Shown here: positions 1 through 64,000 of the stretch, piece after piece
How positions within the stretch are numbered: the first letter of the stretch is position 1
Layout of the letters: the number at the start of each line of letters is the position of its first letter
Source of the DNA: Armatimonadota bacterium
GTDB lineage: Bacteria; Armatimonadota; Zipacnadia; Zipacnadales; UBA5352
Direction: 5' to 3'
Length of the DNA: 64,000 bases
Assembly (NCBI GenBank): GCA_034722055.1
Contig: JAYENL010000314.1
Span: 32,001 to 96,000, forward strand
Notes under the pieces: generated by a model
What the model was told of the DNA's origin: nothing
Seen by the model: the letters and a program-made list of their open reading frames with translations, nothing else
Database searches by the model: none
Position numbers and translations under genes: made by a program

Positions 1-365
1 CCTGGGGCCGCTACTACTTCACCAACGACTTCCCCTACGACAACCGGGCCCGCAAGAAGTGGCTGCGGCGGGAGGAGGTCCCCGAGCGCCTGGACATGCT
101 GGCTGACAGGCTGGAGACGCTGGAGAGCTGGGACGTGGACGGCATCGAGCGGGTCATCAGGGGCCTGGCCGACGACCTCGGCGTGAGCGCCGCGAAGGTC
201 ATCCACCCCTGCCGGGCGGCCGTGACGGGACAGACCATCGGGCCCAGCCTGTTCCACCTCATGGAGCTCGTCCCGCAGCGGGATGTGGTGGCGCGGCTGC
301 GCCGGGCCGCGGAGCTGGGACGGGCGGGGAAGATGGAGCCGATCCCCGAGCAGGACGAGCAGTAG
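1..365 (+). CDS. gltX: Glutamate--tRNA ligase, C-terminal anticodon-binding domain (5'-truncated by window edge)
   Basis: Frame open from position 3 (WGRYYFTNDFPYD...) to TAG 365; 'AKVIHPCRAAVTGQTIGPSLFHLMELV...VVARL' matches the GluRS C-terminal P.R.A.TG...GP.L motif. Confidence 0.85.
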   Translation, partial: WGRYYFTNDFPYDNRARKKWLRREEVPERLDMLADRLETLESWDVDGIERVIRGLADDLGVSAAKVIHPCRAAVTGQTIGPSLFHLMELVPQRDVVARLRRAAELGRAGKMEPIPEQDEQ

Positions 366-748
366 CCCGCCGGCAGCATGGGCACGGCCTGCGGGCCGAT
401 GCAGACGCCGGGAAGTCGGCCTCGCCACCCCTTCCGGGCCCCAGAGCAGGAGCCGCGGCAGCATCCCACTAACCTCGCTGGCATGGTGAACATTGGGCTC
501 ATCGGCTGCGTCTATTCTGACTGAAGACACAAGAGATGTGCCGGCCACCGAAGGTTTGGTGGGGGATGCGGGTGCTGTCCCCGCCAGCACCCAAATCCCC
601 CGCCGTTGATTCCCCCCCGATGCGGTGTGAATTCCAAGTATCGGGAGAACGCGCGGGCGAGGGCGCCCGCGCCCCAATACTTACCTGGGTTGCGGGCGAG
701 CTACCTCCACCCGACAATCTGACGCCGTACCCCCCTCGACGCCTCCAT

Positions 749-777
749 TTGACAGGCCCCGCGTGCTGTGCTAAGGT
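749..777 (+). promoter_or_regulatory. sigma70-type promoter for the cysK operon
   Basis: TTGACA(749-754)-17 bp-TAAGGT(772-777) with extended -10 TGn. Confidence 0.65.
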
Positions 778-1024
778 CTCTGGCGGTCAGTTGACAGAGT
801 TGAGCTGATAGCCGCGCGGCCTTGCCCAGGCGGACACGCAGATGGCAGCGATCACCCGGCGCTCAGCACGGATCGAGGTGACGGGACCGAGGGTCGGCCG
901 CGTGCGACCGCTGGGTATGATGTCGTAGCTTCACAGGGCCCCCGCCCGGCCGGGATGTGCGGCCGCTCCGGGCATCGGGGCCTGTTTGCATGTACGGGCG
1001 GACGGGCAGGGACGCGGGGAGGCG

Positions 1025-1957
1025 ATGGGCGTGAGGATCTTCGAGGACATCACCCAGACCATCGGCAACACGCCCCTGGTCCGGCTGGCGAGGCTGGACT
1101 CGGGTCTGCCCGGGCGGGTGGTGGGGAAGCTGGAGGCGTTCAATCCCGCCGGGTGCGTGAAGGAGCGCATCGGCTGGGAGATGATCGTCACCGCGGAGCG
1201 GGAGGGGCGGATCGAGCCCGACCGCACCACGATCATCGAGCCCACCAGCGGCAACACCGGGGTGGGGCTGGCGATGGTGGGGGCGGCGCGCGGCTACCGG
1301 GTGGTGCTGTGCATGCCCGAGAGCATGAGCCTGGAGCGGCGCAAGCTCCTGGCCGCCTTCGGCGCGGAGCTGGAGCTGACTCCGGCCTCCGGCGGGATGG
1401 CCTCGGCCATTGAGCGGGCGAGGGAGCTGGCGGGGGAGCTTGAGGACGCCTGGATCCCGATGCAGTTCGAGAATCCTGCCAACCCGGCGGCCCACCAGCG
1501 GACTACGGCTGAGGAGATCTGGGCGGACACGGAGGGAGCCGTGGACGCCGTGGTGGCGGGCATCGGCACCGGTGGGACGGTCACCGGGATCGCGCGCGCC
1601 CTCAAGCCCCGCAAGCAGGAGCTGCGCATCATTGGGGTGGAGCCCGCCGAGTCCGCGGTCATCTCAGGCGAGGAGCCGGGGCCGCACGGCATTCAGGGCA
1701 TCGGGGCGGGCTTCATCCCGGACGTGCTGGAGGTGGCCCTGCTGGATGAGGTGGTGCAGGTGACCACCGAGGACGCAAAGGTCATGGGTCGGCGGCTGGC
1801 GGCGGAGGAGGGCATCCTGGCGGGGATCTCCTCGGGCGCCGCCGTCCACGCGGCGCTGGCGGTGGCCGCGCGGGACGAGATGCGGGAGCGGCTGATCGTG
1901 GTTATCCTGCCGGACACCGGCGAGCGCTACCTCTCGACGGACCTGTTCGAGCGGTAA
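1025..1957 (+). CDS. cysK: Cysteine synthase A (O-acetylserine sulfhydrylase)
   Basis: [23 protein letters not shown] (PLP Lys), [40 protein letters not shown] before ATG 1025. Confidence 0.95.
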
Positions 1958-1997
1958 GAGCTGACGCGGCTGGGTCCGGGCGGAAGGAGGTTCGGCG

Positions 1998-2150
1998 ATG
2001 CTGGGACGGATACAGCCGGAGGCCGAGGTGATGATCCGTATGGCGATGCCCCGGCGCCCCTGGCCGGGGCGCATGCTGAGCCGTGGCGGGCGACGCATCG
2101 TGCAGATGACCCGCGTCCGGCATGGCCGATCCGAGCGGGCGCGGCTGTGA
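1998..2150 (+). CDS. Small Met/Arg-rich ORF (50 aa), candidate leader peptide
   Basis: SD AAGGAGGT(1984-1991), ATG 1998; MLGRIQPEAEVMIRMAMPRRPWPGRMLSRGGRRIVQMTRVRHGRSERARL*; fills the cysK-DUF39 gap. Confidence 0.55.
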   Translation: MLGRIQPEAEVMIRMAMPRRPWPGRMLSRGGRRIVQMTRVRHGRSERARL

Positions 2151-2163
2151 GAGAGTGATACCG

Positions 2164-3381
2164 GTGGCGAAGACGTACGACGAGATCAACGAGAGGATCC
2201 GGCGGGGAGAGGTCGTGGTGGTCACGGCCGAGCAGATGGTTGACGTCGTCGATGAGCTGGGGGCGAGTGGGGCTGCGGAGAAGGTGGACGTGGTGACGAC
2301 AGGCACCTTCGGCCCCATGTGCTCCTCGGGCGCCTTCCTCAACTTCGGCCACTCCACCCCGCGGATCAAGGTCTCGAAGGCGTGGCTGAACGAGGTGCCG
2401 GCCTACGCCGGCCTGGCTGCGGTGGACCTCTACATCGGCGCGGCGGAGGTGGCGGAGGGCGACCCCCTCAACCGGACGCATCCAGGGAGCTTCAACTACG
2501 GCGGCGGGCACGTTATCGAGGACCTTGTGGCGGGCCGGGACGTGCGCCTGCGGGCGCGGGCCTACGGCACCGACTGCTATCCGCGGCGAGAGCTGGACAC
2601 GTGGCTGAACATCGAGGACCTCAACGAGGCCTTCATGTGCAACCCGCGCAACGCCTACCAGAACTACAACGTGGCGGTCAATACCTCTGCCGACCGCGAC
2701 ATCTACACCTACATGGGCGTGGTCAAGAGGGACCTGGGGAGCGCCAACTACTGCTCCGCCGGCCAGCTCAGCCCCCTCCTGAACGACCCGCACTACAGAA
2801 CCATCGGGGTCGGGACGCCGGTCTTCATTGGCGGCGCCCGGGGGCGCGTGTTCTGGCAGGGCACCCAGCACGACCCCACCACCCCCCGCAACGAGAGGGG
2901 CGTGCCCACCGGCGGCGGGGGCACGCTGGCCACGGTGGGGGACCTCAAGCAGATGGACCCCCGCTTCGTGGTGGGGGTGAGCATGCTCGGCTACGGCGTG
3001 TCGCTGGCGCTGGGCATCGGGACGGCGATCCCGATTCTGGATGAGGAGATGGCGGCCTTCACCGGCGTCAGCGACGCCGACATAGTGGCCCCGATCGTGG
3101 ACTACTCCCGCGATTACGGGCACAATGAGGGGGAGCCGCTGGGCCATGTGTCCTACGTGGAGCTCAAGCGCGGCCAAGTCCGGATTGAGGGCAAGGCGGT
3201 CCCTACGGCGTCGCTGTCCAGCTACGTGCGGGCGCGGGAGATCGCGGAGACGCTCAAGTCCTGGGTCGAGGCCGGCGAGTTCCTGCTCAACGAGCCCGTG
3301 CAGGCGCTGCCCTCCGCCGAGGAGAGCGAGGGCTTTAGGATGCTCAACTACCGGCCCGCGGCGCCGGAAGGGGATGAGTGA
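2164..3381 (+). CDS. Homocysteine biosynthesis enzyme / L-aspartate semialdehyde sulfurtransferase (DUF39, MA1821-like, no CBS domains)
   Basis: KTYDEINERIRRGEVVVVTAE, VDVVTTGTFGPMCSSG, YAGLAAVDLYIGA, YGGGHVIEDL, NPRNAYQNY, SPLLNDP..RTIGVGT; GTG start chosen. Confidence 0.9.
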   Translation: MAKTYDEINERIRRGEVVVVTAEQMVDVVDELGASGAAEKVDVVTTGTFGPMCSSGAFLNFGHSTPRIKVSKAWLNEVPAYAGLAAVDLYIGAAEVAEGDPLNRTHPGSFNYGGGHVIEDLVAGRDVRLRARAYGTDCYPRRELDTWLNIEDLNEAFMCNPRNAYQNYNVAVNTSADRDIYTYMGVVKRDLGSANYCSAGQLSPLLNDPHYRTIGVGTPVFIGGARGRVFWQGTQHDPTTPRNERGVPTGGGGTLATVGDLKQMDPRFVVGVSMLGYGVSLALGIGTAIPILDEEMAAFTGVSDADIVAPIVDYSRDYGHNEGEPLGHVSYVELKRGQVRIEGKAVPTASLSSYVRAREIAETLKSWVEAGEFLLNEPVQALPSAEESEGFRMLNYRPAAPEGDE

Positions 3382-3383
3382 GG

Positions 3384-3791
3384 ATGGCGGAGAGCAGAGT
3401 CGTGCTGCACTTCCCGAAGCACCTCCTCGACCAGCCGGTGACCTCCACGACCGTGGAGCGCTTCAACCTGCACTTCAACATCCTGCGCGCCGACATCACC
3501 CAGGACCAGGAGGGCCTGATGGTCCTGGGCCTGGTTGGCGAGCCCGAGAACATCGAGGGCGCCATCGAGTTCATGCGCGAGCAGGGCGTGCGCGTCCAGC
3601 CGCTGGAGCAGGATGTGGTTCGCGACGATGACCGATGCACCCACTGCGGCGCCTGCGTCGTGGTATGCCCCACCGATGCTCTGGCCATGGACCCCGACAG
3701 CCGCCAGGTCAGCTTCGATGCCGACAAGTGCGTGGCGTGCGGGATATGCGTGCCGGTCTGCCCGCCGCGGGCGATGTCGATACACTTCTGA
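3384..3791 (+). CDS. NIL domain + 2x[4Fe-4S] ferredoxin (MA1822-like subunit)
   Basis: NIL domain (FNILRADI...GLMVLGL) plus CTHCGACVVVCP and CVACGICVPVCP; directly follows the DUF39 gene. Confidence 0.9.
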   Translation: MAESRVVLHFPKHLLDQPVTSTTVERFNLHFNILRADITQDQEGLMVLGLVGEPENIEGAIEFMREQGVRVQPLEQDVVRDDDRCTHCGACVVVCPTDALAMDPDSRQVSFDADKCVACGICVPVCPPRAMSIHF

Positions 3792-3967
3792 GGGCACCTG
3801 CGAGAGATGCCTCGGCGAACGGCGGCGGGCTGGAAGCCTGCCTCACGAGGCGAGGGCAGAGAAGCAGATAAGCGGAGGACCACGAGAAACGGGGGACGAG
3901 TCTGAAGCCGCGTCCCTCCGAACGGCATCGCGGCTCCGCAGAGAGTAGGTCGGCGAGCAGTGGTCGT

Positions 3968-4384
<417 letters not shown>

Positions 4385-4457
4385 GTACAGCCGCTCCCTC
4401 CTGCGCCCGTGACACACTGCGGGTGCCCCGGGCTTAGGGGACATCCGGTGTGCGCCG

Positions 4458-4486
4458 ATTATATCAGAGCCCCCCTGTCGTGTCAA
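4458..4486 (-). promoter_or_regulatory. Perfect consensus sigma70 promoter for the response regulator
   Basis: Minus strand TTGACA(4486-4481)-17 bp-TATAAT(4463-4458). Confidence 0.85.
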
Positions 4487-4544
4487 ACTGCTCGGATTGG
4501 CGCTCGGCCCCGCTCAGGGCCTCCAGGACCGCCGCGAGGCAGTC

Positions 4545-6092
4545 CTAGGTGTCCCCCTCCGCGCCCTCCACGAGTCTGGCCGCCTCGTCGTAGCTGGACT
4601 CCACCTGCCGGTAGAGCTGCTGGTACAGCCGATGGTATCCGCGGTAGAGCTGGTGGCTGCGCTCATCCACGCGCGGGGCGTCAACGGTGCGGATGGTGGC
4701 CTCGCAGGCCTCCTCCACAGATGCGTAGAGCCCGGCGCCCACCGCAGCCAGCAGAGCCACGCCGTAGGCCGGGCCCTCATCGACGTTGATGAGGCAGTGC
4801 GGGTAGCCGGTGACGTCGGTCTGAATCTGCCGCCACAGCCGACTGCGCGCGCCGCCGCCGGAGGCCCGAACCTCGCTGATCTGCACGCCCATCTCCTCGA
4901 TGATCTCAAAGGAGTCCCTCAGCCCGTAAGCCACGCCCTCCAGCACCGCGCGGATGAGGTGGGGCTTGCCGTGGCGGAGGCTGAGGCCGAAGAACATCCC
5001 GCGGGCGTTGGGGTTGGGATAGGGCGTCCGCTCGCCGGTGAGGTAAGGGAGGAAGACCAGCCCCTCGCTGCCCACCGGTGCCTGCGCGGCCTGCTCGGTC
5101 ATCAGCTCGTAGGCGTCGATGCCCATGTTGCGGGCGATCTCCACCTCCGCGTCACAGAGGGTATCACGGACCCAGCGCAGGGAGCCGCCGGCGGAGAGCA
5201 TCACGCCCATGACGTGCCATCTGCCGGGCACCGCGTGGCAGAAGGTGTGAGTCCGGAGCTTCTCATCCACCCTCGGCTCGTCGAGGTGTGCGAAGACCAC
5301 GCCGGAGGTGCCGGTGCTCACCGACACGACCCCCGAGCGGACGATGCCGTTGCCCACGGCGCCGGCGGCCTGGTCGCCGCCACCGCCCACCACCGGCGTG
5401 CCCTCGGCCAGCCCCGTCAGACCGGCGGCCTCGGCGGTGACGTGCCCGCTTACCTCGGGGGACTCGTAGACCTCCGGCAGCCAGTCGCGGGGCAGCTCCA
5501 GGCGGTCGAGGATCAGCTCCGACCAGCGCCGCCGGGGGACGTTGAGCAGTGAGGTCCCGGACGCATCCGAGACCTCCGTGGCGTACTGGCCGGTGAGCTT
5601 CAGCCGCACGTAGTCCTTGGGCAGCAGCACCTTGCGGACGCGGGCGTAGGCCTCCGGCTCCTCGTCCCGCAGCCAGATGATCTTGGGGGCCGTGAAGCCC
5701 GTGAGCACGGGGTTGAGGGTCTCGGAGACGACCTCCTCGGCGCCCACGGCCTCGGTGATCTCGTCGCACTGGCGGGCGGTGCGCTGATCGCACCACAGTA
5801 TCGCCGGCCGGATGACCTGGTCGCTCTCGTCGAGGAATACGGACCCGTGCATCTGGCCCGAGAGGCCCACGCCGGCGATGTGCCCGGCGCGCACGCCGGA
5901 CTGCTCGATGAGCGCCGTAACGCTGGCGATGGTGGCGGTCCACCAGTCGGACGGGTCCTGCTCGGCCCAGTTCGGCCTGGGGGTGGAGAGGGGGTACTCG
6001 GTGGCATCACTGGCCACCGTGGCACCATCCTCGTCGATCAGCAGCGCCCGGGTGCTGGTGGTGCCCACATCGATGCCCAGCAAGTAACTCAT
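4545..6092 (-). CDS. xylB: Xylulokinase (FGGY carbohydrate kinase)
   Basis: LLGIDVGTT, GLSGQMHG, ILWCDQRT, GFTAPK, GGGDQAAGA, FLPYLTGERTP, SGGGARS. Confidence 0.88.
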   Translation of the reverse strand: MSYLLGIDVGTTSTRALLIDEDGATVASDATEYPLSTPRPNWAEQDPSDWWTATIASVTALIEQSGVRAGHIAGVGLSGQMHGSVFLDESDQVIRPAILWCDQRTARQCDEITEAVGAEEVVSETLNPVLTGFTAPKIIWLRDEEPEAYARVRKVLLPKDYVRLKLTGQYATEVSDASGTSLLNVPRRRWSELILDRLELPRDWLPEVYESPEVSGHVTAEAAGLTGLAEGTPVVGGGGDQAAGAVGNGIVRSGVVSVSTGTSGVVFAHLDEPRVDEKLRTHTFCHAVPGRWHVMGVMLSAGGSLRWVRDTLCDAEVEIARNMGIDAYELMTEQAAQAPVGSEGLVFLPYLTGERTPYPNPNARGMFFGLSLRHGKPHLIRAVLEGVAYGLRDSFEIIEEMGVQISEVRASGGGARSRLWRQIQTDVTGYPHCLINVDEGPAYGVALLAAVGAGLYASVEEACEATIRTVDAPRVDERSHQLYRGYHRLYQQLYRQVESSYDEAARLVEGAEGDT

Positions 6093-6131
6093 GGCCGGCC
6101 TCCTTTGCGCGAACGGTCGGGTCCAGCGAGG

Positions 6132-6503
6132 TCAGGCCCTCTCGATGACCACCGTGGCCCCGGACGGGACCTGCTTGAGCGGCTCCAGGTCCCCGGTCAT
6201 CTTGCCGATGACCGTCACCCCGCTGGCGGGCCGGATCTCCTCCTCCGTGCTCTCCGGCGTCATGCCGAAGAACATGCAGAACGCTGAACCCGGTGGCCAG
6301 TAGGCCAGGTCGCCGAGATCCACGACCTGCTGCAGGTCCTCGCCGGGGCAGTCAACGTCGATGCTGAAGTAGATCTCCTCGCCCCAGGTCCCGGCCGTGC
6401 CCTCGATGGGCAGCGCCTCGGCGATCATCTGCGCGCAGTCGGTGTCATTCAGCTCCGCCTCGATCTCGACGTCCCCAGCCGTGATCGTGATGGGTGTGGG
6501 CAT
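6132..6503 (-). CDS. Cyclophilin-like fold protein (TM1367/DUF369 type)
   Basis: TWGEEIYF, GDLAYWPPGSAFCMFFGMTP, IRPASGVTVIG. Confidence 0.8.
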   Translation of the reverse strand: MPTPITITAGDVEIEAELNDTDCAQMIAEALPIEGTAGTWGEEIYFSIDVDCPGEDLQQVVDLGDLAYWPPGSAFCMFFGMTPESTEEEIRPASGVTVIGKMTGDLEPLKQVPSGATVVIERA

Positions 6504-6564
6504 GCGGTCGTCCTCCTCCTGTCCAACTGCGGATGGCAGGATGCTTTCGCTGCAATCGAGCGCC

Positions 6565-7410
6565 TCAGGCGAAGATGCGGAGGTAGTTGAGCCCCTTCAC
6601 GAAGCCCTCCTCGCGCCCCAGCGCCCTGTCCTCATGCTCGATGCTCAGCACGCCGTTGTAGCCGTTGTCGCGCAGCCGCGCGATGTACACGCCCCAGTCG
6701 ATGTCCCCGTAGCCGGGGATGCAGTAGCGCCACCAGCCGCGCCCCGCCTGGTTGCCCAGCCACGCCAGCTTGTGCTGCACGACCTCTGTGTCCTTGGCGT
6801 GGCTGTGGAAGATGCGGTCGGCGAAGGCCTCCATGGCGTGCAGGTAGTCGATCCCCTGCCAGTAGAGGTGTGAGGGGTCGAAGTTCAGGCCGAAGTTCTC
6901 GGCCGGCACGGTCTCGAATACCTGCTCCCAGTGACCCAGGTGCATGATGTTGGTGGCGAACCAGTTCTCCATCGCCAGCCGTACACCGCGGTCGGCCGCG
7001 ATAGGGCAGAACTCGTTGTAGAAGGGCCCCGCGATCTGCTCGATAGTCTCCTCCCTGGACATGCCCTCCGGCGGGCGGCCCGCCAGGCAGCCCACCACCT
7101 CGATCTCGTTGGCGGAGGCCATCTCGACCGCGCGGGAGAGCGCGTCCTGGTACTGCTGGCGCTGGCCCTCGTCGGCGTCGCTTATGTCGAGGTAGCAGGC
7201 CAGCATGCTGACCTCCAGGCCGGCGTCGCGAACGCGGCTGATGACGTCGGCGGCCTGGCCCTCATCGAAGTCCACGTTGAGGTGCTTGCAGCCGGGCCTG
7301 ACGTCGATCTCGAGGGCGTCGAAGCCGGCCTCGGTGGCGAACTTCACGATGGTGTCGATGGACTCGTTGCGGAACGGCGCGGTGAGCAGTCCTACCTGCA
7401 TCTCAGTCAT
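6565..7410 (-). CDS. Sugar phosphate isomerase/epimerase (xylose-isomerase-like TIM barrel)
   Basis: AMEN, GLNFDPSHL, HSHAKD, LSIEHED metal-ligand motifs. Confidence 0.85.
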   Translation of the reverse strand: MTEMQVGLLTAPFRNESIDTIVKFATEAGFDALEIDVRPGCKHLNVDFDEGQAADVISRVRDAGLEVSMLACYLDISDADEGQRQQYQDALSRAVEMASANEIEVVGCLAGRPPEGMSREETIEQIAGPFYNEFCPIAADRGVRLAMENWFATNIMHLGHWEQVFETVPAENFGLNFDPSHLYWQGIDYLHAMEAFADRIFHSHAKDTEVVQHKLAWLGNQAGRGWWRYCIPGYGDIDWGVYIARLRDNGYNGVLSIEHEDRALGREEGFVKGLNYLRIFA

Positions 7411-8575
7411 CTCCTGTGGAGTGCGGCTGGGCGGCCCCGCGTGCGGCCAGGAAGCACCGGACCATCTGCTGGGCCGTGAATGCGATCATCTCTGTGGCGA
7501 CTTCGGGCCGCATGGCCTCGCTCAGCGCCATGGGCCTGTTGAGGATACACGCCAGGGCCTCGAAGCCCCGCTCATGGAGGCTGACGGCGTCCAGGGCGAC
7601 CCCGCCGCCGATGGCGATGACCGGCGCCCCCTCGCGCTCGGCCACGGAGGTGACGCCCGCGGGAGTCTTGCCGAAGGCCGTCTGGCTGTCGATGGCCCCC
7701 TCCCCGGTGATGCACAGGTCGGCGCCGCGCATCCGTCCCGGCAGGTCCACGGCGTCGATGACGATCTCCACGCCCGGCTCCAGCGTGGCTCCGCAGAACG
7801 CCACCAGCCCCGCGCCGAGGCCGCCGGCCGCACCGGCACCCGGGATGTCCCGCACATCCAGGCCCAGGTCGCGCTGCACCACGTCCGCGAACAGTCGCAG
7901 ATTCTCGTCGAGCAGCTCGACGTCCTCGAGCGAGGCGCCCTTCTGGGGGCTATAGACGTGAGCCGCGCCGCGCTCCCCGTAGAGAGGGTTGTCCACGTCG
8001 CAGGCCACGCGCACCTCGGTCTCATTCAGGCGGGGGTCGGCGCCGGCCATCTCGATGGCGGCCAGCCGGCCCAGCTCCGCGCCGCCGAAGCCGATCTCCT
8101 CGCCGTCCTCGTCCAGCAGCCGCACCCCCAGAGCCTGGGCCATGCCGGCGCCGGCGTCGGTGGTGGCGCTCCCGCCGATGCCCACGATGAGCTTGCGGCG
8201 GCCCCGGTCGAGGGCAGCGCGCATCAGCTCGCCGGTCCCGTAGGTGGTGGTCGTGAGGGGATCGCGCCGGTCCTGGGGCACCAGCGGGAGGCCGGAGGCG
8301 GCGGCCATCTCGATGACCGCCGTCTCCCCGTCGCCCAGCAGCCCGTAGGTGGCCTCCACCGGCTCGCCCAGCGGGCCGGTGACACGCTCGGTGATGAGCT
8401 GGCCGTCGGTGGCATCGACCAGCGACTGCACGGTTCCCTCACCGCCGTCGGCCATGGGCACCTGTACCAGCTCGAACTCATCGTCGATGGCCGAGATCCC
8501 CTCGGCGGCGGCCTGGCAGACCTCCAGGGCGGTGAGGCAGCCCTTGAAGGAGTCCGGCGCGATGACGATCCTCAA
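7403..8575 (-). CDS. glxK: Glycerate kinase (GlxK/GarK family)
   Basis: IAPDSFKG, PMADGGEGT, IEMAAASGL, GIGGSATTDAG, ACDVDNPL, GAGAAGGLG, ITGEG..D.QT..GK; TTG start. Confidence 0.92.
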   Translation of the reverse strand: MRIVIAPDSFKGCLTALEVCQAAAEGISAIDDEFELVQVPMADGGEGTVQSLVDATDGQLITERVTGPLGEPVEATYGLLGDGETAVIEMAAASGLPLVPQDRRDPLTTTTYGTGELMRAALDRGRRKLIVGIGGSATTDAGAGMAQALGVRLLDEDGEEIGFGGAELGRLAAIEMAGADPRLNETEVRVACDVDNPLYGERGAAHVYSPQKGASLEDVELLDENLRLFADVVQRDLGLDVRDIPGAGAAGGLGAGLVAFCGATLEPGVEIVIDAVDLPGRMRGADLCITGEGAIDSQTAFGKTPAGVTSVAEREGAPVIAIGGGVALDAVSLHERGFEALACILNRPMALSEAMRPEVATEMIAFTAQQMVRCFLAARGAAQPHSTGDD

Positions 8576-8646
8576 ACTCTACGCACTCCCTACAGGGCGG
8601 CCGCAGCCGCACCCGCGGCTGGCGCGGAACCGGACACTCCCGCCGC

Positions 8647-9594
8647 CTACAGCATCGACCAGGCTGCATGGAAGGCGCGCTTGGTGCCAGCGACAACCAG
8701 ATCCGGGTCCTCGTCGGCGATGGTGGAGACCTCGAAGGTCACCACCGGCTTGTCGGTGGGCAGATCGTCCCTGTCGAAGTAGCCCACATAGATCAGCGTC
8801 TCCAGGAAGCGTGCCAGCTCCGGAACGTCGTTCTCGCTGCCCGGATAGCCGAAGCCGGGGTGCTTGTCCCCGTAGCCCTCCATGGACTCGTCGGCCATGA
8901 TGGCGTTGCCCACGTGCACGTGGATGAGGTGGTCGATGGTGGGACTGAGCATCTCCTGCGGCGTCTCGCCCAGCAGCGGCATGTGCGACAGGTCCTGAGT
9001 CAGGCCGAAGTTGTCCACCTGCTCCTTGACCCGCTCGGCCAGCTCCGCCGCTCGCTCGCTGGGACCGATGAGGCACTTCTTGTCGATGGTGTCGTCGAAC
9101 TGCTCCAGTGACAGCCACACCGGCTGGCCGTCGCCGGCCTTGCTGGTGGAGTACTCGCACAGCTCGACGCACGAGTCCACGAGCGCGGACATGGCGTCCT
9201 CGCGCCTGCTGTCCTCAACGTCCGGACCGCTGAGGAAGGCGCAGATGCGGCAGTCGAGCTCGTAGGCGGCGTCGATGGACTTCTTCACGTCGTCCACGGC
9301 CCTCTGCCGCTCTGCGTCGTCCAGAGAGTTCACGTCCAGCCCGCCCAGCAGCAGCGGCGGCTGGGCGCCCAGTCCGAGGCTGAGGTGAGCGGTCGTCGCC
9401 ATCTGCTTCAGCCCGTCCATGACTTCCTGGTGCTGGCTGCGGCGCACCTCCAACACATCGAAGAAGTCGTCCTCAGCGATCCTCTGCGCCGTCTCCAGGA
9501 TCATCTGAGGATCGTCGTCTTGGATGATGGGGTAGGCCATGAAGTGCACTATGCCCAGATCCATCATGTCCCGCCAGTGCCTGTCCGCGTACAT
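8647..9594 (-). CDS. Xylose-isomerase-like TIM barrel protein
   Basis: LEQFD..IDKKCLIG, GLTQDLSHMPL, HVHVGN, YGDKHP.FG, VTFEV; GGAGGA SD before ATG 9594. Confidence 0.75.
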   Translation of the reverse strand: MYADRHWRDMMDLGIVHFMAYPIIQDDDPQMILETAQRIAEDDFFDVLEVRRSQHQEVMDGLKQMATTAHLSLGLGAQPPLLLGGLDVNSLDDAERQRAVDDVKKSIDAAYELDCRICAFLSGPDVEDSRREDAMSALVDSCVELCEYSTSKAGDGQPVWLSLEQFDDTIDKKCLIGPSERAAELAERVKEQVDNFGLTQDLSHMPLLGETPQEMLSPTIDHLIHVHVGNAIMADESMEGYGDKHPGFGYPGSENDVPELARFLETLIYVGYFDRDDLPTDKPVVTFEVSTIADEDPDLVVAGTKRAFHAAWSML

Positions 9595-9850
9595 GTTGGC
9601 TCCTCCCGTCGAGCCGCCTCCAGGGCGGCCAGAACTCGTACTGTGGCAGTAGCACACGTCCCGGCGCGGAGGCCGACACGTGCTCTGCGCATGCTTTCCG
9701 TAGACTATACTTCCCGCCCCGAGAGAGGGATTCCTTCAGTGCGGCACATTTGGCTCGCAAACCGGCGGGGCTCGATGTCCGCGGGGCCGGCTTGGCGCGC
9801 CTGGCAGCCCTCCTCAGGAGAGCTACTCCGGCGGCGTGTGCCGGGCCGTT

Positions 9851-9919
9851 TGGAGGGGCGCGACTACGCCCGCGCCCGGTCGTCGTGCCGTATGGAGGGG
9901 CCGGACCACTGTCCGGCCC
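9851..9919 (+). repeat. Two TGGAG-headed REP-like hairpins
   Basis: TGGAG-GGGCGCG...CGCGCCC (9851-9877) and TGGAG-GGGCCGGAC-CACT-GTCCGGCCC (9893-9919). Confidence 0.6.
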
Positions 9920-10111
9920 GGCCTTCTCTCTGGCTCTGGATTACCCACAACTTCCGGAGGAAGGCCTGCGATGGAGTTGAGCAAGAGCTCAACCGTGTCG
10001 TCGTTCGGAGAGGCCGCCCGAACGGAGCGAGGGTGCCGCCCGGCCTGCCCGTTAGGTAGTCGAGGCCCCCCGCCTTCACGCCGTTCAGGCCTCTCCAGAG
10101 AGAGGTGTCCT

Positions 10112-10189
10112 GGGCCGGGGTGGAACCTTCGGCCTGTTCGCTGCGCTCACTGGCCTCACCGGGCGCTACGCGCCCGGCGGCCCCTCCAT
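10112..10189 (+). repeat. Dispersed ~80-bp structured repeat, copy 1
   Basis: GGGCCGGGGTGGAACCT...GCGGCCCCTCCAT; related copies at 42705, 46490 and 46602. Confidence 0.8.
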
Positions 10190-10324
10190 CACGGCAACCG
10201 GCTTTGCCGCGCAGCGTGGGCACGGGCCCTCCACGAGCGCGGCAGATGTGGGTAATGCATAGCTCTCTCTGGAGGGCCCGCGCCCCAGCGAAGGTGTTCC
10301 ATCCTGGCAGGCCGGCGGCCCCCT

Positions 10325-10432
10325 GGCCCACTGCATCTTCGGGAAGCCGGCGCCCCCGCCGGCCCACTCCATCCTTGGGAAGCCGGCGCCCCGGCCGGCC
10401 CACTCCATGTTTGGGAAGCCGGCGCCCCCGCC
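10325..10432 (+). repeat. Tandem repeat, 3 x 36 bp, each unit with a palindrome
   Basis: Units 10325-10360, 10361-10396, 10397-10432: GGCCCACTsCATnnTyGGGAAGCCGGCGCCCCsGCC; GCCGGCG-CCCC-CGCCGGC hairpin across unit junctions. Confidence 0.85.
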
Positions 10433-10562
10433 GGCTTGTGGCGCACAGCGCCACTGTGGTGATGGCGGGCAGGTGATGCCGAAGCGGCGGGGAATAGCGG
10501 TACGGCCTCCATCTGCGGTCCCGTCGCCGACCGAGGCGGGGCTGGCATGGGAGGGAGCGACC

Positions 10563-11870
10563 GTGAGGCGGACTGCAGTGGCCATCGCAGCGGCACTGAT
10601 GCTCATCCCGGCGGCGCGTGCGCAGGAGGCGGGCGAACAGCCCGACCAGCCTGCCGAGCGGATTCTGGCTACCGTTGACGGCGAGGAGATCACCGACCGC
10701 GAGCTGTGGTGGTACATGGAGCAGACCGCGGGCGGGAAGCTTCTCGACGAGCTCATCCTGCGCCACCTGCTGGCCGCCGAGGCAGAGGGGCAGGGCGTGA
10801 AGGTGGGCACTCCGGAGGTGGATGAGGCTGTCGCCGCGCTGAGGGCCGAGCACGGCTCCGAGGATACCTTCGAGGCCTGGCTGCGCGAGACGGGGCAGAC
10901 CATGAAGGGCCTGCGCATGCAACTGCAGCAGGAGCTGCTCATCGACAAGCTCCTGGAGCAGCGCATGGGGCTGACTGAGGAGGGCATCCGGGAGTATTAC
11001 GAGGCCCATCGGGAGGAGTTCACCGAGCCATCGCGGGTGCATCTGATGGACATCGTGACCCTGTCGCTGGTGGAGGCCTTTGAGGCCCGGGAGCGACTGG
11101 CCGCGGGCGAGCAGTTCGCCGCGGTGGCGCGGGAGATGTCACACGATCCCACCGCCGAGCAGGGCGGGGACCGCGGCTGGATCACGCCCGACGACGTCCT
11201 CAATGAGCACGTGGCGGACGTGGTCTTCGCCATGGCTGAGGGGGAGATCTCCGACCCAGTGGACTGCGAGGACCACTGGCACGTGTTCTGGGTGAAGGAG
11301 GTCGAACGAGGCCGGGCTCTGTCCCTGGAGGAGGCTCGGCCACAGGTGGAGGAGCGCATCATTAAGCTGCGAGGCATCTCCCGGGAGCTGTTTCTGACGC
11401 TGCTGCGCCGGCGGGCGGAGATCGACGTGCGGTGGGAGGCGCACGACTACCTGAAGCAGGTCTACGCCGACCTGCGTATGATCAAGGTCGTTGTTGACGG
11501 CCAGCGCCTGGAGCTGCCGACGGCGCCGGTGATGGTGGCGGGGTCACGCCTGCTCGTCCCGGCCAAGGACCTGCTGGAGGCTCTGGGCGCCGAGGTGAGC
11601 TGGAACGCGGAGGCCGGGGTCCTGGAGGCAACCAGAGACGGCACGAGGGTCACGCTGGTGAGGGGCCTGCCGGTGATGGGCGTCGGCGACGAGGAGATCG
11701 AGATGAAGGAGCCGCCGCAGATCCGCGAGGGGGTGCTGATGATCGCGCCGCGGGCGCCGGTGCAGGCGCTGGGGGGCAGCCTCCTGTGGAACCGGACGGA
11801 GAACACGTTGTATGTAGAGTCCCACCCCGAGGCGGAACAGGCCCCGGAGGGCGCCGAGACTGCCGGGTAG
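10563..11870 (+). CDS. Exported PrsA/SurA-like parvulin peptidyl-prolyl isomerase with C-terminal Cu-amine-oxidase N-terminal (stalk) domain
   Basis: Signal peptide; LATVDGEEIT; FAAVAREMS.D...QGGDRGW, GEISDPV; C-terminal RLLVP...LEALGAEVSWN and ALGGSLLWN repeats. Confidence 0.8.
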   Translation: MRRTAVAIAAALMLIPAARAQEAGEQPDQPAERILATVDGEEITDRELWWYMEQTAGGKLLDELILRHLLAAEAEGQGVKVGTPEVDEAVAALRAEHGSEDTFEAWLRETGQTMKGLRMQLQQELLIDKLLEQRMGLTEEGIREYYEAHREEFTEPSRVHLMDIVTLSLVEAFEARERLAAGEQFAAVAREMSHDPTAEQGGDRGWITPDDVLNEHVADVVFAMAEGEISDPVDCEDHWHVFWVKEVERGRALSLEEARPQVEERIIKLRGISRELFLTLLRRRAEIDVRWEAHDYLKQVYADLRMIKVVVDGQRLELPTAPVMVAGSRLLVPAKDLLEALGAEVSWNAEAGVLEATRDGTRVTLVRGLPVMGVGDEEIEMKEPPQIREGVLMIAPRAPVQALGGSLLWNRTENTLYVESHPEAEQAPEGAETAG

Positions 11871-11971
11871 GTGTGCGCGAAGAGCTCACCACGCTGTGAA
11901 TGACGGGGTGGCCGCCCTTGCGGCGGCTGCCCCCTCTGTTTCGACGTGCGGGCCGACAGGCGAGGAGAGCA

Positions 11972-13423
11972 GTGCCCCAGAGGAGCCAGCCCGAGAGCGA
12001 GGTCCCGGTTCTGCGCATCCTCCACGAGCGCCCGGAGGAGTGCGCTTTCCAGACCCTCACCAGGGGGCAGAGAGTGGCCGGTCTGGGCCTGCTGGCCGCG
12101 CTGGTGGGGGCCCTCATCCTCCGGCCGCTGCCCACGCTGATCGCGGTCAACGGGGCGCTGATCGTCTTCTACGTGGTGCACTCGGCCTACAAGTTCTACC
12201 TGGTGTGGGCGTCGCTGGAGCGGCCGGTGCTGCTGTCGGCGACCGAGGACGAGATGCGCCAGGTCGATGACGCGTCTCTGCCCACCTACACCGTGCTCAT
12301 CCCCCTGTATCGGGAGGCGGCGGTGCTGGGGCGGCTGGTGGAGGGCCTGCAGCGGCTGGACTACCCGCCCGAGAAGCTGGACGTGATGCTGCTGCTGGAG
12401 GAGGACGACGCGCAGACCATCGCGGCGGCCCAGCGGATGGACCTGCCGGCGCACATCCGCCCGGTCATCGTCCCCGACAGCCGGCCTAAGACCAAGCCCA
12501 AGGCCTGCAACTGGGGCCTGTTCACCTGTGATTCGGACCTCCTGGTCATCTTCGACGCCGAGGATAGACCTGAGCCCGATCAGCTCAGGAAGGCCGCTAT
12601 CGCCTTCCGGAAGATCCCGGACAACGTGGTCTGCCTGCAGGCGCGGCTGAACTACTACAACCAGCGCCAGAACCTGCTCACGCGGTGGTTCACAGCGGAG
12701 TACTCCGTATGGTTCGATCTCTTCCTGCCGGGGCTGACGGCCACCGGCGCGCCGATTCCGCTGGGCGGCACCAGCAATCACTTCCGGGTGGAGCCGCTCA
12801 AGGAGCTGGGCGGCTGGGACCCCTTCAACGTGACGGAGGACTGCGACCTGGGCGTGCGGCTGCACAAGCACGGCTGGAGCACGGCCATGCTGGCCTCCAC
12901 CACGTGGGAGGAGGCCAACGGGGCATTCTTCTCGTGGTTCCGCCAGCGCTCCCGGTGGGTGAAGGGCTACCTGCAGACCTGGCTGGTGCATATGCGCCGG
13001 CCGGTGAGGCTGGTCGGGGAGCTGGGCCCGGGGGGCTGGTTCTCGTTCCAGATGACCATCGGCGGCACGCTGCTGTGCTTTTTGATCAACCCCATCTACT
13101 GGCTGATGACGCTGGTCTGGCTGCTCACGCAGGCCACCGCCATAGCGGCGCTGTTCCCGGCCGGCATCTACCTGCTGGGCAGCTTCTGTCTCTTCGGCGC
13201 CAACTTCGTCTTCGTCTACATGGCGGTGGCCGGCTGCATGCACCGCGGCTACTGGGACCTGGTGAAGTACGCCGTGCTGACGCCCATCTACTGGCTGATG
13301 ATGAGCATCGGGGCCTACAAGGCCATCGCCCAGATCGCGGTGCGCCCGCACTACTGGGAGAAGACCGATCACGGCATCTTCGACCTGGAGGGCGCGGTCA
13401 GCGACGCCGGTGAAACGCCGTGA
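11972..13423 (+). CDS. Membrane-bound processive-type GT2 glycosyltransferase
   Basis: YTVLIPLYRE, KTKPKACN, IFDAED, GGTSNHF, TED, RQRSRW (QxxRW), WEKTDHG; N- and C-terminal TM helices; alternative start 11900. Confidence 0.9.
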   Translation: MPQRSQPESEVPVLRILHERPEECAFQTLTRGQRVAGLGLLAALVGALILRPLPTLIAVNGALIVFYVVHSAYKFYLVWASLERPVLLSATEDEMRQVDDASLPTYTVLIPLYREAAVLGRLVEGLQRLDYPPEKLDVMLLLEEDDAQTIAAAQRMDLPAHIRPVIVPDSRPKTKPKACNWGLFTCDSDLLVIFDAEDRPEPDQLRKAAIAFRKIPDNVVCLQARLNYYNQRQNLLTRWFTAEYSVWFDLFLPGLTATGAPIPLGGTSNHFRVEPLKELGGWDPFNVTEDCDLGVRLHKHGWSTAMLASTTWEEANGAFFSWFRQRSRWVKGYLQTWLVHMRRPVRLVGELGPGGWFSFQMTIGGTLLCFLINPIYWLMTLVWLLTQATAIAALFPAGIYLLGSFCLFGANFVFVYMAVAGCMHRGYWDLVKYAVLTPIYWLMMSIGAYKAIAQIAVRPHYWEKTDHGIFDLEGAVSDAGETP

Positions 13424-14940
13424 GCCCGCGTGCGGGTCGCGCTGAGGTCTGGGTGGTCTTCGGCCTGGTGACGCTGCTGACGCTGGGCATCGGCCTGCGA
13501 GGGCGGCTTGCCGAGCAGCGGGTCAACTGGGATGGGCTGGCGGCGGTGGCGCACGCCAATGACGTCTTCCGAGCTGAGCGGGGGGCGAACCTGGCGATGA
13601 TCGGCTTCGTGCAGCCGCCGCTGCCGGCGCTGCTGCAGCTTCCCGTGGTGCTCCTCGTGCCGTCCCTGGCGACCGGCGGGATGGCGGCGAACCTGCTGGG
13701 GGCGGTGGTGGCCGGGGTGGCGGCGGCGCTGCTGCTGGGCATGTGCGTGGAGGTGGGGCTGCCGGCGGCCTGGCGCTGGCCGCTGGTGGCGCTGTTCGCC
13801 CTGCACCCGATGATCCTGGGACCGGCCGCCTGCGGAGCGCCCATGGCGCTGCTGACGGCGCTGTTGCTGGGCGCGGCCTGGGCCCTGCTGCGGTGGTCGC
13901 AGGCGGAGGGCCTGCGGGAGCTGATCACCGCCAGCGTGCTGCTGGCCGCGGCCCTGATCACCCGCTACGAGGCGGTCTTCATCGTAGCGGGCGCGCTGAT
14001 CTACCTGGCGTGGCGCACGCTGCGCGGCGACGGCTCGTGGAGCAAGCTGGAGGGCACGCTGATCACCTTCGGCCTGCCCATCGCCTACGTCGCCGGCGTG
14101 TGGGTCATCGCCAACTGGGCCATCATGGGCGATCCCTGGCACTTTTTGCGGGAGACATTCGCCTCCCGGGGCCGCGCGGACGCCGCGGAGATGCTCTCGT
14201 TGTCCCTGCGCCTGACCATGGTGTGGTTTTTCCCCGCCCTGGCCCTCGTGTATAATCAGATGCGAGGTGTGGGCAGGCGGCCGGCGGCGGCCCGACCGGT
14301 GGCATGGCTGGTGCTGGCCGCGGTCGTGGCCCCCGCGCTCTTCCCGGGTGTCTTCGCCTCGTTAGGGCCGGCCGGGGACTGGAGCCGCCTGGCGACGGTC
14401 CTGTCTATGGTCCTGGCCGGGGGCTACGCCATGGTAGCGGTGCTGGCGGGTGAGCGCGTCCGTGGCGAGGCGAACGGCGGCCCCATGCACGGCACGGTGG
14501 TCATCGCCGCCGCGAGTCTGGGCGTGGCGCTGTGGCTGGTTGGCTCGGAGGGCCTCCTGGCGAGCGCCGGGGCGCCCTATCTGGGCGGCGGCCTGCTGAC
14601 GGACTCCGCCCGCGCGGAGCTCTCCGCGGCCGAGCTGCTCCGCGACACGGAGCTGCCCGCAGGCCGGAGGCACATGATCGTGGGCTGGCCGGGATTCGCG
14701 GTGGTGCTCTTCTCGGGTCGAACCGGGGAGATGGCCGTGCTCCGGACGGAGGACCTGCCTGACCACTGGGAGGACCTGTGGATCGGCAGCCGGATCGTGC
14801 TGCTGGTGGGCGAGGAGCATGGCGGGGTGCCGGCCACAGTGGTGCAGGACGACCTGGGGCTGGGGCCGCGCCTGCACCTGGACCCGAAGTGGGGGGCCGG
14901 GCCCTGGGAGTGCTACGCGGTCGGCAGCGGCTCGGACTGA
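13420..14940 (+). CDS. Polytopic membrane protein, GT-C (ArnT/PMT-like) glycosyltransferase-like
   Basis: Many TM helices; WDG acidic residue after TM1, IGFVQPPLP, TRYE, NWAIMGDPWHF; GTGA overlap with GT2. Confidence 0.65.
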   Translation: MSPRAGRAEVWVVFGLVTLLTLGIGLRGRLAEQRVNWDGLAAVAHANDVFRAERGANLAMIGFVQPPLPALLQLPVVLLVPSLATGGMAANLLGAVVAGVAAALLLGMCVEVGLPAAWRWPLVALFALHPMILGPAACGAPMALLTALLLGAAWALLRWSQAEGLRELITASVLLAAALITRYEAVFIVAGALIYLAWRTLRGDGSWSKLEGTLITFGLPIAYVAGVWVIANWAIMGDPWHFLRETFASRGRADAAEMLSLSLRLTMVWFFPALALVYNQMRGVGRRPAAARPVAWLVLAAVVAPALFPGVFASLGPAGDWSRLATVLSMVLAGGYAMVAVLAGERVRGEANGGPMHGTVVIAAASLGVALWLVGSEGLLASAGAPYLGGGLLTDSARAELSAAELLRDTELPAGRRHMIVGWPGFAVVLFSGRTGEMAVLRTEDLPDHWEDLWIGSRIVLLVGEEHGGVPATVVQDDLGLGPRLHLDPKWGAGPWECYAVGSGSD

Positions 14941-14995
14941 TGTCGTGACAGCAATATCGACGGGCTTGCGGGGCGCCTCACATCAGGAGGACGCC

Positions 14996-17902
14996 ATGGT
15001 GCGCCGGATCGTCATCGCTGTGATGGCTCTGAGCATGGTCGCGTTGTGCGTGGCGCGGGACGAGGAGTACCGCGCCGTGCGCGCCGAGCTGGAGGGGGCC
15101 ACCTCGCTGTGGACCGTGGACACGCCCGTTCTGGAGACCACCGAGGATGCCAAGTACCAGACCGAGCGCTACGGTGAGGACTTCACCTACGTCCTGCACG
15201 GCCTGCCGCCCGGCCCGGCGCGGCTGAAGCTGGGCCTGTGCGAGAATCGCTGGACTGAGCCGGGGGAGCGCGTCTTCGACGTCCAGGTGAACGGGCGCAC
15301 GGTGATTGACGACTATGACATCCTCGAGCACACCGCGATGAACGAGGCGGTGACCGTAAGCGCGGACATCACCATTCCCGAGGGCGAGCCGCTGCGCGTC
15401 CGGTTCGTGGCCGAGACGGATAACGCCAAGGTCAACGTCATCCGCATCTACACCGCCGAGTGGGTGCTGGAGACCACGCCCCGGGACGAGAAGAGCGCCG
15501 CGCTGCAGCCCGAGCAGCGCGACCTGCCAGCCTCCGAGGACGTCTGGGAGACGCAGCTTGGGAGGCTGGGCAGCCGCGTGGCCATCAATCCTCGGCCCCA
15601 GCGGGGCGTCTGGTGGCAGAGCCCTTTGGGCCATGCCGAGTATCGCAGCGCGTACTTCGACCCCGAGACCGTGGACTTCGCGCAGCAGCCCGCCCGGTAC
15701 ATCTTCGGGGTGAAGGTAGGGGACCTGGCGATCTCGATGCCCTTCGATGACCGCCTGCCCCACTTCTCGAAGATCGACCAGAGCGAGACCATGACGCGCC
15801 TGAGCTACGAGTGCAGCTCCCCGGAGCTGCCTGTTGACGTGCGCTTCACCTGGGGGGCACCATTCTATCCGCAGGACGTGAAGCTCTCGGTGGCTCCCTA
15901 TCTGACGCTGGAGGTGGCGGTGACCGGCAACGACCCGCAGGAGCAGTCCGGACAGGTGCTCATCGGCCGCTCCCTGCCCATCGGCGATCCCATGATGGCC
16001 TTCTCCCACGAGGGAATCACCGGGCTGCGCCGCACTCCGGAGGTCTTCGAGATCCCCACAGAGGAGCGGTGGGTGGTTGACGAGACGGAGGGCGTGCACC
16101 TGCACACCACCGGCCTGCCCCTGGGCGAGGGGCTGCCCGAGGACTCCGGCGCCACGGAGAAGGACAGTGACGGGCGGGTCATCCTGCCGCTGATGTGGGA
16201 CCAGCCCTACGGCGGCCTGGCATGGGACTTCACGGTGCAGCCGGGGGAGACGAGGCGCTGCCGCATCGTCTACATCGGCTGGGTCGATGGCACCGTGCAG
16301 ACGATCAATGACGTGGAGCACCGCTTCAAGTACCACGAGCTGTTTGACAGCCCCGATGTCCTCGCACGCTACGCCTTCGACAACTGGGATGAGATCCAGC
16401 GGCGCTGCGCGGTGTTCGAGCGCACGGTCTCGGAGGCCACCATCCCCGAGGCATTGCGCCAGTTCCTGGCGTTCGCAACGCACAGCTACCTGGTCAACAC
16501 CTGGTGGACCATCTCCCCCGAGGGGCGGGACTGGTTCACCGTCTGGGAGGGCTGCTGCCAGCTCCAGTCCACCGTCGATGTGGAGTACAACGTCGCGCCG
16601 CTGTACTTCCACATGTGGCCGGAGCTGCTGCGCATGGAGCTTGACGAGTGGGTGGGGCATATCTGGGACGGCGTGCTGGCCCACGACATGGGGGTCGGCC
16701 TGCAGGTGGATCAGATGGCCTACTGGCACCCCATGGAGATCGAGGAGAACACCAACTTCGTGCTGCTGTTGCACCAGTACTGGGCCTGGACCGGCGACGA
16801 GGAGGCGGTGCGGCGGCACTTCGAGTCCGTCCGGGAGCTGCTGAAGTGGGTGACCGACGCGGACACGGACGGCGACGGCTTCCCGGAGCAGGGCCTCTAC
16901 AACACCATCGACCAGGGCTCGGCGGCCATCCAGTACGCCTCGGATCAGGTCTACCTGGCGGTCAGATCGATGGCCGCCTACGCCGCCGGGGCGCGCATGG
17001 CCGAGCTGGTGGGCCGGCCGGAGGACGCCACCCGCTGGACGCAGCGGGTGCGGCTTACGGCCCGCACGCTGGCCCAGGAGGGGTGGCTGGACGACCACTA
17101 CGTAGTGGCGCTGAACCAGACGCGCGATGTCGAGCCGGCGGCGGCCCCGGCCGGGCCGCCGGTCGAGGACTATGGCATGGGCGGGGACTTCGGCATGATG
17201 GATGGCGGGGCCGGGGAGTACGCCGGCTACGACCCGGTGAGCATGACGGAGACGGCCCAGCCGATCAGCGGCTGGGACAGCTACTCCATCTACACCACCA
17301 ACGGGCTGCTGTATCCGATGCGCTCGGGGATGGAGGTTGGCGGCCTGGACCTGGAGCGCCTCCGCCGCGACCTCCGGCGCGCCGCCGGGGAGACCATGCA
17401 GGGTTACGGCTCCCCGCACACCAGCCACGAGGAGAACATGTGGGTGTCGCAGAACATCTGGCGGGACATGGCGGCGGCCTACCTGGGCATCGACTACGTG
17501 GACAACATCGAGCGCTACTGGGACCTGCAGCGGTACATCAACACCCGCAAGTTCGGGGCCTTCACCGATGTCTACGTCTATGGCAGGGATTCCACCTCGC
17601 TGGACTACTACCCCCGTGGCGTGGCGGCGTACGGGCTCTATGCGGCGCTGGCGGGTCTGCAGTTTGATCGCACTCGCGGGGTGCTCTCGCTCTCGCCCCT
17701 GCGCACGCCGCTGCGCCTGCCCCTGACCATGTTCGCGGACTGGGAGGCGGAGCGCATCCCGTGGCTGATCGTGGAGGGCGACCCCTCGGAGCCGGCAGTT
17801 CGGATCGAGGGCGGCGAGCTGCCAGAGGGGATGCAGGTGCGACTGCGCCCGCGCGGGCAGCCCTTCGCTGATGGTGAGCGCATCCAGCTCGGTGGCGAGT
17901 AG
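14996..17902 (+). CDS. Exported malectin-like domain + (alpha/alpha)6 glycoside hydrolase-like domain (GH52/DUF4965-related)
   Basis: Signal peptide; YQTERYG, GERVFDVQVNG, DNAKVNVI (malectin); WEG, STVDVEY, HDMGV, MEIEENTN, DTDGDGFP, NTID, QVYLA; AGGAGG SD. Confidence 0.75.
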   Translation: MVRRIVIAVMALSMVALCVARDEEYRAVRAELEGATSLWTVDTPVLETTEDAKYQTERYGEDFTYVLHGLPPGPARLKLGLCENRWTEPGERVFDVQVNGRTVIDDYDILEHTAMNEAVTVSADITIPEGEPLRVRFVAETDNAKVNVIRIYTAEWVLETTPRDEKSAALQPEQRDLPASEDVWETQLGRLGSRVAINPRPQRGVWWQSPLGHAEYRSAYFDPETVDFAQQPARYIFGVKVGDLAISMPFDDRLPHFSKIDQSETMTRLSYECSSPELPVDVRFTWGAPFYPQDVKLSVAPYLTLEVAVTGNDPQEQSGQVLIGRSLPIGDPMMAFSHEGITGLRRTPEVFEIPTEERWVVDETEGVHLHTTGLPLGEGLPEDSGATEKDSDGRVILPLMWDQPYGGLAWDFTVQPGETRRCRIVYIGWVDGTVQTINDVEHRFKYHELFDSPDVLARYAFDNWDEIQRRCAVFERTVSEATIPEALRQFLAFATHSYLVNTWWTISPEGRDWFTVWEGCCQLQSTVDVEYNVAPLYFHMWPELLRMELDEWVGHIWDGVLAHDMGVGLQVDQMAYWHPMEIEENTNFVLLLHQYWAWTGDEEAVRRHFESVRELLKWVTDADTDGDGFPEQGLYNTIDQGSAAIQYASDQVYLAVRSMAAYAAGARMAELVGRPEDATRWTQRVRLTARTLAQEGWLDDHYVVALNQTRDVEPAAAPAGPPVEDYGMGGDFGMMDGGAGEYAGYDPVSMTETAQPISGWDSYSIYTTNGLLYPMRSGMEVGGLDLERLRRDLRRAAGETMQGYGSPHTSHEENMWVSQNIWRDMAAAYLGIDYVDNIERYWDLQRYINTRKFGAFTDVYVYGRDSTSLDYYPRGVAAYGLYAALAGLQFDRTRGVLSLSPLRTPLRLPLTMFADWEAERIPWLIVEGDPSEPAVRIEGGELPEGMQVRLRPRGQPFADGERIQLGGE

Positions 17903-17908
17903 CCGGAG

Positions 17909-20152
17909 GTGCCGACAGTGGCGGAGTGCATGCGCGAGCGAACCACCGACAGCTACGACATCTGCGTGGTGGGCGGGGGGTTGGCAGGCATCTGCGCCGC
18001 GCTGGCCGCGGCCCGCCACGGCGCGCGCACGGCGCTGGTGGATGACCGCCCGGTGCTGGGAGGCTGCTCCAGCACGGAGCTGCGCGTGCCGGCCTGCGGG
18101 GCGGGCTATCACAACCCCTGGGGCACCGAGACGGGGATCATCCACGAGCTGATTCTGGAGGACCGCGCCCGCAACCACGCCGAGGTCGGCTACGGGCAGG
18201 CGAACGCCATCTGGGAGATGGTGCTCTATGACGCCTGCCGCCGGGAGCCGAGCCTGGAGATGCATCTCAACACCTGCATCGACGAGGTGCAGATGGCCGA
18301 CGCCCGCGCCATCGGGCTGGTCAGCGGCCCCCAGTCGCACAGCGGCACCAGGCTGCGCATCCCCGCGCGGCTGTTCATCGACTGCTCCGGCGACGGCTGC
18401 GTGGGTGTGGGCGCCGGAGTGCCCTTTCGCGTCGGCCCGGAGGCGCGCGGGGAGTACGGTGAGAGCTTCGCGCCCGAGGAGCCGGACGATTTCGTGATGG
18501 GCTCCAGCCTCATCTTCCGGGCGGTGGACACCGGCCGGGAGGTGCCCTTCGAGCCGCCGGAGTGGGCGGAGAGGTATGACTTCCCCGACGGCATCCCGTA
18601 TCGCTCCACGCGCGACTTCACCGGCGGCTACTGGTGGATCGAGATCGGCTGGCCGCTGGATACCCTCCACGATGACCCGCAGATCCGCGACGAGCTGCTG
18701 AGCCACCTCTTCGGCGTCTGGGATCACATCAAGAACCGCGGCCGCGAGCGCGAGGAGGCGCGCACCTGGGCACTCGACTGGGTGGGCTTTCTGCCCGCAC
18801 GGCGGGAGAGCCGGCGCTTCGTCGGCGCACACGTGCTGACCCAGCAGGAGATCCAGGGCGCGGAGCGCTTCCCCGACACCGTCGCGGTCGGTGGCTGGTC
18901 GATCGACGATCACACGCGGGGCGGGATCACCGCGCTGGACAAGCGCCCCTCCTTCGACCGCGTGCGGGTGGCGGACTACCTGGTGACGCCCTACCCGGTG
19001 CCGCTGCGCAGCCTCTACGCCGAGGAGGTCGAGAACCTGCTCTTCGCCGGGCGGGTGCTCAGCGCCAGCCGGGTGGCCTTCTGCTCTCTGCGCGTGCAGC
19101 AGACGCTGGCGACCACGGGCCAGGCGGCGGGCACGGCCGCCGCCTGGTGCATCGAGCGCGACTGCCGGCCGCACGAGATCGATGACCCCCGGCCCATCCA
19201 GCAGCGCCTTCTGCGGGATGACGCCTGGCTGCCGGGAGTGCAGGAGGACAATCTGGCGCGGGACGTGCGCGGCGCGCGGGCCTCGGCCTCGAGCGAGGCC
19301 GCCCTGCGCCCGGAGGCGGCGCAGGACGGCGCCGACCTGGCGGCCCAGCCTGCGGGGCTGATGCCGGTCTCCGAGGACCGCATTGAGCGCGTGGCCCTGT
19401 TCCTCGACAACCAGGAGGGCGAGGCGGAGATCACGCTGCGCATCTATCGGGCGTCGAACGTGTGGGACCTGGATGCGCTTGAACGCGAGCCGCTCGCGTC
19501 GGCGACCGCCGCGGTCCCCTACGGCAGCGGGTGGGTGGATGTGAGCATTGACATGGACGCCGAGCCCGGGGCCCTGTACTGGTTCCGCGCTGAGGGCCCC
19601 GACGAGATCATGTGGCGGTTCGCCGAGGAGATGGCGCCGGGGACGGCCGCGTGCCACCTGCGGCCGGATGGCACCCGCTGGTTCGCCGGTGGTGGTCGGG
19701 GAGGCTGGCGATCCATGGCGCTGCGCGTCGCCCCGGAGAGCCGGCCCTTCGGACCTGACCAGGCCATCAACGGCTGCGCCCGGCCCGACCGGGCCGCGAA
19801 CCTGTGGATCTCCGATCCTCACCAGCCGCTGCCGCAGTGGCTGGAGGTTGAGCTGGCTGAGCCCACCGAGATCGACGCTGCTGCCATCATCTTCGATACG
19901 AACCTGTCGCGTACCAACGGCGCCATGCCGGGACTGATGCGCGCGCCCGAGTGCGTTCGCGACTACCGGCTGGAGGCTGAGGCGGACGGCGGCTGGGAGG
20001 AGCTGGCGCGAGTGACGGGCAACTACCACAGGCGCCGGGAGCACCGCTTCGAGCCGGTGATCGTCCGACGCGTGCGCCTGACCGTCGAGGCCACCAACGG
20101 CGATCCCTCGGCGCGCGTCTGCGCTTTGAGACTCTACCGTGACGGGCGATGA
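17909..20152 (+). CDS. FAD-dependent oxidoreductase with C-terminal discoidin/F5-8-like domain
   Basis: DICVVGGGLAGICAALAAAR, FIDCSGDG, RRESRRFVG, NLLFAGR; C-terminal PQWLEVEL...VRRVRLTV. Confidence 0.85.
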   Translation: MPTVAECMRERTTDSYDICVVGGGLAGICAALAAARHGARTALVDDRPVLGGCSSTELRVPACGAGYHNPWGTETGIIHELILEDRARNHAEVGYGQANAIWEMVLYDACRREPSLEMHLNTCIDEVQMADARAIGLVSGPQSHSGTRLRIPARLFIDCSGDGCVGVGAGVPFRVGPEARGEYGESFAPEEPDDFVMGSSLIFRAVDTGREVPFEPPEWAERYDFPDGIPYRSTRDFTGGYWWIEIGWPLDTLHDDPQIRDELLSHLFGVWDHIKNRGREREEARTWALDWVGFLPARRESRRFVGAHVLTQQEIQGAERFPDTVAVGGWSIDDHTRGGITALDKRPSFDRVRVADYLVTPYPVPLRSLYAEEVENLLFAGRVLSASRVAFCSLRVQQTLATTGQAAGTAAAWCIERDCRPHEIDDPRPIQQRLLRDDAWLPGVQEDNLARDVRGARASASSEAALRPEAAQDGADLAAQPAGLMPVSEDRIERVALFLDNQEGEAEITLRIYRASNVWDLDALEREPLASATAAVPYGSGWVDVSIDMDAEPGALYWFRAEGPDEIMWRFAEEMAPGTAACHLRPDGTRWFAGGGRGGWRSMALRVAPESRPFGPDQAINGCARPDRAANLWISDPHQPLPQWLEVELAEPTEIDAAAIIFDTNLSRTNGAMPGLMRAPECVRDYRLEAEADGGWEELARVTGNYHRRREHRFEPVIVRRVRLTVEATNGDPSARVCALRLYRDGR

Positions 20153-21567
20153 CGCACCGGGAGGCGACCTTCATGTCTGACCTGCGGGCGGGAGTCGCGA
20201 CCATCGACATCACGCCACCCATCGGGCTGACCATGGCGGGCTATGGCGCGCGCACGCGGCCCTCCGACGGCATCGAGGACCCGCTGCTGGCCTACGCCCT
20301 GGCGCTGGAGCAGGGCGACGAGGCCTCCGCGATGGTGGTGGGCGACCTCATCGGCGTCCCCGAAGAGCTGTGCGGCAGAATCCGCGAGCGGGTGGAGGAG
20401 CTGTGCGACCTCGACGGCGATCGGGTCCTTGTATGTGGCACTCACACGCACTGGGGGCCGGTGCTGCAGGCGACCGGGTACCTTCCAGAGGACCTGCGCG
20501 AGGCGGTCTCCGAGGACTACACGGCGACGGTCGTCCGGCAGATGGCCGGCGCGGTGGCGGAGGCGTGGCGTCTGCGGGAGCCGGCCACGGCGCTGGCGGG
20601 GACCGGCCATGCCGACCTGGTGAAGTTCAACCGGCGGCCCGTGAACGCCGGGGGAAAGACGGAGATGAACCTGCGGCTGCCTCTGGAGCAGGCGCTGACG
20701 GCATCCCGTGTGGGGGCGGAGCTGGCGGAGACCTGGGAGCCAGGCGGCGGGCCGGGCGAGCGCCTCAGCGAGCCCCTGGATGAACTGGACGGGCTCCGCG
20801 TGGGGCCGGCCAACACCGACCTGCCGGTGCTGAAGCTGATGCGACCGGACGGCTCGCCGCTGGCGGCCGTCATGGTCTTCGGCTGCCATCCCGTCTGCGG
20901 CGCTGACCCGGACACCACGTTCTACCGCTACTCGGCAGACTGGCCGCGCTACGCCCGGCGCGTGGTGGAGCTGACGCTGGGCTGCCCGGCGATGCTGCTG
21001 CTGGGCTGCGCCGGGGATCAGGTGCCCGTGCGCCGGGGCGGCGAGTCCCGGCAGCGCACCGGGCACTCCGTGGGCGCGGAGGCCGTTCGCGTCTGGGAGC
21101 TCATCGAGGGGGAGTCAATCGGGCCGCTGCGGATCGCCAGCCGGACGGTGGAGCTGCCTCTGCGGGACCTGCCCAGCGTCGAGGAGGCGCGGGCGGCGCT
21201 GGAGGCCACCGACGATCCCGAGGGCAAAGGCGCCATGCGCGAGCGCCACACCCTCTCGCAGGCCGAGCGCTTCGAGGGGATGGAGGCCGTGCCTGTGCAG
21301 GCCTGGGGCATGTCGCTGGGCGAGCAGTGGGGACTCGTGGGGCTGCCGGGCGAGGTGCTGTGCGAGTTCGAGCTGCAGATTCGCCAGCGGACGCCCTTCG
21401 CGAACACGGCGGTGGTGGAGCTGGCGCTGGGGAGCCCCGGGTACCTGCCGACCGACCCGTCCATCGACGAGGGCGGCTACGAGCCGGGCTGGTCGCCCTT
21501 CGGCAAGGGCACGGAGGCGGCGGCCGTGGAGGGGGCTGTCGCGACACTCGAGGAGTGCGCGGGCTGA
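20149..21567 (+). CDS. Neutral/alkaline ceramidase-like hydrolase
   Basis: AGVATIDITPP...MAGYGAR, THTHWGP, FGCHP, SADWP, GLPGEVL, GYLP.....EGGYE; alternative start 20173. Confidence 0.75.
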   Translation: MTHREATFMSDLRAGVATIDITPPIGLTMAGYGARTRPSDGIEDPLLAYALALEQGDEASAMVVGDLIGVPEELCGRIRERVEELCDLDGDRVLVCGTHTHWGPVLQATGYLPEDLREAVSEDYTATVVRQMAGAVAEAWRLREPATALAGTGHADLVKFNRRPVNAGGKTEMNLRLPLEQALTASRVGAELAETWEPGGGPGERLSEPLDELDGLRVGPANTDLPVLKLMRPDGSPLAAVMVFGCHPVCGADPDTTFYRYSADWPRYARRVVELTLGCPAMLLLGCAGDQVPVRRGGESRQRTGHSVGAEAVRVWELIEGESIGPLRIASRTVELPLRDLPSVEEARAALEATDDPEGKGAMRERHTLSQAERFEGMEAVPVQAWGMSLGEQWGLVGLPGEVLCEFELQIRQRTPFANTAVVELALGSPGYLPTDPSIDEGGYEPGWSPFGKGTEAAAVEGAVATLEECAG

Positions 21568-21585
21568 GCGTGGAGGAGGCACGGC

Positions 21586-22140
21586 GTGAGCATGTCGGAG
21601 CGGATCGGCCGCCACGCTGAGATGGAGTGCGTCTCCCGCCTGGCGACCGAGGAGGACCTGCCGGTGCTGGCCATCTTCGAGCGGGAGCTGGCCCGGCTGT
21701 CGTTCCCCGAGGACCCCATCCTGGACCTGGAGTATCACACCGAGAAGCTGCAGCGGGCCATAGAGCGGGAGCCGGAGGGCATGATCGTGCAGACGGTGAC
21801 CTCCGAGGAGTCGGTCGCCGGTGATGAGATCGCCGCCTGGATGTGGCTGATGACGAAGAGGACGCTGGCGACCGGCGAGCCCTACGGCGTGCTGCGCAGC
21901 CTCTACGTGCGGCGGCGGTACCGGCGGCACGGGCTGGCGCTGAGCCTGGCGGAGTATGCCCTGCGCTACTTCGCCCGGCGCGACGTGAAGAAGATCATGG
22001 CCAAGGTCCACACTGAGAACAAGCCGGCGGTGCAGGTGCTGCGGCGCGTGGGCTTCGAGCCCCTGCACACCACGCTGCAGTACCGCCTGCAGCCCGGCGA
22101 GCCCTACTTCTTCGACGAGGAGGACGAGGAGGAGCTCTGA
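21586..22140 (+). CDS. GNAT family N-acetyltransferase
   Basis: SLYVRRRYRRHGLA..L (motif A), ENKPA....RRVGF; GGAGGAGG SD. Confidence 0.8.
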   Translation: MSMSERIGRHAEMECVSRLATEEDLPVLAIFERELARLSFPEDPILDLEYHTEKLQRAIEREPEGMIVQTVTSEESVAGDEIAAWMWLMTKRTLATGEPYGVLRSLYVRRRYRRHGLALSLAEYALRYFARRDVKKIMAKVHTENKPAVQVLRRVGFEPLHTTLQYRLQPGEPYFFDEEDEEEL

Positions 22141-22144
22141 CGGC

Positions 22145-24763
22145 TCAGCCCTCCGCCGTCCGCAGCAGCGTGTCGGCGATATGGAAGCGGCAGGGTCTGG
22201 GGATGCCCCAGCCGGGGTAGTACATCATCTTGATGAGCTCCCCGCGTATCTCCATCCCCGGCTCGTCTCGGGAGTAGATCATCGAGCCGGTCTCCCTGGC
22301 CTCCACGCGGTCGATGATGAAGGCCTGCGTCAGCGTCCCGCCCAGGTCCACCACCAGGCACCGTCCCTCCAGCCCCTCCGGCAGCTCCGCGTCGGTCTCG
22401 AAGGCGTCGAACTCGTCGCCGGCCTCGACTCGATGCGTGGCGATGACCTCACCCTGGTGCCAGCCGGGCCCGGAGAGGTCGATGTCCCCTGCGGCCAGGC
22501 GCGTGGCGTCAACCCCGTAGGCGTGCACGGGCCGGTCGCCGTCGAAGCGCAGGTGGGCGAAGCGGCCCGCGAAGGTCACGCCGCCGGCGGTGGCGTGTTC
22601 GGCGAAGGGGCCGTCATCGGCGGAGCTGAGGATCAGGTCGGTGCGGCCGTCGGCCAGCGTCACCCGCAGGCCGACGTCCATCGGCCCGCCCCACTGGACG
22701 GGCTCGATGGACTGCACGTTCGGCCGCCCCTGGAAGGCATCGTGGACCGCCACGAAGACCGACTCCCCGCTGGTGCGGCGCACGTCGATGAAGTCCGCGT
22801 ATCCCTCGTGGCGCATGGCCGGGCCGCGCGCGACGATCACTCGCGTCCCCGGCGCCCCCAGCACGTGCGTCCGGAGGCTGGAGCCGGCCTGGTAGTCGAA
22901 CTGCGCGGTCCACCCCTCTCCCGTGTCCGCGGCCCGCAGCATGTCCAGGTACTGGTGCAGCACGCCCTCCATGGGCGTGAGGTCCAGCGAGGTCGTCAGC
23001 GTGTAGGGGTCCTGCAGGCAGCCGTGCAGCATCCAGTCATGCGTCTCCCCGCCGCGGACGCGGAAGATGTCCACCGCGTAGACCTGGCTGCCGTCTATGC
23101 GCACCAGGGCCACCGTGCGGCGGTAGATCTCCGGCTCCGGATACCACGCGCGCTCGCCCTCGGCCTCCGCCACCTGCACGGTATCCCAGTCGGGGCAGAA
23201 GCAGCGCAGCTTGGGGTCATTGAGTGCGTTCCCGTGGCCGCCGTCCCGGTAGCGCCAGTTGGGGATGTCGATGGTCATGCCGGCGTGCTGCGAGATGCCC
23301 TCCATGGCGTCGGCCTCGGTAATCGGCCGCCGGTGGCTCTCGTGCGGGAAGCGCCCCTGCTGGTTCTGCTCGTCGATGACCACCGTGTTGTGCCCCGCGG
23401 TCATGGTCTGCCACTCGCGGGTGGAGGGCCAGTCGTCTGGGGCGCGGTACTTGGTCTCCGAGAGGTGCTCGCGGCCCCCGGCGAAGAGGATGATGCTCAG
23501 GGCGTCGTAGTGCTCGTGGCCGTGGGTGCCGGAGTAGTGGAGGTGAAGCTGCGCCTGGTCGTCGCCCTCGCCAGTCCCCAGGATGGCGTGCCCCATGCAG
23601 CCAAGGATGCGCGGGTAGGAGCGCTGGGGCTTGCTGTCCCACCAGGCGCCGTGGGGGAATGAGGCGTCGTGGAGCTTGGCGTAGTCCTTGTTCGGGAAGG
23701 TCAGCTTCTTGAGGGCGTCCCACATGCGCTGGTGCTGGCGGGCGTACTCCGCCGCCAGGTCCAGGTGGTCGTATCGCGGCAGGTCGATCTCGCAGGTGTA
23801 GCCGGGCGGGTCGGAGTAGCCCTCTACCGCCGCCGGCGCCCTCCGGGTCAGGCCCACAGTAATGTCTTTATGGTAGCTCGGCGAGCCCTCATGCCAGAAT
23901 CCGTCGGCGTAGTACATGGCGTTGATGATATAGCGATAGCGCTGCACGGCGATGTGCACGTAGTGGGGCTCGGGGATGGCCATGCCATACAGCGGCAGCG
24001 AGCGGAGCATGTAGTGCGTGAGGTTCCCCAGGCCCAGCGGCCGCTCCAGGTAATGCTCGGGGATGTGGCGGATCAGGTCTCGCTCGATCTGCTCCACCGC
24101 GCCCAACTGCTGCATGGCGCCCGAGGCGTGGATCATGTCAAAGGCCCGGACCACGGGCAGTCCGAACTCGATGTCGGAGACGAACCACACGCCCCACAGG
24201 CCGTTGGCGTCCCACGCCCGGCGGTAGGCCTCATCGTCCTGGTCGCGCAGCTGCCCCTCGCGCGTGACCAGCGGCCACTGCGGCATGACCTGTGCGTAGC
24301 GCTGCAGGATCAGCGCGCAGCGGCGGGCGGCGTTGGCGTCGCCGGTCAGCCGCCACAGGCGGGCCAGGTCCCAGGCCACCAGCCGCATGGCGATGTTGCT
24401 GTCATCCAGCGCACCGCGCTCGGTGATCTGCGCCCGCAGCTCATCCTCGGAGACCTCCAGCCAGGGAGCCGTCAGCGCCGCCAGGATTCGCGCCGCCCGC
24501 TCCCCGGGGTCCGCCTCTCCAGTGGTCTGGTGTAGCCGGAAGAGCAGGTCGGCCGCCGCGCGGGGCGGCGCGTTCTCCTCCGCGAGCGGCTGGCGCGGCT
24601 TCACGCTCGCCAGCAGCTCATCGTCGCTCTGCGGGAAGCGATCCTCGAGCCGCTCCCGCGTCGCTTCAGGATCGCACTCGTAGCTGAGGAACGGCCGCTG
24701 CGCCACGGCCTGTATCGTCGAGCTGACCAGGAGCACGACTGCCACCAGCAGCATTGCACGCAT
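22145..24763 (-). CDS. Exported heparinase II/III-family (polysaccharide lyase-like) protein
   Basis: Signal peptide MRAMLLVAVV; DGFWHEGSPSYH, HGHEHYDALSI, TAGHNTVVIDE, YRRTVAL, AVDIFRV. Confidence 0.8.
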   Translation of the reverse strand: MRAMLLVAVVLLVSSTIQAVAQRPFLSYECDPEATRERLEDRFPQSDDELLASVKPRQPLAEENAPPRAAADLLFRLHQTTGEADPGERAARILAALTAPWLEVSEDELRAQITERGALDDSNIAMRLVAWDLARLWRLTGDANAARRCALILQRYAQVMPQWPLVTREGQLRDQDDEAYRRAWDANGLWGVWFVSDIEFGLPVVRAFDMIHASGAMQQLGAVEQIERDLIRHIPEHYLERPLGLGNLTHYMLRSLPLYGMAIPEPHYVHIAVQRYRYIINAMYYADGFWHEGSPSYHKDITVGLTRRAPAAVEGYSDPPGYTCEIDLPRYDHLDLAAEYARQHQRMWDALKKLTFPNKDYAKLHDASFPHGAWWDSKPQRSYPRILGCMGHAILGTGEGDDQAQLHLHYSGTHGHEHYDALSIILFAGGREHLSETKYRAPDDWPSTREWQTMTAGHNTVVIDEQNQQGRFPHESHRRPITEADAMEGISQHAGMTIDIPNWRYRDGGHGNALNDPKLRCFCPDWDTVQVAEAEGERAWYPEPEIYRRTVALVRIDGSQVYAVDIFRVRGGETHDWMLHGCLQDPYTLTTSLDLTPMEGVLHQYLDMLRAADTGEGWTAQFDYQAGSSLRTHVLGAPGTRVIVARGPAMRHEGYADFIDVRRTSGESVFVAVHDAFQGRPNVQSIEPVQWGGPMDVGLRVTLADGRTDLILSSADDGPFAEHATAGGVTFAGRFAHLRFDGDRPVHAYGVDATRLAAGDIDLSGPGWHQGEVIATHRVEAGDEFDAFETDAELPEGLEGRCLVVDLGGTLTQAFIIDRVEARETGSMIYSRDEPGMEIRGELIKMMYYPGWGIPRPCRFHIADTLLRTAEG

Positions 24764-24792
24764 TGTCGCACGCTCCCGTCCCGTTTCCGCGG

Positions 24793-26784
24793 TCACTCCA
24801 CCACCAGCGAGGGTGCCGGGAAGAAGTAGTGCACCACGATCCAGAACGTCAGGATGACGCTCACGCCCAGGATGAGGCCGAATGCCAGCGGTCGAAGGCG
24901 ATTGAAGGCCCGGAAGCCGCCGAACTTGACCACGGTGACCTTCCACAGCCAGCCGATGAAGATCGACATCCAGTAGCGGCTGATAGGCCAGCCCAGCCAG
25001 GCCACGTATCCCAGCGGATGCAGCGGCCACCACACGAACCGCCGGCGCAGGGCCACCAGGCTCCAGGTGAGGCCCGCACCCAGCGCCAGGCCGATCCAGT
25101 CCGCCAGGCCCATCGCCGAGGGCGTCTGCAGATACCGGGCCAGGCGGGTGGTGGTGTTCAGACCCGAGCCGCTGGGCCACCAGCCCAGCTTGGGCACACT
25201 CCAGTTGTAGATAACATACAGCGACGTCACATGGCTGCAGAGAATGGCCACAATGACCGCCAGCATGGCCACCAGGACGATCTGGGCGCGATGGGCCTTC
25301 ATCTCCGCGCCGACCTTCAGCCCCTGCGCCACCGCCGCCATGTTCATGGTGGCAGTGGAGCGGATCTGCGTCCAGCTCGTGGCGGTCATCAGCGCGATGT
25401 TGTGTGCTCCCACGCGCTCGGTGCCGGCGATCTCGAAGATGGCCTCGTTGAGCCGGAAGGGGCTGGAGTAGATGAACATGCCGGCCTCGCAGACCACGCG
25501 CGCCACGACCATCCCCACCAGCGGGAAGGCGGCATACTGCACGATGGCCCACAGCGTGTCCATGCCGACGTATGAGCACCACCACACGATGAAGGCGAAG
25601 GCGCCCAAGAACCCCAGCACGGAGAGCCGGTAGGGCTCATCCGCGTCAGCCGCCTCCGGCCTGCGGCGGACCGTGCCGAAGGCGACGCCCACGGCCTTGC
25701 GGAGGTGGTCGCGGGCCGACCACAGCAGGGCCCCGGCCAGAACCGCATAGCCCCCGATGGTCTGGAACTCGAAGAACTGGTAGTGGCCCACATCCACGCC
25801 CACAGCGATGCGCACGAACTGCTGGATTCGCTGGAACCACCAGAAGAACCACAGCGAGAAGCCCACCTCGGCGGTGAGAAGGTAGGCGATGCCGACCATC
25901 TCGGGGTAGAGGTGCCTGGGGATGTTGTTGAAGGCCGACCACGGGCCGCCGAGGGTGGTGCGGATGGTTTCCTGCAACTGGATGTCGGGGATGGCCGGCC
26001 AGTAGGCGTGCAGGCCCTTGATGGAGTAGAGGATGCACGCGGAGGCGAAGGCGATCCACATCAGGGGGCTGTGCATCAGCTCCGCGGCGCCGCTCGGCTC
26101 CCCCTCCACCACCTCCACCGGCACCTGCACCAGCGGGTACAGCAGACGCTCCTCCCGCTCCCACCGATGCGCCAGGGCGGTCATGAAGCACAGGACCATC
26201 CAGTAGATGGCGAAGAAGAACGGCGTCCACACCAGCAGCGGGGTCACCCAGGCCCGCCAGGGGACGCTCCGGCCCGGCGGAAGGCCCTCGTAGGCCCAGC
26301 GGACGGCCGCGGCCTCCGGGGCGGTGTCAGGCACGAGCATGGGGTTGAGGTCCTCGAGATACAGCTCCGGCGGCGCGATGTCGGGCGTGGCGTAGTACAC
26401 GATGCCCAGCAGGTTCAGGTAGACGTGCTGGGCGAACTCCTGGCCGGCGATGGCTCCCACCACCAGGAGCATCAGGAAGACCAGCAGCAACTCCCGAGCA
26501 TTGAGCCGCAGTCGCCTCGTGACGCGGCCGATCAGCCGCATGGCGGCGTTGGCGCCGATCAGGGCGAGGAGGATGCACACGGCGCCGCGCGGGAGGTAGC
26601 CGGTGCCGATGATCTCGTAGCGGAGGAAGACCCCGAAGCAGCCCACCACGGTGAAGAAGACCACCATGATGAGGCCCACGATGACGGCGCGGGCGGTGAC
26701 CCCGGAGAGCCCCGCCCGCTCCTCGGCCTCCGCAACCACCTGCTCATCGGTGCTGGAGGGGGTATCCAACGCCAGCGCGCTCAC
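24793..26784 (-). CDS. Large polytopic membrane protein (DUF6785/DUF6784 type), putative transporter
   Basis: Very hydrophobic 663 aa; VTARAVIVG, WEREERLLYPLVQVP, EVGFSLWFF, ARVVCEAG, WWPLHPLGY. Confidence 0.75.
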   Translation of the reverse strand: MSALALDTPSSTDEQVVAEAEERAGLSGVTARAVIVGLIMVVFFTVVGCFGVFLRYEIIGTGYLPRGAVCILLALIGANAAMRLIGRVTRRLRLNARELLLVFLMLLVVGAIAGQEFAQHVYLNLLGIVYYATPDIAPPELYLEDLNPMLVPDTAPEAAAVRWAYEGLPPGRSVPWRAWVTPLLVWTPFFFAIYWMVLCFMTALAHRWEREERLLYPLVQVPVEVVEGEPSGAAELMHSPLMWIAFASACILYSIKGLHAYWPAIPDIQLQETIRTTLGGPWSAFNNIPRHLYPEMVGIAYLLTAEVGFSLWFFWWFQRIQQFVRIAVGVDVGHYQFFEFQTIGGYAVLAGALLWSARDHLRKAVGVAFGTVRRRPEAADADEPYRLSVLGFLGAFAFIVWWCSYVGMDTLWAIVQYAAFPLVGMVVARVVCEAGMFIYSSPFRLNEAIFEIAGTERVGAHNIALMTATSWTQIRSTATMNMAAVAQGLKVGAEMKAHRAQIVLVAMLAVIVAILCSHVTSLYVIYNWSVPKLGWWPSGSGLNTTTRLARYLQTPSAMGLADWIGLALGAGLTWSLVALRRRFVWWPLHPLGYVAWLGWPISRYWMSIFIGWLWKVTVVKFGGFRAFNRLRPLAFGLILGVSVILTFWIVVHYFFPAPSLVVE

Positions 26785-26832
26785 TCCCCATTCGGATCTC
26801 TCGGGTCCATGCCCAGGGGCGGGAGCCCTATC

Positions 26833-26895
26833 ATTCCGTCCTCACCGGCCGCACACCTGCCGGCACCGAAGGGGGGAGCGGCGGCGGCGGCGAAT
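26833..26895. promoter_or_regulatory. Back-to-back SigH-like promoters for the divergent genes
   Basis: Minus: GCAGG(26860-26856)-19-GAAT(26836-26833); plus: GAAGG(26868-26872)-19-GAAT(26892-26895). Confidence 0.55.
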
Positions 26896-26940
26896 ACTTC
26901 ACTGTCGGCATCACTGGGATTTCGCGGAGAAGCGACTCTC

Positions 26941-29817
26941 ATGGGGCGTCTGCTCGACCGCAGTGTGCCGGAGCGCCTTGGCCTGGCCGTAGGGCTGAGC
27001 CTCTTCCTGCTCGTGCTGCTGTTGGATGGCCTGGGGCGACTTCAGGGCCTGGAGAACACGCTCCTGGGCGTGCGCTACGAGCTCCGTGGCCCCCGCGATC
27101 CCGCCGCGGAGGTCGTGCTGATCCCGTTTGAGGAGGGCAGCATTTTCGCCGGGGAGGGCGCTCTGCCATGGTCGCGGCAGGGCCTGGCGGGAGTGGTGGC
27201 GCGGCTGGATCAGGCCGGCGCTGCCGTCATCGGCCTGGACCTGCCGGCGCTGGCCGGGGGGGTCATCCCCCCGCTGAGACCGGGCGAGGATCGGATGCTG
27301 GCGGCGGCGATGAAGGCGCATGGGGGGGTGGTGCTGCCCATGGTCATCCGGGAGACGGCCTCCGCGGCGCCGCCATCAGACGCCGCGAACCGCTTCGCGC
27401 TGGGGCCGGGGAGGCTACCCAGGCCCGCGCACCTCCGGCCGGGCCATCTGGCGGTGCCCTCCAGGACTCTGTGCGAGGCGGCCGCGGGGCTGGGCACCAC
27501 GAACATCTACCCCGACCTCGACGGCTCCACCATCGAGGCGCCTCTGGCGGCCTCCTGGGGGAGCACCATCTACCCGTCATTCTGGCTGGAGCTGGTGCGG
27601 GTGCTGGAGGGGCTCCCACCCGGCGCCGCCGAGATGGCCGAGGGCGAGGTTCGCGTGGGCCCCCGGAGCTACGCCGTCGATCCCCAGGCGGAGATCCTGA
27701 TCAACTACGTGGGCAAGTACCGTCAGTTCCCGCGCCTTCCCTACCACTCCGCGACCGAGATGCCTCTGGCGAACCTTCGCAGCGTTGTCGAGGGGAGGAT
27801 CGTGCTGGTAGGCAACGACCTGGCGGGCGTGACATCCATGCTGCGCACGCCGACCTCGCCGCTGATGCCGGGCGTTGAGATCGCCGCCACCGTGACGGAG
27901 AATCTGGCGGCGGCCACCATGCTCCGGCGGGCGCCGGCCTGGCTGGTGTGGGTGGCCACGCTGGTGCTGGTGCTGTGCGCGGGATGGATGACGGCCCGGG
28001 CGTCGCCGCTGGGCGGGGTGTTCATGACCCTGATACTGCTGGGCGTTACGGCGGTCGCGGGTCTAGCGCTGTTCATGGTGGGCGTCTACGTGGCGGTCGT
28101 CCCGGCCTTGCTGGCCGTGGCCCTGACGGGCGGGACTCTCACGGTCACTTCTGCCGCGGAGGCCGAGCGCCACCGGACAGAGGCGGAGGGGCGGCTGCAG
28201 TCGCGGCTGCAGGCCATCGCCGGCATCGGCCGCCTGGTGAACTCCAGCCTGGACGACGAGCAGCTTCTCGTGGAGATCCTCCGCTGGGCGGAGAGCGAGA
28301 TCAACGCCGAGGCCTGCTCGCTGCTTCTCATGGAGCCGGACGGTGAGACGCTGCGGTTTGAGGTGGCGCTGGGCGAGAAGGGGCACATGCTCAAGGACAT
28401 CCGCCTCCGCGTTGGCGAGGGCCTGGCCGGGACGGCAGCAGCTACCCGCGAGCCCATCGTGGCCGACGACGTGACAGGCGATGAGCGCTGGAGCCGGGAT
28501 GTGGCCTACGCCATCGACTACGAGACCGAGTCCATCGCCTGCGTGCCCATGGTGCTGCGGGACGAGGTCCTGGGCGTGATCGAGGTCATCAACAAGCGGG
28601 GCGGGAGGTTCGGCGACTACGACATCCAGCTTCTGCAGGTGATCGCCCACCAGTCGGCGCTGTTCCTGGAGAACGCGCGTCTGTATCGGGCGCTGTCGGA
28701 GAAGGTGGACCTGGCCAACGAGGAGCTGCGGCAGGCCAACGAGCGCCTGCAGTTCGAGATGGCGCGCATCGCCACTCTGGTGGACGAGATGGGTGATGCG
28801 GTGGTGGCCACCGACGAGGCCGACCAAGTGGTGATCTTCAACAACGCTGCGGAGCGCATCTTCGGCATCAAGGAGAGCGAGGCTCGCGGTCGGCAGGCGG
28901 TCACCGTCTTCGATCATCCTGAGCTGGCCAGGCTCTTCGGCATGCCCCTGTCGCCGCACGGTGGCTCCTACGAGACGGAGATCACCCTCGACGGGGCTCA
29001 GCCGCTGGTGGTGCGGGCCCAGATCGCGCTTATCGAGCAGCCCGGTCAGGCGGAGGTGGGCAAGTGCGCGGTGTTCAGCGACATCACGCACCTCAAAGAG
29101 CTGGACCGCATGAAGACCGACCTCATCTCGTTCGTCTCCCACGAGCTGAAGAACCCCATCTCGTCGCTGCAGGGGGCTTGCCGCCTGCTGCACGACCGCC
29201 TGGACGTGGAGGACCCCCGCACCGGAAGGCTGCTGGAGATCGCCTCCCGACAGGGGCGCCGGATGCAGCACCTGGTGCAGGGCTTCCTGGACCTGTCCCG
29301 GATCGAGGCCGGGCACCCGCTGGAGCTCAACTGGGAAGAGGTGACTGACCTTCGGGGGCTGATCGGGGAGGTGATGTCCTTGATCCGCGGCATGGGCTCG
29401 GAGCACCACCTGCACGCTGAGGTGGATGAGGACCTGCCGGCCTTCTGGGCCGACCGTGAGAAGCTGGAGGCAGTCCTCATCAACCTCATTGACAACGCGG
29501 TCAAATACTCACCGGACGGCGGCGATGTCACGGTCCGGGCCCTGCTGCGCGATGAGCGGGTGATGATTGAGGTGGAGGACGAGGGAGTGGGGATCCGGGA
29601 GGAGGACCTTCCCAAGCTCTTCAAGAGCTTCCAGCGGATCCACGACTCCACCTACGGGCGGGTGAGCGGCACCGGCGTGGGACTCTACATCTGCAAGCAC
29701 ATCATTGAGGCGCATGGGGGAGACATCACGGTGGAGAGCACCTGGGGGGAGGGATCCATCTTCCGCCTGCACATCCCCCTGCGCGAGGCGCCGCCGGAGG
29801 GCGCGGCGGACCGATGA
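26941..29817 (+). CDS. CHASE2-GAF-PAS sensor histidine kinase
   Basis: AGAAVIGLD, GRIVLVG, TP....MPGVEI (CHASE2), TMs, GAF (GEGLAG, GVIEVIN), PAS (FNNAAERIFG), VSHELKNP, NLIDNAVKYS, DEGVGI, GTGVGL. Confidence 0.92.
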   Translation: MGRLLDRSVPERLGLAVGLSLFLLVLLLDGLGRLQGLENTLLGVRYELRGPRDPAAEVVLIPFEEGSIFAGEGALPWSRQGLAGVVARLDQAGAAVIGLDLPALAGGVIPPLRPGEDRMLAAAMKAHGGVVLPMVIRETASAAPPSDAANRFALGPGRLPRPAHLRPGHLAVPSRTLCEAAAGLGTTNIYPDLDGSTIEAPLAASWGSTIYPSFWLELVRVLEGLPPGAAEMAEGEVRVGPRSYAVDPQAEILINYVGKYRQFPRLPYHSATEMPLANLRSVVEGRIVLVGNDLAGVTSMLRTPTSPLMPGVEIAATVTENLAAATMLRRAPAWLVWVATLVLVLCAGWMTARASPLGGVFMTLILLGVTAVAGLALFMVGVYVAVVPALLAVALTGGTLTVTSAAEAERHRTEAEGRLQSRLQAIAGIGRLVNSSLDDEQLLVEILRWAESEINAEACSLLLMEPDGETLRFEVALGEKGHMLKDIRLRVGEGLAGTAAATREPIVADDVTGDERWSRDVAYAIDYETESIACVPMVLRDEVLGVIEVINKRGGRFGDYDIQLLQVIAHQSALFLENARLYRALSEKVDLANEELRQANERLQFEMARIATLVDEMGDAVVATDEADQVVIFNNAAERIFGIKESEARGRQAVTVFDHPELARLFGMPLSPHGGSYETEITLDGAQPLVVRAQIALIEQPGQAEVGKCAVFSDITHLKELDRMKTDLISFVSHELKNPISSLQGACRLLHDRLDVEDPRTGRLLEIASRQGRRMQHLVQGFLDLSRIEAGHPLELNWEEVTDLRGLIGEVMSLIRGMGSEHHLHAEVDEDLPAFWADREKLEAVLINLIDNAVKYSPDGGDVTVRALLRDERVMIEVEDEGVGIREEDLPKLFKSFQRIHDSTYGRVSGTGVGLYICKHIIEAHGGDITVESTWGEGSIFRLHIPLREAPPEGAADR

Positions 29818-30023
29818 GAGATCACCGGCTGCGGGAGGGGGACGTGGTGCGCCTGAAGAAGCCCCATCCCTGTGGGGCCAATGCCTGGGAGGTCATGCGG
29901 CTGGGCATGGACATCAAGCTCCGGTGCACCGGCTGCGGACACATCATACGCATGGCGCGGTCGCGCCTGGAACGTCGCATTCGGGGGTACGTGGAAGACG
30001 ACGGGGACGGTGGGGAGGCGTGA
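29814..30023 (+). CDS. DUF951 family small protein
   Basis: GDVVRLKKPHPCG...WEVMRLGMDIKLRCTGCGH. Confidence 0.9.
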   Translation: MRDHRLREGDVVRLKKPHPCGANAWEVMRLGMDIKLRCTGCGHIIRMARSRLERRIRGYVEDDGDGGEA

Positions 30024-30493
30024 AGGAGGCGCAGTTCTTGCGCCAGACCTTCGCCAGGCTGCCCACGGCCGATTGTGAGGGCTGCCACGGCTGCGCCTCG
30101 CGCTGTGTGGGCAATCTTCGCATCACGCGGACCGAGTTCGAGGCCATTGGCGACTACCTCGGTGGCGGGATGTACTTCCCCGCCGCTCGGACCAACGCGC
30201 AGATGGTGGTGCCGTGCGAGTTCAGCGAGCCGGATGGGCCGCACTGTGTCATCTACCCGGTGCGACCGCTGATCTGTCGCCTCTTCGGGATAGTGCCGTG
30301 GCTGCCGTGCCCGCTCGGGCGGGCCCTGCCGACGGTCCCCGACGCGGCGGAGATCATGCAGCAGTATCAGCAGTTCGAGCGCCACAGCTTCCGGCAGTGG
30401 CTGCGCTGCGGCCCATCGCGCGGGACCGTCCTGGCGCCGGATGCAGCGACACGCACAGGAAGGATGCAGACATCGAGACATGGCAACAGTTGA
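30020..30493 (+). CDS. YkgJ-family cysteine-cluster protein
   Basis: CEGCHGCASRC, CEF, CVIYPVRPLICRLFG; GTG overlaps the DUF951 stop. Confidence 0.8.
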   Translation: MKEAQFLRQTFARLPTADCEGCHGCASRCVGNLRITRTEFEAIGDYLGGGMYFPAARTNAQMVVPCEFSEPDGPHCVIYPVRPLICRLFGIVPWLPCPLGRALPTVPDAAEIMQQYQQFERHSFRQWLRCGPSRGTVLAPDAATRTGRMQTSRHGNS

Positions 30494-30923
30494 GAGCATG
30501 GTGCAGATCGACGCTTCCGTTGACCGCGTGTATGAGATCGCCCGCGACATCGAGGCCTTCCCGGAGTTCATGGATGACGTGGTTGAGGTGGAGATCCTGG
30601 AGCAGACCCCGGAGCGGCAGGTGAGCCGCTGGGTGGGGCTGATCAAGGAGTTCAATCGCACCATCGAGTGGACCGAGGAGGACCTCTGGGACGCCGAGGA
30701 GCGGAGCTGTCGCTTCTGCATGCTGGAGGGCGACTTCACCGCCTACAGCGGCATCTGGCTCTTCGAGGAGGTTGACGGCGGGACGGTGGCGAACCTCACC
30801 GTGGAATACGAGTACGATGTCCCGCTGATCGGTCCGCTGATCAAGAAGCTCCTGCACCGCAAGGTTCAGGAGAACTGTGATAACATGCTCGAGGCCATCA
30901 AGGACAGGGCCGAGAGCGAGTGA
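30480..30923 (+). CDS. SRPBCC/START (polyketide cyclase-like) protein
   Basis: IDASVDRVYEIARDIEAFPEFM, EGDF..YSG.W.F, AIKDRAE. Confidence 0.85.
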   Translation: MATVESMVQIDASVDRVYEIARDIEAFPEFMDDVVEVEILEQTPERQVSRWVGLIKEFNRTIEWTEEDLWDAEERSCRFCMLEGDFTAYSGIWLFEEVDGGTVANLTVEYEYDVPLIGPLIKKLLHRKVQENCDNMLEAIKDRAESE

Positions 30924-30985
30924 GTCGTGGACTGCTCCCGGCCGGAGCATCGTGATCGCCGGCGCAGTGTTGTGTCGGCCGCAGC

Positions 30986-31014
30986 TTGAGCGCGGGGTGC
31001 GGTTGTGATATACT
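30986..31014 (+). promoter_or_regulatory. sigma70-type promoter
   Basis: TTGAGC-17 bp-TATACT with extended -10 TGn. Confidence 0.65.
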
Positions 31015-31067
31015 GCGCCGGAGGCTGCATCGGATCCGGCCGGGCGCATCGAAAGGTGAGGTGCGAG

Positions 31068-31973
31068 ATGCAGATTCACCGCAACTATCGCACTGGGTTT
31101 GCAGTCATCGTCTCCGTGCTGTGCTGTCTTCTGGTGGTGGGCGTTGCGGACGCGCGCGAGGTGCAGCTTGCGGGCATCCGTCTCGGCCAGCACGCCGTGA
31201 ACCTGCTGGACATCTACGGGCAGCCCATGGGCATCGCCACCGGCCAGGGCCAGGCCTTCGCCGGTGGGGGGGCCGGCGCCGGCATGGGCGCCGGAATGGG
31301 CATGGGCGCTGAGATGCCTGGAGCGGCCATGGGCGCTGAGATGCCAGGGATGGGCCCCGGGATGGGCCCCGGCATGGGTATGGAGCCGGGTATGGGCGCG
31401 ATGCCGGCCGGACCTGAGGCCGGCATGGCCCCGGAGGCCGGGATGATGGGGCCCGGCGAGTTCCCGGGAGCCGAGATGGGCGCGCCCGGTGCCGGGCCGG
31501 CGGTCGGCGCTGCAGCCGCGGGCGCCGGGGTCCAGCGCGGCGCCTACCCCACGTGGGCCCTCCCGGTGTGGGTGGACCTGGGCTCGAACGAGATCCAGTG
31601 GCTGTATCGCGTGCGAGGCGTGGTGCTGGGCTTCGTGCTGGATCGCGACGGCTACATCAACTCCATTGCCATTGCCGGCGAGGAGTGTGACTTCGCCCGC
31701 ACCAGCCTGTGGCAGCCACATCAGTACGTGAAGCTCGGCGACACCTACAAGCATGTGATCTACCGTTACGGCTGGCCGGACGAGACCCTGACCTACTTCT
31801 CGCAGGGGCAGGGCGAAGTGGGGACGGGCGGCGGGCCGGTCAGCGTTACGTTCGGCGGCACGGTGCGCGAGTTCTCCCGCGACTCCATCCTGCGCTACAC
31901 CGAGCACAATAACGTGGAGTTCACCTTCCACGATATGAAGTGTGTCCGCATCCACATCTGGACCCACGAGTGA
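31068..31973 (+). CDS. Exported protein with Met/Gly/Pro low-complexity insert
   Basis: Signal peptide; two related 'LG........YG.P' segments; ~90-aa GMGPGMGAEMPG tract; own promoter and terminator. Confidence 0.8.
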   Translation: MQIHRNYRTGFAVIVSVLCCLLVVGVADAREVQLAGIRLGQHAVNLLDIYGQPMGIATGQGQAFAGGGAGAGMGAGMGMGAEMPGAAMGAEMPGMGPGMGPGMGMEPGMGAMPAGPEAGMAPEAGMMGPGEFPGAEMGAPGAGPAVGAAAAGAGVQRGAYPTWALPVWVDLGSNEIQWLYRVRGVVLGFVLDRDGYINSIAIAGEECDFARTSLWQPHQYVKLGDTYKHVIYRYGWPDETLTYFSQGQGEVGTGGGPVSVTFGGTVREFSRDSILRYTEHNNVEFTFHDMKCVRIHIWTHE

Positions 31974-31996
31974 GCGGCGCAGCACGTAGACCGAAC

Positions 31997-32027
31997 AGGC
32001 CCCCGGACTCCCGGGGGCCTTTGATTT
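31997..32027 (+). terminator. Rho-independent terminator
   Basis: AGGCCCCCGG-ACTC-CCGGGGGCCT followed by TTGATTT. Confidence 0.8.
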
Positions 32028-32408
32028 GGCTATGCACTACGTACCTGCTGGACGGCAACGGCGCGGGCGGGCAAGCAAGTCCGCCTCCTCTTGACGCCAT
32101 GCATTACCCACACCCGGCGCGCTCGCGCGAGTCCCTCGGCCGCACTGCGCGGCAAAGCGGTTCGCAATGTCGTTGCTGACGGCGAGCGGCAGACCGCCGG
32201 GATAGAAGCCGCCGCCTGCGCAAGACGGCTGCGCACGCGGCACCCTCGCTACGCTGGGGCGGCCTCTCAGTGCAACAACAGGCCTGAGCCCCGCCTCCGT
32301 CACAGGCCTCGGCCAGGATGTGGCTAATGCAGGGCCGTACGGCTGGGCGACGGTAAAACGACAATAGCCGGGCGGGTGAGATCGCTTGCGATCTCCGGAA
32401 GGGCGCGC

Positions 32409-32567
32409 TCACTGTTCCGTGGGCGGCGACGGCTCCTGCTGGCTATCACCTTCGGCGCCTCCGGCGGCCGGGACCCGCGACGCCCGTCCCTGCGAGAGAT
32501 AGAGGACCAGCAGCAGCATTGCCAGCGCCATGTCGAGGCCGGTTATGTGTGTCAGCAGATGGTGCAT
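32409..32567 (-). CDS. Small single-TM protein (52 aa), probably LexA-controlled
   Basis: AAGGAG SD; MHHLLTHITGLDMALAMLLLVLYLSQGRASRVPAAGGAEGDSQQEPSPPTEQ*; own promoter. Confidence 0.7.
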   Translation of the reverse strand: MHHLLTHITGLDMALAMLLLVLYLSQGRASRVPAAGGAEGDSQQEPSPPTEQ

Positions 32568-32585
32568 TGGTCTCGCTCCTTCCGC

Positions 32586-32650
32586 CGAACATCGGTTCGT
32601 AGTATACGTGGGCCGCCGACGAGAGTCAAGCCCGAGCGAATGTTCGTTCG
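32586..32650 (-). promoter_or_regulatory. sigma70 promoter flanked by two LexA/DinR-type SOS boxes
   Basis: TTGACT(32629-32624)-17-TATACT(32606-32601); CGAAC-ATCG-GTTCG (32586-32599) over the predicted TSS; CGAAT-GTTC-GTTCG (32637-32650) upstream of -35. Confidence 0.7.
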
Positions 32651-32714
32651 AAAGGAGTCCGCCATGTGGCGGGGCCGAGGCTACAGATGATGCCGAGGGA
32701 CTCTGCCATTGCCC

Positions 32715-32767
32715 TTGACGACACTCCTATAATAGTGTAACCTGATGGGCACTCTCATAGGAGTGTC
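32715..32767 (+). promoter_or_regulatory. sat operon promoter with twin palindromic operators
   Basis: TTGACG-17-TAACCT; ACACT-N8-AGTGT (32721-32738) and GCACT-N8-AGTGT (32749-32766); perfect IR GACACTCCTAT/ATAGGAGTGTC. Confidence 0.65.
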
Positions 32768-32815
32768 ACGTCGCGGGGCTGACGGCCATTGATTGAGGGA
32801 GGAAGCACACGCACC

Positions 32816-33970
32816 ATGATCGCACCGCACGGTGGAGAGCTCGTCAACAGCGTGCTGGAGGGGGAGGCCCTGGAGGAGGCGCGCGCCAGGGCGGCGGAGT
32901 TGCCGACGCTGGTGGTGCCGGAGGAGGCCATCAGTGATGTCCGCAACCTGGCGCGCGGAGTCTTCAGCCCCCTGCAGGGCTTCGTGACACGGGAGCAGTT
33001 CCTCGGGATCGTCAACGACGAGCGTCTGCCGGACGGCACCATCTTCCCCATCCCCATCTTCCTCACAGTCGATGATCCGGATCAGGTGCAGGGGGGCGGT
33101 GAGGTCGCCCTGGTGAGCGAGGCCGACCCGGACACGCCGGTGGCCCTCATGACGGTGCAGGAGGTCTTCGAGTGGGATAAGTCCGCCGCGGCGGCGGCGG
33201 TGTTCGGGACCGACGACATGGCACACCCCGGCGTGGCGGGCTACCACGCTCGCGGCGACTATATGGTGGGCGGCACGGTGGAGCTGCTGCACAACGGTCG
33301 CGGCCCCTTTGCCGAGGTGAACCTCTTCCCGGCGGAGACCCGGGAGCTGTTCGCCGATCGCCGGTGGCGGACCGTCTGTGCCTTCCAGACCCGGAACGTG
33401 CCGCACGTGGGCCACGAGGAGCTGCAGAAGACCGTGCTGGGGCTGGTTGACGGCCTCATGATCCAGCCGGTCATCGGGAAGAAGAAGACGGGTGACTACC
33501 AGGACGAGGTCATCATCGCGGCCTACCAGGCGCTGATCGCGAGCTACTTCCACCCCGACCACGTGCTGTTGAACATCCTCCCCACCGAGATGCGCTACGC
33601 CGGCCCCAGGGAGGCCATCCTGCACGGGATCATGCGCAAGAACTACGGCTGCACACACATCATCATCGGCCGCGACCACGCCGGCGTGGGGGACTACTAC
33701 GGCGAAGAGGAGGCCATTGAGAAGTTCGAGGCCATGGCCGATGAGCTGGAGATCCAGCCCATCACCATCCGCGGGGACTTCTGGTACTGCCGCACCTGCG
33801 GCAGGGTCGCCTCCAGCCGTACCTGCCCCCATGAGGGCGAGGCGCGCCTGTCGTTCAGCGGGACCGAGATACGGGCGATGATCAGCGAGGGCACACCGCC
33901 GCGGCCGGAGGTCATGCGGGCGGAGGTCTTCGAGGTCATCGAGCAGTTTGACCAGCCGTTCGTGTCGTAG
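32816..33970 (+). CDS. sat: Sulfate adenylyltransferase (ATP sulfurylase)
   Basis: APHGGELVN, FSPLQGF, AFQTRNVPHVGHE, MRYAGPREA, RKNYGCTHIIIGRDHAGVG, C..C...TCPH zinc site, SGTEIR. Confidence 0.95.
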   Translation: MIAPHGGELVNSVLEGEALEEARARAAELPTLVVPEEAISDVRNLARGVFSPLQGFVTREQFLGIVNDERLPDGTIFPIPIFLTVDDPDQVQGGGEVALVSEADPDTPVALMTVQEVFEWDKSAAAAAVFGTDDMAHPGVAGYHARGDYMVGGTVELLHNGRGPFAEVNLFPAETRELFADRRWRTVCAFQTRNVPHVGHEELQKTVLGLVDGLMIQPVIGKKKTGDYQDEVIIAAYQALIASYFHPDHVLLNILPTEMRYAGPREAILHGIMRKNYGCTHIIIGRDHAGVGDYYGEEEAIEKFEAMADELEIQPITIRGDFWYCRTCGRVASSRTCPHEGEARLSFSGTEIRAMISEGTPPRPEVMRAEVFEVIEQFDQPFVS

Positions 33971-33998
33971 CCGAATCCGGGCGGACGAGGAGAGCATC

Positions 33999-34556
33999 AT
34001 GCAGAGCGGAGTCGTCATCTGGTTCACGGGCATTCCGGCCTCTGGCAAGTCCACGCTGGCCACGGCGGTGCAGGAGCGGCTGGAGGCCATGGGCCTGCCG
34101 GTCGAGAACCTCGACGCCGACGAGGTGCGGGCCAACCTCAGCCCCAACCTGGGCTACACGGAGGAGGCCCGCGACGAGAACACCAAGCGCCTGGCGTGGT
34201 TCGCGCAGAAGCTGGCGGGGTACGGGGCGAACGTGATGATCGCGGCGGTGGCCCCCAAGCGCCGCTACCGGGCCCGCGGCCGCCAGTGGTGCGACAGGTT
34301 CGTGGAGGTCTACGTGGAGTGCCCGCTGGAGGTGTGCCAGCAGCGCGATCCCAAGGGCCTCTACGCCCGCGCCGCGCGCGGCGAGGTCAGCGACATCGCC
34401 GGCCTGCACCAGCCCTACGAGGCGCCGGAGGCCCCGGAGGTGCACGTGACGACCTCCGAGTCCACCATCGAGGAGTGCACCGACGCCGTGATGGCCGCGC
34501 TGGCGGAGCTGGGCCATCTGTCCCTGGAGCCGGCCATGAGGCAGGCGAGCGAGTGA
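33999..34556 (+). CDS. cysC: Adenylyl-sulfate kinase
   Basis: WFTGIPASGKST, LDADEVR, RDPKGLYARA..GE, PYEAP. Confidence 0.93.
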   Translation: MQSGVVIWFTGIPASGKSTLATAVQERLEAMGLPVENLDADEVRANLSPNLGYTEEARDENTKRLAWFAQKLAGYGANVMIAAVAPKRRYRARGRQWCDRFVEVYVECPLEVCQQRDPKGLYARAARGEVSDIAGLHQPYEAPEAPEVHVTTSESTIEECTDAVMAALAELGHLSLEPAMRQASE

Positions 34557-34557
34557 C

Positions 34558-35901
34558 ATGCTTCGCTGGTTCAGGCGCGGACCGCAGCGGAAGCTGGTCA
34601 TCATCGGCCTCGACGGCGTCCCCCACTCCCTGCTCACGGAGCTGATGGAGGCCGGTGAGATGCCCACGCTGGCCCAGATGGCGGGGTGCGGCGACCTCCG
34701 CCCCGCTCGCTCCACGCAGCCGACCGTCTCCTGCGCGGCGTGGACGTCCTTCGTCACCGGCGTGAACCCCGGCGTCCACGGCGTCTTCGGCTTCGTGGAT
34801 CGCCGGCCCGGCTCCTACCAGCAGTACATCACCGGCGCGCCCCACGTGAAGTCGCCGCAACTGTGGCGGATGGTGGGTGAGCGCGACCACCGCGTCATCA
34901 TCATGAACGTGCCGGTCACCTCTCCGCCACCGGAGGTCAACGGCCTCCTGGTGGGCGGCTTCCTGGCGCCGAAGCTGGAGGGCGCCACCCACCCGCCGGA
35001 GCTCGCCACTCGGCTGGAGCGCCTCGGCTACCGCATCGACATCGACCCCTGGCAGGCCCGGCAGTCCCTGGACCTGCTGCTGGAGGACCTCGACGCCACC
35101 CTCGCTGGGCGGGTCGCCGGGGCCACGGAGCTGCTCTCGCGTGAGCGGTGGTCCCTGGCGATGGTGCACATCATGGGGACCGATCGCATCAACCACTTCC
35201 TGTGGGCCAAGTGGGATGACAAAGACCCCCAGTACGCCCCGCGCTTCGTCGAGTACTACTCCAAGGTGGACGCCGCGGTGGCGCAGATCGCGGAGGCGGC
35301 GGGCGACGACGCGGAGTTGCTGCTGCTCAGCGACCACGGCTTCACGCGCACGGTTCACGAGATCAACCTCGACGTGTGGCTGCGGGAGCGCGGCTACCTG
35401 AGCGTCCCGGTGTCGGAGGAGGCCGGCATTGGCGACGTGGATGAGCGGACGCGCGTCTTCTCGATGACCCCGGGGCGCATCTACGTCAACCTTCGCGGCC
35501 GCGAGCCGCAGGGCAGCGTCGAGCCGGGTGAGGAGTATGACGCCTTGCGGGCGGAGGTGGCAGCGGAGCTGATGGAGCTGACCGACCCGGACTCAGGCCA
35601 GCCGGTGCTGCAGAGCGTGCAGCCGCGGGAGAAGCTGTTCTCGGGGGCGGCGCTGGAGCAGGCGCCGGACCTGCTGGCGATCCCCCGCGACGGCTACGAT
35701 CTCAAGAGCGCGCTGGGCGGCGAGGAGCTGTTCACCTCCAGCCCCATCACCGGTATGCACACCTTCGACGACGCCTTCTGGCTGATCCGCGGCAGGCAGT
35801 TCGCGGACGGCACCCCGCGCGTGGAGGACGGCGCCCCAACCGCGCTGGCGCTGCTGGAGGAGGAGATCCCCGGGCACATCGAGGGCCGCCCCATGGCATG
35901 A
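34558..35901 (+). CDS. Alkaline phosphatase superfamily protein (nucleotide pyrophosphatase/phosphodiesterase-like)
   Basis: IIGLDGV, STQPTVSCAAWTSFVTGVNPGVHGVFGF, TDRINH, LSDHGF, IYVNLRGREPQG, TGMH. Confidence 0.85.
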   Translation: MLRWFRRGPQRKLVIIGLDGVPHSLLTELMEAGEMPTLAQMAGCGDLRPARSTQPTVSCAAWTSFVTGVNPGVHGVFGFVDRRPGSYQQYITGAPHVKSPQLWRMVGERDHRVIIMNVPVTSPPPEVNGLLVGGFLAPKLEGATHPPELATRLERLGYRIDIDPWQARQSLDLLLEDLDATLAGRVAGATELLSRERWSLAMVHIMGTDRINHFLWAKWDDKDPQYAPRFVEYYSKVDAAVAQIAEAAGDDAELLLLSDHGFTRTVHEINLDVWLRERGYLSVPVSEEAGIGDVDERTRVFSMTPGRIYVNLRGREPQGSVEPGEEYDALRAEVAAELMELTDPDSGQPVLQSVQPREKLFSGAALEQAPDLLAIPRDGYDLKSALGGEELFTSSPITGMHTFDDAFWLIRGRQFADGTPRVEDGAPTALALLEEEIPGHIEGRPMA

Positions 35902-36035
35902 GTCATGGCGAACCGAACGCGCGCGGCCGCGACAGCAACGGCCGTGGCGTGGCCAGAGACGCGCGCGGTGGCTGCGGTGAAACCTCGCGCGCCGCACGCA
36001 GCACCTCACGCCTCCCGCCAACGACTCGCGATGGC

Positions 36036-36323
36036 CGGGACGTCCCCGCGCAGGCCATCACCACGTCGGCCGCCCCGTCCTGATCGCTGCTGACCCAGCC
36101 CCAGCTCCCCACGCCGGCGGTGCAGTGCTTGACCGCCATGTCCATGTCCAGCCACTGCGGCTGCTCCTGCTTGCCGGCCACGATGACGTTGACGTACTCG
36201 CGGCTGCGCAGGCAGTGGTCGGCCACCGACAGCAGCGTGTTGGCGTCCGGCGGCAGGTAGATGCGGATGACGTCGGCCTTCTTGTTGACTACGTGGTCGA
36301 TGAAGGCGTTCGTCAGCGGCCAT
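36036..36323 (-). pseudogene. xfp: Phosphoketolase remnant (internal ~90-codon fragment)
   Basis: [52 protein letters not shown]...HCTAGVG.W....D....DVVMACAG, then frameshifted DVP; out-of-frame SD+ATG at 36323. Confidence 0.88.
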
Positions 36324-36455
36324 GGCGGCTACCTCCTCGAACGGCCTGACACACGTGCGGCCCTCTTTGCGCAGAAGAGGACATGGCCTCGGCAGTGACG
36401 AACCTGCGGGCGTTGGGCACATCCAGCACGCAGTAACTCCTCGCGGGGAGGTCCT

Positions 36456-37532
36456 ATGATGGGCTATCACATCCAGCTTCCGGACGGGGCGTATCACGTC
36501 GTGACTGCGCTCGAGCACTGCGCCTGGCCGAACCTGACGCCCATGCCGAACGGGGAGATCGGGGCGGTTATCTACAGCCACCCCAGCCATGGCTGGCACG
36601 AGGGCGATCCGGAGCTGTGGGTCAGCGCCGACGGCGGCTACACCTGGGCGCTGCGCAGCGAGGTCACCGAGCACGAGCCGCCGACGGTGCGCATGAACGT
36701 GGCGGCGGGCCTCAACGCCCAGGGCCACCTGGTGGCGCTGGTGAGCGGCTGGAGCCTGCAGGGGGAGGAGCGCGGCGGCCGCGGCCATGTCCTCAAGCCC
36801 TGGGTCTGCATCTCCACCGACGAGGGGCACACCTGGGAGCAGGTGGGCGAGGTGGCGCCGGCCGCCGGCGAGCTTCCCGGCTTCCAGGATGCGCCCACGC
36901 TGATCCCCTTCGGCGACGTCTGCCCTGCCGGCGACGAGGTCGTGGTGAGCTGCTACGGGTCCGCCGACTGGGAGACCGACAGCCGGCGCCACAGCGTCCT
37001 GCTGCGCAGCGCCGACGGCGGCCGCACCTGGGGCGACGGCTCCATCATCGGCGAGGGCAACTACAACGAGACCGACATCCTGGTGCACAGCTCCGGGCGC
37101 TGGCTGGCGCTGTGCCGCACCTGGGGCGTGCGCACCGACGAGCCCGGCGTGGTCCTGCCCGCGAACGTGCGCCTGTTCGTCTCCGAGGACAGGGGGCGCA
37201 CCTGGCAGCCGAGCCACCACCTGGGGCTCCCCGGCCAGCACCCCGGGCACCTGCTGGAGCTGGGCGACGGGCGCGTCCTGGCCAGCTACGGGAGCCGCAT
37301 CCCGCGCTTCCGCGGCGTCTGCGGTCGCATCAGTGACGATGCGGGTGAGACCTGGTCCGCGCCCTTCGTGATCGTGGGCGGGCTGCTGGAGGGCGACCTG
37401 GGCTACCCCTCCAGCGTGCAGGTCGATGACGACGAGATCGTCACCTGCTACTACTCCAACTGCTCGCCGTGGCACCAGCGCTATCACATGGGCGTGGTGC
37501 GGTGGAGCCTGGATGCCGTGCCGCTGGACTGA
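36456..37532 (+). CDS. BNR/Asp-box beta-propeller (sialidase-like) protein
   Basis: Five Asp boxes: SADGGYTW, STDEGHTW, SADGGRTW, SEDRGRTW, SDDAGETW; DLGYPSSV. Confidence 0.85.
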   Translation: MMGYHIQLPDGAYHVVTALEHCAWPNLTPMPNGEIGAVIYSHPSHGWHEGDPELWVSADGGYTWALRSEVTEHEPPTVRMNVAAGLNAQGHLVALVSGWSLQGEERGGRGHVLKPWVCISTDEGHTWEQVGEVAPAAGELPGFQDAPTLIPFGDVCPAGDEVVVSCYGSADWETDSRRHSVLLRSADGGRTWGDGSIIGEGNYNETDILVHSSGRWLALCRTWGVRTDEPGVVLPANVRLFVSEDRGRTWQPSHHLGLPGQHPGHLLELGDGRVLASYGSRIPRFRGVCGRISDDAGETWSAPFVIVGGLLEGDLGYPSSVQVDDDEIVTCYYSNCSPWHQRYHMGVVRWSLDAVPLD

Positions 37533-37597
37533 ATGGCGGGGGAGAGGACACAACGGCGTCGCGCGTGAACCCGCCACGAATGGGGTCAGGCCGCGAT

Positions 37598-37692
37598 CCG
37601 TTCCGTGGCATGGGCACTCCTGCCCGTGCGCCGTTTCGTACGTGCGGGGCTTTCAACGGCCGACGGACAGGAGTGTCCGTCGCACGGAACGG
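37598..37692. repeat. REPIN-like inverted doublet
   Basis: CCGTTCCGTG-GCATGGGCACTCCTGCCCGTG ... GACGGACAGGAGTGTCCGTCG-CACGGAACGG: two inverted related palindromes between convergent genes. Confidence 0.7.
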
Positions 37693-37852
37693 CTAACGAT
37701 CGCGAGTGACGCTGCTCAGGATCGCTGGATGTGCGCGAACTCCCAGGTCTCCGTTGATTCGAGGGCGGCAAGGGCGGTTGTGGTAGAGCGGCAGGCGGCC
37801 CGGGTGCCCTCCTCCGAATTCCTCCCGCGCTGGGGCGTCGTGGGGCGGGACG

Positions 37853-38719
37853 CTACCCCGCGCCCTGCCACAGCCGCTGGAGGTGCCGGAGGCTGTGGTG
37901 CAGGGCGGCCTGTGTGCGCTCCATCGGGGCGTGCTCCACGTTGATGACGTGCACGCGATCTACCTGCTGTCCCCTGGCGGCCTCCACGTACCGTTGCAGC
38001 GGGGCGTCGCCGGTGCCGAGCTGCACCGACAGGAAGGGGCGCTGACCGTCGGGGTCCGGCCGGTGGTCCTTCCAGCCGATGACCGGCACGCGGCCGGGAT
38101 GGCGCTCCAGCAGCTCCCAGCCCGGCTGCTCGCAGGTGGTCATGTGGCCCGTGTTGAGCAGGATGCCGGCACGCTCGGAGGACAGCTCCTCCAGGTAGCG
38201 CTCGCAGTCGGCCACGCTCTCGATGACGCCGTGGTAGTGCGCATCGACGGCAAAGAGCATGTCGCCGAACTCCCCTGCCACGGCGTCCACGATCCGCGCC
38301 AGCCGGCGGATCTGCTCCAGCTTCTCCTCGGGGGTCAGCCCGGCCGCCTCGGCGCGGCCGCCCGAATGCCCCACATGCCGGCAGCCGAGGCCCTCGGCCG
38401 CCCGGCAGGCGTCGCGGAGGTGCGTCACGCTCTCGTCGAACGCGGCCTCGGAGGTCGGATCGACGCCTGAGCCGTAGAGGCCCACGATCTCCATGCCGGC
38501 CTCATCCGCGATGGACTTCACCAGGTCCAGATCCGACTGTGCGAGGTCCAGCAGGCAGGCCTCGGGCGTCTCTTGCGCCGTGAGCGCCGGGCGGCCGGGG
38601 ATGGACATGAGCATGACGCCCTCGAAGCCGGCGTCGCGCAGCACCTGCAGCGCCGCCGGCAGCGACATGGTGTCGCGGCCCTCGTAGGTCATGGCGTGGA
38701 TGATGGCCGAGAAGCTCAC
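37853..38719 (-). CDS. Sugar phosphate isomerase/epimerase-like TIM barrel (divergent)
   Basis: DAGFEGV, AVDAHY, LNTGH, IGWKD, LGTGD; GTG overlaps the upstream stop. Confidence 0.7.
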   Translation of the reverse strand: MSFSAIIHAMTYEGRDTMSLPAALQVLRDAGFEGVMLMSIPGRPALTAQETPEACLLDLAQSDLDLVKSIADEAGMEIVGLYGSGVDPTSEAAFDESVTHLRDACRAAEGLGCRHVGHSGGRAEAAGLTPEEKLEQIRRLARIVDAVAGEFGDMLFAVDAHYHGVIESVADCERYLEELSSERAGILLNTGHMTTCEQPGWELLERHPGRVPVIGWKDHRPDPDGQRPFLSVQLGTGDAPLQRYVEAARGQQVDRVHVINVEHAPMERTQAALHHSLRHLQRLWQGAG

Positions 38720-39672
38720 TGCGGAGCACCCTCTTCGCGGAGCCGATGGAGGATGGCCTCGCACAGCTCCATGGTGCGAACGGTGTCCTCGACAGGCGCG
38801 ATGTCCTGCTCCTCACCGCGCACCGCCGCGAGGAAGTTGGCGACGTCGTCGTGGTAGCCCCACCAGTCGATCAGCCGCTGGGGATTCCACGTGCCCATCT
38901 GCATGCAGATGTCGTCGGCCTCCGGTCGATGGTAGCGCAGGTCGCCGTCGTGGGAGAAGACGGTGTGGCCGGCCCGGCCGGTGATCTCGAAGTAGATGAA
39001 CTCATCGCCTGAGTCCATCTCCGACGTGACGTTCAGCGACGCCAGCGCGCCGCTGGCGAGGGTGATGGCCGCCACGTAGCCGCGAACGCCCTCCTGGGCC
39101 AGCGGCGTAGCCTGCACGCTTTTCCAGTCGCCCAGCAGATGCAGAATGGTGTCCACCGCATGCACGTTCTGGTCAGTGATTGCGCTGCTCCACGTCCTCC
39201 CGGCCATCAGCCCGTAGCGGAAGACCATGAGCGTCGGCGCCCCGAACTCGTCGGCCGTCAGGATCTCGCGGGTCCGCCGAACCGCAGGGGCGGACCGGAG
39301 GTTGAAGCCGACGTGGCAGACCACGCCGGCCTCATGCGCCGCCTCGGCCATCTCCCGCACCGGCGGGGATGACGAGGCCGCCGGCTTCTGCACGTAGAGT
39401 GGGAAGCCAGCGCGGAGCACGTCCAGGCCCACCTCGCACTGCATCTGCGGCGGCCCGACGCAGAAGACAGCGTCGGGCCCCTCGCGCTGCAGCATCTCGC
39501 GGAAGTCCACGTAGACGCTCTCGAAGCCGTGGCGGTCCGCCGCTCGCCGGGCCCTCTCCTCCACCAGGTCGCAGACGGCCGCGAGCTGAACGTCATGGCG
39601 GCCAAGCTGCGGGAAGATGAACCGGCTGCTGAAGCTGCCGGCGCCGATGTAGGCGATGCGCAGGCTCATCAT
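38716..39672 (-). CDS. Gfo/Idh/MocA oxidoreductase
   Basis: IAYIGAG, AVCDL, YVQKP, VGFNLR, HAVD. Confidence 0.85.
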   Translation of the reverse strand: MMSLRIAYIGAGSFSSRFIFPQLGRHDVQLAAVCDLVEERARRAADRHGFESVYVDFREMLQREGPDAVFCVGPPQMQCEVGLDVLRAGFPLYVQKPAASSSPPVREMAEAAHEAGVVCHVGFNLRSAPAVRRTREILTADEFGAPTLMVFRYGLMAGRTWSSAITDQNVHAVDTILHLLGDWKSVQATPLAQEGVRGYVAAITLASGALASLNVTSEMDSGDEFIYFEITGRAGHTVFSHDGDLRYHRPEADDICMQMGTWNPQRLIDWWGYHDDVANFLAAVRGEEQDIAPVEDTVRTMELCEAILHRLREEGAPQ

Positions 39673-39679
39673 CAGTCCC

Positions 39680-40654
39680 TCACGGTGCGCTGGACTCCTC
39701 GGGGCCCGGGAACAGCTCGCACAGGGCCTCGTAGACGTCATCGGGCACGTCGGCGTCGGCGGCCTGGATGTTGTCCTCGAGCTGGCTCACCTTGGTGACG
39801 CCGCTGATGACCGACGTCAGGGCCGGATGCCGCAGGCACCAGGCCATGGCGAGCTGCGCGGCGGTCAGACCCAGGTCGCCGGCCATCTCCTCCAGGCGCT
39901 TGGCCTTTCGCAGGATCTCGTCGGTCCAGTAGAGGTCCATCAGGATCTTATTCTGGGCCTCGTCGGCCGCGCGCGTGCCCTCCGGTGGCGGCTCGCCGGG
40001 CTCGTACTTGGCGGTCAGCACGCCGTGCGCCAGCGGCGAGAACACCACGTTGCCCAGGCCGTTGTGCAGGCAGGTGGGGAAGACCGCCTCCTCCGGCTCG
40101 CGCCACAGGAGGCTGTAGCGGGGCTGATTGGAGACCGGCGGGCGGCAGTTCATCATCTTCGCCAGGTCCACGGCCTCCTGGATCAGCTCCGCCGGCCACT
40201 CGCTGGTGCCCCAGTAGAGGATCTTGCCCTGCCGGGCGAGGTCCTCCATGATGCGGATGGTCTCCTCCAGCGGCGTCTCCGGGTCGGGCCGGTGGCACTG
40301 ATACAGATCGATGTAGTCGGTCTGCAGGCGCCGCAGGGACGCGTCGCACTGCTCGAAGACGTGCTTGGCCGAGAGCCCGCTGTCGTTCGGCCCCTCGCCC
40401 ATCGGCGCCCAGACCTTGGTGGCCAGCACGTAGTCGTCGCGATCATAGTCCTGCAGGATCTTGCCGAGCGCGATCTCGGCCTGGCCCCGGTTGTAGGCAT
40501 TGGCGGTGTCGATCCAGTTGATGCCCCCGTCGAAGGCCACCTTCACGCACTCGGCGGCGGTCTCGTCATCGACGTGCATGCCGATGGTCAGGTAGCTGCC
40601 GAGGCCGATGGTGCTGAGCTTCACGCCCCACTTGCCCAGATTGCGGTACTCCAT
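39680..40654 (-). CDS. Aldo/keto reductase
   Basis: MEYRNLGKWG, DTANAY, LATKV, LQTDYIDLYQCHRPD, GTSEW, QPRYSLL, SPLAHGVL. Confidence 0.92.
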   Translation of the reverse strand: MEYRNLGKWGVKLSTIGLGSYLTIGMHVDDETAAECVKVAFDGGINWIDTANAYNRGQAEIALGKILQDYDRDDYVLATKVWAPMGEGPNDSGLSAKHVFEQCDASLRRLQTDYIDLYQCHRPDPETPLEETIRIMEDLARQGKILYWGTSEWPAELIQEAVDLAKMMNCRPPVSNQPRYSLLWREPEEAVFPTCLHNGLGNVVFSPLAHGVLTAKYEPGEPPPEGTRAADEAQNKILMDLYWTDEILRKAKRLEEMAGDLGLTAAQLAMAWCLRHPALTSVISGVTKVSQLEDNIQAADADVPDDVYEALCELFPGPEESSAP

Positions 40655-40726
40655 GCTCTACACCCTTTCTTGCCAACGGTGCGGTGGTGAGCAGCATTTC
40701 GTCGCACTGGTTGCCTCGTCCTCCGT

Positions 40727-41845
40727 TCAGCCGGGCGGGCCCACCTCCTGGAAGGGCGCGGGAGGCGCGCCGCAGTGCCTCCGGATGCGGTCCATGAACT
40801 TCCACAGCGCCCCGTAGTGGCAGATCGGGGGCAGACCGTGGTCCACGCTGGGGAAGTAGCCGCCGTGCTCCAGCATCTGCGGCACCTTGGCGTCCACCTC
40901 GGCGATGGCCGTCTCGCCCGTGGGATCGACCATGGCGTGCTTGTCCAGCCCGCCGCAGATGACGAAGCGCGGCAGCTCGCGGCGGATCTGCAGGATGTCG
41001 GAGCCGCCGTGGGTCGGCTCGAAGGCGTGGCACATGTTCACGCCCGCCTCCCACAGGCAATGCACCAGCTCGCTGACATCACCGTCGCAGTCAATGTCCA
41101 CCACCGCGGCACCGACCTCGCGCGCGAAGTTGGCCACCTCGCGGTAGTAGGGACCGCAGAACTCGGCGAAGGCCTCCGGTGAGATGAGCATCCCGCCGCG
41201 GTAGCACATGTCCTCCCAGCCGCAGATGGCGTCGATCTGGATGCGATCGGCCACCCACCGGGCCTGGTCGAGGAACAGGTCGGTCTGAGCGCGGTTGATC
41301 TCGTGGATCAGGTCGGGGTCGTCGTGCATCAGGTAGCTGATACGGTCGATCCCGAACCAGCTCCGCAGCCTCCCCCAGTAGCTGGGGCAGCTCACCGCCA
41401 GCGGCTCATCGGGCTGCTCGTCAGGAAGCTGCGGCCGGCCGCGGTCGGGGTGTGCCGGGTCCCAGCGCGGCCGCATCTGTAGCTCCCAGTCGCGGCGGTC
41501 CTCGAACATGTAGCTCTGGAACTGGGGCATCATATAGTGGTCGGGGTTGTCGGCCAGCTCCCGCGTCTCGGCCTTGTAGCAGCGCACCAGCACGTATCCG
41601 TCGCCGAGGTCGATGCGCTCCACCTCGAAGGCCGGCACGAAGCCGGTGTGCAGCCCGATCTGGTGGTAGCCCTCCACCCCCCAGAACTCTTCGACGGACT
41701 CGAAGTCGCTGGGATAGCCCTCCTCGTGCTGCCACCGGGCGATGGTCTCGCGATGGGCGATGCCGATGCCGGGCGCCCACCAGTAGGGGACGTAGTCAGG
41801 CTCCTCGAACCTCGCCACCGCCAGGAAGCGCTCGCGGGTCGTCAC
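40727..41845 (-). CDS. Uroporphyrinogen decarboxylase / MtaA-like family protein
   Basis: MTTRERF, WEDMCYRGGMLISP, DCDGD, GGLDK, GGYFPSVDH. Confidence 0.8.
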   Translation of the reverse strand: MTTRERFLAVARFEEPDYVPYWWAPGIGIAHRETIARWQHEEGYPSDFESVEEFWGVEGYHQIGLHTGFVPAFEVERIDLGDGYVLVRCYKAETRELADNPDHYMMPQFQSYMFEDRRDWELQMRPRWDPAHPDRGRPQLPDEQPDEPLAVSCPSYWGRLRSWFGIDRISYLMHDDPDLIHEINRAQTDLFLDQARWVADRIQIDAICGWEDMCYRGGMLISPEAFAEFCGPYYREVANFAREVGAAVVDIDCDGDVSELVHCLWEAGVNMCHAFEPTHGGSDILQIRRELPRFVICGGLDKHAMVDPTGETAIAEVDAKVPQMLEHGGYFPSVDHGLPPICHYGALWKFMDRIRRHCGAPPAPFQEVGPPG

Positions 41846-42630
41846 CTGCGCCCCTCCAGGACTATCGTCTCGCCGGGCTGAGGCATGTGCGTGTCGGGGA
41901 AGATCTCTGTGGTCGCGGCGAGCACCTCCTCGCGATCCCCAGCGCCGATGTGCACGAGCGCCAGCATGGCGGCCCCCGCGTCGGCGGCGATGCGCGCGGA
42001 CTGGAGGGCGCTGGAGTGACCGGCGCTGCTATCCGGGTCCGGATCGGTGAGGCCGGTCGAGCCCTCCATGACCAGCAGGTCCACGCTCCGGAAGAAGTCT
42101 GCCAGTTCGGGGAGGTAGGCGGTATCGCCTGAGATGCCGATCGTGGCCCCTGTCTGCGTGTCGCAAAGCCGGTACGCGAGGCCCTGCACCGGATGGCGGG
42201 TGGGAGCCGTCTGCACCTCCAGTTCGCCCACGCGGAGACTCTCGCCGGGCTGCAGTGGCAGGACCTGCGGCCGGGCGCTGACGGACGCGAAGCGGTCGGC
42301 CTGCAGGTAGTCCAGGGCCAGGTCCACCACGCGCTCGATGTCCTCGGCCGGGCCGGCGACGGCCAGTTCGGCGGCGTCCTCGAGTCGCGACGCCTGCATA
42401 GCCCGGTAGAACAGCACGCCGGCCAGGCCCATGTAGTGGTCGTGGTGGCAGTGGGTGATCAGCACATGCGAGAGGTCGGTGGCGTCTCGCTCGGACCGCC
42501 GCAGCATCGACAGGGCCGCGCACCAGCCGCAGTCGATCAGCACATGCTCGTTGAGCAGGAAGCAGGCGGTGTCATCGTCCGCCGGCGGCGTGCAGCTTGC
42601 GGTTCCGATGAAGGTCAGCGTCGTCGGCAC
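41842..42630 (-). CDS. MBL-fold metallo-hydrolase (RNase Z-like)
   Basis: FIGTAS, LIDCG, THCHHDH, TRHPV, ISGDT, GHSS, LVH. Confidence 0.85.
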   Translation of the reverse strand: MPTTLTFIGTASCTPPADDDTACFLLNEHVLIDCGWCAALSMLRRSERDATDLSHVLITHCHHDHYMGLAGVLFYRAMQASRLEDAAELAVAGPAEDIERVVDLALDYLQADRFASVSARPQVLPLQPGESLRVGELEVQTAPTRHPVQGLAYRLCDTQTGATIGISGDTAYLPELADFFRSVDLLVMEGSTGLTDPDPDSSAGHSSALQSARIAADAGAAMLALVHIGAGDREEVLAATTEIFPDTHMPQPGETIVLEGRR

Positions 42631-42704
42631 GGCGCGTCACCTCTCGTGTTCAGTGCCGGGAATTCGCTTACCTTGCCGCACCCGCCACGATGCCCGCGCC
42701 CACC

Positions 42705-42780
42705 ATGGAGTGGCCGCCGCGAGCGAGCGGGGCGCGGTCAGGAGCGGGAGCGAGTGACCGCGCAGGTTCCACCCCGGCCC
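42705..42780 (-). repeat. Dispersed ~80-bp structured repeat, copy 2
   Basis: ATGGAGTGGCCGC...AGGTTCCACCCCGGCCC on + strand. Confidence 0.75.
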
Positions 42781-42795
42781 GCGTCCTCCGAGCAG

Positions 42796-43515
42796 TCACT
42801 GATCCTTGTCACGCCCGCCCCAGCCCGCCGAGATGCGCTCGATGCAGCCCTCGGGCCGGTAGTCGGCGGGATCGACGCCCAGCCCCAGCTCATCGCGGAT
42901 GGCCTGCAGCTCCCGGAGGCGCTCCGCCGAGAGAGCGTCCGCGCCGCCGAGCTGCTGGATAACCGCGGCCACCTGCGCCCCCTGCTCCACCCACTCCATG
43001 CGGTGGTGCGCCTCCCAGATATCCCGGCCCACCGCCACGACGCCATGGTTGCGCAGCAGGAAGGCGTCGGCCTGCTGCAGCATCGGCAGGGCGGTCTCAG
43101 GCACCTCCGGGCTGCCGGGCGGGGCGAACCGCGCGCAGGGCACCTCCCAGAGCGTGACCGCGACCTCCGTGATGTAGTGCGTGGGCAGCGGCCGGCCCAG
43201 CGCCGCGAAGGCCGTGGCGTAGGGCGGATGAGCGTGCACGACCGCCCCTACGTCGCGCCGGGCGCAGTAGCAGACCAGGTGCAGCATGGCCTCCGAGGAC
43301 GCTTCCCCCGGACCGATCACTCGCCCATCGGGGGTCATCATGACGATCTGGTCGGGCGCCATGAAGCCCTTGGAGACGCCGGTGGGGGTGCAGAGGATGT
43401 TGCCATCGGCCATCCGGGCGCTGATGTTCCCGTCGGTGGCCGCCACCTGTGAGCGGGCCCACAGGCGCTGGCCAACCTCGCAGATGGCCTTGCGAAGCTC
43501 CTGCTCGCTCGCCAT
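42796..43515 (-). CDS. Class II aldolase/adducin family protein
   Basis: DGNISAR, TPTGVSKG, SSEAMLH, VVHAHP, LLRNHG. Confidence 0.9.
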   Translation of the reverse strand: MASEQELRKAICEVGQRLWARSQVAATDGNISARMADGNILCTPTGVSKGFMAPDQIVMMTPDGRVIGPGEASSEAMLHLVCYCARRDVGAVVHAHPPYATAFAALGRPLPTHYITEVAVTLWEVPCARFAPPGSPEVPETALPMLQQADAFLLRNHGVVAVGRDIWEAHHRMEWVEQGAQVAAVIQQLGGADALSAERLRELQAIRDELGLGVDPADYRPEGCIERISAGWGGRDKDQ

Positions 43516-43532
43516 CTCGCTCTCCTCGTCCG

Positions 43533-44504
43533 CTACAGGTCGCTGAGCATCACTGGCTCGCCGGAGTCGGCCGACTGGTTGGCGGCGAGGCTCACGGCCA
43601 GGGACTCGATGCCGTCGGAGTAGTCCGACAGGATGAGCGACTGGTCACCGGTCTCGACGGCCTGCACGAATGCCTCACTCTCCCGGAAGTGTGCGGAGAT
43701 GGGCTGGAAGGTCTTGGTCTCGCTGCCGGCCCGGGTGCGCAGCTCGAAGTTGGACTGATCGAAGACCACCGTCTTGCGGTCACCGATGATGCACAGCCCG
43801 TTGCGCCATCCCGGCGGCACGCAGGAGTTGGTGATGTTGCCCACCGCACCGCTCTCGAAGCGGAGGTTGACGGTGCCCACGTCCGGCACCGAGATGTTCT
43901 CCACGTCCGTCATCGCCCGCAGGGCCATCTCGGCGTACACCCGCTCCACGTCGCCCGCCAGATAGCGGGCCATGTCCACGATGTGCGTGGTCTGCTCCAC
44001 GATCTGGCCCCCGGACTGCTCCTTCACGCGCCACCACGCCACCCCCGGCAGCCCGCCCATCCACCACCCCAGGACCATGGCGATGGTCTCGCCCTCCAGG
44101 GCCTCCTGCGCCCACCTGGCTGTGTCGTGATAGCGCCAGTGGTAGCCGACGCAGTTGATGACGCCGGCGCGCTCGATGGCGGCCTCGATCTCCCGAACCT
44201 TCGCCATGCTCAGCCCGATGGGCTTCTCAACGAAGATCGCCATGCCCGCCTCCGCGGCCATGATCTCCTGATCCTCGTGCGCGAAGGGCGGCAGGCAGAT
44301 GTAGACGGCGTCCATCTCCACGCTGTCGTACATCGCCTCATGGGTAGCGAATGCCCGGCCGCCGTACTCCTCCGCGGCCGCCTCGGCCTTCTCCTCCACG
44401 ATGTCGCTGAAGGCCACCATCTCCGCGTCCTCGATCTTGGCGAGGTTGCGCATGTGCGCGTTCGCGATCCCGCCGCATCCGACGAATCCGATCCTCACTG
44501 CCAT
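43533..44504 (-). CDS. Gfo/Idh/MocA oxidoreductase
   Basis: IGFVGCGGIA, FVEKP, VGYHWRY, SGGQIVEQTTHIVD. Confidence 0.92.
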   Translation of the reverse strand: MAVRIGFVGCGGIANAHMRNLAKIEDAEMVAFSDIVEEKAEAAAEEYGGRAFATHEAMYDSVEMDAVYICLPPFAHEDQEIMAAEAGMAIFVEKPIGLSMAKVREIEAAIERAGVINCVGYHWRYHDTARWAQEALEGETIAMVLGWWMGGLPGVAWWRVKEQSGGQIVEQTTHIVDMARYLAGDVERVYAEMALRAMTDVENISVPDVGTVNLRFESGAVGNITNSCVPPGWRNGLCIIGDRKTVVFDQSNFELRTRAGSETKTFQPISAHFRESEAFVQAVETGDQSLILSDYSDGIESLAVSLAANQSADSGEPVMLSDL

Positions 44505-44608
44505 GTGGTGCTCCTCCCTCTTCTTCTCGGGCCGTTCCACGGCCCGATGCGCTGGCTGTTCGCTGCGACAGCAGTACGCTTCTGCAGTAGTTCGCAGCCC
44601 CGGCGACG

Positions 44609-45325
44609 TCACCTGCCTGCGGGGCGCAGACGGTCGCGGCCCGCGGCCAGCGCCGCCTCGAGATCGGCCACCAGCCCTCGGACGGCCTCTGAGGCCTCAT
44701 CGAAGAGCCGCGCCCGGTGCAGCAGCAGGACCTCCGCGAGGTGCCGGTCAGCGACCTGGCGCTCCAGCGCCGGACAGGGAGGTACCTGCAGCGAGCGGAT
44801 CTCGTCGAAGCTGAGGTTCGCCGGCCCCACGCCGTTGAGCAGCCGGTGGATCTGCGCCCATCCAAAGCGGGTGCGCAGGAATGCGGCCACGTAGTCAGGA
44901 TCGAGGCCGCCGAGGCGCACCAGGTCCACGAAGCAGTCCACGACCGCTGGCTCCTCGGCGTGATAGACCGCCAGGCGGTTGCGCTCCAGCGATCCCGCGC
45001 CGGAGCGCGCGATCAGGAGGTCACCGCGACGCACCATGGCCCTCTCGATGGCCCAGGGGGAGCCCCGGGCCACGTGCACCGCGCCGGCCATGTCAACGCC
45101 GCTGGTGCCGAGGGCTCCCTGGCCGATCATGGGGATGCCGCCGCGCGTCATCTGGGGCCTGCGGCCCGTGACGATGGCCCCGTAGGTGATGTGGTCGATG
45201 AACTCTCCCAGCGGCCGCAGAGGGAGCTGGCACCCGGCCAGCACCTCATCGTAGCCGGTGTGCCAGTATGACGGGTCCAGGCGGCGGATGAGCTTGTCGT
45301 CCTGAGCGCGATGGGTCAGAAACAC
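44609..45325 (-). CDS. Orphan half-size restriction-modification specificity (HsdS/TRD-like) protein
   Basis: RRLDPSYW, LGEF...ITYG, VRRGDLLIARSG, DPDYVAAFLRTRFG..Q, GVG..NL..DEIRSLQVP; GGAGGT SD, GTG 45325. Confidence 0.65.
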   Translation of the reverse strand: MFLTHRAQDDKLIRRLDPSYWHTGYDEVLAGCQLPLRPLGEFIDHITYGAIVTGRRPQMTRGGIPMIGQGALGTSGVDMAGAVHVARGSPWAIERAMVRRGDLLIARSGAGSLERNRLAVYHAEEPAVVDCFVDLVRLGGLDPDYVAAFLRTRFGWAQIHRLLNGVGPANLSFDEIRSLQVPPCPALERQVADRHLAEVLLLHRARLFDEASEAVRGLVADLEAALAAGRDRLRPAGR

Positions 45326-45455
45326 CTGCGGACCTCCTGCCGGCGGCTGGCAGTCGATGGAGGACATTCGCCGGCGGAGCGAGAATCGCCTACGCTGCCA
45401 GGCAGATGGATTGCACGGCCGACGCGGCTGAGACCACAATCAAGGAGGGACACCA

Positions 45456-46376
45456 ATGGCTTTCATGCCGGAGCAGGCTAGGTTCATCGATTTCAGGGAC
45501 GCGGCAGAGTGTGCGCGCGTTCGGGCCATCACCAAGGAGGAGATCACCGACCACCCCAATCCGGACTTCCAGATCAGTGTCGTTGAGGATGCGGCAGAGT
45601 TCTACGGCCGGTTCGCAACGGACATCGTGCTGCGTATCGTCCAGGCCCGAGACGAGGGCCGGGAGTGTGTGCTGATTCTGCCCGTGGGCCCGGTACCACA
45701 GTACGCCATCGCGGCGGAGATGATCAACCGGATGGGCATCGACTGCAGCCACCTGGTGACCTTCAACATGGATGAGTACGCCGACGAGGACGGCACCACC
45801 GCCCCGGCCGAGTGGGAGGGGTCCTTCGCCACCGCCATGTGGGGGAACCTCTTCGGCCGCATCGACGAGAGCCTGCGGCCCCCGGACGAGAACATCCACT
45901 TCCCCGACAGCGACAACATCGACGACTACTCGCAGATGATCGCCGACTACGGCGGCGCGGACTGCTGCTACGGGGGGATCGGGTGGTGCGGGCATATCGC
46001 CTTCTGGGAGTCGCACATGGGGCACCGGTACGACACCATGGAGGAGTACAAGGCCGCCCAGGCCCAGATTGTGGAGCTTCACCCCATGACCATCATGCAG
46101 AACGCCCTGCACAGCTTCGGCGGCGACTGGTCGTGGGTGCCGCCCAAGGCCGCGACCATCGCCCCAGCCGACATCATGGGCGCGAAGCACCGCAGCTTCT
46201 GGCTGGACGGGATGTGCGGGCCGGCCACGCCCATGAGCTGGCAGCGCTTCATCGCCCGGCTGGTGGCGCACGGGCCGGTCAGCAAGTTCATCCCCGGCTC
46301 CATCCTGCAGGAGGCCCGGACGGACTACACCATCCTCGGCGGGGTGGCCGACAACGTCGAGATCGAGATGGCGTAG
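45456..46376 (+). CDS. NagB (glucosamine-6-phosphate deaminase)-like protein, divergent
   Basis: LILPVGPVPQY, FNMDEY, GGIGWCGHIAFWE, VPPKAATI; AAGGAGG SD. Confidence 0.8.
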   Translation: MAFMPEQARFIDFRDAAECARVRAITKEEITDHPNPDFQISVVEDAAEFYGRFATDIVLRIVQARDEGRECVLILPVGPVPQYAIAAEMINRMGIDCSHLVTFNMDEYADEDGTTAPAEWEGSFATAMWGNLFGRIDESLRPPDENIHFPDSDNIDDYSQMIADYGGADCCYGGIGWCGHIAFWESHMGHRYDTMEEYKAAQAQIVELHPMTIMQNALHSFGGDWSWVPPKAATIAPADIMGAKHRSFWLDGMCGPATPMSWQRFIARLVAHGPVSKFIPGSILQEARTDYTILGGVADNVEIEMA

Positions 46377-46489
46377 CGGCCTTGCGATCGGCAGGATGGA
46401 CGATGCCTGGAAACCGTTGCATGGCTGTGCCTTCCGCGCATCTTGCGCGCCGCTTCCGAGCGACAACGGTCTCGATTGCTGTCGTTGCG

Positions 46490-46685
46490 TGGAGGGGCCG
46501 CCGCGAGCGAAGCGAGCGGTGGGAGGTCGGGAGCGTAGCGAGTGACCTCACAGGTTCCACCCCGGCCCATTTCGTTTGATTCCGCGAAGCGGCAGACGGC
46601 CGGGCCGGGGTGGAACCTTCGGCCCTTGCGGGCCTCACTCCTCGCGCCAACGCTTCGCATTGGACGCTCGCAGCGGCCCCTCCAT
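46490..46685. repeat. Inverted pair of the ~80-bp structured repeat (copies 3 and 4)
   Basis: TGGAGGGGCCGC...AGGTTCCACCCCGGCCC (46490-46568) and GGGCCGGGGTGGAACCT...GCGGCCCCTCCAT (46602-46685). Confidence 0.85.
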
Positions 46686-46788
46686 GCGCCACAGGCAACG
46701 ACCGTGCCTCTCGTAGACGCCCCAGCCTGAGGCAGCACTGGGGCGTACGTAGCGCAGGAGAGCTGTGGAGTTGTGCGTAGAGGCCAGG

Positions 46789-47922
46789 TCAGATGCGCGT
46801 ACCGGAATGCTTGATGAGGGTGAACTGCAGCGTGCTCTCCTCGGCGGCAGGCACCTCCAGGCGCATCACCACACGCCCCGCTTCGGTCACATACAGAGCC
46901 TGGGTCTCGAAGTCCCAGGTGTCCAGGACGGTCTCGACGACCTCGAGCTGCGCCCTCCGGTCCGTGTGATTGCTCACCCGCAGCTCGTAGCGCTCCACGG
47001 TGTCGAAGCCGCAGACGCGGCCGAGGCGGTCGAACTCCAGGCGCACCTTCGACCGCTCCAGCAGCCTGCGCTCGACCAGGATGTCGCGCTCGGCGCCCAG
47101 CGGCACCTCCATGGACTCCCCCGCGGCGTAGCTTAGCTCCCCCCGAACCAGCTCCCAGGTGGCCTCCTCGTCCTCGATGGCCACGCTCAAAGGCCCCTTG
47201 GGCAGCGCCTCGCGCTCGAGGCCCCCCGACTGCGGCGGCTCCACCACGAGGATGCGCTCGACCCGCTCGGGGGCTTGCTCGGAGTCGATGCGGTGCAGGA
47301 GCCGCGCGCGCAGGGACACGGGCGGGAGGAAGCCGGCGCGCACCGCAGTGCCCTGCGGCAGCGCGTCCACGCCCATGATGGGGAACGTCGGCTGCGCGGG
47401 CTCGCCGACGGCCATCCCCGGCCGCCCCAGCACGACCTCGGCCGTGATGGGGTCGAGCTTGACGCCGCTGCCGTTGGTGACCGTCACATAGCCCCGCAGC
47501 AGCGCCTCCTCGGCCCCGGGCGCCCACGTCATCCGGTAGCTGGGGCTCCAGGAGATGCCCTTGAGCAGGTAGCTCACCGTCACGGGGTACTCCCCGGCGT
47601 CGCGGGCCGTGACCGTCCATCGGAGGCTCTTGCCGCCCCCGGAGGGGCGGACGGTCTCGCCGAGGCTGAGGCCCTCGGCGGCGCGCAGCCTCACCGAGCC
47701 GGCGTCCAGGTTGTCGCTGGACCACGAGAAGGTCAGCACGCTCTCGCCCTCGCGCATCTGGGCGGTAACGTGCTGGCGGATGAGCGCATCGGAGGTCTCC
47801 GTGCAGAGCGCGACCTCCGAGGGCATGGGCGCGGCGACCTGATGCACCTCCGGCGCCGCCTCCGCCGTCGCCCACCCGATCACCGCGATCGCGGCCGTCA
47901 GTGCGTGCAGCCTTCTGATCAT
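46789..47922 (-). CDS. Exported DUF4139-like protein
   Basis: Signal peptide; VSYLLKGISWSPSY, GYVTVTNGSG, YELRVSN...LEVVE. Confidence 0.65.
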   Translation of the reverse strand: MIRRLHALTAAIAVIGWATAEAAPEVHQVAAPMPSEVALCTETSDALIRQHVTAQMREGESVLTFSWSSDNLDAGSVRLRAAEGLSLGETVRPSGGGKSLRWTVTARDAGEYPVTVSYLLKGISWSPSYRMTWAPGAEEALLRGYVTVTNGSGVKLDPITAEVVLGRPGMAVGEPAQPTFPIMGVDALPQGTAVRAGFLPPVSLRARLLHRIDSEQAPERVERILVVEPPQSGGLEREALPKGPLSVAIEDEEATWELVRGELSYAAGESMEVPLGAERDILVERRLLERSKVRLEFDRLGRVCGFDTVERYELRVSNHTDRRAQLEVVETVLDTWDFETQALYVTEAGRVVMRLEVPAAEESTLQFTLIKHSGTRI

Positions 47923-47935
47923 GGCCCCGCTCCTG

Positions 47936-50686
47936 TCATCGTACTGCGAACGAATCCGTGGCTGTGGCGCCGGCAACGCCCTCGACGCTGACCCGCACGG
48001 TGTGCTCTCCCTTGCCGATGGTCTCCTCACCGGCCCACTGCACCGTGACGGCCTCCCCGGCCGGCACCTGGACACTCTTCGCCGCCGGGAACCCCCTGGC
48101 CTCCAGCAAGGCGCAGTGTACCGTGGCCTCGACCGGCTCCTCGCAGCCCCAACTGCGGAGCGTGGCGCTGACCTTCCAGGGCTTGCCCCACTCTATGTCC
48201 GCTGCCGACACTTCGGTTACGACCACCGGCAGGCGAGGCCCCGGGAGGACCGCCACCTCAATCGGCAGGGCGGCGTGCGCGGGGACAGTGCCGCGCGCCG
48301 TGGCCTCGGCCCGCAGCATGGCGGGCCCCGGCCGCCGGCCCTCCGGGCGCCAGGTGAACTCGGCGTCCGCGCGCCCATGGGGACCGACGCTCACCCGGCG
48401 CCAACGCGGGATGACCGTTCCGGAGGGCGCCGCCACCGTCACCTCCACCTCGCGGGCCGTCCCCGCGGCGTTGGAGACCGCCAGGCGCAGGTTCAGGGCA
48501 TCCTCAGGGGCGACCGACGGCTCGTCAGTCACCAGCGTCAATTCGAGCTGTCGCGGCGAGCCCCAGCCGGCGGCCAGGCAGCGCCCCACGTCCGCGGTCC
48601 AGTCGTAGGTGCATCCCGTGGCCATGACATTGACGACCTGGAAGCCGGCGACGTCGGGCGCCACGCCCGGCGGACAGGCGAACTGGGCCCGCCCGTCCTC
48701 ATCCGTGGATGCCGAGGCCACCGCCTCGCCGTCGGCCCACCATCTGCCCGTCACGCGGGCGGTGTGCACCGGCGCGCCGCCGGCGTCGGTCACCCGCACT
48801 CGAGCCGCGGGGCGGCCGCTCGCCTCGCTGAGCGTGAGCTCAGCCACGTGGATGAGGCGATGGTGCTCGGGCTCCTGGACGAGCACGCGGCGGAGCTGGT
48901 GGCCGCGGTCGATGCGCCAAGCGTCGTCGAAGAAGCCGGCCTCCACGAAGTACGCCGCCTCATAGCAGGTCACCGGTGGCTTGTTGTTCACGTTCAGCAC
49001 AAACGGCAGCTCCGACTGATCGTTGTTGAACACGAGGTAGTCCGGATAGGCCCAGGGCAGCTTCTCCAGGTCGTAGCCCAGCAGTTGGGGCGAGCCCCCA
49101 TCGGGCTTCATGTACATGCGGCGGTTCGCGATCACGAGGTAGGTCGAGAAGTCGGTGAGGGGGTTCGGGTAGCACATCAGCGCCCCGAACTTCTCGCCGA
49201 GGTATCGCCGGTCTCCGTGCTGGGGATCGTGCACGATGACGCCGTCATCGCGCACCTCCACCGGGAAGGGATGTGCGGCGTGGGCGCGGCGCAGCAGGCG
49301 GCTGCTGTCGATGCTGCCGAAAAGCACGATGGTGTGGGAGGCCAGGTCGGCGGGGTCGATGCCGTCCTCCGGGACCGCCTCGACCGCCTCCGCGTGGACC
49401 ATGAAGCCGTTCCAGCTTTCGGCGAACTGCTCCGCCTCCAGCCGGTGGCGGGCGACCTCGTCGGCTCCTCCCGCGGTTGCCCAGGCCACCACGAAGGGCG
49501 ACAGGAAGGCGTGCCCCACCGGCCCGCAGAGGTCCGGATGCTTGCGCAGCGCGTTCATCCGCGGGCGGCGGTGCCATCCGATGACCATCCCGGCAGCGTC
49601 CACGTCGGCCTCCAGGCTGATGGTTCCGGGAAAGCCCTCGTAGCAGGGGAAGCCGTCGGCGTAGACGCGCACCCACCCCTCGGCGGCTGACGGACTCGCC
49701 GCCAGGTGCAGCGTAAAGGCCCTCAGGTTCTCGGTACGCACGGCCACGGCGTCGCCCTCGGCGTAGGCCTCGAGCTGGCCGGAGAGGCCGTCGATCAGCA
49801 GGTCCTCGATGCGGCCCCAGTAGAGCTGCGCGTGGGGGAGGACGGTGCTCTGGACGGTGAAGCCTGCCGGCCACCGGATGCGGCGGCGGCCCACGAAGAA
49901 GCCGTAGATGGCGCGGTAGTCGGTGCCGCCGCCGTGGCCGAGGGTCGGGTTGAAGATCAGCCTGTAGTCGTAGGCGCCCGGCTGCTTCGCCGACAGCTCC
50001 CAGAGCCGCTGGCGCAGGCGCAGGCCGTTCTCGGGAAGCACCGTGGTGTCGCTGCCATCGACGATGTGCCCGACCGCGCCCCACCTCCCTCGCTCAGCCC
50101 AGTACAGCGGGGAGGCCGCCTCCAGCAGCGGCCTGCGGAACTCCTCGATGAGGTCGCGATAGTCCGTGCGGGCGTACCAGTGGTGGTGCCAGAGGCGGAA
50201 GTCGGTCCAGCCATCCACGCCCATGACGGCCGCGAAGACGTCCGGATGCCGGAGCCCGTGCCGCAGGGCGCCGGTGCCGCCCATCGAGCCGCCGGTCATG
50301 TAGACGCGGTCGCGGTCGATGCCGAAGCGGGCCGCAGCGTCGTCCACCACGCGCAGCGTCTCCAGGTCGCCCACGCCCTCGTAGAAGTTCGGCCCGCGGG
50401 CGTTGAGATGGATCATCACCCAGCCGTGCTCGTCCGCCCACTGCCGCTGGAAGCCGGAGAAGCTGGTGCTCACGCGCCACCCGTACCCGTGGCCATGCAG
50501 CACCGCGGGGTAGCCCTGCTCCGAGGGCGGAGGCGAGCCCGGCAGGTAGACGCCGTAGGCCTGGATGGAGTCATCGAGGGGCGACCGGTACTCGACCAGC
50601 CGCGAGACGCCCTCGGCCGGGGCGCCGGCACACGCCAGGCAGCCCAGAAGGGCGGCGAAGCCGGTGGCGCGCAGTGACAGCATCAC
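47936..50686 (-). CDS. Exported alpha/beta hydrolase (prolyl oligopeptidase/esterase-like) with C-terminal Ig-like domains
   Basis: YRSPLDDSIQAY, HGHG, IDRDRVYMTGGSMGG (GxSxG), GSDTTV (Asp), LGHG (His); beta-rich C-terminus. Confidence 0.8.
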   Translation of the reverse strand: MMLSLRATGFAALLGCLACAGAPAEGVSRLVEYRSPLDDSIQAYGVYLPGSPPPSEQGYPAVLHGHGYGWRVSTSFSGFQRQWADEHGWVMIHLNARGPNFYEGVGDLETLRVVDDAAARFGIDRDRVYMTGGSMGGTGALRHGLRHPDVFAAVMGVDGWTDFRLWHHHWYARTDYRDLIEEFRRPLLEAASPLYWAERGRWGAVGHIVDGSDTTVLPENGLRLRQRLWELSAKQPGAYDYRLIFNPTLGHGGGTDYRAIYGFFVGRRRIRWPAGFTVQSTVLPHAQLYWGRIEDLLIDGLSGQLEAYAEGDAVAVRTENLRAFTLHLAASPSAAEGWVRVYADGFPCYEGFPGTISLEADVDAAGMVIGWHRRPRMNALRKHPDLCGPVGHAFLSPFVVAWATAGGADEVARHRLEAEQFAESWNGFMVHAEAVEAVPEDGIDPADLASHTIVLFGSIDSSRLLRRAHAAHPFPVEVRDDGVIVHDPQHGDRRYLGEKFGALMCYPNPLTDFSTYLVIANRRMYMKPDGGSPQLLGYDLEKLPWAYPDYLVFNNDQSELPFVLNVNNKPPVTCYEAAYFVEAGFFDDAWRIDRGHQLRRVLVQEPEHHRLIHVAELTLSEASGRPAARVRVTDAGGAPVHTARVTGRWWADGEAVASASTDEDGRAQFACPPGVAPDVAGFQVVNVMATGCTYDWTADVGRCLAAGWGSPRQLELTLVTDEPSVAPEDALNLRLAVSNAAGTAREVEVTVAAPSGTVIPRWRRVSVGPHGRADAEFTWRPEGRRPGPAMLRAEATARGTVPAHAALPIEVAVLPGPRLPVVVTEVSAADIEWGKPWKVSATLRSWGCEEPVEATVHCALLEARGFPAAKSVQVPAGEAVTVQWAGEETIGKGEHTVRVSVEGVAGATATDSFAVR

Positions 50687-50742
50687 GCCCCGGTGGCTCG
50701 CGCCTCGGGTTTCGCCGCGGCCTCTCGCGCTACCGACGGGGG

Positions 50743-52926
50743 TCAGTCCGAGGCCTCCTCGGCGTCCGCGAGGCTGAAGAGGATCTCCCGCAGCCTCCGC
50801 AGTGCCTGCTCCGCCGCGCCGGCATCAGTGTCCTCCGGCGCGCGCGCCGCGAATCGAGCGCCCACGTACTTCTCGGTGAGCACCGAGAGGTCCTGCGCCA
50901 CCGCCGGGCGTGCCGCCGTCACGTCCCGCGCGAACTCCCAGGGCGCATCCGACGGCTCCCGGGCCAGGCCCTCCCCCTCCAGCCACCGCAATGCCTGGCG
51001 GTAGGCGTGGAGGATACGCCCCTCAGCGGAGACCCCCGGTCGCAACGGCCGGATTCTCCACCGGTACCAGCGTCCCCCGACGCCCAGCGCGATCACGACC
51101 ACCACCAGGCCGATGCCCAGTGCCAGGAGGATGATCCTATGGGCGACCGCCCATGCGCCGGCGCTGCCCAGCACCTGGCGAATCTGCCAGGCGGCGCCCC
51201 CGGCCTCGCCCTCCTCCTCTTCCGGCTCCTCCGGCTCCGGCGTGGGGTCGAGGTCGATCCAGCCGGCGCGCGACAGGAAGACCTCCACCCAGGCATGGGC
51301 GTCCTGATCGCGGATCTCGTAGACCTGGCGCTGGGGACGGAACTCGCCGGACGTGAAGCCGGTTACCAGGCGAGTCGGCACGCTTAGGGTCCGGAGGAGG
51401 ACCGCGGCTGCGGAGGCGAAGTGATTGCAGTAGCCCGTCCGGCTCTCGAAGAGGAAGTGGTCCACGTAGTCCCTGCCCTCGGGCAGGGGCGGCGCCTCCA
51501 GGTCGTACTCGTACTCGGCCTTCACGTAGTTGGTGATGGCGAGTGCTATGCCGGTCGGGTCCTCCGCCCCGTCCTCCGCCACGATCCGCCGGGCGAGCCG
51601 GCGCACACGGTCGGGGAGGCCGTCCGGGAGCTGCAGGGCGTATTGCATGTCCACGGGTTTCGGAGGCTCGGCGCCGGGAGGCGCCATGACCGCCGCGGGT
51701 GAGGCGATAACCCCCCTGTACTTCTCGCCGAGCATGAAGTGGCCGGTGAACATGACCATGCCGGAGCGGTCGATGCGCATCGAGGGCACGTCTACCTCCA
51801 GGTAGCGGGGGCACCACGCCACCGGCAGCGTCCCCAGGAAGCCGTAGGCGCTGGTGACCTCTACGTCCAGCTCATCGATGACGGCCGGTGACAATCCCAT
51901 CTCCTCGACGGCCGGGAACTGGTAGCGACCGCCCGCCTCCGGCCGCAGACGCCGCCACTGGCGCTGGCTCTGCCGCCAGCGGTCGCCCTCGTAGATGTCG
52001 TAGGTGCCGGTGCGCATCCTCAGCGGGCCCTCGGCCTTCACGATCAGCATGAGGCGGTCGCGCGGCTCCGGAGCGGGGCCGCCCAGTTGCAGCGACCGCT
52101 CGGTCATGTGCGGCGGCGGCCCCTCGCGGATCATCAGCCGCGCCAGCCGCCAGGCGAGCTGCCGGCGCAGCCACCGACCAGCCAGGTTGGAGGGCTCCAG
52201 CCGGGCCGCGACCGAGGCCATGATGACCGCTGCGACCGCCGCGGCAAGCATCAGGGCCAGCCAGGAGTTGACCGTCGGCCGCCACCGTCCGCCTCGAATC
52301 CGATCCGACGCCACCCGAGCGTCAACCTCTTCGAGGCGCTCGGCGGCGTGCTCGCCGGCCAGCATCCCCAGGGTTCCGCCTATGACCACAACCGTCCCCG
52401 CTATGGCGGTCGTTGTGGGCACCGACAGGAGCACCAGCAGCAGCCCCGAGCAGGCCGGGAGCGCCGTCTGAGTGAGGTCCCGCGTGGAGCGCATGGCGAA
52501 GGCCCGGAAGGCCATCACCCAGTAGAAGGCCACCACCAGGAAGCGGTAGCTGAGCACCAGCCTGGAGACGCCGGACGCGCCGCTCAGCCAGCCCATCTTC
52601 AGGTGCACGATGCCCAGCGCAACCGCGGCGATGAAGGTAATCCAGTTGGGCCAGAAGCGGGGGAGACTCGAGAAGTGCAATCGCCACACGACCGGGAAGG
52701 CGGCCGTGATGATCACCGCCAGCTCCACAATGACGAGTACGTTGGCGACCAGGGCCGTGGCGGCCAGCAGCGCCCCGTACATGGTCAGCCACCCGGCGAG
52801 CATCAGAGCCAGCCAGCGCCGGCGCTCGGCCGGGGTCTCCGCCGGCGGCCTGTGCGGCACCGGAGTGAAGCGGTGGCGCTCCAGGAAGCCCCAGACGCGG
52901 CCCGAGAGGGAGGCGACCGAGGCCAT
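50743..52926 (-). CDS. Membrane transglutaminase-like protein (TgpA/DUF3488 + DUF4129)
   Basis: N-terminal TMs; FLFESRTGYCNHFAS, RLVTGF, DAHAWVEV, WIDLDPTP (Cys-His-Asp triad). Confidence 0.9.
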   Translation of the reverse strand: MASVASLSGRVWGFLERHRFTPVPHRPPAETPAERRRWLALMLAGWLTMYGALLAATALVANVLVIVELAVIITAAFPVVWRLHFSSLPRFWPNWITFIAAVALGIVHLKMGWLSGASGVSRLVLSYRFLVVAFYWVMAFRAFAMRSTRDLTQTALPACSGLLLVLLSVPTTTAIAGTVVVIGGTLGMLAGEHAAERLEEVDARVASDRIRGGRWRPTVNSWLALMLAAAVAAVIMASVAARLEPSNLAGRWLRRQLAWRLARLMIREGPPPHMTERSLQLGGPAPEPRDRLMLIVKAEGPLRMRTGTYDIYEGDRWRQSQRQWRRLRPEAGGRYQFPAVEEMGLSPAVIDELDVEVTSAYGFLGTLPVAWCPRYLEVDVPSMRIDRSGMVMFTGHFMLGEKYRGVIASPAAVMAPPGAEPPKPVDMQYALQLPDGLPDRVRRLARRIVAEDGAEDPTGIALAITNYVKAEYEYDLEAPPLPEGRDYVDHFLFESRTGYCNHFASAAAVLLRTLSVPTRLVTGFTSGEFRPQRQVYEIRDQDAHAWVEVFLSRAGWIDLDPTPEPEEPEEEEGEAGGAAWQIRQVLGSAGAWAVAHRIILLALGIGLVVVVIALGVGGRWYRWRIRPLRPGVSAEGRILHAYRQALRWLEGEGLAREPSDAPWEFARDVTAARPAVAQDLSVLTEKYVGARFAARAPEDTDAGAAEQALRRLREILFSLADAEEASD

Positions 52927-54179
52927 CAGAAGGCCCCCACGGCCGAGCGGCGCGCGGTGGCGGCAGCGGCGAGGGCCTCGGTAATGTCGGCGGGGGACCG
53001 GAGCACGGCCACCTGGATGCCGGCGGCCCTGGCGGACTCGACGGTCCGGCGGGGGATCACCGCGAAGCGTTCGGGAGCGCCCTCAAGATCGCCACGCACC
53101 ACCACCAGCGTCACGGAGCCGGCTGCGCCGGATCGGGCCGCGATGACCTCCACCAGCGGCTCCTCGACGGCGGTGGTGACGACGAAGACCGAGGCGCCGC
53201 GGGGCACGGAGCGGAGCTGTGACGCCAGCGACGCGGCGAACGCACCGTCCTCCACCAGCCGGGCCTCGGCCAGCGCCACCATGATGCGGTGAAGATGCGG
53301 CTGGCCGGACCCGGACCGGCTGACCGCCTGCGGCAGCCCCTCCCCGAAGACCGCCACCGACCGCTGCTCCGCGAGTCCGGCGCGGGCGATCGACGCCGCG
53401 GCGGAGATGGCTGTCTCCAGCGTGCTGACCGCGCCCTGGCCGTAGTGGTTGCCGGCCAGCAGGTCGAGGTGCACCGAGATGAGGTCGTGGCGGATGGGCT
53501 CGTACTCCTTCACTGCCAGCTCGCCCACGTGGGCGGTGACCTTCCAGTGCACATGGCGCAGGTCATCGCCGGGGGTGTGCTCCCGGATGCCGCGGAACTC
53601 GCCCTGGTCCCGGCGGGCGTCACGCCCGCGGAAGGCGTAGCGCCCGTAGCCGGCCTCCCAGGCCGCCACCGGCGGCAGGTCGTAGGTGCGGGGGAAGACC
53701 ACCAGCTCGTGGGCCTCGCCCCGCTCGCGGCGCTGCTCGAACATGCCGATGGGATCGGTGTCGATCAGGGCTGGAGGCCGGAGGCGGTACCGTCCGCGCA
53801 GTGGGGGGGCCAGCTCAAGCTCCAAGTCCAGTTCCGAGAGCGGTGGCATGGGTGGGAGGAGGAACCGGCGGCGGAGCGTGACGCCCTCCACCGTCAGGTT
53901 CTCCAGCGTCGCCTCCACGGCCGCGGAGCCGACGGTGATGCCGCCGACGGACCGCACGTGCAGCTCGGGCCTGATGGGAGCGCCGGCCACGGCATTGCGG
54001 CCCGGCGGCGACATCTGCACGCGCAGACGGGTCAGGGCGAGCTGCGACAGCAGAAAGGCGACGAGCATGACCGCACCGCAGACGCCCGCCAGCACGTACA
54101 TCACGCGGGCGTCATTCATGGCGCCGACGGCCCAGAGGACCACGGCGGCCAGGGCGAAGATGCGGAAGTTGCGGCTCAT
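52926..54179 (-). CDS. DUF58 domain protein
   Basis: RGRY, DPIGMF, LVVFP, EFRGIREHTPGDDLRHVHWKVTA, VKEYE. Confidence 0.9.
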   Translation of the reverse strand: MSRNFRIFALAAVVLWAVGAMNDARVMYVLAGVCGAVMLVAFLLSQLALTRLRVQMSPPGRNAVAGAPIRPELHVRSVGGITVGSAAVEATLENLTVEGVTLRRRFLLPPMPPLSELDLELELAPPLRGRYRLRPPALIDTDPIGMFEQRRERGEAHELVVFPRTYDLPPVAAWEAGYGRYAFRGRDARRDQGEFRGIREHTPGDDLRHVHWKVTAHVGELAVKEYEPIRHDLISVHLDLLAGNHYGQGAVSTLETAISAAASIARAGLAEQRSVAVFGEGLPQAVSRSGSGQPHLHRIMVALAEARLVEDGAFAASLASQLRSVPRGASVFVVTTAVEEPLVEVIAARSGAAGSVTLVVVRGDLEGAPERFAVIPRRTVESARAAGIQVAVLRSPADITEALAAAATARRSAVGAF

Positions 54180-54200
54180 GATCGACCCTCGCCTGACGGC

Positions 54201-55142
54201 TTACGATGGGACGGGAACGCTGTGCAGCAGCTCGTCCACGACCTGGGCGCCCGTCACGCCGCTGACGCGGGCCTCGGGGCGCGGGATGAGTCGGTGCGCC
54301 AGTGCCGCCCGAGCGATGCCCTTGACATCGTCCGGGCCTACGAAGTCCCGGGCCCCGACGGTCGCCACCGCCTGCGCGCAGCGCACCAGCGCCAGACTCC
54401 CCCGCGGCCCGGCGCCGAGGTAGAGCTGATCGGACTGCCGCGTCCTCTCGATGAGCTCCAGGACGTAGTCGTAGATCTCCTCCGAGACGTGGCAGCGGGC
54501 CGCCGTCTGCTGCACCGCCGCGACGTCCTCGGAGGCCGCCACCGGCTCCAGCTCCTCCACGGGGTGGCCCAGGAGCTGCTCCTGGACGATCTGCTTCTCC
54601 TCGTCCCGCTGGGGGTAGCCGATGGAGAAGCGCAGCAGGAAGCGGTCGAGCTGGGACTCGGGAAGCGGGTAGACGCCCTCGTACTCGATGGGGTTCTCGG
54701 TGGCGATGACCATGAAGGGCCGCTGCAGGGGGTGAGTGACGCCGTCCACGGTGACCTGCCGCTCCTCCATGGCCTCCAGGAGGCTCGACTGCGTGCGCGG
54801 CGAGGCCCGGTTGATCTCATCCGCCAGCACGATGTTGGCGAAGACCGGCCCCGGCCGGAAGACGAACTCGGCCTCCTTCTGGTCGAAGATGGAGACGCCG
54901 GTGACGTCGGTGGGCAGAAGGTCCGGGGTGAACTGAATGCGCCGGAACTGGCCCCCGATGGAGGCGGCCAGCGAGCGGGCCAGCATGGTCTTGCCCACGC
55001 CGGGAACGTCCTCAAGCAGCACGTGGCCGCGGGCGATCATGGCCACCAGCACGCGCTCAACGGCCTCGCGCTTGCCGATGATCACCCGCTCCACGTTGTC
55101 CGCGATGCGATTGCAGACGGCCGCGGCCTCATCGACCGTCAT
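54201..55142 (-). CDS. moxR: MoxR family AAA+ ATPase
   Basis: GHVLLEDVPGVGKT, RIQFTPDLLPTD, LADEINRASPRTQS, ATENPIE, PLPESQLDRF; alternative start 55157. Confidence 0.95.
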   Translation of the reverse strand: MTVDEAAAVCNRIADNVERVIIGKREAVERVLVAMIARGHVLLEDVPGVGKTMLARSLAASIGGQFRRIQFTPDLLPTDVTGVSIFDQKEAEFVFRPGPVFANIVLADEINRASPRTQSSLLEAMEERQVTVDGVTHPLQRPFMVIATENPIEYEGVYPLPESQLDRFLLRFSIGYPQRDEEKQIVQEQLLGHPVEELEPVAASEDVAAVQQTAARCHVSEEIYDYVLELIERTRQSDQLYLGAGPRGSLALVRCAQAVATVGARDFVGPDDVKGIARAALAHRLIPRPEARVSGVTGAQVVDELLHSVPVPS

Positions 55143-55183
55143 CGCCGTCCTCGGCATTCATCCCCACGCTCCAGTGTGCTGCG

Positions 55184-56002
55184 CTACCCGGTGGCCTGTG
55201 CGATGTACTCCCGCATGACCCCGGCGTCGTGCGGCAGGACCTCCTCGGGCTCAAAGGCTCTGATCCACTCGCCTGAGAGGAGGCCGTCGTAGTCGATGCT
55301 CGCCAGCAGCCCGATGGCCTCGTCGTGCGGAATCTCGCCCTCGCCCATCAGGGCGATCTGCCAGCCGGCGGGGCCGCCGTCCTCGGGCGGCACGCCGTCG
55401 TGCACGTGGCAGTGCCGGACGAAGTCCCTCACGTTGCTGAAGGCCGTCTCCATGTCCTCTCCGTGGCGCCAGGGGTGCATGATGTCCCAGGTGATGGCCA
55501 CGTTGGGGTGATCGGCCATGCGCACCGTCTCCGCGCAGTCGGCGGAGAGGCTGTAGGCGTCGTGGGTCTCCACGCACAGGTAGACGCCGCACTCGCCGGC
55601 GTGCTGGCCGCACTCGTGCAGGGCCTCGGCGACCACCTTCTTGGCGTCCGCGAAGTCCATGCCCTCCGGGGTCATGCCCCCGAAGACGCGGATGTTCTGC
55701 GCGCCCAGGTCTGCGGCCAGGTCGCAGTACTGCCTGGTGAGATCGATGCTCTCCTGCAGCTCGTGGTCGCTGTCGAGGGCGTAGCGGCGCGAGGTGGCGA
55801 TGGTGTGCAGGTCCACGCCGCAGTCTGCGAACTGCTGCTTGATGGCGGCGCGCTGCTTCTTGGTCGTGTCCAGCTCCACGCCGTGGTTGTGATCCGCCTC
55901 ACAGCGTGGCTCCACGGCGTCGTAGCCGTAGCGGATGGCGGCGGCCAGGTGCTCCTCCAGCGACCAGTCGGGAGCCACGAAGGTCATGAAGCTGATCCTC
56001 AT
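55184..56002 (-). CDS. Sugar phosphate isomerase/epimerase TIM barrel
   Basis: GYDAVE, IRVFGG, VETHD, WDIMH, HCHVHD, GEGEIP, SGEW. Confidence 0.85.
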   Translation of the reverse strand: MRISFMTFVAPDWSLEEHLAAAIRYGYDAVEPRCEADHNHGVELDTTKKQRAAIKQQFADCGVDLHTIATSRRYALDSDHELQESIDLTRQYCDLAADLGAQNIRVFGGMTPEGMDFADAKKVVAEALHECGQHAGECGVYLCVETHDAYSLSADCAETVRMADHPNVAITWDIMHPWRHGEDMETAFSNVRDFVRHCHVHDGVPPEDGGPAGWQIALMGEGEIPHDEAIGLLASIDYDGLLSGEWIRAFEPEEVLPHDAGVMREYIAQATG

Positions 56003-56008
56003 GCAGAT

Positions 56009-56671
56009 TCACCTTTTCTCGTGATCTACCGGCGCATCAGTCTTCGGCGGCCGCGACACCCAGGGGCAGTCGGGCAGCATGTAGCGCAACATCAGCTCCT
56101 CGCCGCTTCCCTCGGCCAGCCCGATGCGTGTGGTGACCAGGATCTCATCGGGCCGGTCAGGGCCCGGCGCTACGAACAGCTCGCCGCCGGTGACCCGCCC
56201 GCGATTGTGCTCGATCGACACGCCGAACGCCTCTACGAGTTTCGCCGGGCCGCTGCAGAGGTCCTTCACTCGGCGGCGCCCGCGCCGCCTGCGCATCTCC
56301 TCAATACCCGCGATCGGCTGGGCGGAGCGCAGCAGCACCGCCTCGGGCGTGCCCTCCGGCTGGGTCACAATGTTCAGGCACAAATGCATGCCGTATATCA
56401 GGTAGATGTAGATGGTGCCGGGCGGGCCGAACATGGGGTCATTGCGCTCGGTTCTTCCGCGCGCAGCGTGGCAGCCCGGATCGTTCTCGGCCAGGTAGGC
56501 CTCGGTCTCCACCAGCCGGCCCACCACGTGCGCCTGCTCGCTGCGGTGCACCAGGAGGCAGCCGAGGAGGTCCCTGGCGACCGCAGGGGTGTCCTGAAGG
56601 TAGAACTCCGGCGGAAGGGGCCGGAGCTGTTCGACGGGCGGCGAGCTGTCCTCAGGATTGGGGTTAGCCAC
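56009..56671 (-). CDS. mpg: DNA-3-methyladenine glycosylase (MPG/AAG)
   Basis: VARDLLG, VETEAY, YIYLIYGMHLCLNIV, AVLLR, GPAKLVEA, TTRIG. Confidence 0.92.
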   Translation of the reverse strand: MANPNPEDSSPPVEQLRPLPPEFYLQDTPAVARDLLGCLLVHRSEQAHVVGRLVETEAYLAENDPGCHAARGRTERNDPMFGPPGTIYIYLIYGMHLCLNIVTQPEGTPEAVLLRSAQPIAGIEEMRRRRGRRRVKDLCSGPAKLVEAFGVSIEHNRGRVTGGELFVAPGPDRPDEILVTTRIGLAEGSGEELMLRYMLPDCPWVSRPPKTDAPVDHEKR

Positions 56672-56808
56672 GGGCCATCTCGGGTATACCAATCATGGTC
56701 GAGCGAGAGCGAGACCTCGGAGACAGAGTACGCGCGGCACCGGGCCGCGCAAGGCAGGTTCGCCGGCACCTACAGACGCCCTCCCAGGTTTGCACGCCGG
56801 CGCCTGCA

Positions 56809-56840
56809 GACAGCGCCCACCATCTCCGGTGGGCGCTGTC
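56809..56840. terminator. Perfect 13-bp stem-loop, probable terminator
   Basis: GACAGCGCCCACC-ATCTCC-GGTGGGCGCTGTC, 31 bp downstream of the minus-strand gene ending at 56872; no clear U tract. Confidence 0.5.
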
Positions 56841-56871
56841 ACTTCGTGGCGGCCCGCTCGCCGACGCGCCG

Positions 56872-57417
56872 TCAGGGCCCCAGGGGCTGCTGCAGTCCGG
56901 CGCCCATCTCATCGTGCTTGATACCGCCGCTGCCGCCCCCGGCGATCTCCGACTGCACCGCGCAGAGCACCCGCCGGCCGCTGTCCACCACGCCGAAGAC
57001 CAGCAAGGCGCCCATCTTCAAGGGGTCCTCGTCGGCACCCACCGCCTGGATCAGCCGCTGCTGGATCTGCTCCATCTGCCGCATGGTCCGCTGGCGCCTG
57101 CGCAGGTACTCCTCGACCGCCGCGGCCCGTGCCTCACGGGGCTCGGCGTCGTCGAGCACCGCCACCGCCATCGCCTCCAGATCGGCCCGGAGGCGCTCCT
57201 GGAGGCGATGCAGGTGGAACTTGGTGCCGAAGACCATCCGCATCTGCTGCTCGGTGAAGCCCGCGCTCTTGCCGAAGTCGATGCGCGCCTGGCGAACGTT
57301 GTCCTCGCCCAGCTCCGCGCCCAGGTCGGTAACCGGGCCTGCCTCATCCGCCTGCGCCGCACTCCCGAGCACCAGGACCACGGCTGCGATCACCCACACA
57401 CCCGCTGCTATCCTCAC
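56872..57417 (-). CDS. Hypothetical exported helical protein
   Basis: AGGAGGT SD, GTG start, signal peptide ending AQA, helical charged core. Confidence 0.65.
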   Translation of the reverse strand: MRIAAGVWVIAAVVLVLGSAAQADEAGPVTDLGAELGEDNVRQARIDFGKSAGFTEQQMRMVFGTKFHLHRLQERLRADLEAMAVAVLDDAEPREARAAAVEEYLRRRQRTMRQMEQIQQRLIQAVGADEDPLKMGALLVFGVVDSGRRVLCAVQSEIAGGGSGGIKHDEMGAGLQQPLGP

Positions 57418-57849
57418 CGTGCCAGCACCTCCTGCATCGGATTCAGCCGGCTCTATTGGCGTCAGACGCTCCACGTGGCGCAGGGTTCAGTATTCTGCCG
57501 CATTATTGCGTTTCCCAGCAGGGCGAGGCGACGATATGTGACGAAAGCGTACCATGAGCGGGAGGCGTCGCGCAGGGCCGGCTTTCCCAAGCCGGCCATC
57601 GCCCGGAGGCGCTTACGCGCCTCTCCCCGCGGCGACAGCCCCGCCCGAAGGGCAATTGTCGTGCCAACAACGACGACGGCTGTGGCCTTCGGCTCCTCCC
57701 GCAGGGCGGACTTGCGCGTCCCTCGACTGAACCCCAACAAGCCGTTCCGGCGACCATGAACCGGCGGCACCAAACGCGCCGCAGGACTCGGGCCGCTGGC
57801 GGGGAATGCTGACTCGGCAGGCAAAAACAGGCACTCCCGGGAGGACAGT

Positions 57850-59232
57850 GTGATGCGGACCCCGCGCGATTCGGACATCTCGGTGCTGGACACTGACATC
57901 ATCCTGGAGCCACAGCAGGCCCGCACGCCGCTGAAGTTCGGTGCAGTGGTGGTGGAGAGCGTGCCGTTCTGCAAGGTGCGGGTGACGGTGGAGAACGGGA
58001 ACCACGACGTGGCGGAGGGATGGGGCGGGATCTTCCTGATGGACCAGTGGGGGTGGCCGGACCCCTCGGTCTCCCACGAGGACAAGCAGCGGGTGATGCA
58101 GCGCGTGGTGGAGGACTACGTGCACCTGGTGGCCACCCATCCGGGCAACTGCCACCCCATCGACATCTTCACGGACCTGGAGGACGACCTGGCGCGGGTC
58201 AGCCGGGAGGCCTGCGAGATGGAGGGCGTCGATGCCCAGCAGCCCTTCCTGAGCGCCCTGATCTGCGCGTCACCGACGGACGCGGCGCTGCACGACGCCT
58301 TCGGCAACGTCAACGCCATCGACACCTACGATGGCTACGGGCCGGAGCTGATGGATGACCTCAGCAAGTGGCTGGGGCCTGAGTTCGAGGCCGAGTACCC
58401 CCAGCAGTACATCCGCGACGAGTATCTCCCCAAGGTGCCCATCTTTCACCTGGTGGGCGGGCTGGACAAGCTCACCCGCGACGAGCTCGACGAGTCCGAC
58501 CCCGACGACGGCCTGCCCAACTGCCTGGCGGACTGGATCGCGCACGAGGGGATGTACTGCCTGAAGGTCAAGCTGCGCGGTGACGACCTGGACTGGGACG
58601 TCGAGCGCATGATCGCCGTCCACGACGTGGGCCGGGAGGAGCTGGACCGGCTGGGGATCGAGCAGATGCACCTCACCGCCGACACCAACGAGATGTGCCA
58701 GAGCCCCGACTACATCGTGGAGATGCTGGAGCGCATCCGGGAGCGCTCGCCGGAGTGCTTCGAGCGGATTCTCTACATCGAGCAGCCCACCGGCCGGGAC
58801 CTGGACGTGCACGACCACGACATGTCTGCGATCGCGGAGCTCAAGCCGGTGATCGTGGACGAGAGTCTGACCACGCTGGAGACCTTTGACCGGGCCATGG
58901 AGCTGGGGTGGTCGGGGGTGGCGCTCAAGACCTGCAAGGGGCACTCCTCGGAGATGCTGTTCGCGTCCAAGGCCGGGAAGCTGGGCATCCCCTACGCGGT
59001 GCAGGACCTGACGAACCCGTCCATCGCCCTGATACACTCCGTGGGGCTGGGCGCGCGGCTGTTCACCATCATGGGCGTGGAGGCCAACAGCCGGCAGTTC
59101 TTCCCGGACTCCACCTCGGAGGCCGAGAAGCGCGTGCATGAGGGCATCTTCAGCCTCACGCGCGGGGAGGCCGACACCTCCAGCCTCCGGGGCTGCGGCC
59201 TCGGCTACCAGATGAACCGCATTCTGGGCTGA
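57850..59232 (+). CDS. Enolase superfamily (mandelate racemase-like) enzyme
   Basis: DAALHDAFG, LKVKL (KxK), ADTNE, IEQP, VDES metal ligands, ALKTCKG. Confidence 0.8.
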   Translation: MMRTPRDSDISVLDTDIILEPQQARTPLKFGAVVVESVPFCKVRVTVENGNHDVAEGWGGIFLMDQWGWPDPSVSHEDKQRVMQRVVEDYVHLVATHPGNCHPIDIFTDLEDDLARVSREACEMEGVDAQQPFLSALICASPTDAALHDAFGNVNAIDTYDGYGPELMDDLSKWLGPEFEAEYPQQYIRDEYLPKVPIFHLVGGLDKLTRDELDESDPDDGLPNCLADWIAHEGMYCLKVKLRGDDLDWDVERMIAVHDVGREELDRLGIEQMHLTADTNEMCQSPDYIVEMLERIRERSPECFERILYIEQPTGRDLDVHDHDMSAIAELKPVIVDESLTTLETFDRAMELGWSGVALKTCKGHSSEMLFASKAGKLGIPYAVQDLTNPSIALIHSVGLGARLFTIMGVEANSRQFFPDSTSEAEKRVHEGIFSLTRGEADTSSLRGCGLGYQMNRILG

Positions 59233-59235
59233 GGC

Positions 59236-59871
59236 TCAGCGCCCCGACCGGGCGTTGAGCTCGGCCACCAGATGGCCGGGCGGCTCCCAGATGGCGTGCA
59301 GCAGCAGCTTGCGCACCTCCAGCCACATCAAGTGGCTGCGCGAGCGGCGATGGGGGTCGAAAGGGGAGTAGGGGCTGCCGGCGCCCTGCGCCGGGATGCC
59401 GAGCTCCCGCGCCATGAGCAGCGCGCGGTAGAGATGGAAGGGGCAGCTTGTGACGATCGCGCTTCGCCACCCGCGCCGGCGCATGATCCCTCGCGAGTGG
59501 GTCAGGTTCTCCCAGGTTGTGCGGCTGCGGTTCTCCAGTGCAATGTCTTCGCGACGGACACCTCGCTGGGTCAGCCAGCGCTTCGCGCCCTCGGCGACCG
59601 GCGACCTCTCCGTCACGATGATGGCCGGGGCGTAGCCGCGCCGGTAGAGGTCGAGGGCGTAGCGGAGCCGCCCGCGGTAGATGGGAGATGGCTCTGACGC
59701 GGTGCCGCCGGAGCCCAGGACGATGATGACGTCAGCCCGATGCGTCGGCTGCGCGTCCGCGCCCCGGCTGACGCGCACGTAGAGCCAACCGGGCACCAGC
59801 GCGACGGCAAGCAGCAGAAGCATCGCGATCCTGGCCCGGACACGGGCCCAGCTCACTTCGCCGGACATCAC
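59236..59871 (-). CDS. YdcF/DUF218 (ElyC/SanA) family protein
   Basis: N-terminal TM; ADVIIVLG, ENRSRTTWENL, VTSCPFHLYRA. Confidence 0.88.
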   Translation of the reverse strand: MMSGEVSWARVRARIAMLLLLAVALVPGWLYVRVSRGADAQPTHRADVIIVLGSGGTASEPSPIYRGRLRYALDLYRRGYAPAIIVTERSPVAEGAKRWLTQRGVRREDIALENRSRTTWENLTHSRGIMRRRGWRSAIVTSCPFHLYRALLMARELGIPAQGAGSPYSPFDPHRRSRSHLMWLEVRKLLLHAIWEPPGHLVAELNARSGR

Positions 59872-59897
59872 TGCTCATGCTCCCCTGACCGCCGCCG

Positions 59898-60482
59898 TCA
59901 CGGCCCGAGAACTCGGTACTTGGGGTATGACAGGCACTCCCGCAGCGTGTACTTGACGTGTCGCCACGCGTCCTGTTCCGTGGGGCTGTCTGGCGCCGCC
60001 GCCATCTGCACGCTCATCCCCAGGTCCCGCGCCATCGCTCGGGAGCGGAAGACGTGGAAGGGGCAGGTCACCACGATGGCGCTCTGCCAGCCGCGCCCAC
60101 GCATGATCTCCCGCGACAGCAGCAGGTTCTGCCAGGTGTCGCGGCTGCGGTTCTCAATGACGATGGCCTTGGCGGGGATGCCGTGCGTGATGAGATGCAC
60201 GCAGGCCACCTCTGCCGCCGGGGTGAGCTCAGTAACGATGATGCGATCGGCGAATCCCCGCTGATAGAGGCTGATGGCATGGTTCAGCCGTGGTCGATAG
60301 CAGCGCCCCGGACCGCGGTTGCGGACGCCAGCGCCGAGCACGATGATGCAGTCGGCTCTGTGCGTGGGCTGCAGGCCGTCCACGCGGCGAATGTGCATGT
60401 AGAGCATCGCGGTCGCGCCGGTGAGCGCGGCGGCCGGCAGCCACCACCGTCGCGCCACCGGGCGCAGCAGCCTGGCGGCCAC
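59898..60482 (-). CDS. YdcF/DUF218 family protein (tandem paralogue)
   Basis: ADCIIVLGAG, ENRSRDTWQNL, VVTCPFHVFRS, LRE. Confidence 0.88.
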   Translation of the reverse strand: MAARLLRPVARRWWLPAAALTGATAMLYMHIRRVDGLQPTHRADCIIVLGAGVRNRGPGRCYRPRLNHAISLYQRGFADRIIVTELTPAAEVACVHLITHGIPAKAIVIENRSRDTWQNLLLSREIMRGRGWQSAIVVTCPFHVFRSRAMARDLGMSVQMAAAPDSPTEQDAWRHVKYTLRECLSYPKYRVLGP

Positions 60483-60485
60483 TCC

Positions 60486-61631
60486 CTACATCTCCCCGTA
60501 CTTCAGACCGGACTGGATGTACTGCAGGCAGTTGTCGCGGAGCTGATCGCTCATCCAGGTGATGGGCGTGGCCGAGGGGTAGAGCATCACCCCGGACTTG
60601 CCGCCCTCGCAGATGGCGCGGCGCACCAGCTCGTCGATCTCGCCGGTGCTGCACTGCTCCATGTGCCTGAACTCGATGTTGCCCATCAGCACCATCCTGC
60701 GACGGCAGCGGCGCTTGGCATCGGCGAAGTGCACGTCGCCGTCAGGCGGTGGCTCGACCGGATCGGTCATGTCCGCGCCCATCGCCATCATCAGGTCCAG
60801 CACGTCATTGACCTTCCCGTGGCAGTGGATGTGCACCAGCGCGCCGTGGCTCTTCGCCAGCTCGATGAGCCGGCCGTCGTAGGGCACCACCAGGTCCTCG
60901 TAGAAGTCGTAGGACATCATGGGCGGCGTGGCCTGCTCGGAGCCGCCCATCCAGATGCACTCGATGGCGCCCGACTCCAGCAGATGCTCCAGCCGCACGT
61001 GGATGCGCTCGAAGATGGTGGCGATGAGGCGCTCCACGACCGGGCGCTTGGAGGCCGTCCACTCCAGGAACAGCTCGAAGGGCATCGTGTGCGAGGCGCA
61101 CACCAGCGGGGTGGAGACCCCCAGCTCCACCAGCCCCCGCTCGCCCCACGCCCGGCGCTCGGCCGCGAAGGGCTCCGGGTCGGGGAGGTTCGGCTCGAAG
61201 GGCACTGACAGGAGGGCCTCCACGTCCGCCTCGGACTTGATAAGCGGCTCGACCATCCAGGCGGTGGTCACCTCCCGGTCGCGAGCGGTGACCGTACGGA
61301 GGTCGCCCTTCGGGGTGTGCACGAGGGTGGTGATGATGGTGCGCTCGCCAACCTGCTCGACGGACGCCCGCTCGATGTGCTCGGCCGGGATGAGTGCGTA
61401 AGCGCGGCTGAAGAGCCCACCGGCCGCCCGATGGCGCCCCTCAAGCTGGCAGTAGCGCTCCACGAGCTCGGCGACCACCCGGTAGTTCTCGTGCTCCTGC
61501 CACGGCTGCAGCTCACCGCGCTCCCAGCGGCCGGGATCGAAGGGGATGGGCGGGTAGATGGGGACGCGGTCGAATGGCTGCCACCGGAAGCAGCGCAACG
61601 CGCGCTGCCTGCGGGTCAGCTCCACGGGCAT
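60486..61631 (-). CDS. Uroporphyrinogen decarboxylase / MtaA-like family protein
   Basis: LTRRQR...DRVPI, TPKGDL, PPMMS, HIHCHG, DPVEPPP.GD, LMGNI. Confidence 0.8.
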   Translation of the reverse strand: MPVELTRRQRALRCFRWQPFDRVPIYPPIPFDPGRWERGELQPWQEHENYRVVAELVERYCQLEGRHRAAGGLFSRAYALIPAEHIERASVEQVGERTIITTLVHTPKGDLRTVTARDREVTTAWMVEPLIKSEADVEALLSVPFEPNLPDPEPFAAERRAWGERGLVELGVSTPLVCASHTMPFELFLEWTASKRPVVERLIATIFERIHVRLEHLLESGAIECIWMGGSEQATPPMMSYDFYEDLVVPYDGRLIELAKSHGALVHIHCHGKVNDVLDLMMAMGADMTDPVEPPPDGDVHFADAKRRCRRRMVLMGNIEFRHMEQCSTGEIDELVRRAICEGGKSGVMLYPSATPITWMSDQLRDNCLQYIQSGLKYGEM

Positions 61632-61758
61632 CCGGCCTCACCTCAAGCGAGTGGCGCGTGCTGCAGAGAGCTTCCCGCGCGTCCGGCGCCCCACCTCCCA
61701 CCACACGCAAGCGGCCCCGGCGGTAGGCCGGGGCCGCTGTCTCCCCCATGCCAGCTCG

Positions 61759-62907
61759 TCAGAGCCGGTCCAGCTTCTCCTCGAACAGGGCGTGGTGCAG
61801 GGCGGCGCACACCTGATCCGCCACGGCTTGCACCTCCGTGCTCTGCGCCTCTGCGTCGGCGGGCTGGACGGTGAGGATGGTCACGCCGCGGCCGATCACC
61901 TGCACCGTCTCGCCGGCAGTGGTCACAGACACGTCATGCTTGCGCATCCCGGCCTTGAGAGCCTCGGTGAGCCGGGCTGCGATGGCCTCGGCGCGCGCCA
62001 TGGGCGAGTCATGCTCCGGACCGGGGGTCAGCACCCGGAAGATCTCCTTGCCCCACAGCGCCACGCGGACGTACTTCTCGCCCTCGCTCTCCCCCTCGAC
62101 CTCCTCCGCCACGGGCCGCTCCCATTCTGTGGTGGCCCTGCGGTTGATGTCGCGGCCGGCCTCGTAGATCTGGTCGGCGAGGGCCTGGACGCGCTCCGCC
62201 GCCAGGGGGTGGGTCTTATCGACGCCACGCTCCAACTGCGGCTGCCGTCCCTCCTTGGCCGCGAGGCGCTCCATGAAGGTCAGCAGCCCCACGGGATCAT
62301 AGGCGGTCTTGAGGAGAAACTCAACGGCGTGGGCGTCGGCGGCCCTCTCCATGCCGATGGAGTAGTGATTCAACACCCCGCGCCCAATGAGCTCGGCGGT
62401 GACGAGCACCGTGGAGACCATCTCGCTGTCGCCGCCGGCCAGGATGGCGGCGATAGCCGCGGCCAATGAGCCGGTGAACAGCTCCTTGTTGCGATCAGCC
62501 TGGAGGAGCGCGTCGTAGGTGCAGTTGTGTGCTATCTCGTGGGCCAGCACCCCCGCCAGCTCATGGTCGGACTGCACGGCGCCCAGCAGCCCCTTGGTGA
62601 CGTAGATGATGCCGCCGGGAAGGCTGAAGCCGTTGACCGCCTCAGTGTCCAGCAGCCGGATGTCGTACTCAACATCCGGCCGGCCGCTGACCTTGGCGAT
62701 CTCAGTGACGATCTCGGTGAGGCGCGCCTGGGCCTCTTCGTCCTCGTAGCGTTCGTACTGCTTCTCGACCTCGGCGGCGGCCTCTGCGCCGATTCGCTGC
62801 TCATACTCCTTGGAGTAGGGTGGCTTGTTCTGCTTCGCTGCCACCGCTGTCGGAGCCGCGAGGCAGATGATGAGCAGCAGACTGATTGTGGCATGTAGTC
62901 TTCTCAT
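61759..62907 (-). CDS. Exported M48 family metallopeptidase
   Basis: VNGFSLPGGIIYV, ELAGVLAHEIAH (HExxH), YS..MERAAD, THP...ER. Confidence 0.9.
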   Translation of the reverse strand: MRRLHATISLLLIICLAAPTAVAAKQNKPPYSKEYEQRIGAEAAAEVEKQYERYEDEEAQARLTEIVTEIAKVSGRPDVEYDIRLLDTEAVNGFSLPGGIIYVTKGLLGAVQSDHELAGVLAHEIAHNCTYDALLQADRNKELFTGSLAAAIAAILAGGDSEMVSTVLVTAELIGRGVLNHYSIGMERAADAHAVEFLLKTAYDPVGLLTFMERLAAKEGRQPQLERGVDKTHPLAAERVQALADQIYEAGRDINRRATTEWERPVAEEVEGESEGEKYVRVALWGKEIFRVLTPGPEHDSPMARAEAIAARLTEALKAGMRKHDVSVTTAGETVQVIGRGVTILTVQPADAEAQSTEVQAVADQVCAALHHALFEEKLDRL

Positions 62908-62968
62908 TCCATCTCCAATGACGCGCAGACGCCCCCGCGTGTTCCCGGTTCGCGCGCTGTCACGTCTC

Positions 62969-63586
62969 TTACTGCTTCTGCAGGGTCACATCCAGCCACA
63001 GGCTCTCACCTGCGGAGATCTGCTGGTCCTCGTATCTCACCGGCTTATGGCCTGCAGCGGTCGCCAGCACCGTGTAGGTGCCCGGCGGGTACCACTGCAG
63101 CTCATAGATCCCGGTTGCGTTCTTGGGCTGACTGGCGCCCACCGCCACCAGTGTGTCCTTCTCCTCGTCCCTCTTCAGCAGCACCAGCGTGGCCTTGGCG
63201 AGGGCCTTGCCGTCAGCGTCTTTCACGAAGCCGACGATGCGCCCCAGCTTCTTGAAGTCCTCCGCCGTCTGCCTTCGCAGCTTGAAGGTGAGCTGGGCGG
63301 GCTGGTCCGCCTCGACGGTGATTGTCCTGGTCTGGGCGATGTGCAGCGTCTTGGCCGCCACGACGGTGACTTGGCCGGCGACCTGCCCGGTCCACGTGCC
63401 GTCGGGCTTGGTGTGGCCGGTCGCCACGACGCTCCGCTCCGCCATTACCACCACCAGCGCCTTCGCCAGCGGCGCCTCATCATCACGGTCCTTCACCGTG
63501 ACCGATATTCTCCCTTCACCGGCCCACGCTGTCACGTAGGCCGCCAAGAGGCAGAGCGTGAGCAGTGCTCGCAGCTTCGTCCACAT
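62969..63586 (-). CDS. Exported protein with two carboxypeptidase-regulatory-like (beta-sandwich) domains
   Basis: Signal peptide; GRI.VTVKD...PLAKALV and GRIVGFVKD.DGK.LAKATL, PPGTYTV.ATA.G. Confidence 0.75.
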   Translation of the reverse strand: MWTKLRALLTLCLLAAYVTAWAGEGRISVTVKDRDDEAPLAKALVVVMAERSVVATGHTKPDGTWTGQVAGQVTVVAAKTLHIAQTRTITVEADQPAQLTFKLRRQTAEDFKKLGRIVGFVKDADGKALAKATLVLLKRDEEKDTLVAVGASQPKNATGIYELQWYPPGTYTVLATAAGHKPVRYEDQQISAGESLWLDVTLQKQ

Positions 63587-63630
63587 CCTGATCGCCCCCA
63601 GACGCCTCCTTGCGCCTGCGTCGGAGTTGC

Positions 63631-64000
63631 CTATAGCATGATCTCCTGCTCTGGATCCAACTGCAGCTCGGCGGTCTGGCCGGCGGATACCGTCTCCTGG
63701 CCCCCGTCGGCGGCGATGGTGACGTCCCCGTCGAGCACGTGGACTCGCGCCGAGCTGCTGTCGGCGTCCAGCCGGACGATGAACACAGCATGCTCTCCGG
63801 CGACATCTCCCCACGGTGTGCTGACCGTAAACGGCTCGTCGGCCAGGCGGAGGTCGGCTCGCAGCCGCCCTGTGAACAGGTCAACCGAGGCCCGGCCGAT
63901 GCGCACCACGGCCTCCTCATTGAGGCTCACCTCGGCGCCGTCGGCGAAGGCGAGAGTGGTGGGGGTGTCGCTGAGGGCCCAGGCCACGGAGCGTTCCGGC
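63631..64000 (-). CDS. FecR-domain-like protein (5'-truncated by window edge)
   Basis: LAFADGAEVSLNE, FTVSTPWG, F.V, RVHVLDGDV.I, VSAGQ. Confidence 0.7.
   Translation of the reverse strand, partial: PERSVAWALSDTPTTLAFADGAEVSLNEEAVVRIGRASVDLFTGRLRADLRLADEPFTVSTPWGDVAGEHAVFIVRLDADSSSARVHVLDGDVTIAADGGQETVSAGQTAELQLDPEQEIML

Follow-up and report, generated by a model that had tools for sequence, protein, structure and literature searches.

Does a minus-strand ORF of 52 codons lying under two LexA-type boxes encode a genuine SOS-induced membrane peptide, and if so, would such a peptide act as a toxin, as an inhibitor of cell division, or in some other way? The question arose from a preliminary description of a 64,000-nucleotide stretch of DNA (hereafter the window) from an Armatimonadota genome of 6.1 Mb and 68% GC that is 93% complete (G000). 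The class concerned, Ca. Zipacnadia, is a proposed Armatimonadota class from anoxic sediments (PMC10290634). The elements named in that description are in place: the ORF (32567-32409), its AAGGAG Shine-Dalgarno sequence (32581-32576), a near-consensus promoter with the -35 hexamer TTGACT at 32629-32624 and the -10 hexamer TATACT at 32606-32601, a perfect box covering the predicted start site, and a one-mismatch box upstream of -35 (Table 1). An additional one-mismatch copy at 32633-32646, which overlaps the upstream box, had been missed.

Table 1. Positions of the peptide gene, its predicted control elements and the surrounding features in the window.
Feature	Position	Strand	Details
Mosaic of dispersed intergenic repeats	32050..32350		Up to 46 overlapping BLAST matches per position in the genome
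REP-like palindrome	32375..32401		27 bp; hairpin found at 25 loci in G000, 18 of the 27-mers being exact
ORF for a 52-aa single-helix membrane peptide	32409..32567	-	Homologues in 19 genomes; dN/dS 0.32; AlphaFold2 helix 2-30
Conserved core, codons 1-26	32490..32567	-	[T/N]G-x-D and apolar run to Tyr; the remainder is a variable tail (alignments A3, A8)
Shine-Dalgarno sequence AAGGAG	32576..32581	-	8 nt 5' of the ATG; purine-rich Shine-Dalgarno sequence also in relatives
Box 1, perfect CGAAC-N4-GTTCG	32586..32599		Over the predicted start site; begins 2 nt after -10
Sigma-70-type promoter TTGACT-17-TATACT	32601..32629	-	10/12 consensus matches
Box 2, one mismatch	32637..32650		7 bp upstream of -35
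ATP sulfurylase gene (sat), divergent neighbour	32816..33970	+	First of the sat - APS kinase - phosphodiesterase-family operon

Taken alone, the box is no commoner in the window than chance would predict (five matches at no more than one mismatch, versus 11.8 expected), and the 29 genome-wide sites for GAAC-N4-GTTC show no enrichment relative to other spacer lengths (19-136). Two promoter-like sites were observed in 3 kb, where 0.4 would be expected. The composite of promoter plus box occurs once in G000, and none of 28 shuffled-box controls gave a single match. When scored with a matrix built from seven other G000 boxes, the box of the peptide gene ranks only 26th (14.5 bits), and thus its affinity may be moderate.

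The preliminary description had asked whether lexA and recA of this genome carry the same box. G000 encodes a full-length LexA (C212:157-777; TIGR00498, 220 bits) as well as RecA (TIGR02012, 515 bits), both above the cut-off. Within 300 bp, 21 of 29 lexA upstream regions have the box at no more than one mismatch, compared with one of 29 in-gene controls, and at no more than two mismatches it is present in 27 of 29, from all seven families of the order, with a consensus that ends in GTTTG; the lexA count drops one row that lacks upstream DNA, and the recA count also drops one. For recA the expectation was not borne out, as none of 14 loci has the box within 300 bp. These 14 loci are all from family f1, to which G000 belongs (L002, L038, L157-L170). 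The recA gene of G000 follows what we take to be a cinA-like gene and a 2'-5' RNA ligase-like gene, and no box at two or fewer mismatches was found ahead of these upstream operon genes.

Perfect copies of CGAAC-N4-GTTCG occupy five sites in G000, three of them intergenic, ahead of the genes for DNA polymerase IV, a Hel308-like helicase and the peptide. One-mismatch boxes precede lexA, uvrA, a DUF6504 gene (with a large, presumably DnaE-like gene after it) and the gene for an MrfA-like helicase, although the majority of the 33 intergenic one-mismatch sites are ahead of unrelated genes. Over the whole class, a TTGAC-plus-box pattern matches 54 of 79 genomes; in 70 loci out of the 132 matches listed, the genes that could be recognised from their translations are mainly helicases, DUF6504, dinB, uvrA and radical-SAM genes. 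The raw box counts and the bare recA loci would fit a palindrome that is bound by some other regulator, or is non-functional, with the peptide gene outside SOS control. This is highly improbable, given the boxes before lexA and repair genes, the full-length LexA of G000, and the demonstration that LexA recognises GAAC-N4-GTTC in Bacillus and Mycobacterium (PMC3323433). The reading of GAAC-N4-GTTC as a LexA-type box in this lineage is supported by the lexA and repair-gene sites, and we infer that CGAAC-N4-GTTCG is the LexA-type operator of the lineage. Together, these sites give a first outline of its LexA regulon, in which CGAAC-N4-GTT[C/T]G would stand before lexA, dinB, uvrA, DUF6504 and helicase genes and not before recA.

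Several other boxed loci were observed. At L111 (G006:C14 near 16214), a promoter with two LexA-type boxes is followed by about 200 bp with no clear protein gene, and it is possible that an SOS-controlled small RNA is made there. A family of secreted-looking proteins of unknown type follows boxed promoters in G424, G425, G032, G040 and G028 (L211, L212, L221, L225, L244) and is possibly a further member of the regulon. Weaker G000 boxes (C290:3915, C119:4763, C29:36831, C157:17118) precede a large, defence-type ATPase-like gene and DNA methyltransferase genes; the pair behind one of these boxes is presumably SbcCD-like.

Homologues of the peptide were sought with a DNA query in 61 genomes and with profiles in the order (67 genomes), the class (79) and a sample of the phylum (401). 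The gene is present in 19 of the 79 class genomes, in one chromosomal copy each, and in 16 of the 18 genomes of family f1. Outside f1 it was found in a single genome per family, in G019 (f3, 114 aa), G036 (f5, 65 aa) and G047 (f6, 91 aa). The two f1 genomes without it are G002 (59% complete) and G011 (91% complete), and in the latter the locus is rearranged and the gene is lost there. Some copies were reached by other routes: that of G008 (24 aa) through synteny and the box, that of G036 through the promoter-plus-box pattern, and that of G006 (35 aa) from a weak match (E 0.26); these three and the G019 copy are included in alignment A6 and so match it by construction. No member was detected outside the order among the genomes searched, including the phylum sample of 401. 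Matches in G028 (E 0.027, no box), in G335 (E 0.007; unboxed and lying opposite a long gene), in G029 and G050 (transmembrane segments of other proteins) and at L209 (a false hit) were rejected as homologues.

A protein database search returned 12 similar short proteins among 1.84 billion representatives, one of which (P0010) was discarded as a repeat artefact, and a further protein search returned 24 matches plus one 114-aa form. The description of the peptide as unannotated is only partly correct, as public gene callers already carry it and its relatives under the label 'hypothetical protein'. No informative match was found in Pfam (best E 0.055), NCBIfam or PHROGs, the best PDB sequence match had an E of 0.89, and the best ESM Atlas value of 0.77 is below the useful range. 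A literature search, with subscription papers outside its coverage, found neither a family or paper that describes the peptide nor a study of LexA in Armatimonadota.

The control region is kept together with the ORF. In all 19 genomes the peptide gene has a sigma-70 promoter and, with it, a CGAAC-N4-GTTCG box, perfect in 16, at one mismatch in two and at two mismatches in one; a DNA query containing the promoter had led to ten of these relatives in the first place, and the box itself to two. Among homologues found by protein alone, which are six genomes and three metagenome contigs, the box is present in nine of nine (G003, G005, G006, G015, G019, G047, L206-L208). The promoter has the form TTGAC-17-TAnnnT in 16 of 17 loci; G008 has TTGACA...TATACT with a different spacer, and in G019 the box is relocated into the promoter spacer. 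Equivalents of the upstream box were found in G004, G005, G010 and G012 (one mismatch) and in G001 and G019 (two mismatches). The suggestion that the ORF and its boxes might be conserved together in relatives was thus borne out, and by these comparisons ORF, promoter and box are co-conserved across the order. The gene is likely to be repressed by LexA and induced by DNA damage. The possibility that the box belongs to the divergent sat operon was rejected, because box and ORF persist where a different gene lies on the divergent side; sat occupies this position in many relatives, though not in every one, and its operon has its own predicted promoter (32715-32743). That predicted promoter region (TTGACG-17-TAACCT, 32715-32765, plus strand) holds two CACT-N8-AGTG inverted repeats, and resembling sequence lies upstream in G004, G009, G015 and G003. 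CACT-N8-AGTG is a candidate operator of a sulfur regulator.

The homologues are 24-114 aa long and share a core of 24-26 residues, M-x(0-12)-[T/N]G-x-D and then an apolar run of 11-14 residues that usually ends in Tyr. G10 is invariant, D12 is present in at least 90% of the rows of alignments A3 and A8, and the tail varies from 0 to about 90 residues. Fourteen aligned copies share a start register, and over their codons 2-25 differences at codon positions 1, 2 and 3 are 0.35, 0.15 and 0.51 and the pooled dN/dS of the core is 0.32; these copies are related and hence non-independent. Judged by this substitution pattern, the core is under purifying selection, and the 52-codon ORF is a real gene. 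A rare ATA at codon 8 (window 32544-32546) is kept in 10 of 12 copies with Ile, across two families; across the genome, ATA accounts for 3.2% of Ile codons, and for 8.3% within codons 2-12.

The tail, in alignment, is not conserved as protein. Its last codons form the -35 and -10 elements of the predicted promoter of the next gene in 12 of 17 loci, and a conserved 'GLD..D' that could have been read as a functional part of the protein was rejected because its letters belong to this downstream promoter. In most f1 members the next gene is one for a lipoprotein-like protein; in G000 it lies apart from the peptide gene. The lipoprotein-like protein (74-78 aa; L067:5218-5445 and G000:C211:26943-27170) is itself conserved and family-less, with a Gly/Asp linker and a poly-Pro tail, and its gene is convergent with one for a 645-aa unknown located after rpsI-rplM-truA. 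It is conceivable that the ORF is a leader or by-product and that the LexA promoter mainly reads through into this proline-rich lipoprotein-like gene, since there is no terminator between the two, the end of the ORF runs into that gene's predicted promoter (TGGACA-17-TAnnAT) in those 12 of 17 loci, and the shared tail residues 'LD...D-stop' are letters of it. However, the core is selected as protein, the boxed ORF occurs without the lipoprotein gene in G000, G006, G019, G036 and G047, and G011 has the lipoprotein gene without ORF or box, which together make this reading very unlikely.

The conserved part of the peptide looks like a single membrane helix. In 17 copies, the Kyte-Doolittle profile (19-residue window) peaks at 1.5-2.2, and the AlphaFold2 model is one helix over residues 2-30 with a mean pLDDT of 68, confident for 11-30 only. 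The apolar run is short, at 11-14 residues in most copies, and the alignments place a conserved acidic residue at the edge of the hydrophobic segment. The positive-inside rule relates flanking Lys and Arg residues to membrane topology. No Lys or Arg precedes the helix in any of 20 sequences, while 18 of 20 have one within 10 residues after it, and thus the predicted topology is N-out/C-in. With homologues in relatives that are conserved along with the box, the view of the gene as one for a lineage-specific small membrane protein holds. That it is a real LexA-controlled membrane peptide, with all readings of its function taken together, is very probable; in falling order of probability, this is divided among a division brake, an accessory modulator, a depolarising toxin and a leader or by-product.

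A toxin was one of the two functions first proposed for the peptide. It would be an SOS-induced, membrane-permeabilising peptide of the TisB/DinQ kind, oligomerising through its intramembrane Asp, that lowers the proton motive force and slows growth or the uptake of toxic compounds; its control would lie with LexA alone or with an unseen antitoxin encoded in trans. Like those type I toxins, the gene has a LexA box and a strong promoter, here with two operators, and encodes a short hydrophobic peptide whose size, single helix and conserved acidic residue at the hydrophobic edge would suit this function; the kept rare ATA at codon 8 might damp translation. Both tisB and dinQ are paired with divergent RNA antitoxins, and their primary transcripts are inert until processed at the 5' end (PMC5668327). 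For the peptide gene, neither of these defining features, an adjacent antisense antitoxin and a long inhibitory leader, was found. Counted from assumed start sites, the predicted leaders of 16 loci are 24-46 nt long and share no sequestering fold, and neither an antisense promoter nor a terminator is conserved in 17 loci. Additionally, the divergent neighbour differs between relatives, none of the 19 short BLAST matches listed pairs with the leader, the gene is single-copy and chromosomal in each genome, the tail is free to vary, and a prophage paralogue (see below) sits inside an operon with no room for a leader of its own. The lack of a conserved antisense promoter and of a long leader argues against a TisB/DinQ-type system, and a toxin of this kind is unlikely.

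The sequence downstream of the ORF bears on the same point. An antisense RNA had been suggested for 32030-32560, but this region holds dispersed repeats and has no conserved antisense promoter; 32030-32350 was rejected as an antitoxin RNA for its repeats, and an Rfam scan gave nothing near the gathering score at the locus. The perfect hairpin said to follow the stop codon is present (32378-32395). It is, however, a dispersed REP-like palindrome rather than a part of the unit, and was therefore dismissed as the dedicated terminator of a toxin-antitoxin pair. It is missing from all 16 relatives examined and may end the peptide transcript in G000 only. On C132 some copies of the palindrome lie in tandem; G000 also has a second and longer family of dispersed repeats.

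The second function first proposed was inhibition of division, and the comparison leans, indirectly, towards such an inhibitor over a TisB/DinQ-type toxin. Published SOS division inhibitors are membrane proteins of 29-165 aa with no mutual homology (PMC13689564). SidA of Caulobacter crescentus is a 29-aa, SOS-induced inhibitor in the inner membrane that acts on FtsW (PMC4211646). SidA resembles the peptide in its LexA-type control, minimal size, single membrane helix, lack of an extra domain and narrow lineage range, but it comes from another phylum with another LexA motif, and no Pfam, NCBIfam or PDB link connects the two, SidA having been compared by description. YneA, SosA, ChiZ and DivS share with the peptide the GAAC-N4-GTTC operator type and a single transmembrane helix. 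Unlike them, the peptide has no LysM domain or conserved extracellular part and is not encoded beside lexA, and its predicted topology is opposite to that of YneA. The peptide falls outside the YneA family (PRK14125), with no Pfam or NCBIfam match, and hhalign against YneA-like proteins gave a probability of 0.3, without profile similarity. According to one study, YneA binds TM7 of FtsW, models put SosA, ChiZ and SidA at the same helix with low confidence, and the transmembrane segment of YneA alone does not block division (PMC13396833).

Gene content was compared with this in mind. No SulA was found in G000 and no YneA-family match in any f1 genome, and the two LysM proteins of G000 are not small boxed TM-LysM genes; FtsW-family genes are present in 18 of 18 f1 genomes. 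In G000 the cognate FtsW gene is at C236:16269-17375, and a RodA-like gene is at C242:84773-85882. A YneA-family search of the 79 class genomes matched six. G023, G028, G033 and G426 have TM-LysM genes of 100-110 aa with boxes, whose scores are below the family cut-off, and the peptide is missing from all four; G047 has the peptide together with an unboxed, longer LysM protein. Such an absence of overlap between peptide and YneA-like genes has a probability of 0.32 when kinship is ignored, and neither the peptide nor a boxed YneA-like gene was detected in 56 of the 79 genomes. Mutual exclusion of the two is thus only suggestive. The YneA-like genes themselves (L269:122-424, L270:307-615, L271:121-435 and L283, in G028, G033, G023 and G426) are preceded by two or three boxes each, and G033 and G023 also hold an unboxed second copy (L286, L287). 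In textbook cases the inhibitor gene is divergent from an adjacent lexA, but no small transmembrane gene was seen divergent from lexA in 29 loci. The lexA gene of G000 is divergent from a methyltransferase-like gene, away from the peptide gene, and the boxed YneA-like genes of the order are likewise away from lexA in the three loci seen.

A second copy of the motif was found in G000. A 30-aa ORF (C98:1198-1290, L317) matches alignment A6, of which it is not a part, with an E of 7.6e-4, and was recovered in a local six-frame search with an E of 0.003, where the next match was at 3.4. Its sequence contains the ITG-x-D motif and an apolar run of 14 residues, and no LexA box precedes it. From this similarity it is likely to be homologous to the peptide over about 20 residues. 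The ORF is the second gene of an operon and overlaps the stop of the first; the operon also encodes a transposase, a Gp3-like protein, an exonuclease, DUF5131, a DnaC-like loader and an HTH regulator, and by this content looks like a prophage early region. No match to the paralogue was found in INPHARED phages. The peptide pattern hit five stretches of viral contigs, none of which was confirmed, and eight viral-contig stretches from a degenerate DNA pattern were rejected, as no start-bearing, family-like small ORF was present in the stretch printed. Small host-modulating genes such as lambda kil and cIII and Qin DicB are typical of prophage early operons, and their products are mostly soluble or peripheral. 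The operon position of the paralogue resembles theirs, whereas the main copy of the peptide gene is chromosomal and under LexA, and no PHROG or phage-collection match was obtained.

The peptide might, alternatively, be an SOS-induced accessory subunit that tunes another membrane protein, such as an efflux pump, a transporter, a membrane protease or a phage receptor, as AcrZ, MgtS and lambda cIII do for their partners. A G-x-D...Y surface that stays fixed while the tails vary freely suits a single binding partner, the predicted N-out topology is compatible, and the likely paralogue lies in the kind of operon where host-modulating peptides are common. Nevertheless, no candidate partner is co-located or co-conserved, the neighbours differ between families, and f1 would then have no detected SOS division inhibitor; this role is considered rather unlikely.

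The favoured explanation, which is tentative and falls somewhat short of an even chance, is that the peptide is a SidA-like SOS brake on cell division, by analogy with that protein. LexA bound over the +1 position and at the second, upstream site would block a strong sigma-70 promoter, and RecA-triggered cleavage of LexA after DNA damage would free it. The short 5' leader (about 24-46 nt) would be translated at once, with no RNA antitoxin. The core of 24-26 residues would insert N-out/C-in with G-x-D at the outer face, and the tail would be dispensable. By analogy and from gene-content arguments, the helix might then bind the septal peptidoglycan synthase, a late divisome protein such as FtsW, and delay division until repair. 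A further-reaching proposal is doubtful: an N-out peptide family, shared with phages, with its whole function within about 20 residues ([T/N]G-x-D and a short helix) and used by a prophage to stall host division, would have been domesticated under LexA in this order and have replaced YneA as the DNA-damage checkpoint. If this were true, the 24-aa form of G008 would be smaller than any divisome inhibitor so far described, with a topology reverse to that of YneA and SosA.

Overall, the peptide appears to found a new family of a known kind, the SOS small membrane proteins, with regulation that is well supported by comparison among genomes. As the known SOS division inhibitors share no homology, the checkpoint effector of each lineage must be found anew, and for a deep-branching phylum the peptide is now a concrete candidate. 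The natural variants narrow the functional core down to about 24 residues, a length that is easy to synthesise and mutagenise. If the peptide targets FtsW with reverse topology, it would offer a new minimal template for the inhibition of SEDS polymerases; if FtsW is not the target, it would still represent a new family of SOS membrane effectors.
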